Source: Parachlamydiales bacterium (GTDB lineage: Bacteria; Chlamydiota; Chlamydiia; Chlamydiales; Parachlamydiaceae). Taken from it: 64,000 bases of DNA. Below the pieces are notes generated by a model. That model saw only the letters and a program-made list of their open reading frames with translations, made no database searches and was not told the DNA's origin. Location: the NCBI GenBank assembly GCA_963801825.1, contig CAWDGI010000002.1, positions 85,155 through 149,154 of the forward strand. Direction: 5' to 3'. A program made the translations under genes and the position numbers. This document shows positions 1-64,000 of this stretch, in pieces. Positions within the stretch are counted from its first letter, which is position 1, and the number at the start of each line of letters is the position of its first letter.

Positions 1-9943: not shown

Positions 9944-10540
9944 ATGTATACGGGCGAAACAAACGGTGCCTCTACTCACCGAGTCAACTTTGCCGAGATT
10001 TATTCTCAGGCACTAGGGGCAATCAATCACTTAAAAGAGCGCATTGGCGAGGTCTTGGCAAGATGCCTACAAACTCTCGGAGACTTATATGAAAGACGAG
10101 GGGAATACTCTTCACAAGCCTTTCAAGCTCTTACCTCATCCTTTCGTTCTGCTCAACAAAGAGTAGGGAACGCATTTGCTCAATTTGGAAGCTATGTCTC
10201 GCAACAACTGACTCAAGAAAATCTTCAGATCGTATATGATCGCTGCAAAAATTTTGTCATTACGCATGGAACTAACCTCTTGAATCTAGCTCAAAATCTC
10301 GCTGAAAGAATTAAAGAGAAAGTTTCCCCCCTGCTGGTTCAGGCCCAACAGGCTGCCACAACATTAGCAAATGCTCTTTCCAGCCGTGCTCAAGGAGCCT
10401 ATAGCCAAGTAAGAGGATCTCTTGTAGATATTTGGGCACACTCCGGAGTAAGACGCAGTCGTTCTGCTGAGTCAGGGACAACGGGCTGTCAAGTCCGCTT
10501 GGGATATGTCTCACTCACTTTTGCTCGTCACATTCGTTAA
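9944..10540 (+). CDS. hypothetical alpha-helical protein
   Basis: 198-aa ORF with a TTGACT-16nt-TAGAAT promoter-like sequence upstream (about 9864-9891) and a strong terminator downstream. Confidence 0.5.
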   Translation: MYTGETNGASTHRVNFAEIYSQALGAINHLKERIGEVLARCLQTLGDLYERRGEYSSQAFQALTSSFRSAQQRVGNAFAQFGSYVSQQLTQENLQIVYDRCKNFVITHGTNLLNLAQNLAERIKEKVSPLLVQAQQAATTLANALSSRAQGAYSQVRGSLVDIWAHSGVRRSRSAESGTTGCQVRLGYVSLTFARHIR

Positions 10541-10562
10541 TCAACATTCACTCTTCGTCATA

Positions 10563-10607
10563 GAAAGAGAGGCAGATTTCATCCGCCTCTCTTTCTTTTT
10601 ATTTTTA
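10563..10607 (+). terminator. rho-independent terminator (12-bp perfect stem AGAAAGAGAGGC/GCCTCTCTTTCT plus T-run)
   Basis: Stem 10563-10574 and 10586-10597, followed by ttttatttttatt. Confidence 0.8.
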
Positions 10608-10626
10608 TTCTTTCTCCCTTTCAATT

Positions 10627-12831
10627 ATGATGAGGGATAATCATATCCTCCGTTATTTGCCTCTATGGAACAAGTTTGCGGCTACATTGAACGCCTCACC
10701 TTTCACAACCCTGAAAACGGCTACACCGTGGCTCAAGCTGCAGCCCGCCAAGCGCTCCGGTGGCCTGATCTGCTTAGTCGGCTCCATGCCGGGGGTGCAG
10801 CCGGGAGAGACCATCCGTTGTTTTGGCCAATGGAAAAATCATCTCATCCACGGCCGTCAATTTGAAGTGGACCACTTTCACGTCGAGGCCCCCGCCGATA
10901 TCGTTGGGATTCGCAAATATCTCGGCTCCGGTTTAATCAAAGGAATTGGCCCCAAGTACGCCGGCCGCATCGTCGATCGCTTTGGCACCGATACACTCAA
11001 TATCATTGAATCCTCTCCCGAAAAACTCTTGGAAATTGCCGGACTCGGCCCCAAACGCATGGAAAAAATCAAAGCCTGCTGGCAACAGCAACGCTCCATC
11101 CGCGACGTGATGGTCTTTCTTCAATCCTACGGAGTCAGCCCTGCGTTTGCTCAAAAAATTTTCAAAGCCTATGGAGACCAAAGCATCAGCCGCGTGAAAG
11201 AAAATCCTTACTCCCTTGCCCGCGATATCTTCGGCATCGGGTTCAAAACCGCCGATGCCTTGGCGCAAAAAATGGGGATTGCCGCCGATTCTCCCCAGCG
11301 CATTGATGCAGGCATCGAATATCTCCTGTCCCAACTCTCCCAAGAAGGACATGTCTGCTATCCGACTGAAGAGTTCATCAAAGAAGGAGAAAAAACGCTA
11401 GCAGCGCTCCCCCCCTTTATTGAACAACGTCTCTTGGCTCTCCTACAAGAGGGACGCATTGAAATAAAAGAGATGCTCTCTGAAAATCGCCCCTGCCGCT
11501 TTATCTGGCTTAAATCCCTGTATATCGCTGAAATGGGGATTGCGCGGGAGCTACGCCGCCTCCGAAAAGGGGCCAGCCCTTTACGGTCGATTGATAGAGA
11601 ACGGGCTCTCCAATGGGTGCAAGAGCAGCTCAACATTCAGCTCGCGTCCCAACAAAAGCTAGCCGTGGCTTCGGCTGTCACGGGAAAACTGCAGATCATC
11701 ACCGGTGGACCGGGGACTGGGAAAAGTACGATTACCAATGCCATTTTAACGATTACGATTCAGTTAACAAAGAAGATCTATCTCGCTGCCCCCACTGGCC
11801 GAGCGGCCAAGCGGATGAGCGAAATCACGAAACATCCCGCATCGACCATTCATAGCTTGCTCGAGTTCAATTTTCGCTCCAATGGCTTCAAACGCAATCG
11901 GGAAAATCCGCTCGATTGTGATTTGATCATCATTGACGAAGCCAGTATGATTGACACCTTCCTCATGTACAGCCTCTTAAAAGCCCTTCCAGATTCTTGT
12001 CGGGTCGTTTTTGTGGGAGACGTTAACCAGCTTCCGAGTGTTGGACCCGGTAACGTCTTAAAGGATTTGATCTCTTCCCTCAGTCTTCCGACGACGACTC
12101 TGACAGAGATCTTTCGACAAGCGAGCGGCTCTCATATTATTCTCAATGCCCATCGCATTAACCGGGGGATGTTTCCTCAGTTGTATCATAGCCCTTCGAG
12201 CGATTTCTTCTTCATTGAGTGCAAAGAAAATCAGGATGTTTTAAATACCATTGTGAAATTAGTGGCGCAGCGCCTTCCCCATCGCTACGGATTTAAACCG
12301 ATTGAAGAGATCCAGGTGTTATCCCCTATGAAAAGAGGGATCATTGGAACAGAACATTTAAATCAAATGCTTCAGCAAGTGCTCAATCCTCAAGAAGCGG
12401 CCGTTTTTCGGGGAGGACAAAAATTTCAGGTGGGCGATAAAGTGATGCAAATTCGCAACGATTACAACCGAGAAGTGTTCAATGGAGATATTGGCTACAT
12501 CCAGTCGATTGATCCGGATGAGCAACAGCTTCTCGTTCGGTTTGACGAGCGAGAGATCGTCTATGATTACAACGATTTGGATGAACTGGTTTTGGCTTGG
12601 GCGATCTCAGTGCATAAGTCTCAAGGAGGGGAATATCCTTGCGTCGTCATGCCGGTGCACACCAGCCACTTTATGCTCTTGCATCGCAATCTCCTTTATA
12701 CGGGGATTACGCGGGGGAAAAAATTGGTGGTCCTTGTCGGCACAAAAAAGGCACTCGCCATTGCAGTGAAAAAAGATGATGTGCAAAAACGGTTTACAGG
12801 TCTTCAGCAAACTCTTATGGAACTTTTGTGA
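10627..12831 (+). CDS. recD2: RecD2-like SF1 DNA helicase (RecD/TraA family); N-terminus carries a frameshift near 10737
   Basis: Walker A GGPGTGKST, helicase motifs, and an HhH N-terminal region (GIRKYLGSGLIKGIGPK). The genuine N-terminus MEQVCGYIERLTFHNPENGYTVA is in another frame from 10665. It aligns to B. subtilis RecD2 (ERIIFHNEQNGFSV) and joins KLQPAKRSGGLICLVG after a 1-nt shift. Confidence 0.85.
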   Translation: MMRDNHILRYLPLWNKFAATLNASPFTTLKTATPWLKLQPAKRSGGLICLVGSMPGVQPGETIRCFGQWKNHLIHGRQFEVDHFHVEAPADIVGIRKYLGSGLIKGIGPKYAGRIVDRFGTDTLNIIESSPEKLLEIAGLGPKRMEKIKACWQQQRSIRDVMVFLQSYGVSPAFAQKIFKAYGDQSISRVKENPYSLARDIFGIGFKTADALAQKMGIAADSPQRIDAGIEYLLSQLSQEGHVCYPTEEFIKEGEKTLAALPPFIEQRLLALLQEGRIEIKEMLSENRPCRFIWLKSLYIAEMGIARELRRLRKGASPLRSIDRERALQWVQEQLNIQLASQQKLAVASAVTGKLQIITGGPGTGKSTITNAILTITIQLTKKIYLAAPTGRAAKRMSEITKHPASTIHSLLEFNFRSNGFKRNRENPLDCDLIIIDEASMIDTFLMYSLLKALPDSCRVVFVGDVNQLPSVGPGNVLKDLISSLSLPTTTLTEIFRQASGSHIILNAHRINRGMFPQLYHSPSSDFFFIECKENQDVLNTIVKLVAQRLPHRYGFKPIEEIQVLSPMKRGIIGTEHLNQMLQQVLNPQEAAVFRGGQKFQVGDKVMQIRNDYNREVFNGDIGYIQSIDPDEQQLLVRFDEREIVYDYNDLDELVLAWAISVHKSQGGEYPCVVMPVHTSHFMLLHRNLLYTGITRGKKLVVLVGTKKALAIAVKKDDVQKRFTGLQQTLMELL

Positions 12832-13928
12832 TGGCTAAAAGAAAAGGCTCTTTTTTCTCTTTTGCTCCATTCATGAGAAAATCCTCTCTGACGGCTGTTG
12901 CTGCTTTGCTGGCTTGGGTGATCTATCAGCTGACTGAGCATGCCCCCTTCCCCCAGAAGCCAGCTACACTTCCTGCTTCCAATGCACCTGTTGAGCTTTA
13001 TTCCAATCAAACAGGGGATGATTTGACTCAACTCTATATCCAGGCGATCGACCAGGCAAAAAAATCGATTACTCTTTCTATTTATGCTTTGACAGATAAA
13101 CAAGTGATTCAGGCTCTACGAAGAAAAAGCGAAGAAGGAATTCCTGTTTTTATTGTCTCGCATGCCCAAGCCTCTAAAGGTCTTACGCAGAAGCTTCCCC
13201 AAACCAAAGTGATCAGACGTGTGGGAGAAGGGCTGATGCATCAGAAGATTTTAATTATTGATGATAAAGAGATGATCTTGGGATCGGCAAATTTAACACG
13301 GAGCTCTTTAGCCATTCATGGCAATCTCGTCATTGCTTTGAATAACCCTGCCTTGGCAGAGGCCTTGACAAGAAGAATCAAAAGCATGGATGAAGATGGG
13401 GGGGTGAGCGATCCCCTTCGGCATCAAGAGACACAAGCGGGAACACAAAACGTCGAATTATGGGTTTTACCGGATGATCCGACTGCTCCGGAGCGAATCA
13501 TCCAGCTTTTGCGATCGGCACAAAAGACGATTAAAGTGGCGATGTTCGCCTGGACACGGACCGATTTCGCACAAGAATTAATCGATGCAGCGAAAAGAGG
13601 GGTAAAAGTGGAGGTCGTTCTCGATCGCTACTTGGGTAAAGGGGCAAGCGCAAAAATTGTCCGGATGCTCGAAGAGGCCAAAATAGCGGTCCGTCTGAGT
13701 ACGGGACGAGGATTGCTTCATCATAAGTTTGCCTACATTGATGATCGAATTTTAGTGAATGGCTCAGCAAATTGGACGACTTCAGCATTCAAAGTGAATG
13801 ACGATTATTTTCTCGTCGTGTACCCTCTAACCGAAGAGCAAAGAGAGAAGATGAATCGGATGTGGCAGGTGATTCTTCAACATTCTGCTAAGCCTGATGC
13901 ACGTATAAACCTTAAGGAGCGTACCTAA
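12828..13928 (+). CDS. phospholipase D family protein (two HKD motifs), N-terminal membrane anchor
   Basis: HQKILIIDDKEMILGSANLT and HHKFAYIDDRILVNGSANWT. The start overlaps the recD2 stop (ATGA). Confidence 0.8.
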   Translation: MMAKRKGSFFSFAPFMRKSSLTAVAALLAWVIYQLTEHAPFPQKPATLPASNAPVELYSNQTGDDLTQLYIQAIDQAKKSITLSIYALTDKQVIQALRRKSEEGIPVFIVSHAQASKGLTQKLPQTKVIRRVGEGLMHQKILIIDDKEMILGSANLTRSSLAIHGNLVIALNNPALAEALTRRIKSMDEDGGVSDPLRHQETQAGTQNVELWVLPDDPTAPERIIQLLRSAQKTIKVAMFAWTRTDFAQELIDAAKRGVKVEVVLDRYLGKGASAKIVRMLEEAKIAVRLSTGRGLLHHKFAYIDDRILVNGSANWTTSAFKVNDDYFLVVYPLTEEQREKMNRMWQVILQHSAKPDARINLKERT

Positions 13929-13931
13929 AAG

Positions 13932-14786
13932 ATGTATCGCTACCATCCTTTAAAACCAGAAGAAGAGCGTGTCATCCTTCATAAAGGGACTGAACCTCCA
14001 GGAAGTGGAGAATACGAAGAATTCAAGCAAGCAGGTGTTTTTGTTTGCAAACAATGTGACGCTCCTCTTTATTTATCGAAGAATAAATTTTCCTCAGGCT
14101 GTGGCTGGCCGAGTTTTGATGAAGAGATCCCCGGCGCTGTCAAGCGCCTTCCCGATCGGGATGGAAGACGAACGGAAATCTTATGTCAACGCTGCGGAGC
14201 GCATCTTGGGCATGTTTTTTCAGGCGAAGGGTTGACCCCTAAAAACGTCCGGCACTGCGTGAATTCCCTTTCACTTTCTTTTGTCCCCGCCTTCACTTCT
14301 CAAGGGTTAGAGCGAATCATTTTTGCCGGAGGATGCTTTTGGGGGGTGGAAAAATTGTTTCAGAATGAGCCAGGAGTCGTTCATACACGTGTGGGTTATA
14401 CAGGCGGGCATGCAGTTCACCCAACTTATCAAGAAGTTTGCAGCGGCTTAACTGGGCATGCGGAAGCACTAGAAGTGACGTTCGACCCTGCCGTAACAAA
14501 TGAGGAAGTCTTGACAAAGCTCTTCTTTGAAATTCATGATCCGACCCAACAAATGCGACAGGGACCGGATGTGGGGGCGCAATACCGCTCAGCCATCTTC
14601 TATTTGACCGAGAAGCAAAAAGAAGTCGCAGAGAAACTCGCCAATGAACTGCGAAAAAAGGGATTGAATGTCATGACGGAAATTCTTCCTGCTTCCGTAT
14701 TTTATCCCGCAGAAGAGTATCATCAGGGTTATTATGACAAGACCGGGAAGGCTCCTTACTGCCATTTTCGAGTGAAGAGATTTTAA
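13932..14786 (+). CDS. msrBA: fused peptide methionine sulfoxide reductase MsrB-MsrA
   Basis: MsrB CxxC...CxxC with the CGWPSF motif in the N-terminal half. MsrA GCFWG motif in the C-terminal half. Confidence 0.85.
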
Positions 14787-14797
14787 AACGAGGAAAA

Positions 14798-15487
14798 ATG
14801 AAGCTCGCCCTCTTAGGCAATGGTAAAATGAATCGTTTAATCGCTGACCTTGCCCCTGCATACAGTCATGAAATTATCGCTTGTTTCTCCCGCACCCATG
14901 GAACTCTGCAAGACCATCCCTCAAAACTTGAATCGGCTGATCTTGCCATTGATTTTAGCCACTCATCGGTTGTCCTCAATCACCTCGATATCTGTTTATC
15001 TTTAAGAAAACCTCTTGTGATTGGAACAACCGGTTGGGAGGAACATCTCCCCTTGGCCAAACTTAAGGTGAAAGAGAAGCAAGGGAGCTGTCTTTTTGCC
15101 CCTAACTTCTCGATTGGCGTTTTCCTGTTTCAAAAGATTGTTAGCGAGGCAGCCGCTCTATTTCAGCCCTTCCCTGATTACGATGTGAGTGGAATTGAAT
15201 ATCACCATCAACAGAAACGAGATTACCCCTCAGGAACGGCTAAAGCACTGATTCACCAGCTCCTCCAACAAATGCCGCGCCTAAAAACGATTCCTTTCTC
15301 GAGCGTGCGTTGTGGCCATATTCCGGGAACACATACGCTCCTTTTTGATAGCCCTTGCGATACGATCACACTAACGCATGAGGCACGCAACCGGCAAGGT
15401 TTTGCTCAGGGGGCTCTCTTAGCTGCTGAGTGGTTATTAACAAAAAAAGGCTTTTTTAGTTTACATGACATAATGGGAGAAAAATAA
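14798..15487 (+). CDS. dapB: 4-hydroxy-tetrahydrodipicolinate reductase
   Basis: N-terminal NAD-binding fold (LALLGNGKMN) and EYHHQQKRDYPSGTA matching the DapB E(x)HHxxKxDxPSGTA signature. Confidence 0.8.
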   Translation: MKLALLGNGKMNRLIADLAPAYSHEIIACFSRTHGTLQDHPSKLESADLAIDFSHSSVVLNHLDICLSLRKPLVIGTTGWEEHLPLAKLKVKEKQGSCLFAPNFSIGVFLFQKIVSEAAALFQPFPDYDVSGIEYHHQQKRDYPSGTAKALIHQLLQQMPRLKTIPFSSVRCGHIPGTHTLLFDSPCDTITLTHEARNRQGFAQGALLAAEWLLTKKGFFSLHDIMGEK

Positions 15488-16428
15488 TGCTATTCAAAGG
15501 ACTCTATACGGCGATCGTCACTCCTTTTGATCAACAAAGACAATTGGACGAAGAAGGGCTGCGCGAAAATCTTCATTTTCAACTTGAAAATAAAGTAGAT
15601 GGCATTCTTGTTTTGGGATCAACGGGAGAGGATCCGACTCTGAATCCATATGAGAAAAAAAGAGTGATTGACATTGCCATTGAAGAGGTCAAGGGAAAAG
15701 CCGCATTAATGGTGGGAACGGGATGCTACTCGACCGAGCAGACAATCGCGATGACCCGTTTTGTCCAAGAAAAAGGGGTAGACGCCGCTTCAATCGTCAC
15801 TCCTTATTACAATAAGCCCACCCAAGAGGGGATCTATCGCCACTTTGCCGCTATTTGTGAAGCGACTTCTCTTCCGATCTGCATTTATAATATTCAAGGG
15901 CGAACGGGGCAAAATATCCAAACAGAAACACTCGAGCGCCTCATTGCCTTCCCTGAGATTCGAGGGGTAAAAGAAGCCTCCGGAAATCTCCTTCAAATGA
16001 ATGAAGTCATCGAGAAGGTGAAAGGGCAACGCCCCGATTTTAGCGTTCTCTCAGGAGATGATATCTGGACCTTCCCCCTCATGGCTTTAGGAGGAGATGG
16101 GGTGATTTCTGTGGCCAGCAATCTCATTCCAAACTCCATGCAACAATTTGTTCAAGCAGCATTAGAGAATCACTGGATAGAAGCGCGTGAATGGCATTAT
16201 CGACTTCTTCCTTTCTTCCGCGCCATTTTTCTAGAGACAAATCCCATTCCCATTAAAACAGCCATGCAGCTTTGTGGGATGGCTGCGGGCCCCTGCCGCC
16301 TTCCTTTGTGCGACTTATCAAACGAAAATAGGGAAAAACTACAGGATGTTCTTGAAAATCTCCCTTTTTCAGCTAATCGTTACCCACAAGTTCCGTACCG
16401 GGGTTTCCCCGGAGACATCTACAAATAA
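15487..16428 (+). CDS. dapA: 4-hydroxy-tetrahydrodipicolinate synthase
   Basis: 313 aa with TAIVTPF....LVLGSTGE and the NIxGRTG motif (YNIQGRTGQ) of DapA-family class I aldolases. Start overlaps the dapB stop (TAATG). Confidence 0.8.
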   Translation: MLFKGLYTAIVTPFDQQRQLDEEGLRENLHFQLENKVDGILVLGSTGEDPTLNPYEKKRVIDIAIEEVKGKAALMVGTGCYSTEQTIAMTRFVQEKGVDAASIVTPYYNKPTQEGIYRHFAAICEATSLPICIYNIQGRTGQNIQTETLERLIAFPEIRGVKEASGNLLQMNEVIEKVKGQRPDFSVLSGDDIWTFPLMALGGDGVISVASNLIPNSMQQFVQAALENHWIEAREWHYRLLPFFRAIFLETNPIPIKTAMQLCGMAAGPCRLPLCDLSNENREKLQDVLENLPFSANRYPQVPYRGFPGDIYK

Positions 16429-16440
16429 CAAGTGTTATTT

Positions 16441-16760
16441 GGGCATGGTTCAATGTCAGGTAACAATTTTTTTCGTGTCCGAGTCCGAGTTCCGATCGTG
16501 TTCCGTTCTTCCGCGTTTCCAATCGGAACTCGGACTCGGACACGACCCTGTCATCTCGACTTTGTACATTTTAAGGGGTCGCTAAACGCAATCTTTTGAG
16601 CTATAACGCGTTAAAATTTTTTTGCCAACCCGAATGAGGGTTGGCGAAAAAATTTTAACGCGTTATAGCTCAAAATCTTGCATTTAGCGACCCCTTAAAA
16701 TGTACAAAGTCGAGGTCATGTTACCCAAAAACTCTATTTTTTCAACCATGCCAAAAAATT
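16441..16760. mobile_element. composite nested MITE: element B (as at 2436-2602) carrying an inserted element A hairpin
   Basis: The outer parts 16441-16554 and 16715-16760 match the 2436-2602 element. The inner 16555-16714 is a 160-bp perfect hairpin shared with 24395-24553 and 61908-62067. GTCAT is duplicated at the inner junctions. Confidence 0.75.
16555..16714. repeat. element A hairpin MITE copy 1 (about 75-bp arms, loop CCCGAATGAGGG)
   Basis: ctcgactttgtacattttaaggggtcgctaaacgcaatcttttgagctataacgcgttaaaattttttt gccaaccc…gggttggc… in perfect mirror symmetry. Confidence 0.85.
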
Positions 16761-16897
16761 TCATGAGTTTTTGATATAATTTCTTTAAGTTGCTTGTTTT
16801 CCAAAGAGTCCCATGAATAGTCTTGTCTTAATGGTTTGATAAGAATGCCATATTCGGCTGCGATTGACTTAGGATCGGACATGGCCGCCATTGCCAT

Positions 16898-17075
16898 TCA
16901 TTGAATAGGCACCCGAACATATTTATACTTGGGCTTGATTCTTTTGATTTTTCCATTCTCTTCTATAACAAGCGGTACACCTGTTCGAGCTAGAAAGATC
17001 TATTGCTTGTTCTACACCTTTGCGATAGGCTTCTAATAGAAGTTCTTCAATATCTTGATTACGTTTACTTGGCAT
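16898..17075 (-). pseudogene. small (~58 aa) gene downstream of the zeta-like kinase, with one frameshift; possible antitoxin-like partner
   Basis: MPSKRNQDIEELLLEAYRKGVEQAIDLSS in one frame continues as TGVPLVIEENGKIKRIKPKYKYVRVPIQ* in another. A further small ORF at 16734-16897 ends inside the MITE (…THEIFWHG*). Confidence 0.35.
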
Positions 17076-17144
17076 TGGCCACCTCTTGAATTTCTTTCCA
17101 AATAATTGAGTTCTTCAATTTTTAAACCATCATTTACATGCTTC

Positions 17145-17718
17145 CTAGCGATTAATTTTGTCTGTTCCAGCTATTGAATTATCTAGAATCAGCGCTCTAT
17201 CGGCAAGAGGCAGGTAGTGTTTGATTAGATTCTTTATTCCCGCAAAATAACGTCTTCTTATTGTATCTTCGGGGATATTGATGACCACCTTGCTTAACAC
17301 GATTTGCAACACGCTCAACAGCCAAATCAGGGCTAGGAAGCCATAAAAACATTAGATGAATTTCATAGTCTTTTGCTTGGGCTTCTTTAAGATGTTTGAT
17401 ATAATTTGTTCCAGCCCCCGTGGTTTCAAAAGCAAACGTCTTGTTTGCATCAAGAAGTTCCTTAAGTCTCTTTAGCATTAATTTACTAGCCGTTAAAGCC
17501 ATGCTTTCTGGATGTAATGGAGCAAGCCCTCGAGCAATCTCATCTGCATTAAGAAATTCATCTATCATTTCACTTGATATGAACGACATTGCTGTAGTTG
17601 TTTTACCTGCACCATTTGGTCCAGCAATCATAAAAATTCTCTTCGTCATCCGCTGTCCACCCGGCATAGGAAATTTGAAAATGCATTGCTTGAAATATGC
17701 CAAATATGGAATATTCAA
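17145..17718 (-). CDS. zeta-toxin/AAA_33-like P-loop kinase; C-terminus frameshifted at a CCCC run (~17263)
   Basis: P-loop FMIAGPNGAGKTT. After the shift the reading HQYPEDTIRRRYFAGIKNLIKHYLPLADRALILDNS matches the zeta-family C-terminus. Confidence 0.6.
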
Positions 17719-17787
17719 GCAATATGTTTATGACCGAGTTAAAATGCCTAAAAAAGAACGTAAAGAACAAAAAGAGACCAAATTTAA

Positions 17788-17830
17788 CGCCATGTGCGAC
17801 TTTTTTCCGTTCGAGTCCGGGCCCGAGACC
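17788..17830. repeat. partial copy (one terminal arm) of MITE element C
   Basis: CGCCATGTGCGACTTTTTTCCGTTCGAGTCCGGGCCCGAGACCG matches the 7488-7552 arm. Confidence 0.7.
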
Positions 17831-17955
17831 GCATCCTATTACCCATATCTTTTTAGGGTAGCTGATTATCAAAGACTTATGTTTTTCGAGACAATAACGT
17901 AAGTCTTTGATAATCAGCTACCCTAAAAAGATATGGGTAATGGGTAATAGGATGC
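17831..17955. repeat. element D: 125-bp hairpin palindrome (about 50-bp arms)
   Basis: gcatcctattacccatatctttttagggtagctgattatcaaagactta…taagtctttgataatcagctaccctaaaaagatatgggtaatgggtaataggatgc. Confidence 0.75.
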
Positions 17956-18003
17956 GCAAACGTTCACGGTGTTCCCTACATTTGTGGGTAACGATCAGCT
18001 TTT

Positions 18004-18453
18004 TCAGGCAGAAAAAAGACGGCGAATCGTCTGGCTAAATCGATCTTGACCGGCATGCCAAGATAGATAAAGAAGAATAAAGCCAAACCCCAAAGGAGGA
18101 GCGACAACTCCCAACAAAAAACCTGCACTCACAACCAGCGCATTTGTGGAGAGCTTCCATAATCTTTTCACCGTCAGGTTCAGAGGCTGATTCCGAAAAA
18201 GAAAAAGAGCGGAAAAAAAGAGGGAAGGGAGAGATCCCACTAAGATCAACACACCAAAAAGAAAAGAAAAAATAAACCCTAAAAAAGAGAAAAGTCGCGG
18301 AGAGATAACACGTTGATTCAGCGTGAACCCTCGACTTTTACGATGCTCCCTCTTTTCTCGGCAGCGAGAAAAGTCTTCTTGATCCCCATCGACTAGAATC
18401 ACATCAGGAGACTTATATTCTGTCTCTTCTTTAGAAGAGAAATTTTGAGACAT
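18004..18453 (-). CDS. hypothetical membrane protein with a long bilobed hydrophobic segment (Inc-like?)
   Basis: A 36-aa hydrophobic stretch (LFSFLGFIFSFLFGVLILVGSLPSLFFSALFLF) plus a second transmembrane segment. Charged N-terminus. Confidence 0.4.
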   Translation of the reverse strand: MSQNFSSKEETEYKSPDVILVDGDQEDFSRCREKREHRKSRGFTLNQRVISPRLFSFLGFIFSFLFGVLILVGSLPSLFFSALFLFRNQPLNLTVKRLWKLSTNALVVSAGFLLGVVAPPLGFGFILLYLSWHAGQDRFSQTIRRLFSA

Positions 18454-18623
18454 TTTTATCTACCCGGTAAAGATACTCACACTATAATTATAAATAACTC
18501 TTCTATTTGATTCAATAATTTTCTTAAAAGATCGTTTGACTAAAATTTTGTCGCTGTCTTAAGATATGAGAGAAGACCTAAAAGGTGATCATGGTGAAGT
18601 AACAGCAGAGGAACTGTTGAAAG

Positions 18624-18833
18624 ATGGATACAGCAACAATAGCAACAATCATTGCAACAGGGATCGGCGTAATAATGGCCACCTACACTTTTTTGAGAAA
18701 CTTTAAGACGGATATAAAATCGGAAATATCCGATATGAAAACTCAGCTAAATGGAAAAATTGATAAACTCGATGAAAAAGTAACGGATATCGACCGACAT
18801 TTATGCAGATTAGAAGGCGCTTTTTCTGCTTGA
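18624..18833 (+). CDS. small membrane-anchored coiled-coil protein, hypothetical
   Basis: 69-aa ORF: N-terminal transmembrane segment (IATIIATGIGVIMATY), then a heptad-like K/D-rich helix. Confidence 0.3.
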   Translation: MDTATIATIIATGIGVIMATYTFLRNFKTDIKSEISDMKTQLNGKIDKLDEKVTDIDRHLCRLEGAFSA

Positions 18834-18945
18834 GATTTTTGTGGATTGAAAAATATGATCAAAATTTGAAGAAAGCTGGAGGAGAAGGAAGGCGCGAAAC
18901 GTAAAATTGTCAAAAATTTATTTCGTGAAACTTGAGATAATGGTC

Positions 18946-20349
18946 TCAAAAACTCGCCGGTCCTTTTATTTTATTGAGTCCATTCAAAGCTGCGATGCGA
19001 TATCCTTCTGCATAGGTGGGATAATTGAAGACATGGTCGATAAAATAATCGATGGGGGCGCGAAAACTAATCGCCATTTGTCCAATATGAATGACTTCGG
19101 CCGCATTGCGGCCAATCACATGTACCCCCAAAATCTCCTTCGTTTCAGCATGAAAAAGAATTTTTAACAAACCGGAGGTGGTTCCGGCAATGTGGCTACG
19201 AGCAATTTCATAAAAATGGGCCCTTCCCACTTCATAATGAAATCCCATCGATTGTAAAGCCTCTTCGGTAAATCCGCAGGAAGAAATTTCGGGAATGGTA
19301 TAGATCCCAATGGGATAAACTTTAGGAAAATAATGGGTTTCGACCCCGCAAGCATGACAAGCGGACAATCGTCCCTGCTCCATCCCTGTGGACGCTAAAC
19401 AAGGCCCCCCAATCACATCTCCGACGGCATAGATATGGGACAGCGAGGTCTGGAAGAGAGGATTGACAGGAATATATCCTTTTGGATCACTCTTCACTCC
19501 AATATTCTCGAGATGCAATCCTTCTACATTCGCTGTACGCCCGAGGGCATATAATAAAACCTCTGCTTCCAGCGTTGAGCCATCCTTAAAGCGAACAAAG
19601 GCATGATCTTCCACTCGCCTGATCTCGATCGGCTCCTTTCTCCCCTTAAATTTCAACCCAATATCCACTAAGGCCGTCTGAAGATGAATCCCAATCTCTG
19701 TATCCAACATCGGAAGCATATGCTCTTTGCGATCAATCACCGTCACTTCTGTCCCAAGAGCCGCAAAAAAACTGGCATATTCAGATCCGATAATTCCTCC
19801 CCCTAAAACCAACATGGTTTTGGGAATTCGCCCGATCCGCAATAAAGTCGTGGAATCCAAAATCACTTCTTGATCAAAAGGAACATCAGGCGGATGGCGA
19901 GGATTGGATCCCGTCGCAATAACAAAAAAGTCGGCTTGAATCTGATATTTGAGACGATAATTTTGGTCCACCACAATGAGGGTATTTTGATTCTCAAAAC
20001 GAACTGCTCCTTGAATAAATTGAATCCCATTTTTTCTAAATTGACGAACAATAATATTGCGCTCTTCTTCTATGACCGTATGGAGACGAAAATTTAGCTC
20101 TTTAAAGGTCACTTCCGGCATAATAAATTCTTTTCCTTCAAAGTGCCGCTCATAAAAACGGGTTAAATCCACGACCGCTTCTCTAAATGTTTTGGATGGA
20201 ATCGTCCCCGAATAAAGACAAGCCCCTCCGGGATCTGGATCTCGATCGACGACAATCACCCGCCTTCCCAATTTAATCGCCTGTATCGCCGCCTTTTGAC
20301 CCGACGGACCCGATCCAATAATCACAATATCAGCTGAGAGATCTTCCAT
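18946..20349 (-). CDS. sthA: soluble pyridine nucleotide transhydrogenase-like flavoprotein (SthA/UdhA family)
   Basis: GGACLYSGTIPSK (a single Cys, as in SthA rather than Lpd). C-terminal block IYTIPEISSCG...YEVGRA...KILFH...EILGVH...NYPTYAEGYRIAALNG is collinear with E. coli SthA. Confidence 0.75.
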   Translation of the reverse strand: MEDLSADIVIIGSGPSGQKAAIQAIKLGRRVIVVDRDPDPGGACLYSGTIPSKTFREAVVDLTRFYERHFEGKEFIMPEVTFKELNFRLHTVIEEERNIIVRQFRKNGIQFIQGAVRFENQNTLIVVDQNYRLKYQIQADFFVIATGSNPRHPPDVPFDQEVILDSTTLLRIGRIPKTMLVLGGGIIGSEYASFFAALGTEVTVIDRKEHMLPMLDTEIGIHLQTALVDIGLKFKGRKEPIEIRRVEDHAFVRFKDGSTLEAEVLLYALGRTANVEGLHLENIGVKSDPKGYIPVNPLFQTSLSHIYAVGDVIGGPCLASTGMEQGRLSACHACGVETHYFPKVYPIGIYTIPEISSCGFTEEALQSMGFHYEVGRAHFYEIARSHIAGTTSGLLKILFHAETKEILGVHVIGRNAAEVIHIGQMAISFRAPIDYFIDHVFNYPTYAEGYRIAALNGLNKIKGPASF

Positions 20350-20487
20350 AGAATCCTGTAAAAAATATGAATATAGGGAGTTTTAATTCCCCCATAAATG
20401 AAAAAACTCTAACTTTCAACCTGAATTTGCCCAATTGCCAGTTAATTATAAAAAAATTATAATAGTAAGAGAAAGGAGAGAGGATTT

Positions 20488-20727
20488 ATGTCAAAATTTA
20501 ACTACTCTAAAGCTGAAAAAGCGTTTGATTCCTCTTTAAAAAAACTCTCTGATGATCACTGGAAGAATCAAATCTTATCTGAGAAAGGGAAAGAAGCTCC
20601 ATTAAAACAGGAGAGCACTCCCTTAGAAGGTTCTGAGGAAGAAAATGAAAAACAAGTGACTAAAGAGAGAAAAAAACACGTTCATAAACGCTTTAATATC
20701 AAAGAAGGTTGGCTTCCCTTAAAATAA
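20488..20727 (+). CDS. hypothetical K/E-rich small protein
   Basis: 79-aa ORF with a GGAG-type ribosome-binding site (aaaggagagaggattt ATG). Confidence 0.35.
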
Positions 20728-20806
20728 TAAGAGTTTTTCTTGCCGATTAAGAGATTTCCTGCTATATTTGCTCTTTTCATCATCGAGCCCTCTTTGGAGA
20801 ACATTT

Positions 20807-21082
20807 ATGTCAAAAGTTTGTCAAGTGACCGGTAAAAAACCCGCCCGCGGCTATAAATATGCCATTCGGGGAATCGCAAAAAAGAAAAAAGGGATCGGTC
20901 TTAAAGTCACAGGAAAAACAAAGCGACGCTTTCAACCTAATCTTTTTAAGAAAAGATTTTGGTTCCCAGAAGAAAATCGCTTCATCAGCTTAAGGCTATC
21001 CACAGCCGCCATGCGAACCATCGACCGCTTAGGCGTTGCTGCCGTTGTCCAGCAAATGCGGGCGGCTGGTAAGTCTATTTAG
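20807..21082 (+). CDS. rpmB: 50S ribosomal protein L28
   Basis: [12 protein letters not shown]....[39 protein letters not shown] matches the L28 family. GGAG ribosome-binding site upstream of the ATG at 20807. Confidence 0.85.
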
Positions 21083-21117
21083 ATTTTATTTCTCCCAAAA
21101 GCTTGGAAAATTAAATG

Positions 21118-21150
21118 CAAGGACCGCCTAAGATCCTTGTTTTTCTATTT
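21118..21150 (+). terminator. terminator hairpin (CAAGGA/TCCTTG) plus TTTTTCT
   Basis: Directly downstream of rpmB. Confidence 0.5.
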
Positions 21151-21245
21151 TAAAAAAAATTTTCCTAATTGAAAATAATTGCCAATAAATTTATAATTTA
21201 ATATAAACAAAAAACATCTTAAGAATAATTAAAAGAGTTAAAACC

Positions 21246-22454
21246 ATGATCCCTGCCTTCTCTTCTCATTCTATCCAGGATTTAGTCCAGGATACCGCTG
21301 GTCCCAAACAACAAAAATATTTATCCCTGGCTCTCATTCGCATTCTAGGGCCAAATACCGATTCTTTCCTCACAAAACAGTTAACCTCTGACCAGCGGAA
21401 AAGAATCCAAAATGAGATCAAAAAGCTAGAAAAAGTTAAAGAAAAGAAAACAAATAAAAAAATTTCAAAGCAGATAAGTGCGGAAAAACTGATCGCCGAA
21501 TTAAGAAAAAACCCTGTAGACCTCAAAACAGCCACTCCCATAGAAAAAGAGAGTTTATTAGAAGATTACTACCAAATTGCAGGCTGTAAAATCGCTTATG
21601 GAGCGTGGCAAGTCGGAGATAAAATTCTAGGCCCTCATCCTGATCTTCCAGATTATCAAGTCCACAAGATTATTAAAAATAAGAAGGGTTTACAGCTTGT
21701 CTGCTTAATTCCTACAACCCCAAATCCAGATTGCGGTCCTATTATCTGCTGCCGAGGCACCACCTCCAACCCCCATAATTGGGTGGATGATATGAAAAAA
21801 AATATCGGCCTCTATAGTGTCGGTGACTCATTAGAAGAAGTCTCGGAGACTCTTAAAGAAATGACCAATGAATATGGCCCCTCAGTCATCACAGGACATA
21901 GCTTGGGAGGAGCAGTCGCTCAAATCGTCACCACAAAATGTTTTGATGCTTGTCTTGATCAGAGTGAGCAACCTTGTATTAAGGCCCTCTATACCTTTAA
22001 CTCTCCGGGGGCCGGAGAAAACATCAAGCAAGAATATAAACAGAAAAAAACGCAACATCCCTTGCTTGCTCCCACCGTTCATTATTATTATCATGTCGGA
22101 GATGTGGTCGTCTTAGCAGGAAGAGGACGCATCCCCGCCACAAAGAAGATTAAGTTAGGGGCCTACTCCTTCCTCTCCTTTTTATATTCTCCTATCCAGA
22201 CCCTTCGAAATGCCCATTCCTGGAAGCATCGCGTTTCCCAATTCAGAAAAGAAGGAGCCTATGAAGCGGTTTCTCATCTCAGCTCTTCCCTTGAAAAACT
22301 GATCCGAGCCGTCTCTGAGTTTTTTCGAAGAGCTTTTGGGATCATTGCCCATCGAATTATTCTGTTTCACATCGAACAAAGAAAGCAGGAAAAACTAGCG
22401 GCAAAGCAGCTACAACAAAAGTTGTTTGCTACTCCGCTTGTCCCGCTGGCTTAA
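21246..22454 (+). CDS. lipase class-3 / alpha-beta hydrolase family protein with N-terminal K/E-rich coiled-coil
   Basis: GHSLGGAVAQ nucleophile-elbow motif (GxSxG). 402 aa. Resembles eukaryotic-type lipases found in amoeba symbionts. Confidence 0.6.
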   Translation: MIPAFSSHSIQDLVQDTAGPKQQKYLSLALIRILGPNTDSFLTKQLTSDQRKRIQNEIKKLEKVKEKKTNKKISKQISAEKLIAELRKNPVDLKTATPIEKESLLEDYYQIAGCKIAYGAWQVGDKILGPHPDLPDYQVHKIIKNKKGLQLVCLIPTTPNPDCGPIICCRGTTSNPHNWVDDMKKNIGLYSVGDSLEEVSETLKEMTNEYGPSVITGHSLGGAVAQIVTTKCFDACLDQSEQPCIKALYTFNSPGAGENIKQEYKQKKTQHPLLAPTVHYYYHVGDVVVLAGRGRIPATKKIKLGAYSFLSFLYSPIQTLRNAHSWKHRVSQFRKEGAYEAVSHLSSSLEKLIRAVSEFFRRAFGIIAHRIILFHIEQRKQEKLAAKQLQQKLFATPLVPLA

Positions 22455-22568
22455 AAAAATCTATTTCTTAATTTCCTGTAATCCCTTAAAGCTTTGAAAG
22501 AGCAACCAAACTCTTAGCAGAGAAGGGACCATTGAAATCCCCTTGGTTTATCAAAAAAGAGGTGTTTT

Positions 22569-23546
22569 ATGCGGCGATTGCAACTCATAGCTAATGGTGA
22601 ACCTTTTGATGTCATCAAACTCAACACAGTCGATGAACAGGCGCTTGGCCCGGAGGATGTTCTCATCTCGATGGAAGCAGCATCGATCAATCCATCGGAC
22701 TTTCTGCTCGTCCGTGGCATGTACGCAGTCAAAACAATCTTTCCATTCTCGCTCGGTGCTGAGGGCGTTGGTCGTGTCATCAAAATGGGCTCAAAGGTTG
22801 ATGTCACTTTAAAAGGTAGGCGAGTCCTGATTCTTCCGAACTACGAGCAGGGCACGTGGGCAGATCAAGTTGTTGTCCCGGTGCGCAACATCGTGAGGAT
22901 AAGCGACGAAGCAGATCCCTTGCAACTTGCGATGATAGGGATTAACCCTGCTACAGCCTATCTCTTGATGCACCAATATGTTTCCCTGATGCCTGGCGAT
23001 TGGATCGGTCAAACTGCTGCTAACTCTGCCATGGGGCAGTATATCATTGACTTCGCTAAGTTGGCAGGAGTCAAGACGCTGAATGTCGTTCGCCGCCAGG
23101 AGGCTGCCAAACAAGTGCAGCAGCTTGGAGGTGACCGCGTAGTAATCCAAGGCGATAACTTGCGTAAGGATATTGACGAAGCTCTCGGCGGAAAAAAACT
23201 TAGCCTGGTGCTCGATACAGTGGGCGGAATTCCAGCGGGAGAGTTGGCCAAGTCGCTCAAACCCGGCGGTTCGATTGTTAGCTATGCCTTTCAAGATGGG
23301 TACCCTGCCTTGTCTCCTGACTTCTTGTTCCATAATCTTAGCCATCACGGATTCTGGCTCATTAATTGGATACGCAATGCCCCTCGCATAGAGATCCAAG
23401 AAATTTACCAGAAGCTAAGTGACTTCATAGTTGATGGATCCCTCTCGGCAAAAGTGCAGAATGTGTACCCTCTTGAGCATTTCAATGAGGCAATAGAAGA
23501 ATCTTTGAAATCGAATCGGAGCGGAAAGATCCTGTTTAAATTTTGA
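22569..23546 (+). CDS. MDR-superfamily NAD(P)H-dependent oxidoreductase (quinone oxidoreductase / enoyl reductase-like)
   Basis: 325 aa with a GroES-like N-terminal region and a Rossmann glycine motif (ANSAMGQYIIDFAKLAGVKT). Strong AAGAGGTG ribosome-binding site. Confidence 0.65.
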   Translation: MRRLQLIANGEPFDVIKLNTVDEQALGPEDVLISMEAASINPSDFLLVRGMYAVKTIFPFSLGAEGVGRVIKMGSKVDVTLKGRRVLILPNYEQGTWADQVVVPVRNIVRISDEADPLQLAMIGINPATAYLLMHQYVSLMPGDWIGQTAANSAMGQYIIDFAKLAGVKTLNVVRRQEAAKQVQQLGGDRVVIQGDNLRKDIDEALGGKKLSLVLDTVGGIPAGELAKSLKPGGSIVSYAFQDGYPALSPDFLFHNLSHHGFWLINWIRNAPRIEIQEIYQKLSDFIVDGSLSAKVQNVYPLEHFNEAIEESLKSNRSGKILFKF

Positions 23547-23600
23547 GGACTAAAACGAAATGTACAAAGTCGAGCTTTGGACTTTAAACTCTTCTCTTGT

Positions 23601-24357
23601 TCAGGCGTTTATCCCACCGTCTACAGTCAAATTCGCACCATTGATGTATGACGATTCTGGGCCGGCGAGAAAAGCGACAAGCGACGCTACCTCTTCCGCT
23701 TTCCCATACCGATCAAGTGGAACATGTGCTATCTGGACTGCGGCCCACTCGCCTGAGGCGGGATTAAGCTCTGTGTCGATTGGACCGGGCTGGACATTAT
23801 TGACCGTAATACCACGTGCTCCAAGCTCACGGGCCAGGCCTTGTGTGAACATTTTGATGGCTCCTTTGGTTGCAGAATAAGGGGCCATGGCAGGCATAAA
23901 CACTCGCTCGCCCACGCAAGAGCCAATCATGATAATTCGTCCGCCTGGCTTCATATGCTTAAGCGCCGCCTGGGTCGCCACAAAGGTACCCGCGAACGTT
24001 GACTGCAAAAACGAGGTCAAACTCGTCAAGAGTTGTCTCCTCAATATCTTCGGAATGGCTATACCGGCATTGTTCACCAGCACGTCAAGCCGACCGAATG
24101 AAGAGACCGTTTTGTCGACGCCGTTTTTCACTGCATTAGCGTCGGAAGCGTCCGCCTGAATCGCAATCGCTTTTCCGCCGGATTGTTCAATCGCCTTTGA
24201 CAACAGAGGCCGCGGCATCAGCACCTTTCGAGTATGTGAGTGCAACACTTGCCCCCTCGGCGGCCAGACGTTTTGCAATGGCGGCACCGATGCCGCGCGA
24301 GCCGCCGGTTACAAGAGCTACTTTGCCTTTTAGAGTATTTTCATTTTTGTTGTTCAT
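23601..24357 (-). CDS. short-chain dehydrogenase/reductase (SDR); N-terminal part in another frame (frameshift ~24195)
   Basis: Reverse translation from 24357 gives [50 protein letters not shown]. After a 1-nt shift it continues [16 protein letters not shown]…NNAGI…YSATKGA (catalytic YxxxK). Confidence 0.7.
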
Positions 24358-24394
24358 TTGTTTTACCCTCTTTTTGTGGAGTAGATTATTTTAC

Positions 24395-24553
24395 TGGACT
24401 TCGGACATTTTAAGGGGTCGCTAAACGCAAGATTTTGAGCTATAGCGCGTTAAAATTTTTTTACCAACCTTCATTTGGGTTGGTAAAAAAATTTTAACGC
24501 GCTATAGCTCAAAAGATTGCATTTATCGACCCCTTAAAATGTCCGAAGTCCAG
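24395..24553. repeat. element A hairpin MITE copy 2 with 7-bp target-site duplication TATTTTA
   Basis: ctggacttcggacattttaaggggtcgctaaacgcaag…cttaaaatgtccgaagtccag, flanked by tatttta on both sides. Confidence 0.85.
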
Positions 24554-24680
24554 TATTTTATAGTGTAAACAAAATTTACAGCTTTGGTTTCCCTTAAGCT
24601 AGACCATTCTTAGGGTGAACCCTAGAAAGTTTAACTTGCTTTTAGGTTCCGCAAGATTCACAACTTTGGTCTTTTAATGA

Positions 24681-26750
24681 CTAACTAATTTCTGCTCCAG
24701 GAGGCAGCTGATTGACAAAGAGAAGCTCCAACCGCCCGCTCTCGCTTCCTGCTAGTAACATCCCCTCACTTTGGATCCCCATCAGCGTAGCCGGCTTCAA
24801 ATTTGCCACCACCACAATCGATCGTCCAACGAGATCTTCCGGACGATAAAACTCCCCAACGCCAGAAACAATGGTTCTCTCTTCAAGCCCAATATCGACG
24901 GTGAGTTTCAGAAGCTTCTTGCTCTTCGAAACACGCTCCCCCTGCCGAATCACTCCCACCCGCAAATCGAGTTTTTTAAACTCCTCGATCCCCATTTGAG
25001 GCTTCAAAGGAGCTAGGGCCGTCGAATTCTCAGCCTGAGGAGCGCCCCCCTCTTTTTTTGCTTGCTGCTGAGAAAGTTGATGAAGCTTTTTCATCTCCTC
25101 TTCCATTTCGCTATCCTCCACTTTTCTAAATAGAAGAGTCGGCGCAAGAAGAGATTGACCCACCGGGATCTCTTTCTCTGCCATCTCCTTCCATCCTTGT
25201 GTTTGAATCGATGTTTGATATCCTAACATTTTTCGAATTTCTTCCGAGGCAGAAGGAATAATCGGAGCAGAAATCAAGGCCATCGCTTTCAGACATTCTA
25301 GACAACAAGAGAGGGTCGTTTCTAAACGGGCATGCCCCTCCTCCTGCTTTGCATCCAGCCAAGGACGTTTTGCGTCAAAATAGACATTCCCTAGCTGGGC
25401 CAACTCCATGATGAGCTGACAGGCACGGCGCAGCTTAAACTGTTCAAAACTCTCTGCCGCTTGGGTGATCAAGAGCTGGATATTCTTTAAAAACTCCTCA
25501 TCTATGGCTTCCACCGCTTTTCTAGGAGGCACCCGCCCCCCACAATGACGATGAGTAAAGACCAGAACACGGTTCACTAAGTTACCATATTTTCCAACTA
25601 GATCAGTATTGCATCGCAATTGGAAATCCTTCCATGTAAACTCGCTGTCCGCCGTCTCCGGGGCATTCGCTGCAAGAACATAGCGAATCTGATCGCTGCT
25701 ATATTTTTTCAAGAAATCCTCTAGATCAATGAACCATCCATCTGATTTGCTAAATTGTCTCCCCTCCAGTTTATAAAACTCGTTTGCAGGCAACTCATCG
25801 ACTAAAAGATAAGGCTGGTTTTGCCCCATGATCATGGCAGGAAAAATCGCCGCATGAAACGGGATATTATCTTTCCCGATAAACTGCACCAGCTTGGTCT
25901 CTTTTCCGAACCAGTATTCTTTCCAACGCTCCGGCTGCTGAATCTTTTGGGCCCATTCCTTTGTTGCAGAGATATATCCAATGGGAGCATCAAACCAGAC
26001 ATAAAGCACCTTGCCCTCCGTACCGGCAAGAGGAATTGGAATTCCCCAAGAACTGTCCCGTGTAATGGCACGAGGACGGAGCTGATCGATATAATCCCTA
26101 ATAAAGTGGAGGACATTGGGCTTCCATTGCTTTCCCTCTAGCCACTGATTCAACCTCTCTTTGAACCGCTCTAACAATAAAAACCAATGTTTAGTGGGGC
26201 GAAGAGCTAAGGGAGCTCCCGTGAGCTTAGAGCGCGGATGTTTTAACTCCGTCGCATCGTAGCTTGCCCCACACTGGGGACATTCATCCCCTCTGGCATT
26301 CTCAAATCCGCACCGGGGACACGTTCCAACAACATACCGATCCGCCAAGAATTTATGGTCTTTTTCCGAGTAGAGCTGATCGGTCACTCGTGCTTCAATG
26401 TCCCCATTGGCAAGTAAATCTTTAAAAAATTCCTGAGTAGTCTCCTGATGCCCCTCCCATGTCGTCCGGGAATAATGATCAAAAGAAATGCCGAGCTTCT
26501 CAAAGAAATCGCGGTTGATGGCATGAAAAATATTCACATGTTCTTGGGGCGTTCTCCCCGCTAACTCTGCACTCAATGTAATGGCAATCCCATATTCATC
26601 CGAGCCGCAAATATATAAAACGTCTCGATGCATGAGTCGCTGAAAGCGAACATAACAATCGGCCGGAAGATAAGCTCCCGCGAGATGACCGAAGTGAAGA
26701 GGGCCATTGGCATAAGGGAGTGCGGAAGTGACTAAAATTTTTTGTTTCAT
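24681..26750 (-). CDS. metG: methionyl-tRNA synthetase with C-terminal EMAP-like tRNA-binding domain
   Basis: HFGHLAGAYLPADCY (HIGH motif), CPRCG zinc knuckles and the KxSKS-class motif FSKS (QFSKSDGW). 689 aa. Confidence 0.9.
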   Translation of the reverse strand: MKQKILVTSALPYANGPLHFGHLAGAYLPADCYVRFQRLMHRDVLYICGSDEYGIAITLSAELAGRTPQEHVNIFHAINRDFFEKLGISFDHYSRTTWEGHQETTQEFFKDLLANGDIEARVTDQLYSEKDHKFLADRYVVGTCPRCGFENARGDECPQCGASYDATELKHPRSKLTGAPLALRPTKHWFLLLERFKERLNQWLEGKQWKPNVLHFIRDYIDQLRPRAITRDSSWGIPIPLAGTEGKVLYVWFDAPIGYISATKEWAQKIQQPERWKEYWFGKETKLVQFIGKDNIPFHAAIFPAMIMGQNQPYLLVDELPANEFYKLEGRQFSKSDGWFIDLEDFLKKYSSDQIRYVLAANAPETADSEFTWKDFQLRCNTDLVGKYGNLVNRVLVFTHRHCGGRVPPRKAVEAIDEEFLKNIQLLITQAAESFEQFKLRRACQLIMELAQLGNVYFDAKRPWLDAKQEEGHARLETTLSCCLECLKAMALISAPIIPSASEEIRKMLGYQTSIQTQGWKEMAEKEIPVGQSLLAPTLLFRKVEDSEMEEEMKKLHQLSQQQAKKEGGAPQAENSTALAPLKPQMGIEEFKKLDLRVGVIRQGERVSKSKKLLKLTVDIGLEERTIVSGVGEFYRPEDLVGRSIVVVANLKPATLMGIQSEGMLLAGSESGRLELLFVNQLPPGAEIS

Positions 26751-26759
26751 GTGTCAACT

Positions 26760-27347
26760 CTAACGAACGGGTTTTTGAACAATTAAGACTTCTAAAAAGG
26801 TTTCAGGCACTTGTTTCCACCCCAGCAAGACCTTTGTCTCTAAATCCACATAAAGAGGACCCGGCCGAGTGTAGGCATACTCCGGCTCAATGCCTCGAGG
26901 AGAAGGAATCGGAGAAGAAAAAGCGGTTTGAAACCCTTCCAACATCCCCTCATGGGCACGGCGAATCTCTTCTTGCTGCTCTTTCCCTAAACTTCCCCAA
27001 GACACATAAAGACCCGGGTATCTTTTCCGCAAAAAATTCCAATCGACATTAATCGAATCCCAAAGAGTCATACAATCGGGAAAAAGACGTCCCGTTTCCC
27101 GACAAAAGGCCGCTCGGTTTAAGCTAAAAACAGGATTATCATATTGCCGGATTTCACTCATGAAACGAAGCACTCGTTCAGCAGAATAATAGGGAAGCTC
27201 GGAGGCCCGGCGAAGGGGAAGCCCTGTATAAGGACTGATGGCTTTAGAGCGTTGTGAAGACTTTAACCCCCACCAAAAGAGCCCGATGAACAACACCAAA
27301 GCAAAGATTAAGAGAATCGGAAGCAGAGCCCCCCATAGATCAGACAT
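26760..27347 (-). CDS. hypothetical membrane-anchored protein
   Basis: N-terminal transmembrane segment LLPILLIFALVLFIGLFWWGL. 195 aa. Tightly linked to metG. Confidence 0.45.
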   Translation of the reverse strand: MSDLWGALLPILLIFALVLFIGLFWWGLKSSQRSKAISPYTGLPLRRASELPYYSAERVLRFMSEIRQYDNPVFSLNRAAFCRETGRLFPDCMTLWDSINVDWNFLRKRYPGLYVSWGSLGKEQQEEIRRAHEGMLEGFQTAFSSPIPSPRGIEPEYAYTRPGPLYVDLETKVLLGWKQVPETFLEVLIVQKPVR

Positions 27348-27368
27348 AAGAATGCTGAATCGGTCTAT

Positions 27369-27704
27369 CTATTCTTCTCTCCTTTCTTCCTTTCTTTCGG
27401 TTTCATAAATGGGCGTGGGCTGCAAATCCTCTTTAAAAATAAAAGAGCTTTGCGAGGAAGCCTCTTGAGTGTCAGATTCTTTAGACTCTAAATTTTTATC
27501 AAGAAAGTCGTTGCCGGCCATGATATCTTCTATAACCTGCATGGCTCGGTTGTTCACTTCCAATCCAGATCGAGAGTCTTGCCCTGTTCTAATCTTATTT
27601 TCAGCCAGTCTAATGGCATAATTCACAAGATCAAACTGATTTTTAAATCTTTTTGTTAATTCTTCATTTGTGAGAGGGGAGGAAATTTTTGCTCTTTTAT
27701 CCAT
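27369..27704 (-). CDS. rpoZ: DNA-directed RNA polymerase subunit omega (probable)
   Basis: Small protein directly downstream of gmk, the conserved gmk-rpoZ synteny. Core FDLVNYAIRLAENK resembles the omega motif FDLV..A.RRA. Confidence 0.5.
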   Translation of the reverse strand: MDKRAKISSPLTNEELTKRFKNQFDLVNYAIRLAENKIRTGQDSRSGLEVNNRAMQVIEDIMAGNDFLDKNLESKESDTQEASSQSSFIFKEDLQPTPIYETERKEERREE

Positions 27705-27719
27705 ACAACTCCTTTTAAA

Positions 27720-28328
27720 TCATATTCGCTGTTTCTCTGGACGATGGCATTCTGCGATGATGATACTTCTCAAGACTTGATAAGCAGTCTCCAAATCATC
27801 ATTGATCAGCTGGTAATCGTAATAAGGAATGGCTTGCAATTCCTTTTGAGCCCAATCAAGCCGCCTTTCTAACATGTCGGCTGTTTCGGTTCTCCGGCTG
27901 ATCAACCGTGCACGCAAGACATCGAGAGAAGGAGGAGAAAGAAAAATTAAAACCGCCGGAAAATGCCCTTTAAGCTGCAAAGCGCCCTGTGTATCAATGA
28001 CTAAGATAACATGCTTTCCCTGAGCCAGCCGCTCTTCTACCCACCTTCGGGAAGTGCCGTAGTAGATTCCATAAAGTTTAACATATTCGAGAAATTCTGT
28101 TGCAGCAATTTTTTTTTCAAATTCTGTTTCGCTGATAAAATGGTAATGGACCCCCTCTATTTCCTCCTCTCTCGGCAGGCGCGTGGTATAAGAAATGCTG
28201 GCAATGAGGGAGGGAGAAAACTCTTGCATCAGTTTTTGAACAAGAGTCGTCTTGCCGGTCCCCGCTGGGGCACTCAAGATAAACAATTGTCCTTTTTTTT
28301 GATCTCCTAAAAGAGGGTGAGAAGACAT
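27720..28328 (-). CDS. gmk: guanylate kinase
   Basis: LFILSAPAGTGKTTL P-loop. 202 aa, length and order typical of Gmk. Confidence 0.85.
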   Translation of the reverse strand: MSSHPLLGDQKKGQLFILSAPAGTGKTTLVQKLMQEFSPSLIASISYTTRLPREEEIEGVHYHFISETEFEKKIAATEFLEYVKLYGIYYGTSRRWVEERLAQGKHVILVIDTQGALQLKGHFPAVLIFLSPPSLDVLRARLISRRTETADMLERRLDWAQKELQAIPYYDYQLINDDLETAYQVLRSIIIAECHRPEKQRI

Positions 28329-28343
28329 GAGGAAATGAAATAA

Positions 28344-29225
28344 TTATTCGATGTTTTGAATCTGTTCGCGAATTCGTTCGAGTTCGCTCTTAATGTCAAT
28401 GACAGCACGGGCAATCTCCATATCAGACGATTTATTTCCCATGGTATTGACTTCCCGATTTAATTCCTGCAAAACAAATTCCAAGGTTTTTCCGACACTC
28501 AGTAGAGAAGATTGGATGAGTTCTTCAAAATGGGCTAGGTGACAATAAAACCGAGTGATTTCTTCTGCAATATCGACTTTTTCAGCATAAAGAGCAATTT
28601 CTCGGAGGATGCGCTCCTCATTTTCAATCCGACCCGGCAAAATCTCTTCAATGCGCGCGATCAGCTTGTCTCGAAATTTTTTAGGAGCATGAGGGGCTTT
28701 TTCTTCGATTAATTTTAAAGAGGAGCGGATTTTATTTAAGCGTTCGGTGATATCGAGTTGCAGCATGGCCCCTTCTTGCCTTTTCATGTTTAAAAAACGT
28801 TGGAGCGCTTCCAGCAGGACTTGCTTTAAGATCTGCCGATAGGTCTCTTCTTCCTCTCGATTGTCATCGTACCCCAATAACCCTTCTATGGAGGAGAGCA
28901 ATGAAAGGTCAAAGGGCTGCTCGATCTGTAAAGCCTTTCCAATCTCTTCCCACCCCTTTTTGACTTGGCGAGCCAACGGGAGATTGGGTTTGACGATCAG
29001 GGGGAGCCCCTTTTCAAAAAAGGCGTTCACCTTAACAGTCACTTGTCCTCTCGCTAAATGAGGGAGGAGCCATTTTTTTAGTTCGATATCGAATTGGCTC
29101 AGTTCGCGAGGAAGAATTACATTGACTTCGAGGAATTTGCGGTTGACCGATTGGATCTCAATGACAAAGTGACCGGCCTGTGTTGTCACATCGGCACGCC
29201 CATATGCCGTCATGCTTTTTAACAT
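28344..29225 (-). CDS. yicC: YicC-family stress-induced protein (DUF1732)
   Basis: MLKSMTAYGRA N-terminal signature. Conserved yicC-gmk-rpoZ arrangement. Confidence 0.75.
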   Translation of the reverse strand: MLKSMTAYGRADVTTQAGHFVIEIQSVNRKFLEVNVILPRELSQFDIELKKWLLPHLARGQVTVKVNAFFEKGLPLIVKPNLPLARQVKKGWEEIGKALQIEQPFDLSLLSSIEGLLGYDDNREEEETYRQILKQVLLEALQRFLNMKRQEGAMLQLDITERLNKIRSSLKLIEEKAPHAPKKFRDKLIARIEEILPGRIENEERILREIALYAEKVDIAEEITRFYCHLAHFEELIQSSLLSVGKTLEFVLQELNREVNTMGNKSSDMEIARAVIDIKSELERIREQIQNIE

Positions 29226-29459
29226 AGTTTTTTCTTTTAAAACGGTCTAGCTTCCACACTATAAGTGTATTTCCAGGCTGTAAAGCCTTAAAACAAGCTT
29301 CTAGTCCAGGTCTTGAATCTTTTTTGCTGGAAACATAGTCATGATAAAGACGCTCTTCATCTACACCAACACGCCAAGAGAGCATCTTTTTGTAAGTCGA
29401 GTGCTTGAGAACCATCATTTTTTGAAACTCTCATGTAACCGATGAGCATTTTCTTTTTG
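29225..29459 (-). pseudogene. remnant of serine recombinase/resolvase (N-terminal catalytic fragment, frameshifted and truncated)
   Basis: MLIGYMRVSKNDGSQALDLQKDALLA then, after a shift, …DSRPGLEACFKALQPGNTLIVWKLDRF. This matches the resolvase motifs GYARVS and LVVWKLDRLGRS. No C-terminal HTH remains. Confidence 0.65.
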
Positions 29460-29559
29460 CCTGCTAAAAAAGTTAGATGTATACTACCAAATTTAGCATT
29501 GTTTATTCAATGAGTTTTTATGACTTTCTGAATGCCGCTAGCGACCTCCGTTGTTTTTC

Positions 29560-30984
29560 CTATCCTTCAAGGAACTGGCCAAAATCGATAAGGTCTGCAA
29601 AGTACTCACTTTCTAATAATGAGTCTGTCACACCGTTGACGTGAATCAAGATTGGTCGAAGAGAAAATCCTTTTGACCTTGCAATGTTTTTACACTTAGA
29701 TTCCATTTCAGGTATAATTTCTACTCCTATTGGCATTTTTGAAAACTTTATTTCAAAAATATATAGAGTGTTATACTTCAATTGAATAAGATAATCGATT
29801 TGGCAACCGGGATGGCTTTTTGTTGCTCTTTGGAAATAGGGATTATCATAGATAACCTCGTTAGGATCTATGCGTAGCAATTCAAATACCTTATGAAAAT
29901 TTTTTAATACTAAGTTTTCAAACTGGATCCCCATAATTGTTGCCCAAGCAGGCGGTATTTTTACGCGATTTTTTTCAATTTGAAGAAGTTTTGGTTCGAT
30001 ATACTTAAGATAAAACCTCAGGTAGTTATCTCTTAGTCTATATTTGCACAAATTAGATTCTTTGCCGCTTTTAATGTTCCATGTATTATCTTGAGCAATA
30101 AAACCCGTCTCGATAAGTTTTGAGAGATATTCACTAAGGGTTCCTCCTTTTTCGAGCTGGATTGCTTGAGCAATCTCATCAAGTGTTGCTGCACCCTCAA
30201 CAAGACTTTCCACAATTTGTTTGTAGCGCCCGGAACGTTTGGAGAAAAGATCAGAAAAAATGCGTTTAAATTCTTGAACAAGCAAACCCCCTTTTCTAAA
30301 GGCAAGATTGAGAATATTCTCTTCAGCCGATCTGCTAGGATCAATTTCTTCTAAATATCGAGGAACCCCTCCTGTGACCGAAAGAATTTTGAATTTCTCA
30401 TACGAAGAGACCATTTTTGCTTTTGATCGCCAAAAAAGATTACATATATTCAGAGGTAGGTCGTCAAGAGTGAGCTCTAGCGATATCCTTCCCATAAATC
30501 CGGTACTGCTTAAGATATTCTCATCAATCCAACTAGACATGGACCCACTTAAGATCATAATAAGCTTGGGATTGTTTTTAAAGTAGAGATCCCAGGCTGA
30601 TTTTAATTTGCCTAAAAATGTATGGTCTAAAGAACCTATCCAGTTGATTTCATCAAGGACGACTAATAGTTGACCGTGCCGAATTTTTTCGGCAAGGGTC
30701 CAAAAAATTTCCCCCCAATCATCAGCTTTTTGTCCTCGAATCCCTAGCTGACGTTCCATCTGGTCAACGAAATACTGTCGTTGGATGTTATCCGTCGTCT
30801 TTTGATCCGGAGGAAGGCCAACGAATGCAAAAGTTTTTATATTCTTGCTGAATTCTAGAATCAGTCGACTTTTTCCAATACGCCTCCGACCTTTAATAAC
30901 GACTAAACTGGATGTTTTCTTTTTGAGTAAAAGCCTGAGGCGCTCTAACTCCTCTTCTCTCCCATAAAATGGTGTTTCATCCAT
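29560..30984 (-). CDS. AAA+ ATPase of the Arch_ATPase/DUF234 family
   Basis: FYGREEELERL…VVIKGRRRIGKSRLILEF Walker A. 474 aa. Low-GC segment next to the resolvase remnant. Confidence 0.7.
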   Translation of the reverse strand: MDETPFYGREEELERLRLLLKKKTSSLVVIKGRRRIGKSRLILEFSKNIKTFAFVGLPPDQKTTDNIQRQYFVDQMERQLGIRGQKADDWGEIFWTLAEKIRHGQLLVVLDEINWIGSLDHTFLGKLKSAWDLYFKNNPKLIMILSGSMSSWIDENILSSTGFMGRISLELTLDDLPLNICNLFWRSKAKMVSSYEKFKILSVTGGVPRYLEEIDPSRSAEENILNLAFRKGGLLVQEFKRIFSDLFSKRSGRYKQIVESLVEGAATLDEIAQAIQLEKGGTLSEYLSKLIETGFIAQDNTWNIKSGKESNLCKYRLRDNYLRFYLKYIEPKLLQIEKNRVKIPPAWATIMGIQFENLVLKNFHKVFELLRIDPNEVIYDNPYFQRATKSHPGCQIDYLIQLKYNTLYIFEIKFSKMPIGVEIIPEMESKCKNIARSKGFSLRPILIHVNGVTDSLLESEYFADLIDFGQFLEG

Positions 30985-31274
30985 TTTTACCTTCCTTGTT
31001 TAATCTGAAATATATTAAAAAAATCTCACAAAATCGAGAAAATTGAATTCCATGAGGACTTTTTATGGCTAAAAATTCCTCATGGAATTGAGAATATCGA
31101 TTTCTATGAGGAAATATGGTCTATTTTCTGCCTGCGCAATACAACTTAGGGGTTTGTTATACCAAGGGCCAAGGCGTGAAGCAAGATCATGCCCAGGGTG
31201 TATAGTCAAACAGTTATGAGGGAAAACGAAGAGAATTTTGAATAAAAAAAATACTCCAAGTGTAAGATGTTTTT

Positions 31275-31310
31275 TGCAAAAAAATCAGAGTACACCGGAG
31301 TATTCCGGGA
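31275..31310 (-). terminator. terminator on minus strand (CCGGAATACTCCGG hairpin plus T-run) after the yqiJK operon
   Basis: The minus strand reads cccggaatactccggtgtactctgattttttt. Confidence 0.5.
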
Positions 31311-31321
31311 GAATAAGTGTT

Positions 31322-32680
31322 TTAAATATGACTCTTCCCATTAATCTCTTGCTTTTGCTTGACTCCATCGACAGAGATTTTACCTAAATATTGCGGTAAT
31401 TCAAGTCCCGCTAATGAGGCAATATCATGCAAGGGAGGGAGAGACTTTGCAAATTGGCTAATGAAATTTGAGGTAGACGAGCCTTTCTCTGAGCTTGCAC
31501 TATCCCATACCGTGATCTTATCAATTTTTATATTCTTGATGGCTTCTGTTTGCAAACGAACGATCTCTTCAAGCTTTTCTATTAATAACATTGTGGAGGC
31601 GCTTTTGGCATCATTTCCGCAAGCTTCGACAAGCTGTTTATATCCTTTTGCCTTCGCATCAAGGAGTTTTTCAATCCCTTCTGCTTCTGCTTGTCTAATG
31701 GCTAAAAGGGCTTCAGCTTCTCCTTGGGCAATAAGGATTTTCTTTTGCGATTCCGCCTCTGCTTCAATCTGTATTTTTCGCTTATTAATCTCTTCTGGAA
31801 TGATTAGTTCCGCTTCTAATCGTTTTGCCTGCGCTTGAGCACGCGCTTTTTGAATTTCCGCTTCCGCATATTGTTTAGCCACTTGACTCCGTTGATAGGC
31901 TTCTGCCTCTTTCTCCGCTAACATGGCATTAGTGAGGGCAATCTGCGCTTTGGATTCATTCTCCCCTTTCACCGCTTCCGCATGATAAGAAGCCACGGAC
32001 ACACGACGATCTTTCTCTGCCAAAGCCTTCCCAATATCACCTTGTTTTTCTTGCTCTGCCACATCCACTTTGGCTTGATTGACCGCCATAGAAGAGGCTT
32101 TCTTTCCAATACTGTCAATATATTCGGACTCATCGGTGATATCTGTAATGTTAACATTCAGAAGAGTCAGTCCAATCTTATGTAATTCAGGTTCAATATT
32201 CTTTTTAATTGAGGCAAGAAACATTTCTCTATCTTGATTAATCTCTTCGATTCGCAGGGAAGCCACTGTTAATCTGAGTTGCCCGATAATAATTTCTGTT
32301 GCCATGGACTCGATTTCTTTATGTCCTAGCTCTAGCAATCTAACTGCTGCATTATTCATAATTTCGGAAGTCAACCCAATGGCAACTGTAAATGTGCTGG
32401 GAACATTCACTCGAATATTTTGATGGGAAAGAGCGCCTCTAAGAGGAATATGAATGGTGCGTGGAGTTAAATCTAAAAACGCATAACCTTGAATCAATGG
32501 CCAAACAAAGGTCCCTCCCCCATGGCAGCATTGGACTGTTCTATTGAATCCCACTCGGCCGTAGACAACAAGCACCTTATTTGAGGGACATCGACGGTAG
32601 AGCTTTGCTAAAAAAAACGCCGTAGAGAAAAGGAAAAATAGAAATCCAATGATTGTCATTCCCAAATACGCATTATCCAT
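31322..32680 (-). CDS. yqiK: flotillin-like SPFH/band-7 protein (YqiK family)
   Basis: N-terminal transmembrane segment, an SPFH domain, and a long A/E/K/Q-rich coiled-coil (flotillin region). Confidence 0.8.
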   Translation of the reverse strand: MDNAYLGMTIIGFLFFLFSTAFFLAKLYRRCPSNKVLVVYGRVGFNRTVQCCHGGGTFVWPLIQGYAFLDLTPRTIHIPLRGALSHQNIRVNVPSTFTVAIGLTSEIMNNAAVRLLELGHKEIESMATEIIIGQLRLTVASLRIEEINQDREMFLASIKKNIEPELHKIGLTLLNVNITDITDESEYIDSIGKKASSMAVNQAKVDVAEQEKQGDIGKALAEKDRRVSVASYHAEAVKGENESKAQIALTNAMLAEKEAEAYQRSQVAKQYAEAEIQKARAQAQAKRLEAELIIPEEINKRKIQIEAEAESQKKILIAQGEAEALLAIRQAEAEGIEKLLDAKAKGYKQLVEACGNDAKSASTMLLIEKLEEIVRLQTEAIKNIKIDKITVWDSASSEKGSSTSNFISQFAKSLPPLHDIASLAGLELPQYLGKISVDGVKQKQEINGKSHI

Positions 32681-32694
32681 GGCTCCTCCTAAAT

Positions 32695-33264
32695 TTATAA
32701 CATTTTAACCATGACAGTTTTATCATCTAATTTCTGAATGATTTTGACTCTAACGAACGAAGGCACTTCGTTGCGATCGCTTGAACAGGCATCGATTTCT
32801 CTCATGAAATTCTCAATGCTTACGGAGACTTTTCCGATTCCATTTGCAGGAATACGCTGATACACAACCGCTTCTTGGCCGATTGTCTCTTCAATTTTGA
32901 AAATTGTCCCCTGGCTATGCAGTTTCTTCGCTAATTTAAAGATCAGACCGGTTGCAAAAATGGTGATCCCTCCACAAAGAAGAGCGATGCCTATTCTAGA
33001 AGCTCCCTCTAAATTAAATTCTTTCTGACAAGTCAAAGCGCTCCAGCCAAACATCATGAGAAAGCCTGCGATCGCCTGCCTGGAAAGCCATTTAAACTTG
33101 CCAGAATCGGTGATCCCCCCGTCGTCAATCTCTTCTTGCTCTCCGAGTCCCATCAAGTTAAGCAAAAACTGGATGAGGAACATCCCAGAACCAGCAAGGG
33201 CGCAAAACCAGTAAAGGGATTCGCTTGTCATCCATTTTTGCACGATTGAGAGATCTTGAAACAT
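32695..33264 (-). CDS. yqiJ: NfeD-like membrane protein (YqiJ family), partner of flotillin
   Basis: Two or three N-terminal transmembrane segments plus a C-terminal OB-like domain. Forms an operon with yqiK. Confidence 0.6.
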   Translation of the reverse strand: MFQDLSIVQKWMTSESLYWFCALAGSGMFLIQFLLNLMGLGEQEEIDDGGITDSGKFKWLSRQAIAGFLMMFGWSALTCQKEFNLEGASRIGIALLCGGITIFATGLIFKLAKKLHSQGTIFKIEETIGQEAVVYQRIPANGIGKVSVSIENFMREIDACSSDRNEVPSFVRVKIIQKLDDKTVMVKML

Positions 33265-33411
33265 GGGTCCTCACGTCTAACTGGAGGCATTGTAGAGCTT
33301 TCGTCCTGAGAAATCAACTAGAAAAATGCTCATTCAACTTAAAGCTGTTGCAGATAATGCTAGGAAGAAGGTAAACTTAACCAGTTAGCAGAGCAAAGAA
33401 AGTTTTTAATC

Positions 33412-33654
33412 ATGAGAGTAAAAAAAACAGAGTATTTAGAAAGACGCAAACTTAAACTTCTATTTAACGATAATAAGACAAAGATCGTTGATCTAGAGAA
33501 AGAATTGTGGGGGCCAATGTACGAGCCTCTCAAGAATATTGAGTATTTTAAAAAGGTCGCTGTTGACGACGATTTCATCACAGTTCAGTGGCCTAATGGT
33601 GCTGATTTTAGCCCTAATTTTCTCTATGAAATAGGCGTTGAAGTGAAAAAATAA
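33412..33654 (+). CDS. DUF2442 family protein (solo copy)
   Basis: …VQWPNGADFSPNFLYEIG is paralogous to the 35544-35801 protein (…IVWPNGADLCPDVLY). Confidence 0.7.
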   Translation: MRVKKTEYLERRKLKLLFNDNKTKIVDLEKELWGPMYEPLKNIEYFKKVAVDDDFITVQWPNGADFSPNFLYEIGVEVKK

Positions 33655-33686
33655 GCAAAACCAAAATTATGTTTTAAGGAAAAACC

Positions 33687-34508
33687 ATGTTTAACAAACA
33701 AATTCATCATGCTTGCACCCACTTTCCTGTCAATAATACAGAGCGTTATATTCTCTATCCAGCTCTTGCGATTTATTCTCCAATAGAGAACTTGATCAGA
33801 ACAGCTGTCGGTGGTATTTTTACTGTTTTGTCATTAGGCTCTTTTGGATTATATCCTCCTATAAATAATATAGCGAATTGGACACGTTCTGCACGGGGTG
33901 TTGTGACTGTGCCATTGCAAATTATAGGAAATATCTTCGAGGTCCATTCTAAGATCTTGACACGTTACAATATCGATACTCCTAATTTCATTGCTTATGC
34001 CACAGTGGTAGTCGATGTTATAAAGAATCCAGAAAATTATGAGGATATAAACAGGCAACAGAAAGAAAAAGAAATAGATGAGCATATTAACGATCTTTGC
34101 GATTTCAAATTAAGGAAAGCAGAAATTGCTTGCACAAAGTCATTTCAATCCCAAACAGATAGCAAAATTGAATGGATAGGCAAACATATCCTTTTTAGGT
34201 TTAGTTTAGTGTTAAATGGTGTATGTCAGTTAAGTTATTATATTGTTCTAGTTCCTTTTACAGCTATATTTACTATCCCTCAAGCAGTGTATTATCGAGG
34301 AAAAAGTGAATTCAATGCTAATGCGTTTTTAATAACAAAGATACCAGTACTCATTCATATGGTTTCTTTGACTTTAAGAATGATTGTCAATCCAAATCAG
34401 TTTGTGATTAAATCGGCATTAAACCAAGAAAAGCATCCAGACGCTTTGACAAACGCCTCGATCTCTGCACATGAATTTTGGGAAGATCCATTAGAAATGG
34501 GAATGTAG
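33687..34508 (+). CDS. hypothetical multi-pass membrane protein (AT-rich, accessory)
   Basis: 273 aa with several hydrophobic segments. No recognised domain. Confidence 0.45.
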   Translation: MFNKQIHHACTHFPVNNTERYILYPALAIYSPIENLIRTAVGGIFTVLSLGSFGLYPPINNIANWTRSARGVVTVPLQIIGNIFEVHSKILTRYNIDTPNFIAYATVVVDVIKNPENYEDINRQQKEKEIDEHINDLCDFKLRKAEIACTKSFQSQTDSKIEWIGKHILFRFSLVLNGVCQLSYYIVLVPFTAIFTIPQAVYYRGKSEFNANAFLITKIPVLIHMVSLTLRMIVNPNQFVIKSALNQEKHPDALTNASISAHEFWEDPLEMGM

Positions 34509-34648
34509 GTATTTTCAAAAGTAAGTGATCAATTGAGGTCACCTCAACTATTAATCTCTCTCGAAACTGAGCAATAAGATCTGAAGCGGTCCTTAATTGA
34601 CATTTCGCGGTTTTAGTCAAAAAATACCCAAAATGGTCGACATCTACC

Positions 34649-35089
34649 CTACGATGCTTTTAAATTTAAGGTTATGGTTTCCTCAATAGGTGTCAATCCC
34701 CTTAACTTTTCGATCTTACTCAAAGGCAAAGTGGATTTTTTTGAAATCTGAGCTTCCATGAGCAAACGGAGGAGAATTTCAGTATTGTAATCCATACCAC
34801 TCAAGTGATCGCCTTTGTTTTCCCATTGAGATACGACCGAATGATTCGCCATATTGAGCCAACTGGCAAATTCCACTTGTGTCATTCGCATATGTTTGCG
34901 AATGAAACGCACCTCAGAGCCTGAAAGACGATTAGGCTTCTTTGCCAATGCACAGAAAGCTGTTTCCTGAAGTTTTTTCATATTAGGGGCAAGGCACCTT
35001 GATCCGTCAGGAAGTGTAAGCATCGGCGCATTTACAAGAAAAATTCTAAAACCTAGCTCGTCATATGGTATAGATTTTTTATTTGTCAC
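34649..35089 (-). CDS. HTH XRE-family regulator with an N-terminal MqsA-like beta-domain (no zinc Cys pairs); orphan antitoxin-like
   Basis: LSGSEVRFIRKHMRMTQVEFASWLNMANHSVVSQWENKG is an XRE HTH. Overall architecture is like MqsA/YgiT. No toxin gene adjacent. Confidence 0.55.
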   Translation of the reverse strand: MTNKKSIPYDELGFRIFLVNAPMLTLPDGSRCLAPNMKKLQETAFCALAKKPNRLSGSEVRFIRKHMRMTQVEFASWLNMANHSVVSQWENKGDHLSGMDYNTEILLRLLMEAQISKKSTLPLSKIEKLRGLTPIEETITLNLKAS

Positions 35090-35111
35090 TTTGCACCTCT
35101 GCGGTTATTCC

Positions 35112-35192
35112 TCAGGACTGATGCATTAAAATTTTCCGATAACGCCTTTGGCAATCAATATTGGCAAGTAAATTTTAATGCGTCGGTTCTGA
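35112..35192. promoter_or_regulatory. imperfect 23-bp inverted repeat pair upstream of the XRE gene (candidate operator, or ends of a tiny element)
   Basis: TCAGGACTGATGCATTAAAATTT …35 bp… AAATTTTAATGCGTCGGTTCTGA. The half-site AATTTAATGCGTCGGTTCTGA recurs at 7889-7909, upstream of the HicB-like gene. Confidence 0.5.
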
Positions 35193-35270
35193 CAGACATA
35201 AGACATTTATTGACAGGAAGAAAATTTCCTCTTAGAATAACATTCAAGAGAAAAAGAGTCGAGAAAAGAA

Positions 35271-35531
35271 ATGCCTGAAATTAGTCGATTCCACGGTTTA
35301 ACTATTCATTTTTATAGTAATGATCATAGCCCACCTCATTTTCACGTTGTTTATGGAAGTCAAAAGGCTGTATTTAGAATTGATACTTTAGAGATGATTG
35401 AAGGAAAAATCCCTAAGAATAAAGCTTTGTTGGTTATCCAATGGGCATTCCTTCATAGGGAAGAACTTCTTGAAGGCTGGGAAACAGCTAGAAAAGGCTT
35501 TATTCCCAAGAAAATAAAAGGCTTAAATTAA
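35271..35531 (+). CDS. DUF4160 family protein
   Basis: MPEISRFHGLTIHFYSNDHSPPHFHVVYGSQKAVF is the DUF4160 signature (NDHNPPHFH). Confidence 0.8.
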   Translation: MPEISRFHGLTIHFYSNDHSPPHFHVVYGSQKAVFRIDTLEMIEGKIPKNKALLVIQWAFLHREELLEGWETARKGFIPKKIKGLN

Positions 35532-35543
35532 TCGAAGGTTCAT

Positions 35544-35801
35544 ATGTTACACCTAGTTAGAAAATGTGAGTACCTAGAAGGTTATAAGTTAAAGTTAACC
35601 TTTAATGACAAGAAAAAAAAAGTAGTCGATTTGAAAAAATTAACTAAATTTGGGCCAGGGACAGTTTTCTATCCTTTTAGAAATTTAGAATTCTTCAAAT
35701 CTGTGAAATTAGATAGGAGATTGGGGACTATTGTATGGCCAAATGGCGCAGACCTCTGTCCCGACGTTCTTTATATGGAAGGAAAAGACGTTGAGAAGTA
35801 G
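35544..35801 (+). CDS. DUF2442 family protein (paired with DUF4160)
   Basis: …KLKLTFNDKKKKVVDL…IVWPNGADLCPDVLY. Lies 12 bp downstream of the DUF4160 gene. Confidence 0.8.
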   Translation: MLHLVRKCEYLEGYKLKLTFNDKKKKVVDLKKLTKFGPGTVFYPFRNLEFFKSVKLDRRLGTIVWPNGADLCPDVLYMEGKDVEK

Positions 35802-37341
35802 GAATGCTCTGTCTCCAATGAAAAATATTCAAAGGATCATATTTATCTTTAATCTTAATCAAGCGCTTCACATGATTCCCGTAATATAACTTGAGATAAT
35901 CTTTCCCAAGATCATAATCCACAATATTGGCATAGCAATCCTTCGACACTTCCCGCGGAATTTTGGCATAAAACCGGCGACTCAGGGCCAATACTTCAGG
36001 ACTTTGTTTCTGCTGACCCCAATAATAGGCTTGAAACCACCATCCAAAGGCATGACGAGGAAAAAAAGAAGTATGAAACTGAGGAATGACTCCCCCAAAA
36101 GCCTCGAAATTAAAATAAACTAAATAATTGGGATTGCGCCTCTCTAAACGAGTAAAAAAACGAGTTACTTCCTTCATGACATTCTCTGTCACCGGCTTCC
36201 TTAATATCCTCGATTTTGCTTTGTTAAAAGGAAGTGCAGGCTCTAGCGCCCAATATTTTGAGATATCAACAAAACGTCCTGAAAAGGTTCTCACCCACGG
36301 CCGAAGCTCTTTAAAAGCACACTCCCACTCTGTAAATGGCTCAGCGCCCACTTTAAGTCCAAATACACGAATGACAAGCGGCGGGGTTTCGCTAGGCTGG
36401 GCGCACATATGATTGGGATGGCGAATCCCTAATACAGAAGAGAGGTTATCCGGTAAATTTTTCACCCAAGATTGCCAGGCATGCATAATAGGAGAAATGA
36501 GTTGAGGATCCCATTCCCAGATCAACTCATAAAACGTCACCTGAGGAATGTAATACATTTGAAATGTAAACCCTAAAGCAATCCCGTAGGAGCCATTTCC
36601 CCCTCCTAACAAGGCCCAAAAAAGATCGGGATAACTTGAGGCATTGACCTCTATGATCTCTGCATCGGCTGTCAATAGCGTGATGCTCTTCACCGAATCG
36701 CAGGTGAGCCCGAACGTTCGGGCAAGTAATCCAATCCCTCCTCCAAGTGTTAATCCTGTGACCCCAACGGTGGGACATGTGCCAGTGGGAATGGCATAAT
36801 CCAATTGTCCTAGAGTATCGATCACTGTCCCAAGCACACAGCCTGCTCCAATATACACCTCTTGCTTATCCACATTTGGGATAATGGCATTAAAATTTTG
36901 CAGATCGATGATATAATCAGAGGATAAAGACCCCGGCTCAAAGCAGTGGCCTCCTGAGCGCACCGCAAAAGAAAGGTGATATTGAGTCAATATGCTAAGC
37001 ACATATTGCGCCTCCTGCGGAGTCGTTGGAGCAAAGATGGCCTTAGGGAAATAAACAAACCGCTTATTGTAATTCAACCGAGCCGTATTATAGTCTGGAC
37101 TGGTTGGGTAGATGGCATAGGGCAAATTTTGCAGTTCGGGAGGGATGCATGCATCCAAATTCGGGAAAGCTTGGTTTAGGCAAATTTTTTCTTGCCTCTC
37201 CCTCGCACTCAAAGGGAAAAGTCCATACGCACAAACCAGACAGACTAACCAGAAAAAGAGATGTTTTTTTAAAGCTTGCTCCATATTTTCCTTCTTGAAA
37301 CGATAAACTCGACTACTAATAAAAGCTTTTTTAAATTTCAA
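35728..37341 (-). CDS. secreted FAD-linked oxidoreductase (BBE/PCMH-type FAD-binding domain)
   Basis: Signal peptide, then RSGGHCFEPGS and a GGG..G FAD-binding region. 537 aa. The 3' end overlaps the convergent DUF2442 gene. Confidence 0.7.
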   Translation of the reverse strand: MKFKKAFISSRVYRFKKENMEQALKKHLFFWLVCLVCAYGLFPLSARERQEKICLNQAFPNLDACIPPELQNLPYAIYPTSPDYNTARLNYNKRFVYFPKAIFAPTTPQEAQYVLSILTQYHLSFAVRSGGHCFEPGSLSSDYIIDLQNFNAIIPNVDKQEVYIGAGCVLGTVIDTLGQLDYAIPTGTCPTVGVTGLTLGGGIGLLARTFGLTCDSVKSITLLTADAEIIEVNASSYPDLFWALLGGGNGSYGIALGFTFQMYYIPQVTFYELIWEWDPQLISPIMHAWQSWVKNLPDNLSSVLGIRHPNHMCAQPSETPPLVIRVFGLKVGAEPFTEWECAFKELRPWVRTFSGRFVDISKYWALEPALPFNKAKSRILRKPVTENVMKEVTRFFTRLERRNPNYLVYFNFEAFGGVIPQFHTSFFPRHAFGWWFQAYYWGQQKQSPEVLALSRRFYAKIPREVSKDCYANIVDYDLGKDYLKLYYGNHVKRLIKIKDKYDPLNIFHWRQSIPTSQRLFLPYKERRDRGLRHLAIQ

Positions 37342-37440
37342 TCGATATTTTCATCACCGAACCGTGAAATAAATTCATTGACACCCGCCTAGCCCAATCG
37401 CTTATACTCGGATTTAAATAGATCAACCGGTGCATCCCCT

Positions 37441-38991
37441 ATGCTTGTAGCCCCTTCTTCTTTTATGAATCCTCTTCTAGAAAGCGACCGCGCCACCAAA
37501 ATCCCCGAATCTTGCATTCTGGTCATTTTTGGTGCCACCGGCGATTTAACAGCACGCAAACTGATCCCCGCCCTTTATAATTTAGCGCGAGAAGGGCAAC
37601 TCCCCGGCCATTTTGCCTGCGTCGGCTTTGCCAGACGACCGAAAACACATGAACAATTCCGAGCCGAAATGCATGAAGATATCGAGCATTTTTCACGCTC
37701 TTCTTCTGTGGATCCTCAGATCTGGAAAACCTTTCAGGAACAATTCTTTTATTTACAATCTGAGTTTGACCAAGATGAAGGCTATGATCGCCTCAACCAG
37801 TTTCTTCACCAACTCGATTTGCAATTTGGGACGAAAGGAAACCGCGTTTACTATCTATCTGTCCAACCCAGCTATTTTCCTTCTATTGTCGAAAAGCTCC
37901 ACCAGCATCAACTGATCTATTCCCCCCATCTAACAAATCGCTGGAGCCGCATCATCATTGAAAAACCCTTTGGAGAAGATTTTTCCTCCGCTTTGCAATT
38001 ACAAAAAGATCTCGTTCAATATCTAGATGAAAGTCAAATTTATCGTATCGACCACTACCTCGGAAAGGAAACGGTTCAAAATCTCCTGATTTTTCGTTTT
38101 GCTAATTCAATTTTTGAACCGATTTGGAGCCATCATCACATCGATCATCTCCAAATTACCGTCGCGGAAGAGATTGGAATCGGAACACGGGGTCGCTTCT
38201 TTGAAGAAGCAGGAATGCTGCGAGATATCGTCCAAAATCACATGATGCAACTTCTTTCCCTGGTTGCAATGGAGCCTCCCAGCAGTCTTGCTGCCTCTTC
38301 CATTCATGAAGAAAAGGTCAAAGTCTTAAAATCCATCCGCCCCTTCCCCAAAAACAATTTCTCTCAACGGGCCGTTCGTGGACAGTATGCTCCCGGATTT
38401 ATCTATGGCGAAGCGGTAAAAGGCTACAGGGAAGAAGAGAATGTCTCCCCTCAATCCTTCGTCGAAACTTATGTCGCTCTCGAGCTCTTCATTGATAATT
38501 GGCGCTGGTCAGGCGTCCCCTTCTATTTGCGAGCGGGGAAACGCCTTCCTAAGCGGGTCTCAGAAATTGCCGTGATTTTCAAAAAAGCTCCTTCTTATTT
38601 ATTTCAAGAGACCACTTCCTCTTTAGACCCCAATATCTTGCTCATTCGGATTCAACCGGATGAAGGAATCTCTTTTAAAATTAATTGCAAGGTGCCTGCG
38701 CTCAGCCAAGTCATTCAGCCTGTGAAAATGGATTTTCGCTACGGCTCCTATTTTGGTTCAACTGCCCCGGAAGCCTATGAGCGGCTCATCTGCGATTGCA
38801 TGGCAGGAGATAATACTCTCTTTGCCCGCGATGATGAAGTCTTAATCGCTTGGGAACTCCTCACCCCTCTCCTCGAGGATTGGCAACGACATCCTCCAAA
38901 AGACTTTCCCAATTATCCCGCCGGTATGTGGGGACCTCCTGAGGCCGATCAACTCATAAAACGAGGGGGAAGGCAATGGCGTCTTCTTTAG
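37441..38991 (+). CDS. zwf: glucose-6-phosphate 1-dehydrogenase
   Basis: GATGDLTARKLIPALY NADP site, the active-site IDHYLGKE and the RDI(V/I)QNH motif. 516 aa. Confidence 0.9.
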   Translation: MLVAPSSFMNPLLESDRATKIPESCILVIFGATGDLTARKLIPALYNLAREGQLPGHFACVGFARRPKTHEQFRAEMHEDIEHFSRSSSVDPQIWKTFQEQFFYLQSEFDQDEGYDRLNQFLHQLDLQFGTKGNRVYYLSVQPSYFPSIVEKLHQHQLIYSPHLTNRWSRIIIEKPFGEDFSSALQLQKDLVQYLDESQIYRIDHYLGKETVQNLLIFRFANSIFEPIWSHHHIDHLQITVAEEIGIGTRGRFFEEAGMLRDIVQNHMMQLLSLVAMEPPSSLAASSIHEEKVKVLKSIRPFPKNNFSQRAVRGQYAPGFIYGEAVKGYREEENVSPQSFVETYVALELFIDNWRWSGVPFYLRAGKRLPKRVSEIAVIFKKAPSYLFQETTSSLDPNILLIRIQPDEGISFKINCKVPALSQVIQPVKMDFRYGSYFGSTAPEAYERLICDCMAGDNTLFARDDEVLIAWELLTPLLEDWQRHPPKDFPNYPAGMWGPPEADQLIKRGGRQWRLL

Positions 38992-40010
38992 AATTAGAGA
39001 GCCAGCAAATCAAAAAAATAAATGATCGACAAGGAAGCGGCCACGCTTGTTTATTTAATTTGATCGTCTATACGGAACAGCCCCGTCAAACCGAATATTT
39101 TAAGGAAGTGGTCCAGCTCATCACTCAGCTTTTTTCTTGTCGTGTCGTATTCATTCAAGGCCATCCCCAGTCCAAAGAAGAGGCATTAAGCCTCAAGATC
39201 GTTCAAGAGGATCAAATCTTCATCGAAGCATCGGGAAAAGAGATCAATCGCGTCTATTTTCTCCTTCTGACTCTCTTTGTCCCCGATCTCCCCATTTACT
39301 TATTATGGGGCCAAGACTCCACCGCCGGATCGATCCTTCCCCATCTTCGCCCTTTTGCCACTCGCCTCATTTTTGATTCCGAATCGACGCAAAACATGGG
39401 ACGTTTTTGCGAAGACATTCTCACCATCATTCATTCCACTTCCCTCGATGTCATCGATTTAAATTGGGTGCGAACCAGGGGATGGCGAAATATTTTAGCA
39501 CATGTGTTTGATAGTCCGGAAAGATTTAAACAGCTACAGACCGCCCATAACATTAAAATCTTTTACCAAGATGCCCCAAACAATGCGAGCTTCCACCCCG
39601 CATCACGTGCCCTTTACCTACAAGCGTGGTTGGCTTCTTGTTTGAACGGAAATTTAAAGACATACGAAGAAAAAGATCGAGCGCTGACCCTTCAGTATGA
39701 AACGGAAGGGAAAAAGCAAGAGATCCACCTACTCCCCCATCTTGAAGAGCATTTTGCCCCGGAAGAGATCCTTGCCCTGGAAATTTTAGGGGAAAACGAG
39801 TATACTTGCGAGATAAAGAGGACAAGCATGGATCAAGTGAAAGTGAAGGCGTATAATCAATTCCAATGTGAGCTTCCCTTAACTCTCCTAATGCCCACCC
39901 TACGATCAGGAAGGAGCTTTATTCAAGAGGTTTTTTATCAGAAAATGAGTGCACACTATCTGCCCACCATGGAACTGATCCATCTCACTTGCGAAATGCA
40001 AAAAAAATGA
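38976..40010 (+). CDS. putative G6PD assembly protein OpcA-like (between zwf and pgl)
   Basis: 344-aa ORF overlapping the zwf stop and the pgl start. Position is analogous to opcA in zwf-opcA-pgl operons. Sequence identity itself could not be verified. Confidence 0.4.
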   Translation: MASSLELESQQIKKINDRQGSGHACLFNLIVYTEQPRQTEYFKEVVQLITQLFSCRVVFIQGHPQSKEEALSLKIVQEDQIFIEASGKEINRVYFLLLTLFVPDLPIYLLWGQDSTAGSILPHLRPFATRLIFDSESTQNMGRFCEDILTIIHSTSLDVIDLNWVRTRGWRNILAHVFDSPERFKQLQTAHNIKIFYQDAPNNASFHPASRALYLQAWLASCLNGNLKTYEEKDRALTLQYETEGKKQEIHLLPHLEEHFAPEEILALEILGENEYTCEIKRTSMDQVKVKAYNQFQCELPLTLLMPTLRSGRSFIQEVFYQKMSAHYLPTMELIHLTCEMQKK

Positions 40011-40783
40011 AAGCCTCTAATTGGAAAACAGCCATTCAACCGTTTGATCAACGGCGAGATCTCGTGATTCCCGGCGACGAAGCAGAGACCGTCCGATTCT
40101 GCACCACTCAATGGATAGAACTTGCCCAAGAAGCGATTCAAGAGCGAGGTTGCTTTATCGTCGCTCTTTCCGGCGGACAAACTCCCCATGCAATCTTTAA
40201 GAGCTTAAGCCAAGCGGAGCATCAAAAAAGGGTGGATTGGTCTAAAGTCCTTCTCTTTTGGAGTGATGAGCGAGATGTGCCCCTAAATCATCCGGAAAGC
40301 AACTATTTTATGGCGATGGAGGCGGGACTTAAAAGCCTTCCCTTCGATCCCAAAAACATTTTCCCCGTTCCTAGAGAGCAAAATAGGGAAGAAGCGGCCC
40401 GTCTTTATGAAGAGCAAATCCGTGCACACGTTCCCTCCCTTCAGTTTGACCTCATCATGTTAGGAATGGGAGAGGATGGACATACCGCCTCCCTTTTCCC
40501 TTACACCGACGCTCTTCATGCGAATCATCGTCTTTTTGTAGCGAACAACATTCCGCAAAAACAGGTGTGGCGACTCACAATGACATATGCATGCATGGAC
40601 TTAGCACGGACGATCTGCATTTACGTGATGGGAGAGAAGAAAAAAGAGCGCGTGGCAGAGGTTTTATTGGAGGGGGACGATTCGGATCGTTTGCCGGTGC
40701 AAAGGGTGGGAACGCCCACTCATAAAGCCCTGTGGATTCTCGATCGAGCGGCTGCTTCACTTCTCGTCCAGCGGATGGAGTAG
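39989..40783 (+). CDS. pgl: 6-phosphogluconolactonase
   Basis: ALSGGQTP…GMGEDGHTASLFP motifs of the DevB/Pgl family. Confidence 0.85.
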   Translation: MRNAKKMKASNWKTAIQPFDQRRDLVIPGDEAETVRFCTTQWIELAQEAIQERGCFIVALSGGQTPHAIFKSLSQAEHQKRVDWSKVLLFWSDERDVPLNHPESNYFMAMEAGLKSLPFDPKNIFPVPREQNREEAARLYEEQIRAHVPSLQFDLIMLGMGEDGHTASLFPYTDALHANHRLFVANNIPQKQVWRLTMTYACMDLARTICIYVMGEKKKERVAEVLLEGDDSDRLPVQRVGTPTHKALWILDRAAASLLVQRME

Positions 40784-40788
40784 AATTT

Positions 40789-41823
40789 GTGCGAGTCTTA
40801 GGAATTGAAACCACCTGTGATGAGACAGCTTGTGCGGTTGTACAAGAGGGGCGCCTGATTTTATCTAATGTGGTGGCCTCTCAAATCGATCTTCATCAAA
40901 AATATGGGGGGGTGGTTCCGGAGCTTGCTTGCCGGCGCCATATTGACCTGATTCTTCCTGTGATCGATCAAGCGTTGCGGGAGGCAGATCTTCGTTTAGA
41001 AGAAGTGGACCTCCTTGCTGTCGCCCATGGACCGGGCTTGATTGGAGCTTTATTGATTGGGTTAAATACGGCTAAAGCGTTAGCCTTAAGCATGCAAAAG
41101 CCTTTTGTTGGCGTCAACCATGTTGAAGCGCATTTGTATGCTGCCCTCATGTCTACTTCGGATCCGGTTTCTTTTCCTTGCCTGGGAGTCATTTTATCGG
41201 GGGGGCATACGACTCTTCTCTTGATGAAGGAGATCGGCGTTTATCAGCTGATTGGCCAGACTGTCGATGATGCCATTGGGGAGGCCTTTGATAAAGCGGC
41301 GAAGCTCCTGGGTCTTCCTTATCCGGGCGGCCCTCCCGTTGAGAAACTCGCTCAAGGGGGAGATCGCCACGCTTATCCCTTAAAGGCGGGGCAGGTGAAA
41401 GGGCAGCCTTTTGCTTTTTCGTTTAGTGGATTGAAGACTGCGCTGCTTTATACTCTGAGGGGCAAGGGCAAGCAGAGGGGAGAGGGAGAGGCGATGATGC
41501 ATTCTTTCACAGAACAGGAAAGGAAGAACTTAGCTGCTTCTTTTCAGCGGGCCGCTTTTGAAGATGTCGTTCAAAAGACGCTTTCTGCGGCTCATCAATA
41601 TGGGGTTGGCTCCATTCTTTTTGGAGGCGGGGTGACGAATAACCAAGCATTGCGCCGGCTTTTTGTCCAAGAAGATCGAGGGCAGCATCGGTTGGTTTGG
41701 CCCTCTTTTGGACTTAGCCTTGACAATGCAGCCATGATTGCCGGATTGGGGTATCACCGCTATCGGCGCCAAGGAAGAAGCGATCCTTTTGATTTGGATC
41801 CTTTAACGAGAATTCCTTTTTAA
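40789..41823 (+). CDS. tsaD: tRNA N6-adenosine threonylcarbamoyltransferase TsaD (Kae1/Gcp)
   Basis: VLGIETTCDETACAVV…HVEAHL…GGV. Likely GTG start at 40789; the ORF-track start at 40732 adds a non-conserved leader. Confidence 0.85.
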   Translation: MRVLGIETTCDETACAVVQEGRLILSNVVASQIDLHQKYGGVVPELACRRHIDLILPVIDQALREADLRLEEVDLLAVAHGPGLIGALLIGLNTAKALALSMQKPFVGVNHVEAHLYAALMSTSDPVSFPCLGVILSGGHTTLLLMKEIGVYQLIGQTVDDAIGEAFDKAAKLLGLPYPGGPPVEKLAQGGDRHAYPLKAGQVKGQPFAFSFSGLKTALLYTLRGKGKQRGEGEAMMHSFTEQERKNLAASFQRAAFEDVVQKTLSAAHQYGVGSILFGGGVTNNQALRRLFVQEDRGQHRLVWPSFGLSLDNAAMIAGLGYHRYRRQGRSDPFDLDPLTRIPF

Positions 41824-41914
41824 TTAAAATGAATAAATTTATAAAATCTTAATCATTAATAGATAGAATAGCGTCTTACAATCAACAATCATCAAAAATA
41901 AAGAAGGTTTATTT

Positions 41915-42688
41915 ATGGACAATTCTTTTGTATTCTTTGGGACTCCCATTACAGCTTTCCATACTTGCTATCCTCGTACAGCTTTCCATACTTGCTATCC
42001 TCGCATTCCTGCGGGGCAGCCTCTTCCTTTTAAAGACGGAGAACTGATTTCCACGCAATTACCAAAAACTTTGGCAGCTGTTCGTGTGGTCGCTACAGTG
42101 ATTTTTTCCTCTTTAGCAGGGTTGGCTTTGAGCTCCACATTTTTATGCTGGCCTGTTGTGATCGCAGGCTTTGCCTTTGCAGGATGGACCATTTATTCGC
42201 ATCTCGCATCGGAAGATCCTTTAATCAAAGCCTTTCATAAAATCACAGGGGGCAAGGATAAATTTGCGGCATTACCAGAAGTTAACTGGGAGGTCACTCC
42301 TAATACAAAAACGGATGAGATCATTAAGATAATTAACTGGGATACATGGGAGTATAGAATCTCCAGAATGACTCTATCAGATGGAAGACGAGTCATTATT
42401 GTGAAAGGGCAAAGTCGTGGCCCGGTCGGGAAGCCTGCTCGCACCGCAAACACAATCTTTGCTTTCGTCGAAAAAACGAGCTTCAAAGATATCAGCAATG
42501 AGCCAGATTTTATTTTAAAAGCTCTAGGATATTTACACGCAATTTTCCGCCCTTGGCAAAGCAATACATTATATAACACTAGCTCTAGTTATTACGACAG
42601 TACACGTCCCAATACTTATAGGTGGGAGATTTGCTCTTCTATTCCAAGTCATATGGCCAATGAATTCGCTGCGCAGCTAGGCAGCTAA
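41915..42688 (+). CDS. Inc-like membrane protein (about 45-aa bilobed hydrophobic domain) with a 27-bp tandem duplication near the 5' end
   Basis: LAAVRVVATVIFSSLAGLALSSTFLCWPVVIAGFAFAGWTIY. The DNA repeat cagctttccatacttgctatcctcg occurs twice (41951-42004) and encodes TAFHTCYPR twice. Confidence 0.5.
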   Translation: MDNSFVFFGTPITAFHTCYPRTAFHTCYPRIPAGQPLPFKDGELISTQLPKTLAAVRVVATVIFSSLAGLALSSTFLCWPVVIAGFAFAGWTIYSHLASEDPLIKAFHKITGGKDKFAALPEVNWEVTPNTKTDEIIKIINWDTWEYRISRMTLSDGRRVIIVKGQSRGPVGKPARTANTIFAFVEKTSFKDISNEPDFILKALGYLHAIFRPWQSNTLYNTSSSYYDSTRPNTYRWEICSSIPSHMANEFAAQLGS

Positions 42689-42703
42689 AAACAACTCAAG
42701 AAT

Positions 42704-42750
42704 GGCCTAGCAATTGCATGCAAGTGTGCAATTGCTGGGCCATTTTGATC
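42704..42750 (+). terminator. terminator hairpin (AGCAATTGCA/TGCAATTGCT) plus T-rich tail
   Basis: ggcctagcaattgcatgcaagtgtgcaattgctgggcc followed by attttgatc. Confidence 0.5.
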
Positions 42751-42835
42751 TCTTCAATATTTTTCTTGACATCAAATCATTTTATTGGAATTCTGAAACC
42801 AACAAATTTGAGTTTATTTCAAAAGGACAAAAAAA

Positions 42836-43120
42836 ATGCCAGATCGTCTAGATAGAAGAGCGGGGATTCAAACAGGCATCAGCCTGACTCATCCGGTTGT
42901 CTCTGATTATATAAAACCAAAAGCCTCTTATTCGTATTATGGATGGGCCAGTCTCATCATTTTTGCTGTGGGTCATTTGATTGCGAATAAAGATCCCCTA
43001 CAAACATTGCACTTCGTGTTACGGGAGATCGGAAACGTCTTTGTCAGTGAAATTCTCTCTCCTGATCCTGTCTCTGCGATCTATCAAAATATGACTCACA
43101 ATCTATCCACCTTACAATAG
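42836..43120 (+). CDS. small hypothetical membrane protein
   Basis: 94 aa with one transmembrane segment (WASLIIFAVGHLIA). Confidence 0.35.
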   Translation: MPDRLDRRAGIQTGISLTHPVVSDYIKPKASYSYYGWASLIIFAVGHLIANKDPLQTLHFVLREIGNVFVSEILSPDPVSAIYQNMTHNLSTLQ

Positions 43121-43126
43121 AGGAGT

Positions 43127-43594
43127 ATGCACTGTATGCAATGCTGTAAAGAATCATCTGCTTGTAAATTGCCGTATGACAGATTTGTCAATCTTGCTTG
43201 GGACCAAGCTTGGGGGGAAATGGCTTGGGAGGAAATAGGGATCGTCGGTGTTTTAAATAACCGAATTGCACAAGTCGGAGGAGCCGCTTTGGTTGGCGCA
43301 ATCGGCGGAGGAATGCTCGGAGGGATCGGTGCTGCACCAGGAGTTACAGCAGGAGCTGCTGTCGGTGCTGTGGGAGGAGTTGCTGGCATGTTTATCGGGT
43401 ATTCAGCGTATGACCTCTTTCAAGAGAGAGGGTGGGGGGAAATTGCACCAAAACTCACAAATCTAATCGAAAAGGGTTATCAGAATCAGGACGACTACAA
43501 ATTCGTGATTTGCCCCTTAACGCAAACAACCTTGCATTTATCCTATCTCTCTTCTGATAGAGGGGTCAAAACAAGCTGCCCCACAAATGTATGA
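43127..43594 (+). CDS. glycine-zipper membrane protein with Cys-rich N-terminus
   Basis: GGAALVGAIGGGMLGGIGAAPGVTAGAAVGAVGGVAGMFIG. AGGAGT ribosome-binding site upstream. Confidence 0.45.
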   Translation: MHCMQCCKESSACKLPYDRFVNLAWDQAWGEMAWEEIGIVGVLNNRIAQVGGAALVGAIGGGMLGGIGAAPGVTAGAAVGAVGGVAGMFIGYSAYDLFQERGWGEIAPKLTNLIEKGYQNQDDYKFVICPLTQTTLHLSYLSSDRGVKTSCPTNV

Positions 43595-43905
43595 ACTCGA
43601 GAGCCTTAGCGAACAAAGAAAGCCAAAAGAAAATATCCGGCTTAGTTGCGATTCTACGGCGAGCATCCCAAGTGCCAAGATATAAAATACAAGTCAACCA
43701 TGGCGGGTATGTTTCCTTGCATTTCCTGTGCTCACGTATTATTAATAATCCAAAAGACAAAATAGAGTATTTCACGAAAGAAGGAATAAAAAAGGAAGAA
43801 ATAGTTGAGTTCTCGAAAGAAGAAATACAAAGATTAAAAATATTTAGAGAGCATTATTTCGAATTTTGCAGTGGAACAAATAGGATTTACGATGGAAAAA
43901 ATTGA
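43591..43905 (+). CDS. hypothetical small protein (weak)
   Basis: 104-aa ORF with no clear ribosome-binding site. Possibly part of an operon with flanking hypothetical genes. Confidence 0.25.
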   Translation: MNSRALANKESQKKISGLVAILRRASQVPRYKIQVNHGGYVSLHFLCSRIINNPKDKIEYFTKEGIKKEEIVEFSKEEIQRLKIFREHYFEFCSGTNRIYDGKN

Positions 43906-44069
43906 TAAGAAACATGAACGAGGTATCTTTACAAAAGAAGATAAAATGCTGAAAATTGACCTTTTTAATTTAAGGGAACAACTCTATGAACAACATTTCA
44001 AAAAACCAGAACCAAAAGAAACAGAAAATAGACTTGAAGAAGTAAAAACCACTTGAAAAGGAGGTAAAG

Positions 44070-44531
44070 ATGCGTACTTTAGATTCAACACCTGGCATGA
44101 CTGCCGATCCTAATGCCATGGTCTTTGATGCAGACTCTATAAAAGATTTTCTAAAAGAACAGGTGGATGCTAAGATTGACAAAGCAATTCCACTCGCGAA
44201 AGAAGTGCTTCAACAGGGCAGCCAACAAGCTGTCTATGCAGCAGGCGAGACGACAAAACTGTCTGTGATAGGATCTATTGGAGCTTACTCTCCAGCTGTA
44301 GCCGCCTCTACGGCACCTATCCTTAACACAACCGTCAATGCGAGTGTTCAAGAAATCAATCATCAAATGCGCCCCTTGATCGGTCAGTCTGTAGACACGG
44401 CTGCACCAAAGATCAAAGAAGCAGCTCATCAAGCGATTGATAATAGTGTCGATCTCTCTGTTGCTGCTTCTACATCTGCAAAGAGCTCCTTAAATCCTTT
44501 CGGTTCCTCGGATGAGGAGGCTTCTGGTTAA
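44070..44531 (+). CDS. hypothetical protein, A/S/V-rich, acidic C-terminus
   Basis: Excellent AAGGAGG ribosome-binding site 8 nt upstream. 153 aa. Confidence 0.5.
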   Translation: MRTLDSTPGMTADPNAMVFDADSIKDFLKEQVDAKIDKAIPLAKEVLQQGSQQAVYAAGETTKLSVIGSIGAYSPAVAASTAPILNTTVNASVQEINHQMRPLIGQSVDTAAPKIKEAAHQAIDNSVDLSVAASTSAKSSLNPFGSSDEEASG

Positions 44532-44587
44532 AGAGACGTCGTAAAAATTAACAGAGACGGTTTTGGCCTTCTCTTTTTGGAGTTAAA

Positions 44588-45979
44588 ATGAATGGATTTA
44601 TTAGTGAGGTTTCTAACAATATCATCCCTATCATCCCTGATGCACATGACAAATGGGTCGTAAATGAAAAAGAAATACGTCTCATCCAAAAAGATACCTC
44701 TCTAAATTGTGAATTGCGGGACTTAGCGTCTTCTCAAGTGCTTGCCTCGATCTGTCTCAAGCGAGGTTCTGAGGGCGATCTAAAGAAAGCATTCGATGTT
44801 TTCAGGCAAACAACGCCCGTATTGGGGGCCAAGGGCTTTTTTTTTACTTCTCCAAAACACAATTGGAACTTAGGAGATAAAAAGCTCACTCTCCTGCAAA
44901 CACCCAAATGTAAACTCATTTGGCAATTATTTGATCAGCAGACTAAAATCACAAACTGGTCTCCCTTCAGTGAATCGCTCCTCCCTTCCGTCTGGTGCAA
45001 ACTTTCCAGCTTAAATAGATTAAAAGATTTGTATAGCAACGAAGCACAAAAAGCAAAAACATCAGAGCCATTTGCGCAATCTATTGATTTCCTCAAAAAG
45101 TGCTTGAAAATCGTGGACATCGAGGGGATCGCACACATGTCTTTAAAGAATATGCTCCCTTTTGATGTCTCACAAACACAGCCTAACTTTTCTATTCGGC
45201 TTGAACCCATTTGCGCAAAAAGTAAGATCAATCCTAATATTCTCGTGAGCGCGTTCAGCTGGACAGTGACAATCATCACTCATAAGGGTACTTCAAACAA
45301 TCATTCTCTTATCCTTATCGAAGGCTTAAACGATGGTTATTATAATGAAGAGTCTGTTCGCCTTTGTAAACGACATTATAAGCAACTTCCCTCAGTTTTC
45401 CATGATCTAGTAAAGGGCGACGACCAATATTGCAACAAGGAATATTGCTTCAACGAATCAAAAGATCTGCCTAGAAAGATTGACTTAGGGGAGTATTTTA
45501 TCCATGTTGCACATAATTATGTTCCAGAGCTTCACACAGGTTTATTCACTGGTGATGCCCCAAACTGGCATTCAAGATCAAAAGTATGGAAGAAAGAGAG
45601 TCACGCGATCAAAAAATTATTAGATCACATTCAAATCGAAAGAGATGAAAAAAGCAGTCCGTCCTTTGAGTACCATCCCCATTCGTCAATTGAACTACTC
45701 AAAATCAAAAGGAAGAATCAACAAGCAAAGGACGACCAGGAAGAAGCAAATTGCTTTCACTGGATAAGACCAGTCTTTAAGACGTACCTAGATATTGACA
45801 TACCACTCAGTAAGCTTGAGTTTATTGTATCACTGCCTAGGTCATATATGACATCTAAAACACTCCCCCCTTTTTTCAGTTGGGACGGAATTTCAGAACG
45901 AGTGCTATATGTCGTACCAAAGATCTTGATATTATTTAACGAAAGCTTGGGAGAAGATGAGACCAAGCTAGAGATCTGA
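44588..45979 (+). CDS. large hypothetical protein (463 aa), no recognised domain
   Basis: GGAG ribosome-binding site. Cys- and His-containing central region. Candidate secreted effector. Confidence 0.5.
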   Translation: MNGFISEVSNNIIPIIPDAHDKWVVNEKEIRLIQKDTSLNCELRDLASSQVLASICLKRGSEGDLKKAFDVFRQTTPVLGAKGFFFTSPKHNWNLGDKKLTLLQTPKCKLIWQLFDQQTKITNWSPFSESLLPSVWCKLSSLNRLKDLYSNEAQKAKTSEPFAQSIDFLKKCLKIVDIEGIAHMSLKNMLPFDVSQTQPNFSIRLEPICAKSKINPNILVSAFSWTVTIITHKGTSNNHSLILIEGLNDGYYNEESVRLCKRHYKQLPSVFHDLVKGDDQYCNKEYCFNESKDLPRKIDLGEYFIHVAHNYVPELHTGLFTGDAPNWHSRSKVWKKESHAIKKLLDHIQIERDEKSSPSFEYHPHSSIELLKIKRKNQQAKDDQEEANCFHWIRPVFKTYLDIDIPLSKLEFIVSLPRSYMTSKTLPPFFSWDGISERVLYVVPKILILFNESLGEDETKLEI

Positions 45980-46061
45980 CAAGAGATTTCAATTGAATGG
46001 AAATCCTCCCCTCTATTAAAATATTCCTCTTAGTAACCTTCTAACTAATGGAGTCTATTCA

Positions 46062-46217
46062 ATGGCCAGCAAGCGTGAAAAAATTAAAATGAGAAGTGCA
46101 GAGAGCTCTTTTCACTACTATACGACAAAAAATAAGACCACTACACCCGGGCGTTTGACTTTAAAGAAATACGACCCGACCTTACGAAAACGGGTCGAAT
46201 TTAAAGAGACAAAATAA
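46062..46217 (+). CDS. rpmG: 50S ribosomal protein L33 (absent from the ORF track because it is under 60 aa)
   Basis: [51 protein letters not shown] matches the L33 pattern (…FYTT.KNK…L.L.KYDP..R.HV.FKE.K). GGAG ribosome-binding site 10 nt upstream. Confidence 0.85.
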
Positions 46218-46256
46218 TCTCGCTCTTACGCCTTCTTCCCCCTTTATCTTAATCTT

Positions 46257-48404
46257 ATGTTTGAGCTTTCTGTCGCCTGCAAATATCTCCTCCCTCGCCG
46301 GCGGCAGCTTTCAGTCTCTATCATCAGCCTTATTTCCATTCTCGTCATTTCCCTCGTCGTCTGGCTGATTATTGTCTTCTTTTCCGTCACCGATGGGCTG
46401 GAAAAAAGCTGGATCAAAAAACTGACCGCCCTGACAGCCCCTGTTCGCCTCACCCCCACCGAAGCCTATTACAACTCTTATTATTATCAAATTGATGGGA
46501 TCAGCAGTGCCTCCGATTATTCGACGAAAACCATCGGAGAAAAGCAAGAAGCGCTTCTTGTTGACCCTTACGACCCGGAAAGCGACCAAGAGATCCCCCC
46601 TTATTGGCCTCTCCCCGATCGCTCTTCAGAAGGCTCTTTGAAAGATTTGGTTAAACTCGCTTACACCTCTTTAGAACAAATCAGCGATGTTCGGGGCTTA
46701 CGAGGACAAGAATTCGAACTGACAGCGACCCATATTCGCTTAAACCTCTTACGCTTTTTACGCCCCCCTTCCTTCTCTAAAACTCCCTCACCCTCTCGCT
46801 CTTCCTTATCTTATCCCGCTTACTTAGGAAATTTTGATGGAGAAAACCCCCACATCAAAGAGACGCTCCTTCCCATCGACGGGACCGATTGGACGAATCT
46901 TCTTTACTTAATGGGAGTGGCTCCGGCTGAGACGGAAGAAGAGGAAAGCTCCCCTCCCCTCTTTGATGCAGCCACCTTTCAAAGGCGTCTCGCCCATTTT
47001 TTCTCCCATGTTTCAGTGCAGCAATTAAAAGCCCCTCTTTCCGGGTGGCTGATTCCACGCCGATTATTACCGGAAGGACAATGGAAAGGGATCGCCCTTC
47101 TAAGAAGGGGGAAAATCGTCCGGCTCGTGGTTCCTCAAAAAGAAGAAGAGCTCCTCTCTCTTCAAAATCACCTAGAAGAACAAGGATTGACAGGCGTTCC
47201 GGGCCTCGCTCTTTTAAAAGAGAATGCTCTCTTTTTTCAGCCTTTCGCAGCAAATGAACCACAGCCGCTTCCCCCTTCCTTTTCTCTCACCCTGGCTGGA
47301 GGCGCTCCATTTTCTGCCCGGTTGAATGAAGGAAGCCTCAAAGAGGCAAAGCACTTGGGACAGCTCCTGTTCTCCATCGCACTCCCCCTTCAGGGAACTC
47401 TCCTGAAAGGAGAGGTCCCTGTTCGAGGCTTGGAGATCGCGCGAGCGATCCCTCAAGCGGAATACTCCTCTTCTTGGTGGCTTTCCCCCTCTTCCCGGCC
47501 GGGTGAACCGGAGGGAAGCGTGCCCTTTATTTTACCTCAAGACCCTGATATTGGAGAGGGACTCTTGCTTCCCAAAAGCTTTCGCGATGTCGGCGTCCTT
47601 GTGGGAGATCGAGGCTTTTTAAGCTATCTTGCTCCCACGGCGAGTCTCTTACAAGAGCAGCTGATTCCCGTCTATGTGGCGGGTTTTTACGATCCGGGAA
47701 TTATTCCGATTGGAGGGAAGTTTCTTTTAGCAAACAAAGAAGTGACTTCCCTGATTCGCGCCTCCCACCAACAAGAGGATAAGGCCCATGTGACAAATGG
47801 AATTAATGTGCACTTTGACCGTCTGGATCAGACCGATGCAGTCAAGGCCCGTCTACTCGCAAGCCTCAAAGAAAAAGGGATTCATCGCTATTGGAATATT
47901 GAGACCTATCGCGAATATGAATTTACCAAGGAAATTATTCAAGAGCTGCAGAGCCAGAAAAATCTTTTTATGCTCATTGCCGTGGTCATTATCATCGTCG
48001 CTTGCTCCAATATTATTTCGATGTTAATTATTTTGGTGAATGATAAGAAAATAGAGATTGGAATTTTACGCTCGATGGGGGCCTCTTCTCAGAGTATTGC
48101 TTTAATCTTTGGTATTTCAGGGGCGATCATTGGCGTTTTAGGAAGCCTCGTGGGGACTTTAGTTGCCATTTTGACACTCCGTTATCTAGATCCTCTCATT
48201 GGCTTGCTTAGCCGCCTGCAAGGGCATGAGATGTTCAGTGCGCACGTTTATGGGCCGATTCTTCCGCATGAGTTAAGCCTGGAAGCCCTCTCTTTTGTTT
48301 TAGGAGCAACCGTTTGCCTTTCTTTAATTGCAGGGATTGTTCCGGCCATTAAGGCGTGCTTATTGCGCCCTTCTCATATTCTACGGGCGAATGGAGGAGG
48401 ATAG
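46257..48404 (+). CDS. FtsX-family ABC transporter permease (LolC/E-like) with large periplasmic domain
   Basis: N-terminal transmembrane segment after KYLLPRRRQ. C-terminal four-transmembrane FtsX domain (ILRSMGASSQSIALIFGISGAIIGVLGSLVG). 715 aa. Confidence 0.7.
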   Translation: MFELSVACKYLLPRRRQLSVSIISLISILVISLVVWLIIVFFSVTDGLEKSWIKKLTALTAPVRLTPTEAYYNSYYYQIDGISSASDYSTKTIGEKQEALLVDPYDPESDQEIPPYWPLPDRSSEGSLKDLVKLAYTSLEQISDVRGLRGQEFELTATHIRLNLLRFLRPPSFSKTPSPSRSSLSYPAYLGNFDGENPHIKETLLPIDGTDWTNLLYLMGVAPAETEEEESSPPLFDAATFQRRLAHFFSHVSVQQLKAPLSGWLIPRRLLPEGQWKGIALLRRGKIVRLVVPQKEEELLSLQNHLEEQGLTGVPGLALLKENALFFQPFAANEPQPLPPSFSLTLAGGAPFSARLNEGSLKEAKHLGQLLFSIALPLQGTLLKGEVPVRGLEIARAIPQAEYSSSWWLSPSSRPGEPEGSVPFILPQDPDIGEGLLLPKSFRDVGVLVGDRGFLSYLAPTASLLQEQLIPVYVAGFYDPGIIPIGGKFLLANKEVTSLIRASHQQEDKAHVTNGINVHFDRLDQTDAVKARLLASLKEKGIHRYWNIETYREYEFTKEIIQELQSQKNLFMLIAVVIIIVACSNIISMLIILVNDKKIEIGILRSMGASSQSIALIFGISGAIIGVLGSLVGTLVAILTLRYLDPLIGLLSRLQGHEMFSAHVYGPILPHELSLEALSFVLGATVCLSLIAGIVPAIKACLLRPSHILRANGGG

Positions 48405-48406
48405 AA

Positions 48407-49150
48407 ATGGAGAGGGAGAGGGAGAAGGAGAAGGAGAGAACGGAGGGAGGAGAGAGAGAGAAGGACTTCTTACTAGAAGCGAGGGGAATTTATAAGTCTT
48501 ATTCCCACCCCATGCGAGTTGAGATCTTAAAAGGGATCGATTTGCACATCCGAGCGGGAGAATCAATTGCCATCGTCGGCCGCTCAGGAGAAGGGAAAAG
48601 CACCCTTTTGCAGATTCTAGGCACCTTGGAGGAGTCTTGCCAAGGCTCTCTCACGATCCAGGGAGAGCGGGTAACGGCGGCAAATCGCACGCGGATGCGT
48701 AATGAAGAGATTGGTTTTGTCTTCCAATCTTTTTATCTTTTAGAGGACTACACCGCTCTGGAGAATGTCCTGATGCCGGCTCGAATCGCGCGGAAATCAA
48801 TTGCCTCCGGCAGCCCCGCAGAAAAACGGGGGCGTGCGTTACTGGAGCAAGTGGGATTGAAAGAGCGGATGCATTTTCCCATTTCTCTTCTTTCAGGAGG
48901 AGAAAAACAACGGGTGGCGCTAGCGCGGGCGATGTGCAATGATCCTTGTTTGATTTTGGCCGATGAGCCTTCCGGTAATCTGGATAGTCAGACAGCCCAA
49001 GTGATTCATGAGATGTTGTTGGGGTTTGCTTCCAACCCAAAAAAGGGCTTACTGCTGGTGACCCATGATGATAAGCTGGCGGGGCTCTGCACACATCGGT
49101 ATGAGCTGCGTCAGGGGAGGCTACTTGCTAATTTCACGCTGTCTTCTTAA
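48407..49150 (+). CDS. lolD: ABC transporter ATP-binding protein (LolD-like) with an N-terminal ERE/KEK low-complexity extension
   Basis: [11 protein letters not shown]alker [16 protein letters not shown] signature. [12 protein letters not shown]alker B. The first ~20 codons are a GA-rich microsatellite-like stretch. Confidence 0.8.
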
Positions 49151-49399
49151 AGAAAAAGCCAACATCAAGCTATTATCAGAAGAAGTGACTCCAATCACAT
49201 CATTTTTATAATCTTGAACATATATTTTAAAATTCTTTGACTGTTCTTCTGGAAAATATCCATCGATCAGACCTTTAATTGCATCAGCAATCATTCTTAA
49301 AGCTTCTTTCCTTGTATATCCCTGCGTACACACATCTACAGCAGGAACTTCTACAAGCCAAAATTTCCCATCTTTCCAAATTTTACCTTCTAATTCCAT
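49121..49399 (-). CDS. HicB-family (UPF0150) antitoxin-like protein, orphan
   Basis: MELEGKIWKDGKFWLVEVPAVDVCTQGYTRKEALRMIADAIKGLIDGY fits the HicB N-domain pattern. The 3' end overlaps lolD by 30 nt. No HicA-sized ORF adjacent. Confidence 0.55.
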   Translation of the reverse strand: MELEGKIWKDGKFWLVEVPAVDVCTQGYTRKEALRMIADAIKGLIDGYFPEEQSKNFKIYVQDYKNDVIGVTSSDNSLMLAFSLRRQREISK

Positions 49400-49413
49400 G
49401 CCCCCTCCTTAGT

Positions 49414-50196
49414 TTAGCAACTGCTTAACTGAAACTTCGGCACACGCTGGTAACACCGCGCTATTGCAGCAATCACTCCTGTTTCTTGATTGGCTTTCTC
49501 AATAATATAGCTTCTCGCGCGATGATATAAATAGAAAAGAGCCGGCATGATAAAGATCTCAAACGCAATCGATTGAATGATTAAAGCTAAAAAAGGAATG
49601 TTGCGATAAGGGAGGAGTAGACCAATGCAATCACATAGCTGGTAGGCTAAAGACAAACTAAACGCATTGATGACGACAACTTTCATATCCTCCCAAAACC
49701 GATGTCGACAAACCTCTACCCAAGAGGCCTGTGGAAGGCAGGAGGAGTGCACCTGTTCGTAAGAACGGACGCGAAAAACACGGGAAAACAGGCCATCAAA
49801 TTTTTGAAAACAGTCTGCCTGCAGTTGGATGCCTCTGTGGTAGACAGATCGTACTTGCTGAAAGATCCCTCCTTTCTGAGTCGCCCCCTCTTGCGTCTTC
49901 TGGTTATCCTGATTCTCCCCTTCTTTTAGCCAACTCATCAGATAGCGATTAAAAAAGTGTCCCAATAGGTAAAAGCATTGCTTGATGTAATAAGCCACTT
50001 CAAAACAAATCGCATAAGGAAGAGGGGCCAGCCCCTTTTGAGGGCTAAGTATTTGCCCGATCCCTCCATACCCTGCCCCAATCAGGGCCGCTGTGAAGGG
50101 ATAAGGGGCCAAACTAAAGCAAAAATCGGGGGTGGGGATACAGTCGCTTAATTTCAGGGAAGTTAAATATTTCCAACCGGATTCTAATGTAATCAT
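49414..50196 (-). CDS. hypothetical polytopic membrane protein
   Basis: 260 aa with several hydrophobic segments. Confidence 0.4.
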   Translation of the reverse strand: MITLESGWKYLTSLKLSDCIPTPDFCFSLAPYPFTAALIGAGYGGIGQILSPQKGLAPLPYAICFEVAYYIKQCFYLLGHFFNRYLMSWLKEGENQDNQKTQEGATQKGGIFQQVRSVYHRGIQLQADCFQKFDGLFSRVFRVRSYEQVHSSCLPQASWVEVCRHRFWEDMKVVVINAFSLSLAYQLCDCIGLLLPYRNIPFLALIIQSIAFEIFIMPALFYLYHRARSYIIEKANQETGVIAAIARCYQRVPKFQLSSC

Positions 50197-50318
50197 CTTA
50201 AGTTTTATTGAGTTAGTTTATTAAGTGAGGACCGGACTCAAAGAAGCCGAAGGAGAGGAAGCTAGGTTTGGATCTGAGACGTGTGGAGGTTTAGATGTCT
50301 TAACAAATGGTCAAGCTT

Positions 50319-51014
50319 TTACCGAAGAAACCCAAAGCAATGAGTCCTAAACGGCGCGATCGTAAGCCAACGATCCTCTAGAGGAATGAACCCCACAACT
50401 TCACAAATAGCAAGAGATTTCATACACGTAAATGTATGTAAACCAAAAGTTTCTTCCACAAATTCAATACAAGCCTGCCGGAAAATCTCGAGAGAACTTA
50501 AAGCGGCTTGCTCAATTTTCTGGGCTTGTATTTCTTCTAAAGTATGAATCCCAAACAGCCTAGAAAATTTTTGATCGACTTTCTTGTGGGTCTCTTCTAA
50601 ATAAAAAATCACTTTCCAACTATATTTACGCAAACAATCTAATTTTGTGATCGTTTCTATAGAATCAATTGTCGGAGGTCGCTCTCCTAAAAATCTCCAC
50701 GCAATTAAAGAGACCAGTCGTGCAGTCTGCCAAACAAAAATCGTCAGAAATCCATTGAATAAATAAGGAGAAAAACTTAAGGCCGCTTTGGGAACCTCCC
50801 CCAAAAGTTTGGGAAAAACATGTTTGAGACCTAAATGAATGACATATGTTCCAACCTTAATGGCATACCTGCAAACTCCGACTCCGACTCCCCATAGCAA
50901 CGTCCGCACAACCACTTCTCCCACATTTTGGGGAGGCCTAGCAAAGAAATTTTCCCCTACAGGAGGAGAGACTGACTCGGGAGAAGGAGTGAGGGGGGGA
51001 GCGTCACTGAGCAT
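50319..51014 (-). CDS. hypothetical membrane protein (two transmembrane segments, P/S-rich N-terminus)
   Basis: 231-aa ORF with an AT-rich promoter region upstream. Confidence 0.4.
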   Translation of the reverse strand: MLSDAPPLTPSPESVSPPVGENFFARPPQNVGEVVVRTLLWGVGVGVCRYAIKVGTYVIHLGLKHVFPKLLGEVPKAALSFSPYLFNGFLTIFVWQTARLVSLIAWRFLGERPPTIDSIETITKLDCLRKYSWKVIFYLEETHKKVDQKFSRLFGIHTLEEIQAQKIEQAALSSLEIFRQACIEFVEETFGLHTFTCMKSLAICEVVGFIPLEDRWLTIAPFRTHCFGFLR

Positions 51015-51187
51015 ACGATTCCCTTATGCTTACTTATTAAACATATCTAATTCTATTCCTGTTCTTTAATTGTGTCAATAAACAAAGCTTTTTTAAAAAA
51101 ACAAAAAAATTTGTTGACGGATCGATAAAATGTTTATAAAAAAATTTAAATGGACTACTCTAAGAAAAAATGAGGGATGAATTCAAA

Positions 51188-52333
51188 ATGAAATTTGCCA
51201 CCAAAGCCATCCATGCAGGATGGGAGCCCGATCCCGAAACAGGGGCCCTCATGCCCCCCATCTATATGACCTCCACCTTTGTCCTAGAATCGCCCGGACA
51301 CAGCCACGGCTTTGAATATACACGAGCCAATAATCCCAATTTCGTCATCTTAGAGAAAACATTAGCTGCTTTAGAAGAGGCCGCTCATGCCACCGTTTTC
51401 TCCTCGGGCATTGGCGCCCTCATGGCCATGATTTCCACCCTTGCGCAAGGCGATAAAGTGGTCGCTTTAAACGGAATGTACGGAGGCTCCTATCGCCTCT
51501 TTACTCAAATCATGCAGCGATTTGGGATCGAATTTATCAACCTTTTATCTACAACCCGAGAAGAGATCGAACAAGCCCTCCGTTTAAAACCCAAATGGCT
51601 CCTGTTTGAAACCCCCACGAACCCCCTCCTCAATCTTTTTGACATCGAAGAGCTCTCTCAAATGGCGAAACAACAGGGAGTGTTGACCGTTGTCGACAAT
51701 ACATTCGCTTCCCCCTATTGCCAAACCCCTTTCCAATGGGGAGCCGATATCGTGTGGCATAGCACAACGAAATACATCAGCGGCCACTCAGATGTCCTCG
51801 GAGGAGTCGTCCTCACCCAAGATCCCCAATTTAAAGAGAAACTGGATTTTGCCCGTAAAACGTTAGGAAATAACCCCAGCCCGTTTGATTGCTGGCTCAT
51901 CACCCGAGGGGTCAAAACCCTCGCCCTACGAATGGAACAACACCAGAAAAATGCATTAGCCATCGCCCTCTTTCTCAAAGGACACCCAAAAGTTAAAGAA
52001 GTCTATCATCCCGGATTAGTTCACCATCCTCAACATCTCCTAGCAAAAAAGCAAATGAGAGCCTTTAGCGGCATGCTCTCCGCAGACTTTCATCTTTCTC
52101 AAGAGAAAATCCTCCCCCTTCTCTCCTCCTTCCGCTTCTTGAAACTTGCGGAAAGCTTAGGAGGAGTAGAATCATTAGTGGCTCATCCCATCACCATGAC
52201 ACATGCCATTATCCCCAAAGAAGAGCGTCAACACTTAGGATTGCATGAAGGACTCGTCCGCTTCTCCTTGGGAATTGAAGCCACAGAAGATCTCCTAGAA
52301 GATTTTGACGAAACACTCGCAAAAATAGGTTGA
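51188..52333 (+). CDS. PLP-dependent Cys/Met-metabolism enzyme (cystathionine beta-lyase / gamma-synthase family)
   Basis: AIHAG…PIYMTSTF…STTKYISGHSD (the PLP lysine in TKY). 382 aa. Confidence 0.75.
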   Translation: MKFATKAIHAGWEPDPETGALMPPIYMTSTFVLESPGHSHGFEYTRANNPNFVILEKTLAALEEAAHATVFSSGIGALMAMISTLAQGDKVVALNGMYGGSYRLFTQIMQRFGIEFINLLSTTREEIEQALRLKPKWLLFETPTNPLLNLFDIEELSQMAKQQGVLTVVDNTFASPYCQTPFQWGADIVWHSTTKYISGHSDVLGGVVLTQDPQFKEKLDFARKTLGNNPSPFDCWLITRGVKTLALRMEQHQKNALAIALFLKGHPKVKEVYHPGLVHHPQHLLAKKQMRAFSGMLSADFHLSQEKILPLLSSFRFLKLAESLGGVESLVAHPITMTHAIIPKEERQHLGLHEGLVRFSLGIEATEDLLEDFDETLAKIG

Positions 52334-52390
52334 TTAAAACAGACCTGCCCGTTCATAATAGAGGCAAAAATTTAACAGTTTTTCCCTTTT

Positions 52391-53581
52391 ATGAAGACGC
52401 ATTTTTTTGATCAGCTGACTCAACAACTCGAAGAGTTAAAGGCCCAAGGGCTTTATAAACAAGAGCGAGAAATCGCCTCCCCGCAAGATGCAGAAATTAC
52501 TCTTGCAGGAGGACGCAAGGTCCTAAATTTTTGCTCCAACAATTACTTAGGCCTGGCCGACCATCCTGAAATCATCGAAGCGGCAATTGAGACCTATTCT
52601 CCCTACGGCTATGGCCTTTCATCTGTTCGGTTTATTTGTGGCACGCAAACAGTCCATAAACAGCTGGAAAGGCGCCTCTCCCAATTTTTGGGCACAGAAG
52701 AGACAATCCTTTATTGCTCTTGCTTTGATGCCAATGGAGGGCTCTTCGAACCGATTCTAGGAGCCGAAGATGCCATCATCAGCGATGCTCTTAATCATGC
52801 GAGCATTATCGACGGCGTTCGCTTATGTAAAGCCAAGCGTTTTCGCTACGAACACAACGACATGGCCAGCCTGGAGGCGCAACTTAAAGAAGCAAAAGAG
52901 GCTCGCTTCCGCCTCATTGCCACAGACGGAGTCTTTTCCATGGATGGGACCATTGCCAATCTCCCTGCCATTTGTGATTTAGCCGACCGCTACCAGGCTC
53001 TCGTCATGGTAGATGACTGCCATGCCGTCGGCTTTTTAGGGGCGCAAGGGAGAGGAACCCCCGAATACTGCAATGTGATGGGACGGATCGATATCCTCAC
53101 AGGGACCTTAGGAAAAGCCCTCGGAGGGGCTCTTGGCGGCTATACTTCAGGCCAAAAACCGTTGATCGATTGGCTTCGCCAACGCTCCCGCCCCTATTTA
53201 TTTTCTAATACACTAGCGCCAAGTATTGCAGGAGCGACCCTGAAGGTGTTAGATCTCGTTGAACAATCGAATGATCGACGAGAGCAGTTGCAAGCTAATA
53301 GCCGTTATTTCAGAGAGCAAATGGAGAAATTAGGCTTTAAGCTCACTCCCGGGAATCACCCCATTATTCCCCTCATGCTGGGAGAAGCAAAACTCGCTCA
53401 AGATTTCGCAGCAAAGATGCTAGAAGAAGGAGTCTACGTCGTGGGATTTTCTTACCCCGTTGTTCCGCAAGGCCAAGCGCGCATTCGCACACAAATGTGT
53501 GCGAATCACACGGAAGCGGAGCTGGACCAAGCCATCAAAGCCTTCGCAAAAGTGGGACGCGCCCTTAAGGTGATCTCATGA
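52391..53581 (+). CDS. kbl: glycine C-acetyltransferase (2-amino-3-ketobutyrate CoA ligase)
   Basis: [14 protein letters not shown]…SMDG (PLP lysine region). Forms a conserved kbl-tdh pair with the next gene. Confidence 0.85.
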
Positions 53582-54603
53582 GAGGCATTATCAAGAAAGA
53601 GCGAACGGAAGGACTCCGGATGGAAGAGGTCCCCGTTCCCGACATCGGCGAAGAAGAGGTCTTAATTAAAACACGGAAAACCTCGATTTGCGGCACAGAT
53701 CTTCATATTTACAAATGGGATGCATGGGCTCAAAAGACGATTCCGATTCCAATGGTCATTGGGCATGAGTTCATGGGAGAGATTGCCCAAGTCGGCAAAC
53801 AGGTGAAAAACCTTAAAATCGGCGAACGGGTCTGTGGAGAAGGGCATTTCGTATGCGGGAAGTGTCCAAATTGTAAAAAAGGGTTAAAGCATCTCTGCAT
53901 GCATACCTTAGGGTTAGGGGTCAATCGGCCCGGTTGCTTTTCCGATTATTTTGTTTTACCCGCAGAGAATGTATTTATTTTGCCTCCCGCTATTTCCGAT
54001 GAGCAAGGAGCCATTTTCGACCCTTATGGGAACGCGGTTCACACCGCTCTTTCTTTTGACTTGGTCGGAGAAGATGTATTAATTACGGGAGCCGGCCCAA
54101 TCGGGATCATGGCTGCCGCCGTTGCTCGAAAGGCGGGAGCGCGCTATGTTGTCATCACAGATCGGAATGATTATCGGTTGGACTTAGCAAAAAAGATGGG
54201 GGCAACGCACACCATTAATATCAAAAAAGATTCTCTAGACCTCCTCCTAGATGAGCTCCACCTCTCATTTGGGTTTACAGTTGGATTAGAGATGTCGGGA
54301 CATCCCAATGGATTATCCACCCTGCTAGAAAAAGTGCAACATGGGGGAAAGATTGCTTTATTGGGAATTCTCCCTCCGGGAACAGCCATTGACTGGGATT
54401 TAGTCATTTTTAAAATGCTCACCCTTAAGGGAATTTATGGGCGAGAGATCTTCTCTACCTGGTATAAAATGGTGCACTTAATCGAAAGTGGCCTCAATTT
54501 AGCGCCGGTGATTACCCATTACTTCCCCGTAGAAGAGTTTCAAAAAGGATTTGATATCATGCTATCGGGACAATCGGGGAAAGTTATCTTAGATTGGACT
54601 TAA
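53578..54603 (+). CDS. tdh: L-threonine 3-dehydrogenase (zinc MDR)
   Basis: ICGTDLHIY…GHEFMGE…[10 protein letters not shown] zinc-binding motifs. Collinear with E. coli Tdh. Confidence 0.85.
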
Positions 54604-54999
54604 AAATTATCTTTTTGCGATAAGCGGCTTTAAGCCAGGACGTTTTCATTAAAAAGATTTGACAATGTTTAGTGTAAGATACAAGCATATATCTTCAATG
54701 ATTGGAGGTACCTACGTCTCGTCGCAAAAAAATCGATCCAAGTATTTTGTTCCAACTCAGTTTTTACTCGGAACCGACCACAGGAGTCGAACTTGGTAGA
54801 CTCAAGGATCGATGACGTATAGCCTGAAAGTGTGCTGCAAGCACCCCAAACACGTTTGTAGAAATTTACCCATAGAAGAGAAATACCTATCCTAACTATT
54901 GACTTAAATGAGTCGATATGATTTAATTGAGTCGATAGAGTAATAGCGAATCGAATCAATCGAATCACTATCGAATCAGATGTGGAGAATACTAACTAT

Positions 55000-56355
55000 A
55001 TGTTATTTACAGAAAAAGAATCGTCAACATTAGAATTCAAACAAGAACTACCTAAAAACAATCAAATTGTGAAAACAATAATTGGTTTTGCTAACCAATT
55101 CGGTGGAAGGCTCATCATAGGAGTAGCTGATAATGGATTGATTGTTGGCATTGATCCAAATACTGTAGATGAACTTACCGAATCCCTATTTAAATTAGTA
55201 TATGACAATTCTGTGCCTCCCATCCTCCCTTCCATTTACTCCCTGAGATTTGAAGATAAACTTGTTCTAGTAATTGAAGTTTCCCAAGGTATGACTAAAC
55301 CTTATTTTGTAAAGTCTGATGGACTCACTAATGGAACGTACATTCGATTAGGGTCAATAACGGTAAAAGCTACAGCAGAAATTATAAATGAATTGCAACA
55401 ACAGAGCCGTGGCATCAGTTACGACATCCTTCCTGTATATAATGCCTCACTCAACGATCTTGATTTTCACAGTATTGAGGCTTTTTTAAAATCCAGGAAA
55501 GGGGGTGCGCAAAGCTGCGAAACAACTAAAGAATTATTGAGATCGTACCATCTTATAACTGACGAACATGCCAGATCCTATCCTACTGTGGCAGGAATTT
55601 TACTATTTGGAAAGCAGCCGCAACAAATCCTTCCACAAGCATTTACAATCTGTACTCAATTCTCAGGGCATATTGGCCGAGAAGGGATTATCGCCGGCAA
55701 AGATTGTGAAGGAACTCTTTTTCAACAATTTGAAATTGCTTACGCATGGCTGTGGGATACTTTAAGCAAAAGTTCTGTCATTAAAGGACTGAAACGCAAA
55801 GACACTTTAGAAATCCCCGGAGAGGCTATACGAGAGGCTTTATTAAATTCACTCCTTCACCGCAACTGGCGAATTCAAGGCCCAAACCGAATATCCGTTT
55901 ATCCAACAAGAGTTGAATTTTTCAGCCCCGGTGTCTTTCCAGGGCCCCTTCGAATTGGTCAACTTGAATTAGGAATGACTCATAGCAGAAATCACGCAAT
56001 TACAAAAATATTTCGCGAAGCTGGCTATATTGAAACCCTCGGATCCGGTTTCCCCACAATTTTTAATACTTTTCGAAAAGCAGGTCTAGAAAAACCACAA
56101 GTAATGGAAGGGGTAGAGTTTGTTAAATGCATTCTCCCACGAAGCGCAGTGGGCGACACAGGGAATCGTACGCATGACATAATCTTGAGCCTATTTGCCG
56201 CCAAAGATATCATAACCAAACGAGAGGTGATACAAGCGGCAAACATCTCATCTGCAACCGCTACGAGACTTCTAACACAATTAACCAAAGATAAAAAATT
56301 ACAGCGACACGGGGCCGGCCCCAAAACATATTACACCGCTTTATCAGGTGGATGA
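55000..56355 (+). CDS. AlbA_2 (Schlafen-like) plus RecG-C/HATPase_c_4-like transcriptional regulator
   Basis: N-terminal …STLEFKQELPKNNQIVKTIIGFANQFGGRLIIGV (AlbA_2). C-terminal LLHRNW…VYPTRVEFFSPG…GSGFPTIF, then a winged HTH. Probable ATG at 55000 with a GGAG ribosome-binding site. The ORF track's GTG start at 54982 is less likely. Confidence 0.65.
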   Translation: MLFTEKESSTLEFKQELPKNNQIVKTIIGFANQFGGRLIIGVADNGLIVGIDPNTVDELTESLFKLVYDNSVPPILPSIYSLRFEDKLVLVIEVSQGMTKPYFVKSDGLTNGTYIRLGSITVKATAEIINELQQQSRGISYDILPVYNASLNDLDFHSIEAFLKSRKGGAQSCETTKELLRSYHLITDEHARSYPTVAGILLFGKQPQQILPQAFTICTQFSGHIGREGIIAGKDCEGTLFQQFEIAYAWLWDTLSKSSVIKGLKRKDTLEIPGEAIREALLNSLLHRNWRIQGPNRISVYPTRVEFFSPGVFPGPLRIGQLELGMTHSRNHAITKIFREAGYIETLGSGFPTIFNTFRKAGLEKPQVMEGVEFVKCILPRSAVGDTGNRTHDIILSLFAAKDIITKREVIQAANISSATATRLLTQLTKDKKLQRHGAGPKTYYTALSGG

Positions 56356-56524
56356 GCGTCCCCTCAATTCTTTGAAATCCTTTAGGCTACTTGTTGTTTT
56401 TCATTAATTTCTTCGCCATCCTTAAATTTGACTCCTCGGATAACTTTTTCTATTAATTCATGTCCTTTTTTCACAAAAATTTGTCTTTGTCAAATTTTTA
56501 TTTTATTTCGAATTGCTGTTCTTT

Positions 56525-56774
56525 GCACCGGGTGTAATTAAATCCGGGAGTTTACATTTCAGCGTTTAGGATATCAGGTTAACCGCGAAGGCCGCGAAGC
56601 TAGCGAAGAAAACGCGAAGCGCGAAGAAGGCTTTATAGACTATAGAAAAATCTTCGCGTTTTTCTTCGCTTGCTTCGCGGCCTTCGCGGTTAACCCTTAA
56701 GTCTAAAGCTTAACTGTGTATTAACCCTATCAGTTATTTGTAAACTCCCAGATTTAATTACACCCCTTTGCACC
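56525..56774. repeat. element E: nested palindromic repeat, outer 32-bp inverted repeats around an inner GCGAAG-rich 120-bp hairpin
   Basis: Outer arms GCACCGGGTGTAATTAAATCCGGGAGTTTACA and TGTAAACTCCCAGATTTAATTACACCCCTTTGCACC. Inner hairpin ggttaaccgcgaaggccgcgaag…cttcgcggccttcgcggttaacc. Confidence 0.75.
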
Positions 56775-56877
56775 CCCTTGCTTGATAAAATTATTAAAAA
56801 GATTTATAACCTTGGATAGAGGGGCATTGCGTATGAGCGATAGCCTCTCTTCTTCACGTTTAACAAGGAGGTAGATT

Positions 56878-57297
56878 ATGAATAATACAACGAGTGCAAC
56901 AGGCAATATTCTGACAACCTTTACGAGTCCAGACAGTAGTAAACGGATCGATGAATTGAAAAAATTGGCCTCAAAACCGGATACAGATTTTACAGTATCA
57001 TCGCCCAAAACGCAGAGGAATATATTCCACAAAACGAGTACGGAGCATGCTATTCATCGCCTTACAGCTGTGAGGACTGGACTTAGCGAATTAACAACCT
57101 CAAATCCAACAGTAGAGGCGGTTTCCTCTCCCAACTGTTTGACTATACACCCCCCAAAAAGGGTAGGCAAAATTGCACACAACATGCTGTGGTCCAAAAG
57201 ATTGCGTTTTATGCGCCCAAATTTAGTCCAAACTCCAGTTAAAATGTACAAAGTCGAGATCATAGACCGCAAGGTGAAGTGTGCAGAAGTTAATTAA
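56878..57297 (+). CDS. hypothetical S/T-rich protein; the 3' end runs into a fragment of element A
   Basis: 139-aa ORF. The terminal …KMYKVEII is encoded by aaatgtacaaagtcgag (repeat fragment 57237-57255). Confidence 0.35.
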   Translation: MNNTTSATGNILTTFTSPDSSKRIDELKKLASKPDTDFTVSSPKTQRNIFHKTSTEHAIHRLTAVRTGLSELTTSNPTVEAVSSPNCLTIHPPKRVGKIAHNMLWSKRLRFMRPNLVQTPVKMYKVEIIDRKVKCAEVN

Positions 57298-57439
57298 CCG
57301 AATTTTTAATTGATCCACCGTGCACCACTGCACCATATATCAACAAGTCTAATTTAAATTAAATGGATAGGCACAAATATCACCCCTTCCTTTCAGTAAA
57401 AGATTAAATCAATCTAGATAGTCGAGGTATACATAATGA

Positions 57440-58684
57440 CTAAAGCTCTCCATACTTTTCACACTCTTTACCAACAATAAAAAAATGAAATTTTTGTTCT
57501 TCCCAGAAGTATCGAACGGGACGTATCACTTTCCATTCACAATTAGATGTTGTTGAAGGCTGGACAATTTTATACCCCTCTCCCTGTTTTTTATTACAAT
57601 CTTTAATCATGTCTTTCTGTAATTCAAAGAGTGTATTAATTTCTTTGTGTATATTCTTGTTCATCTCTAGATTTTTCTCATCGAGAAGCTCTTTTAAAAA
57701 AGTTTCTTGATTCTTTACCCATTGTTCTACCTCTCTTCTTTTCTTATGTACATGCTGTAACAAATATTCTATTCTTTCATCTGAGAATAAATTAACGAAG
57801 TCCTTGGGTAATGTACCTTTACGTATATTAAACATATCTAAGTCAAAACCGGCGCCCTCTAGAAATTTTTTCTTTATTCTATTTTTTATTTCTGTCACTG
57901 CTTGATGTTCCTGATTTGATGATTTGAGTATCAGGGGTAATAACGATTTTTCGTTGAAGGATAACCTACCTTCTCTAATGACAATGCTGGGAGATTGACC
58001 GCCAGGCGTCGGATTAATAACGAATTCAGGAAATTCTAGAATGAGGGTCTTCTCCTCAAATGGGGTATACTTTGAATGGATGTCGTGGGATTGAAGATCT
58101 CTAACAATCTCATCGATTTTGTGGTAAATATTCTGATAAGACTCGCAGAATCTGTATAGCGCTTCTTCATGTATTTGGTAAGCTTGGGCTATTTTGTCTA
58201 TAAATTCTATTGTATTCCCTTTTATTGTTAATGCTACTTTAAAATTATCTCTAAAAAATGGAGTTTGGTATAAGCTATTCCTCTGGGCTAGAGATAAATC
58301 TCTTGCATATGCTTCAAAATCGCTTCCGGGATTTTTAGGATTCCATGGAACGACTGCGCTTTCAAAGCTATCTATGTGACTTTGCGCAGCAGCAACCGGA
58401 AAAATCTTAAATAAACTTGAAAGGCGAGTATCTAAGAAGTTTAAACTATTGCTAATAATACGGATCAATCCAGAAGAATAATAAATTGTGTTATCAATAC
58501 AAGGACGTAATATTTGTTCTCCTACAATGTAAGCAGGGCTTTTCGGGATAAAGGAGATTGTTCCGTCTGAATGATAGACAATTCTGTTTTTTTCTGAGCT
58601 ATTTGACAAGAAGAATGAATCCATCTGAAAATTTGCTTCTTGGATGGTTCTCGGGGTAATTGTAGCTGATGTCAAATCGTTCAT
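57440..58684 (-). CDS. tandem paralog family member 1 (unknown function, about 415 aa)
   Basis: About 80% identical to the next two genes along its whole length. No recognised domain. Confidence 0.6.
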   Translation of the reverse strand: MNDLTSATITPRTIQEANFQMDSFFLSNSSEKNRIVYHSDGTISFIPKSPAYIVGEQILRPCIDNTIYYSSGLIRIISNSLNFLDTRLSSLFKIFPVAAAQSHIDSFESAVVPWNPKNPGSDFEAYARDLSLAQRNSLYQTPFFRDNFKVALTIKGNTIEFIDKIAQAYQIHEEALYRFCESYQNIYHKIDEIVRDLQSHDIHSKYTPFEEKTLILEFPEFVINPTPGGQSPSIVIREGRLSFNEKSLLPLILKSSNQEHQAVTEIKNRIKKKFLEGAGFDLDMFNIRKGTLPKDFVNLFSDERIEYLLQHVHKKRREVEQWVKNQETFLKELLDEKNLEMNKNIHKEINTLFELQKDMIKDCNKKQGEGYKIVQPSTTSNCEWKVIRPVRYFWEEQKFHFFIVGKECEKYGEL

Positions 58685-58737
58685 AAATCAACCTTTTGAA
58701 AAAAATGAGGGTCAATCTCCGTATTAATGATAAATGA

Positions 58738-64000: not shown

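Follow-up and report, generated by a model that had tools for sequence, protein, structure and literature searches.

Analysis of a 64-kb stretch of DNA (64,000 nt, hereafter the window) revealed a dispersed 160-bp repeat, element A, which is very probably a MITE of an environmental chlamydia, mobilized in trans by a transposase from one clade of the IS701 family. Its copies, their hairpin, the target-site duplications, one pair of filled and empty sites, and the identity of its ends with those of IS701-clade insertion sequences (ISs) that make 5-bp duplications are directly demonstrated; what is unusual is the host, not the kind of element. The window-encoded MetRS shares up to 72% identity with proteins from Parachlamydiaceae, Waddliaceae and other Chlamydiota MAGs. 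Other features consistent with Chlamydiota are a fused glyQS gene, of which a split remnant survives, as well as a eukaryote-like kinase and an F-box-like protein. Three full copies, one half copy and one end fragment of element A were found in the window:

16555–16714, plus strand: element A copy 1, 160 bp, end variant CTCGACTTTGTACA; its host is the palindromic element B.
24394–24553, minus strand: element A copy 2, 160 bp, end variant CTGGACTTCGGACA, in the orientation opposite to that of copies 1 and 3.
61908–62067, plus strand: element A copy 3, 160 bp, end variant CTGGACTTCGGACA.
About 57152–57258, plus strand: decayed half element A, right arm only (nhmmer E = 4e-4 to 2e-3).
23558–23574, plus strand: solo right-end fragment AAATGTACAAAGTCGAG of the copy 1 variant, 17 nt, exact.

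When the copies were compared in the same orientation, copies 1 and 3 were identical at 146/160 positions (91.3%), copy 1 and the reverse complement of copy 2 at 144/160 (90.0%), and the latter and copy 3 at 156/160 (97.5%). This confirms the three highly similar copies described in an earlier note on this DNA, with identities of 90–97.5% and with the start of copy 2 set at 24394. A 28-mer probe from the arm matched six sites in the window with up to three mismatches, and none in 100 shuffles. Every copy forms a hairpin with arms of 77–78 nt that are 94–95% complementary around a loop of 6–8 nt, and carries the termini CTSGACTTYGKACA at both ends. RNA folding, which had been proposed as a check, gave a minimum free energy of −122 kcal/mol (z = −23), and the DNA fold reached −84 kcal/mol (z = −25). 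Stops interrupt all six frames, none of which stays open for more than 36 codons, so that element A has no coding capacity; its description as a near-perfect, non-coding hairpin therefore stands.

Terminal fragments had also been noticed earlier, and they do exist, although their coordinates proved to be 23558–23574 and 57239–57258. The 20 nt of the second are identical to the end of copy 1 and are the last 20 nt of the decayed half element. They overlap codons near the end of a 139-codon ORF without a family match; the suggestion that this fragment provides the C-terminal codons of the ORF thus holds for codons near its end but not for the stop codon, which the fragment does not supply. Outside the window, on the same 571,531-nt contig, a 35-aa ORF (P0121) is encoded by a MITE arm, and since P0121 is absent from the window, the contig must hold at least one further copy of element A. 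By back-translation, the P0121 peptide would imply a third end variant close to ...ATGGCCAAAGTCCAG.

Every full copy is flanked by an exact duplication, and the second copy of element B in the window provides an empty site for copy 1:

16550–16554 and 16715–16719, unstranded: GTCAT, 5-bp duplication of copy 1, exact; the empty paralogous site reads CCTGTCATGTTACC.
24387–24393 and 24554–24560, unstranded: TATTTTA, 7-bp duplication of copy 2, exact.
61901–61907 and 62068–62074, unstranded: CTGTATG, 7-bp duplication of copy 3, exact.
2436–2598, minus strand: uninterrupted element B, the empty site for copy 1 within the window, with the target GTCAT at 2469–2473.
16442–16752, plus strand: element B hosting element A copy 1 (filled site).

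Element B is a second palindromic repeat of about 146–163 bp; its ends read GGCATGGTT...AACCATGCC, CGAG/TCCGAG motifs form a hairpin in its interior, and its two copies are 91% identical. The repeat search paired both 16474–16554 and 16715–16761 with the continuous segment 2427–2549 on the other strand, with a 5-nt overlap. The uninterrupted element B reads ...CCTGTCATGTTACCC..., and the interrupted one reads ...CCTGTCAT[160 bp]GTCATGTTACCC.... When 165 nt (the element and one GTCAT) were removed from 16436–16765, the remaining sequence was unbroken across the junction and 91% identical to element B at 2423–2600. As this excision restores element B, copy 1 is a true insertion with a 5-bp duplication, GTCAT. 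The filled and empty sites compared here are paralogous element B copies within the window, and they bear out the earlier claim of insertion inside another element. The 7-bp duplication, which had been presented as a trait of the family, is correct for copies 2 and 3 but not for copy 1. A 5-bp reading of copies 2 and 3 works only if each end is extended by a different, non-conserved base. The mobility of element A is thus upheld by a target-site duplication at every full copy, by one filled/empty pair, and by ends that match an autonomous IS family.

Judged by sequence comparison, the terminal CTCGACTTTGTACATTTT is the signature end of one IS701-family clade (NCBIfam NF049999), and ISs of this clade with this end occur in Gamma- and Alphaproteobacteria and in Cyanobacteria. 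The IS on Thiodictyon syntrophicum plasmid pTs417 (NZ_CP020371.1, 187936–189660; positions 2285–4009 of locus L083) is 1725 bp long, has perfect ends CTCGACTTTGGCCATTTT and is flanked by the 5-bp duplication TTAAT; its transposase scores 285.6 bits on the NF049999 model 'IS701 family transposase' (cutoff 170) and also matches Pfam DDE_5. Homologues of this transposase with 42–45% identity were found in Acaryochloris, Sinorhizobium, Methylobacterium, Roseomonas and Polymorphobacter. The homologues were examined on six other plasmids, on five of which complete ISs could be delimited, and the ends of these five read CTCGACTTTG followed by TAC, GCC or ATC. The first 10 nt of element A, CTCGACTTTG, are identical to 11 of the 12 ends of six complete ISs whose transposases match NF049999 or show 42–45% identity to a protein that matches it; the remaining end, at the left of the Microvirga IS (L088), was looked for and not found. 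At both its ends, the Sinorhizobium IS carries the same terminal 14 nt as copy 1. The 5-bp duplication of copy 1 also has counterparts in the Thiodictyon, Acaryochloris, Roseomonas and Polymorphobacter ISs, whereas copies 2 and 3 have 7 bp. The 5-mer CTAAG lies on both sides of three IS701-clade ISs from three unrelated genera (L084, L087 and L089), which suggests a strong, near-palindromic target preference that is absent from the chlamydial MITE copies. Classical IS701 members make 4-bp duplications and the main cluster has a different end consensus (PMC2266710), so that the clade of the NF049999 type is a variant within the family. Relative to the ISs of this clade, element A shares the end CTCGACTTTG(T/G)(A/C)CA and, in copy 1, the 5-bp duplication, but is only 160 bp long, has no transposase gene, and shows 7-bp duplications in copies 2 and 3; furthermore, the two ends of the ISs have only about 18–25 nt in common, whereas the inverted repeat of element A spans the entire element.

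The same ends occur elsewhere in Chlamydiota. BLAST of element A against 1.3 Mb of related chlamydial loci revealed, on the chlamydial MAG contig L072 (19416–19620), the sequence CTCGACTTTGTACATTTTTAG, 20 of whose 21 nt are identical to copy 1. This is the left end of an IS that is cut off by the contig end. An ORF starts 123 nt inside it, and its 27-aa peptide matched the N-terminus of the annotated transposase on Thiodictyon plasmid pTs417, with residues 10–27 aligning with residues 10–27 of the IS701-clade transposases. Past about nt 21 the similarity between the MITE arm and this IS is not significant (p = 0.14), and element A is therefore not demonstrable as a deletion derivative of it. 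A search of all loci for pairs of CTSGACTT ends returned exactly five bounded elements, each with a duplication: the three copies in the window, a 157-bp MITE-like element in a Waddliaceae MAG (L023, 19436–19592) with CTCGACTTT ends and CTATA as its duplication, and, in another chlamydial MAG (L026, 5982–6505), a non-coding 524-bp element that contains nested palindromes and has CTCGACTTT ends and the duplication ACAGA. The latter two are otherwise unrelated to element A. On the sequence of their ends, together with the 5-bp duplication for the CTCGAC type, these elements define a putative transposase–end system in Chlamydiota and three other groups, and element A is very probably a non-autonomous passenger of that system.

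Several weaker matches were set aside. An nhmmer match in L024 (E = 0.04), which does not form a hairpin, was discarded, and tblastn matches to 'LFSxPxWK' in L034, L036, L041 and L077 were C-termini of PrmC, not transposases. The pattern TTTTAAGGGGTCGNTAAANGCAA had no match in GTDB species representatives or in IMG/VR, and its sole match in JGI metagenomes (L002) was a bare 23-nt chance match with no hairpin. The pattern CTCGACTTTGTACATTTT had no match in IMG/VR, and element A had none among PLSDB plasmids. Neither the 64-kb window nor 79 of the 80 related chlamydial loci yielded an IS701-type transposase gene or remnant. A 48-aa query for a chlamydial transposase returned no candidate, and a profile built from six IS701-clade transposases recovered no full-length chlamydial IS among the matches listed; the 120 proteins listed from at least 8000 candidates resemble the alphaproteobacterial queries, and the few named ones are mostly from Alphaproteobacteria.

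The cognate transposase is presumably present in the source genome, or once was. According to the mechanism that we propose, a DDE transposase of one IS701-family clade would move element A, which has no gene of its own, in trans, probably by cut-and-paste transposition. The transposase would recognize termini of ~18–20 bp, CTSGACTTYGKACATTTT, at both ends, and staggered cuts at the target would produce the 5-bp duplication or, with the CTGGAC end variant, one of 7 bp. Beyond the termini, element A is probably an inverted duplication of a single arm, so that the entire 160 bp form a hairpin.

Duplication length tracks the end variant: it is 5 bp in all CTCGAC-type elements and ISs examined and 7 bp in both CTGGAC copies. 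This covariation is a point in favor of an unlikely but serious alternative, in which the CTGGAC (CTGGACTTCGGACA) subfamily is moved by a transposase different from, yet related to, that of the CTCGAC subfamily, with an ISPepr1-type enzyme of the IS4 superfamily as a candidate. ISPepr1-type ISs make 7–8-bp duplications in AT-rich targets and have the end consensus YT-AA-YTT---A (PMC2266710), both of which resemble what is seen in element A, and the three terminal differences between the variants are mirrored at both ends. However, there are only two 7-bp cases, the two subfamilies are the same element except at three terminal positions and have their internal asymmetries in common, and no ISPepr1-type IS with these ends was found. 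Movement of both subfamilies by the IS701-clade transposase remains our preferred reading.

Comparison between the arms revealed that substitutions are mirrored well beyond the termini. Copies 1 and 3 differ at 13 stem positions, ten of which form five mirrored pairs (P < 5e-6; 0 of 200,000 random placements), with changes from one Watson-Crick pair to another at 3/158, 9/152, 11/150 and 52/109. Copies 2 and 3 differ by one further compensated pair, 70/91. Across the three copies there are five such Watson-Crick-to-Watson-Crick pairs, of which 52/109 and 70/91 are located well outside the transposase-binding ends. Every copy retains a 2-nt TC/TC bubble at 38–39/122–123, and all copies therefore descend from one palindromic ancestor. 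The arms evolve in concert (n = 3 copies), by selection on the hairpin or by conversion from arm to arm. Seen alongside the covariation of duplication length and end variant, this tentatively points to a hairpin (as DNA cruciform, single-stranded DNA or RNA) that is selected or active in transposition, or else to the coexistence of two cognate transposase variants with different cut staggers; we give this proposal a low probability. If true, the hairpin would in either case not be a passive by-product.

Mirrored substitutions, including 52/109 and 70/91 outside the ~20-bp transposase-binding ends, would also be expected of RNA or DNA hairpins selected by the host as terminators, stabilizers or RNase III sites, whose function would explain their placement and whose mobility would be incidental. 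The extreme stability of the hairpin fits this explanation, and so does the location of the copies, all of which are intergenic, with two just past stop codons. Copy 1 lies 126 nt after dapA, inside element B, and copy 3 lies 19 nt past the stop of a 102-aa glycine-rich ORF, where the neighboring genes converge. The neighbors of copy 2 are metG and the SDR gene, both on the same strand: the copy lies 127 nt downstream of the metG stop (24681) and 37 nt upstream of the SDR start codon (24357, minus strand). The earlier statement that the copies sit immediately 3' of genes accordingly applies to copies 1 and 3, which follow stop codons, but not to copy 2, which is 5' of the SDR gene. The terminator or stabilizer role proposed with it found no support in the sequence: on neither strand is the stem followed by a T/U-tract, and scanning gave no terminator-like site at any of the three copies. 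At the apical stem, a T-run precedes and an A-run follows on both strands. Rfam gave no match at gathering thresholds, and at E < 1 only plant miRNA hairpin models appeared, with at most 64 bits against cut-offs of 74–211. Promoter-like matches were at chance level relative to shuffles, including one that spans the end of copy 2 and its flank and is directed at the SDR gene, which is not distinguishable from those in shuffles.

These negative scans, the position of copy 2 upstream of a gene and of copy 1 within another repeat, and the fact that purifying selection gives intergenic placement for any transposon make host selection of the hairpin a distinctly improbable account. Element A, moved as a MITE, may still affect neighboring genes, and a 77-bp duplex in a transcript would more plausibly serve as an RNase III substrate or as a block to exonucleases.

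A near-perfect palindrome whose arms evolve in concert is also what a hairpin-dependent single-strand element of the REP/RAYT type or a PATE of the IS200/IS605 type would show, but such elements lack target-site duplications and terminal inverted repeats matching those of DDE ISs, every element A copy has both a duplication and IS701-type ends, and REPs measure 20–40 bp (PMC3733652) against 160 bp for element A, so that this origin is highly improbable. A transposase fragment at the end of the window had prompted the idea of an IS630/Tc1-mariner origin; this was rejected because such an origin calls for TA duplications, whereas those of element A are 5 and 7 bp long and vary in sequence. That fragment, at 63757–64000 on the minus strand, is the 3' end of a transposase gene with a HYTPKHGSWLNMAEIE motif, which we take to be of the IS630 type, and it runs off the window. 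About 210 nt past the transposase stop, at 63538–63547, lies a fifth exact CTCGACTTTG 10-mer (0.14 expected by chance), and the sequence after it is unlike element A.

As an explanation of the copies, an assembly artefact in which a repeat was collapsed or duplicated has practically nothing left to recommend it: several frameshifted genes in the window may reflect indel errors, but the copies differ from one another at 4–16 positions, their flanks are unique, and an independent short-read assembly has the same junction, which already refutes it for copy 2. That assembly consists of Logan contigs of run ERR12035940, which encode identical DapA and MetRS. One of them (L090) reads from metG through the flank into 29 nt of copy 2 and then ends, and another ends 30 nt into element B. 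Breaks inside repeats are the expected de Bruijn behavior at a dispersed repeat, and the junction between flank and copy 2 is thus confirmed independently; the check for artefacts left the copies intact.

Among known systems, Nezha of Anabaena/Nostoc (with partner ISNpu3), Correia/NEMIS of Neisseria, ERIC/YPAL of enterobacteria, RUP of pneumococcus and MITEAba12 are, like element A, non-coding and 100–250 bp long, with IS-like terminal inverted repeats, flanking duplications, predicted hairpins of great stability and intergenic positions. They differ in that no sequence similarity to element A was found and that both the partner IS family and the host phylum are others. The IS partner of Nezha was likewise found only in another species (PMC3184786). 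Neither IS701 nor Chlamydiae come up in a review of prokaryotic MITEs from 2024 (PMC10969869). Rickettsia palindromic elements (RPEs) resemble element A as palindromic dispersed repeats, and their host is an obligate intracellular bacterium. RPEs often insert in frame within genes and are not known to have IS-type ends or duplications, whereas element A is intergenic, with clear ends and duplications.

The window contains other palindromic repeats as well. Element C (7485–7710) is a 226-bp hairpin repeat with 84-nt arms and ends ACGCCATGTGCGAC, flanked by the exact 6-bp duplication CTATTT (7479–7484 and 7711–7716). A 45-nt fragment of its left end at 17787–17831 adjoins another hairpin, suggesting that insertions have nested in or truncated one another here. 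Hairpin repeats unrelated to these occur at three more sites, about 17832–17955, 7172–7264 and 56577–56695, with arms of 52, 44 and 36 nt, respectively. If A, B and C are counted as well, the 64 kb of the window contain no fewer than ten palindromic elements, which is dense for a chlamydial genome.

Among the genes, the fused glyQS gene (2674–5728) is broken up into four ORFs that overlap or adjoin, and the SDR gene (23601–24357) is divided between two frames; these are either pseudogenes or assembly indel errors. An ORF with a eukaryote-like Ser/Thr kinase domain (5746–7071, minus strand) contains imperfect 54-nt tandem repeats at 6310–6448. Three tandem paralogues of ~1.3 kb each occupy 57440–61353 on the minus strand and encode 414, 420 and 342(+77) aa, the third being broken. 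They have no Pfam match, lie in a low-G+C stretch (0.35–0.38) next to the glycine-rich ORF and the F-box-like protein, and look like an effector-type gene expansion.

Our literature search returned no report of chlamydial MITEs, of IS701-derived MITEs or of the end sequence. The general understanding of MITEs is unchanged by element A. Chlamydiae are usually regarded as having stable genomes that are poor in mobile DNA. In the environmental chlamydia studied here, MITEs are nested and were active recently: two copies are 97.5% identical and one lies inside another repeat. Repeats of this kind break short-read assemblies and could serve as strain markers. The CTCGACTTTG end, which is conserved in Proteobacteria, Cyanobacteria and Chlamydiota, is a usable signature for annotating such elements.

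What the first reader, a model, noticed from the sequence alone, without database searches (positions are those of the whole stretch)
16441..16760. Nested MITE: element A inserted inside element B, with a solo element B at 2436-2602
The sequence 16441-16554 plus 16715-16760 is the same element as 2436-2602, with GGCATGGTTCAA-type termini and an internal CGTGTCCGAGTCCGAGTTCCGATCG hairpin. In the 16.4-kb copy, element A sits inside it with GTCAT duplicated at the junctions.

Element-in-element nesting shows the order of insertion. It also shows that at least two independent non-autonomous families were active in this genome.
Basis: seen in the sequence. Interest (0 to 1): 0.6.

Follow-up and report, generated by a model that had tools for sequence, protein, structure and literature searches.

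The report
Nested miniature transposons in a chlamydia relative
A 160-base palindromic mobile element has jumped into a second small mobile-looking repeat just after the dapA gene of an uncultured Parachlamydiaceae bacterium; this is a clean but ordinary case of one selfish DNA element nested in another.

Summary
Element B occurs twice: 2436-2602 (solo) and, in the opposite orientation, 16442-16752. The second copy is split by element A (16555-16714). A is 160 bp, almost a perfect palindrome, and has stop codons in all six frames.

- **Insertion signature:** A is flanked by a direct GTCAT repeat, and the solo B carries one GTCAT at exactly that position.
- **A is mobile:** two more full A copies (24394-24553, 61908-62067) each have a perfect 7-bp target-site duplication. 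There are also a half copy and a 17-nt end remnant.
- **B is a real family:** spurious ORF translations show five more copies in the same genome, so at least seven in all. All five have the A target site intact.
- **Gaps:** B shows no target-site duplication in the two copies I could read. No parent transposase was found for either family. The A/B junctions have no independent assembly support.

The host is a Parachlamydiaceae bacterium whose genome I could not retrieve. The window holds at least three more MITE-like (miniature transposon-like) families. Neither A nor B matched anything in the other public collections searched.

Verdict: real nested MITEs, new families of a well-known kind, of modest interest.

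The parts
16442..16554 (.). Element B, copy B2, left part. It has the terminal repeat GGCATGGTTCAA, a T7 run and a GC-rich hexamer-repeat hairpin, and ends with the left GTCAT.
   Evidence: An independent Logan contig, L001, confirms the dapA-to-B junction up to 16470.
16473..16545 (.). Internal hairpin of B2: a perfect 24-bp stem (16473-16496 with 16522-16545) and a 25-nt loop. The stem is built from GTCCGA-like hexamers.
16550..16554 (.). Left copy of the 5-bp target-site duplication GTCAT.
16555..16714 (.). Element A, copy A1. It is a 160-bp near-perfect palindrome with termini CTCGACTTTGTACA...TGTACAAAGTCGAG and stops in all six frames.
16715..16719 (.). Right copy of the target-site duplication GTCAT.
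16720..16752 (.). Element B, copy B2, right part, ending in the inverted terminal repeat TTCAACCATGCC.
   Evidence: (I10).
2436..2602 (.). Element B, solo copy B1 (167 bp), in inverted orientation to B2. It lies between the stop of ORF 2081-2428 and the glyQS start at 2674. Its uninterrupted A target (ATGAC, which is GTCAT on the other strand) is at 2469-2473.
24394..24553 (.). Element A, copy A2, with a perfect 7-bp duplication TATTTTA at 24387-24393 and 24554-24560.
61908..62067 (.). Element A, copy A3, with a perfect 7-bp duplication CTGTATG at 61901-61907 and 62068-62074.
57195..57258 (.). Degenerate half copy (right arm) of an A1-type element. The terminal 20 nt are identical to A1.
   Evidence: (D15, I18).
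23558..23574 (.). 17-nt remnant of an A1-type right end (AAATGTACAAAGTCGAG).
   Evidence: E=5e-4.

Best explanation
Two unrelated families of non-autonomous DNA transposon derivatives (MITEs) are present, and one has inserted into the other.

**Shown.**
- B (about 146-167 bp) has 12-bp terminal inverted repeats, a T-run and a GC-rich hairpin of variable GTCCGA-type hexamers. It was already sitting 13 nt downstream of the dapA stop codon.
- A (160 bp) is a fold-back palindrome with no coding capacity. It then inserted into B's subterminal region.
- The insertion duplicated 5 bp (GTCAT).
- A is multi-copy and has target-site duplications at all three full copies.
- B is multi-copy, with intact target sites in its other copies.

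**Inferred.**
- The insertion used a staggered cut made by a transposase supplied in trans from a full-length insertion sequence elsewhere in the genome.
- B is also moved by a transposase.
- The elements are selfish. They sit in a neutral 'junkyard' that also holds a degraded zeta-toxin gene and other element fragments. They have no host function beyond incidental hairpin effects on the 3' end of the dapA transcript.
For: **The nest**
- Removing A plus one GTCAT restores a B that aligns end to end with the solo copy.

**A is a mobile family**
- Three full copies are 90-97.5% identical.
- The direct repeats are 5, 7 and 7 bp and differ in sequence, so insertion is not site-specific.
- All six frames contain stops.
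- A half copy and an end remnant are also present.

**B is a dispersed family**
- A profile search of 1.84 billion representative proteins found spurious ORFs that begin at the ATG inside B's left end.
- P0127 and P0129 lie on the same 571,531-bp contig as the window. P0121, P0131 and P0150 lie on a 1,549,209-bp contig. Each has a different flank after ...LNHA.
- All five have the uninterrupted CHVTQ target.

**Context**
- The host is Parachlamydiaceae: DapA is 66% identical to the Candidatus Protochlamydia phocaeensis protein.
- A relative at 78% nucleotide identity has dapL starting 3 nt after dapA and no B there.
- Other families in the window have clean duplications: C with CTATTT and F with CTTTGCACC.
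- The features match the textbook MITE definition of terminal repeats, direct repeats, no transposase and a foldable sequence (Delihas 2011, PMC3184786).
Against: - No target-site duplication is visible at either readable B copy.
- No transposase with matching terminal repeats was found. The only transposase in the window is a 3' fragment of an IS630-family gene (Pfam PF13358). From general knowledge, that family duplicates TA, not 5-7 bp.
- A1's duplication is 5 bp, while A2 and A3 have 7 bp.
- The A/B junctions are not confirmed by a second assembly. Logan contigs stop inside the repeats, and look-ups for contigs covering the right side failed.
- Five mirrored position pairs in A changed in a compensatory way between subfamilies. 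This hints at a constraint on the hairpin that pure parasitism does not require.
Confidence: 0.82

Rival explanations
1. A is a genuine MITE, but B is not moved by a transposase. On this reading B is a palindromic repeat that makes no target-site duplication, such as a REP/BIME-like unit or the derivative of a single-strand (HUH) transposon. It would be spread by another mechanism or by recombination, and it simply served as a landing site for A.
For: - Neither readable B copy has a flanking direct repeat.
- B is dominated by a strong internal hairpin. The RNA fold of B1 has z = -8, and the DNA fold of the whole nest (B2 plus A) has z = -23.
- B shares a module (T-run followed by CGTKYCGAGTCCG) with element C.
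Against: - B has clear 12-bp terminal inverted repeats with sharp boundaries.
- At 146-167 bp it is much larger than the 20-40 bp REPs, and it lacks the GTAG/CGTC head named in PMC3733652.
- Element C has the same architecture and does have a clean 6-bp duplication, CTATTT.
- A short duplication in two somewhat diverged copies could have decayed.
Confidence: 0.13
2. The A-containing arrangement is ancestral. On this reading the solo B arose by precise deletion of A through recombination between the two GTCAT repeats.
For: Short direct repeats can mediate precise excision. Only one nested copy and one solo copy can be read as DNA.
Against: - Five additional B copies all have the uninterrupted site.
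- A exists independently at loci unrelated to B, with its own duplications.
Confidence: 0.02
3. The 16.4-kb arrangement is a chimeric misassembly of repeat-containing reads.
For: - The window assembly has at least one 1-nt indel relative to an Illumina-derived contig.
- It shows a glyQS gene split into four ORFs.
- Short-read contigs break inside these repeats.
Against: - A chimeric join would not create an exact 5-bp duplication with B resuming at precisely the next base.
- Both flanks of the region agree 99.99-100% with independent contigs L001 and L009.
- The A1 termini differ from those of A2 and A3, so A1 is not a collapsed copy of them.
Confidence: 0.03

Closest known systems
Bacterial MITEs in general (for example Nezha and Chunjie, as reviewed by Delihas 2011, PMC3184786)
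   Same: - Small size and terminal inverted repeats.
- Flanking direct repeats (for A).
- No transposase gene.
- The sequence folds into a long hairpin.
- Multiple dispersed copies in intergenic DNA.
   Different: - There is no sequence similarity to anything found in the collections searched.
- The host is a Parachlamydiaceae bacterium. I found no description of MITEs in that family in the paper library.
- The parent insertion sequence is unknown.
MITECca01 of the Cardinium endosymbiont (IS982-derived; PMC9769881)
   Same: - A lineage-specific MITE that spread in an intracellular bacterium.
- It is found mainly in intergenic regions and inserted into other mobile elements.
   Different: - There the parent IS982-family element is identified and intact. 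Here no parent is known.
- The sequences are unrelated.
Fold-back / fully palindromic MITEs
   Same: A is palindromic over nearly its whole length (74/80 mirrored pairs), as if both arms derive from one insertion-sequence end.
   Different: - All three A copies share the same asymmetric positions (38/123 and 39/122).
- Five other mirrored pairs differ between copies by compensatory double changes.
- So symmetry was maintained after the arms formed.
REP/BIME elements
   Same: Extragenic, hairpin-forming and multi-copy.
   Different: - B and A are 4-8 times longer.
- They have terminal inverted repeats.
- A makes target-site duplications.
- There is no GTAG/CGTC head.

Membership tests
MITE (element A) | Small size (under about 600 bp) and no transposase or coding capacity | tested here: met
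   A is 160 bp with stops in all six frames.
MITE (element A) | Terminal inverted repeats | tested here: met
   The arms are 77 nt and 95% complementary. The termini are CTSGACTTYGKACA.
MITE (element A) | Flanking target-site duplications that differ between copies | tested here: met
   The duplications are GTCAT (5 bp), TATTTTA (7 bp) and CTGTATG (7 bp). B1 provides the empty site for the first.
MITE (element A) | Multiple dispersed copies | tested here: met
   There are three full copies, a half copy and an end remnant in 64 kb.
MITE (element A) | A related autonomous insertion sequence with the same terminal repeats | not testable with these tools
   - The source genome could not be retrieved.
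- Collection scans found nothing related.
- The only transposase in the window is an IS630-family fragment.
MITE (element B) | Small size and terminal inverted repeats | tested here: met
   B is 146-167 bp. The ends are GGCATGGTTCAA with its inverted copy, 11/12 matching.
MITE (element B) | Flanking target-site duplication | tested here: not met
   Neither of the two readable copies has a direct repeat at its ends. With only two copies, decay of a short duplication cannot be excluded.
MITE (element B) | Multiple dispersed copies with unrelated flanks | tested here: met
   There are two copies in the window and five more seen as spurious ORF translations on the 571,531-bp and 1,549,209-bp contigs.
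MITE (element B) | No real coding capacity | tested here: inconclusive
   - Several frames are open.
- The ORFs run into unrelated flanks and vary in hexamer-unit number, so they look spurious.
IS630/Tc1-mariner-derived MITE | TA target-site duplication | tested here: not met
   A has 5-7-bp duplications and B has none. That IS630-family elements duplicate TA is from general knowledge.
REP / BIME | A 20-40-bp imperfect palindrome with a GTAG or CGTC head (PMC3733652) | tested here: not met
   The elements are 146-167 bp and 160 bp. There is no such tetranucleotide head at the hairpin base.
Known structured RNA family (Rfam) | A match at the family's gathering score | tested here: not met
   There were no gathering-level hits in the window. 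The only other hits were sub-threshold matches to generic miRNA-hairpin models.

The most novel reading that the evidence does not exclude
A, and the B/C/F class with internal GC-rich short-tandem-repeat hairpins, may not be passive leftovers of insertion sequences. Their palindromic symmetry may be actively maintained.

- A shows five compensatory mirrored double changes against about six unpaired changes, even though all copies share the same ancestral asymmetries.
- This would point to a single-stranded hairpin transposition or repair intermediate, or to selection on a structured RNA or DNA function.
- B and C may also share an exchangeable hairpin module.
Probability: 0.1. Interest if true: 0.55.

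Novelty: new member of a known kind. Interest (0 to 1): 0.28.

Why it matters
- **Timing:** the nest gives a clean relative ordering of two transposition events.
- **Biology:** it shows that an uncultured Parachlamydiaceae genome carries several lineage-specific MITE families, at least five in 64 kb. Mobile-element biology is little described for this group.
- **Assembly:** short-read contigs end inside these elements.
- **Annotation:** B supplies false start codons and N-terminal extensions to at least five predicted proteins.
- **Genome rearrangement:** the elements mark a synteny breakpoint downstream of dapA.

None of this changes what is understood about MITEs in general.

Tried and rejected
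**Collection scans for more copies**
- Scan of genome contigs with a B 19-mer gave three chance hits in unrelated MAGs. The source genome is absent or masked.
- Scan of metagenome contigs with a B 23-mer gave nothing. An A 21-mer gave two hits with no similarity beyond the probe.
- Scans of viral contigs for A and B gave nothing.
- blastn of the nest against PLSDB plasmids gave nothing.

**Known RNA families**
- Rfam at gathering score gave nothing. At E≤1 there were only generic miRNA-hairpin hits far below threshold.

**Recovering B copies through proteins**
- A six-frame concatenated B query found only one protein, P0121. Low-complexity words probably saturated the candidate list.
- The DNA for P0121 and P0129 was not on record.

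**Independent confirmation of the right-hand A/B junction**
- Four ORF look-ups from the right side all failed.

**Candidate parent transposase**
- The IS630-family fragment at the window end was considered as A's parent, because CTCGACTTTG occurs at 63538. It was rejected: similarity stops after 10 nt, and that family makes TA duplications.

**Other ideas dropped**
- A composite-transposon reading of the GC-rich SDR pseudogene lying between an A remnant and A2 was rejected, because A2 has its own 7-bp duplication.
- An intrinsic-terminator role for the hairpins was not supported. The T-runs precede the stems rather than follow them, and the scan found no terminator-like site in the nest.

Full report
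**1. Observation**

Reading both sites confirms the description.
- On the + strand, 16442-16554 runs GGCATGGTTCAATGTCAGGTAACA, then T7, then a GC-rich hairpin, then ...CCCTGTCAT.
- It is followed by a 160-bp block, 16555-16714 (CTCGACTTTGTACATTTTAAGGGG...CCCCTTAAAATGTACAAAGTCGAG).
- After that comes GTCATGTTACCCAAAAACTCTATTTTTTCAACCATGCC, ending at 16752.

Deleting 16555-16719 gives a 146-bp sequence that aligns end to end with the reverse complement of 2436-2602.
- blastn-short gives 90% identity over 114 nt, E=1e-35.
- The two copies also differ by a 9-nt indel and a 12-nt indel, the latter within the hexamer-repeat tract.
- The solo copy has one GTCAT (2469-2473, read on the other strand) exactly where the nested copy has GTCAT-[A]-GTCAT.

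Other details also check out.
- The terminal repeat GGCATGGTTCAA is present at both ends of both copies, with one mismatch each.
- The hairpin in the nested copy is a perfect 24-bp stem.
- A has 77-nt arms that are 95% complementary and 74/80 mirrored pairs.

**2. Element A is a mobile, non-coding family**

A 28-nt probe of the A terminus has 0.00 matches expected by chance. It finds two more full copies, at 24394-24553 and 61908-62067.

Their flanks carry perfect 7-bp direct repeats.
- TATTTTA flanks the copy at 24394-24553.
- CTGTATG flanks the copy at 61908-62067.
- Together with GTCAT at the nest, all three full copies have target-site duplications of different sequence. This is the signature of staggered-cut transposition, not of site-specific recombination.

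A has stops in all six frames. A degenerate half copy (57195-57258) and a 17-nt end remnant (23558-23574) are also present.

The copies fall into two subtypes.
- A1 and the two remnants have termini CTCGACTTTGTACA.
- A2 and A3 have CTGGACTTCGGACA.

The three terminal differences, and two internal ones (positions 52/109 and 70/91), are mirrored on both arms as compensatory double changes. All copies nevertheless share the same asymmetric positions, 38/123 and 39/122.
- The terminal covariation is what one expects if both ends must fit one transposase.
- The internal covariation is unexplained, and it rests on only three copies.

**3. Element B is a dispersed family of this genome**

Only two copies lie in the window, and DNA scans of the public collections found no others.

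B contains an ATG in its left end (CAATGTCAGG) and an open frame. I therefore searched for spurious proteins that begin inside it.
- A six-frame query found P0121, whose first 53 residues, MSGNNFFRVRVRVRVRVPIVF...SCHVTQKLYFLNHA, are a translated B.
- A profile search of 1.84 billion representative proteins added P0127, P0129 and P0131. A cluster look-up added P0150.
- The cluster look-ups place P0127 and P0129 on a 571,531-bp contig, the same length as the contig carrying this window's DapA. P0121, P0131 and P0150 are on a 1,549,209-bp contig.

These copies establish several points.
- B has at least seven copies.
- Each of the five extra copies continues into a different sequence after ...AACCATGCC, which fixes the element boundary.
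- All five have the intact CHVTQ target, so the uninterrupted form is the norm and the A-bearing copy is derived.
- The number of hexamer units varies from 3 to 5 on each arm.

Neither readable copy shows a flanking direct repeat. B's mode of movement is therefore inferred, not shown.

**4. Context**

- The organism is a member of the Parachlamydiaceae. Its DapA is 82% identical to the best hit, an unnamed Logan protein, and 66% identical to the Candidatus Protochlamydia phocaeensis protein.
- The window's G+C content is 42.6%.
- The nest begins 13 nt after the dapA stop codon.
- To its right lie a fragmented zeta-toxin-like gene (17197-17718; Pfam AAA_33 and Zeta_toxin), then a truncated copy of another element, C, abutted by a 127-bp palindrome, D.
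- In a relative at 78% nucleotide identity, dapL follows dapA after 3 nt. dapL is absent from this window. The nest therefore lies at a synteny breakpoint in apparently neutral DNA.

**5. Other families in the window**

- C (7485-7710) has a 6-bp duplication, CTATTT.
- F (56530-56765) has a 9-bp duplication, CTTTGCACC.
- B and C share the start of their hairpin module, a T-run followed by CGTKYCGAGTCCG. The alignment score is 29 against 17 ± 2.3 for shuffles.
- F has an analogous CGCGAAG-repeat hairpin.

**6. Assembly quality**

Two Logan contigs from run ERR12035940 match the window closely.
- One matches at 99.99% and the other at 100%.
- Both end inside repeats, at 16470 within B and at 17900 within D.
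- They confirm the dapA-to-B junction but not the A/B junctions.
- The single difference is a 1-nt indel at 10736, so the window assembly has small indel errors.
- This probably also explains the glyQS gene being split into four ORFs.

A precise 5-bp duplication with exact continuity of B is not what a chimeric join would give.

**7. Comparison with known elements, and novelty**

- A meets every sequence-level criterion in the standard MITE definition (PMC3184786).
- B meets all of them except the target-site duplication.
- MITEs inserting into other mobile elements in intracellular bacteria are documented, for example the Cardinium MITE (PMC9769881).
- I found no paper describing MITEs in Parachlamydiaceae.
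- I found no sequence relative of A or B outside this genome.
- Rfam gave nothing meaningful.

These are new families of a well-known kind.

**8. Verdict**

Interest is modest. The main loose ends are:
- the missing duplication for B;
- the unknown parent transposases;
- the 5-bp against 7-bp duplications for A;
- the compensatory symmetry of A.

Noticed in passing
window 7485-7710 (element C); partial copy 17787-17831: A 226-bp MITE-like element with 84-nt inverted arms, termini ACGCCATGTGCGAC, a GC-rich hexamer-repeat hairpin and a 6-bp target-site duplication, CTATTT. On the minus strand it sits between two small ORFs. I guess these are a toxin-antitoxin-like pair; this was not tested.
   Followed up: partly
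window 17830-17956 (element D): A 127-bp near-perfect palindrome that directly abuts a truncated left half of element C. This is a second case of one small element disrupting another, about 1 kb from the A-in-B nest. Only one copy is in the window, and no duplication is visible.
   Followed up: partly
window 56530-56765 (element F): A 236-bp MITE-like element with 27-nt terminal inverted repeats (GGGTGTAATTAAATCC...), an internal hairpin made of CGCGAAG repeats, and a perfect 9-bp target-site duplication, CTTTGCACC.
   Followed up: partly
window 7172-7264 (element E): A solitary 93-bp palindrome with 44-nt arms that are 95% complementary. There is one copy in the window, and its nature is undetermined.
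   Followed up: no
window 2674-5728: The fused glycyl-tRNA synthetase gene (glyQS) is split into four consecutive ORFs. An independent Illumina-derived contig shows a 1-nt indel against the window elsewhere, at 10736. The breaks are therefore probably assembly indel errors rather than a pseudogene.
   Followed up: partly
proteins P0121, P0127, P0129, P0131, P0150 (same genome, outside the window): Element B supplies a false ATG and a roughly 50-residue N-terminal extension, or a whole spurious ORF (MSGNNFFRVRV...), to at least five predicted proteins in the public annotation of this genome.
   Followed up: yes
window 63757-64000 (minus strand); also 63538-63547: The 3' end of an IS630-family (PF13358) transposase gene runs off the window. 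About 210 nt beyond its stop lies CTCGACTTTG, identical to the first 10 nt of A1, with no similarity after that.
   Followed up: partly
window 23601-24357 (minus strand): A GC-rich (50-55%) short-chain dehydrogenase gene, apparently frameshifted, lies between an A-end remnant (23558-23574) and the full copy A2 (24394-24553). It looks foreign to the 42.6% G+C background.
   Followed up: partly
window 57440-61353 (minus strand): Three tandem paralogous genes of about 1.3 kb (414 aa, 420 aa, and 342+77 aa, the third interrupted), with 64-91% nucleotide identity between segments. They were not scanned against Pfam.
   Followed up: no
window 31196-31227 and 57121-57152: A 32-nt inverted pair, GGGTGTATAGTCAAACAGTT..., 26 kb apart. 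The two may be solo ends of yet another element family, since they start like F's terminal repeat (GGGTGTA).
   Followed up: no
window 61901-62080: At copy A3 the right flank reads CTGTATG followed by CTGGAC, repeating both the duplication and the first 6 nt of the element. The direct repeat is therefore effectively 13 nt. This is either chance or a hint of preference for sites resembling the element's own end.
   Followed up: no
window 41950-42003; window 6310-6448: A perfect 27-nt tandem duplication lies inside ORF 41915-42688. Diverged 54-nt tandem repeats lie inside the protein-kinase gene 5746-7071.
   Followed up: no
window 62376-63446 (minus strand): A 356-aa protein with no Pfam hit has an N-terminal LPNEVIYRIFNFIL motif. 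From general knowledge this resembles an F-box, as seen in effectors of amoeba-associated chlamydiae.
   Followed up: no
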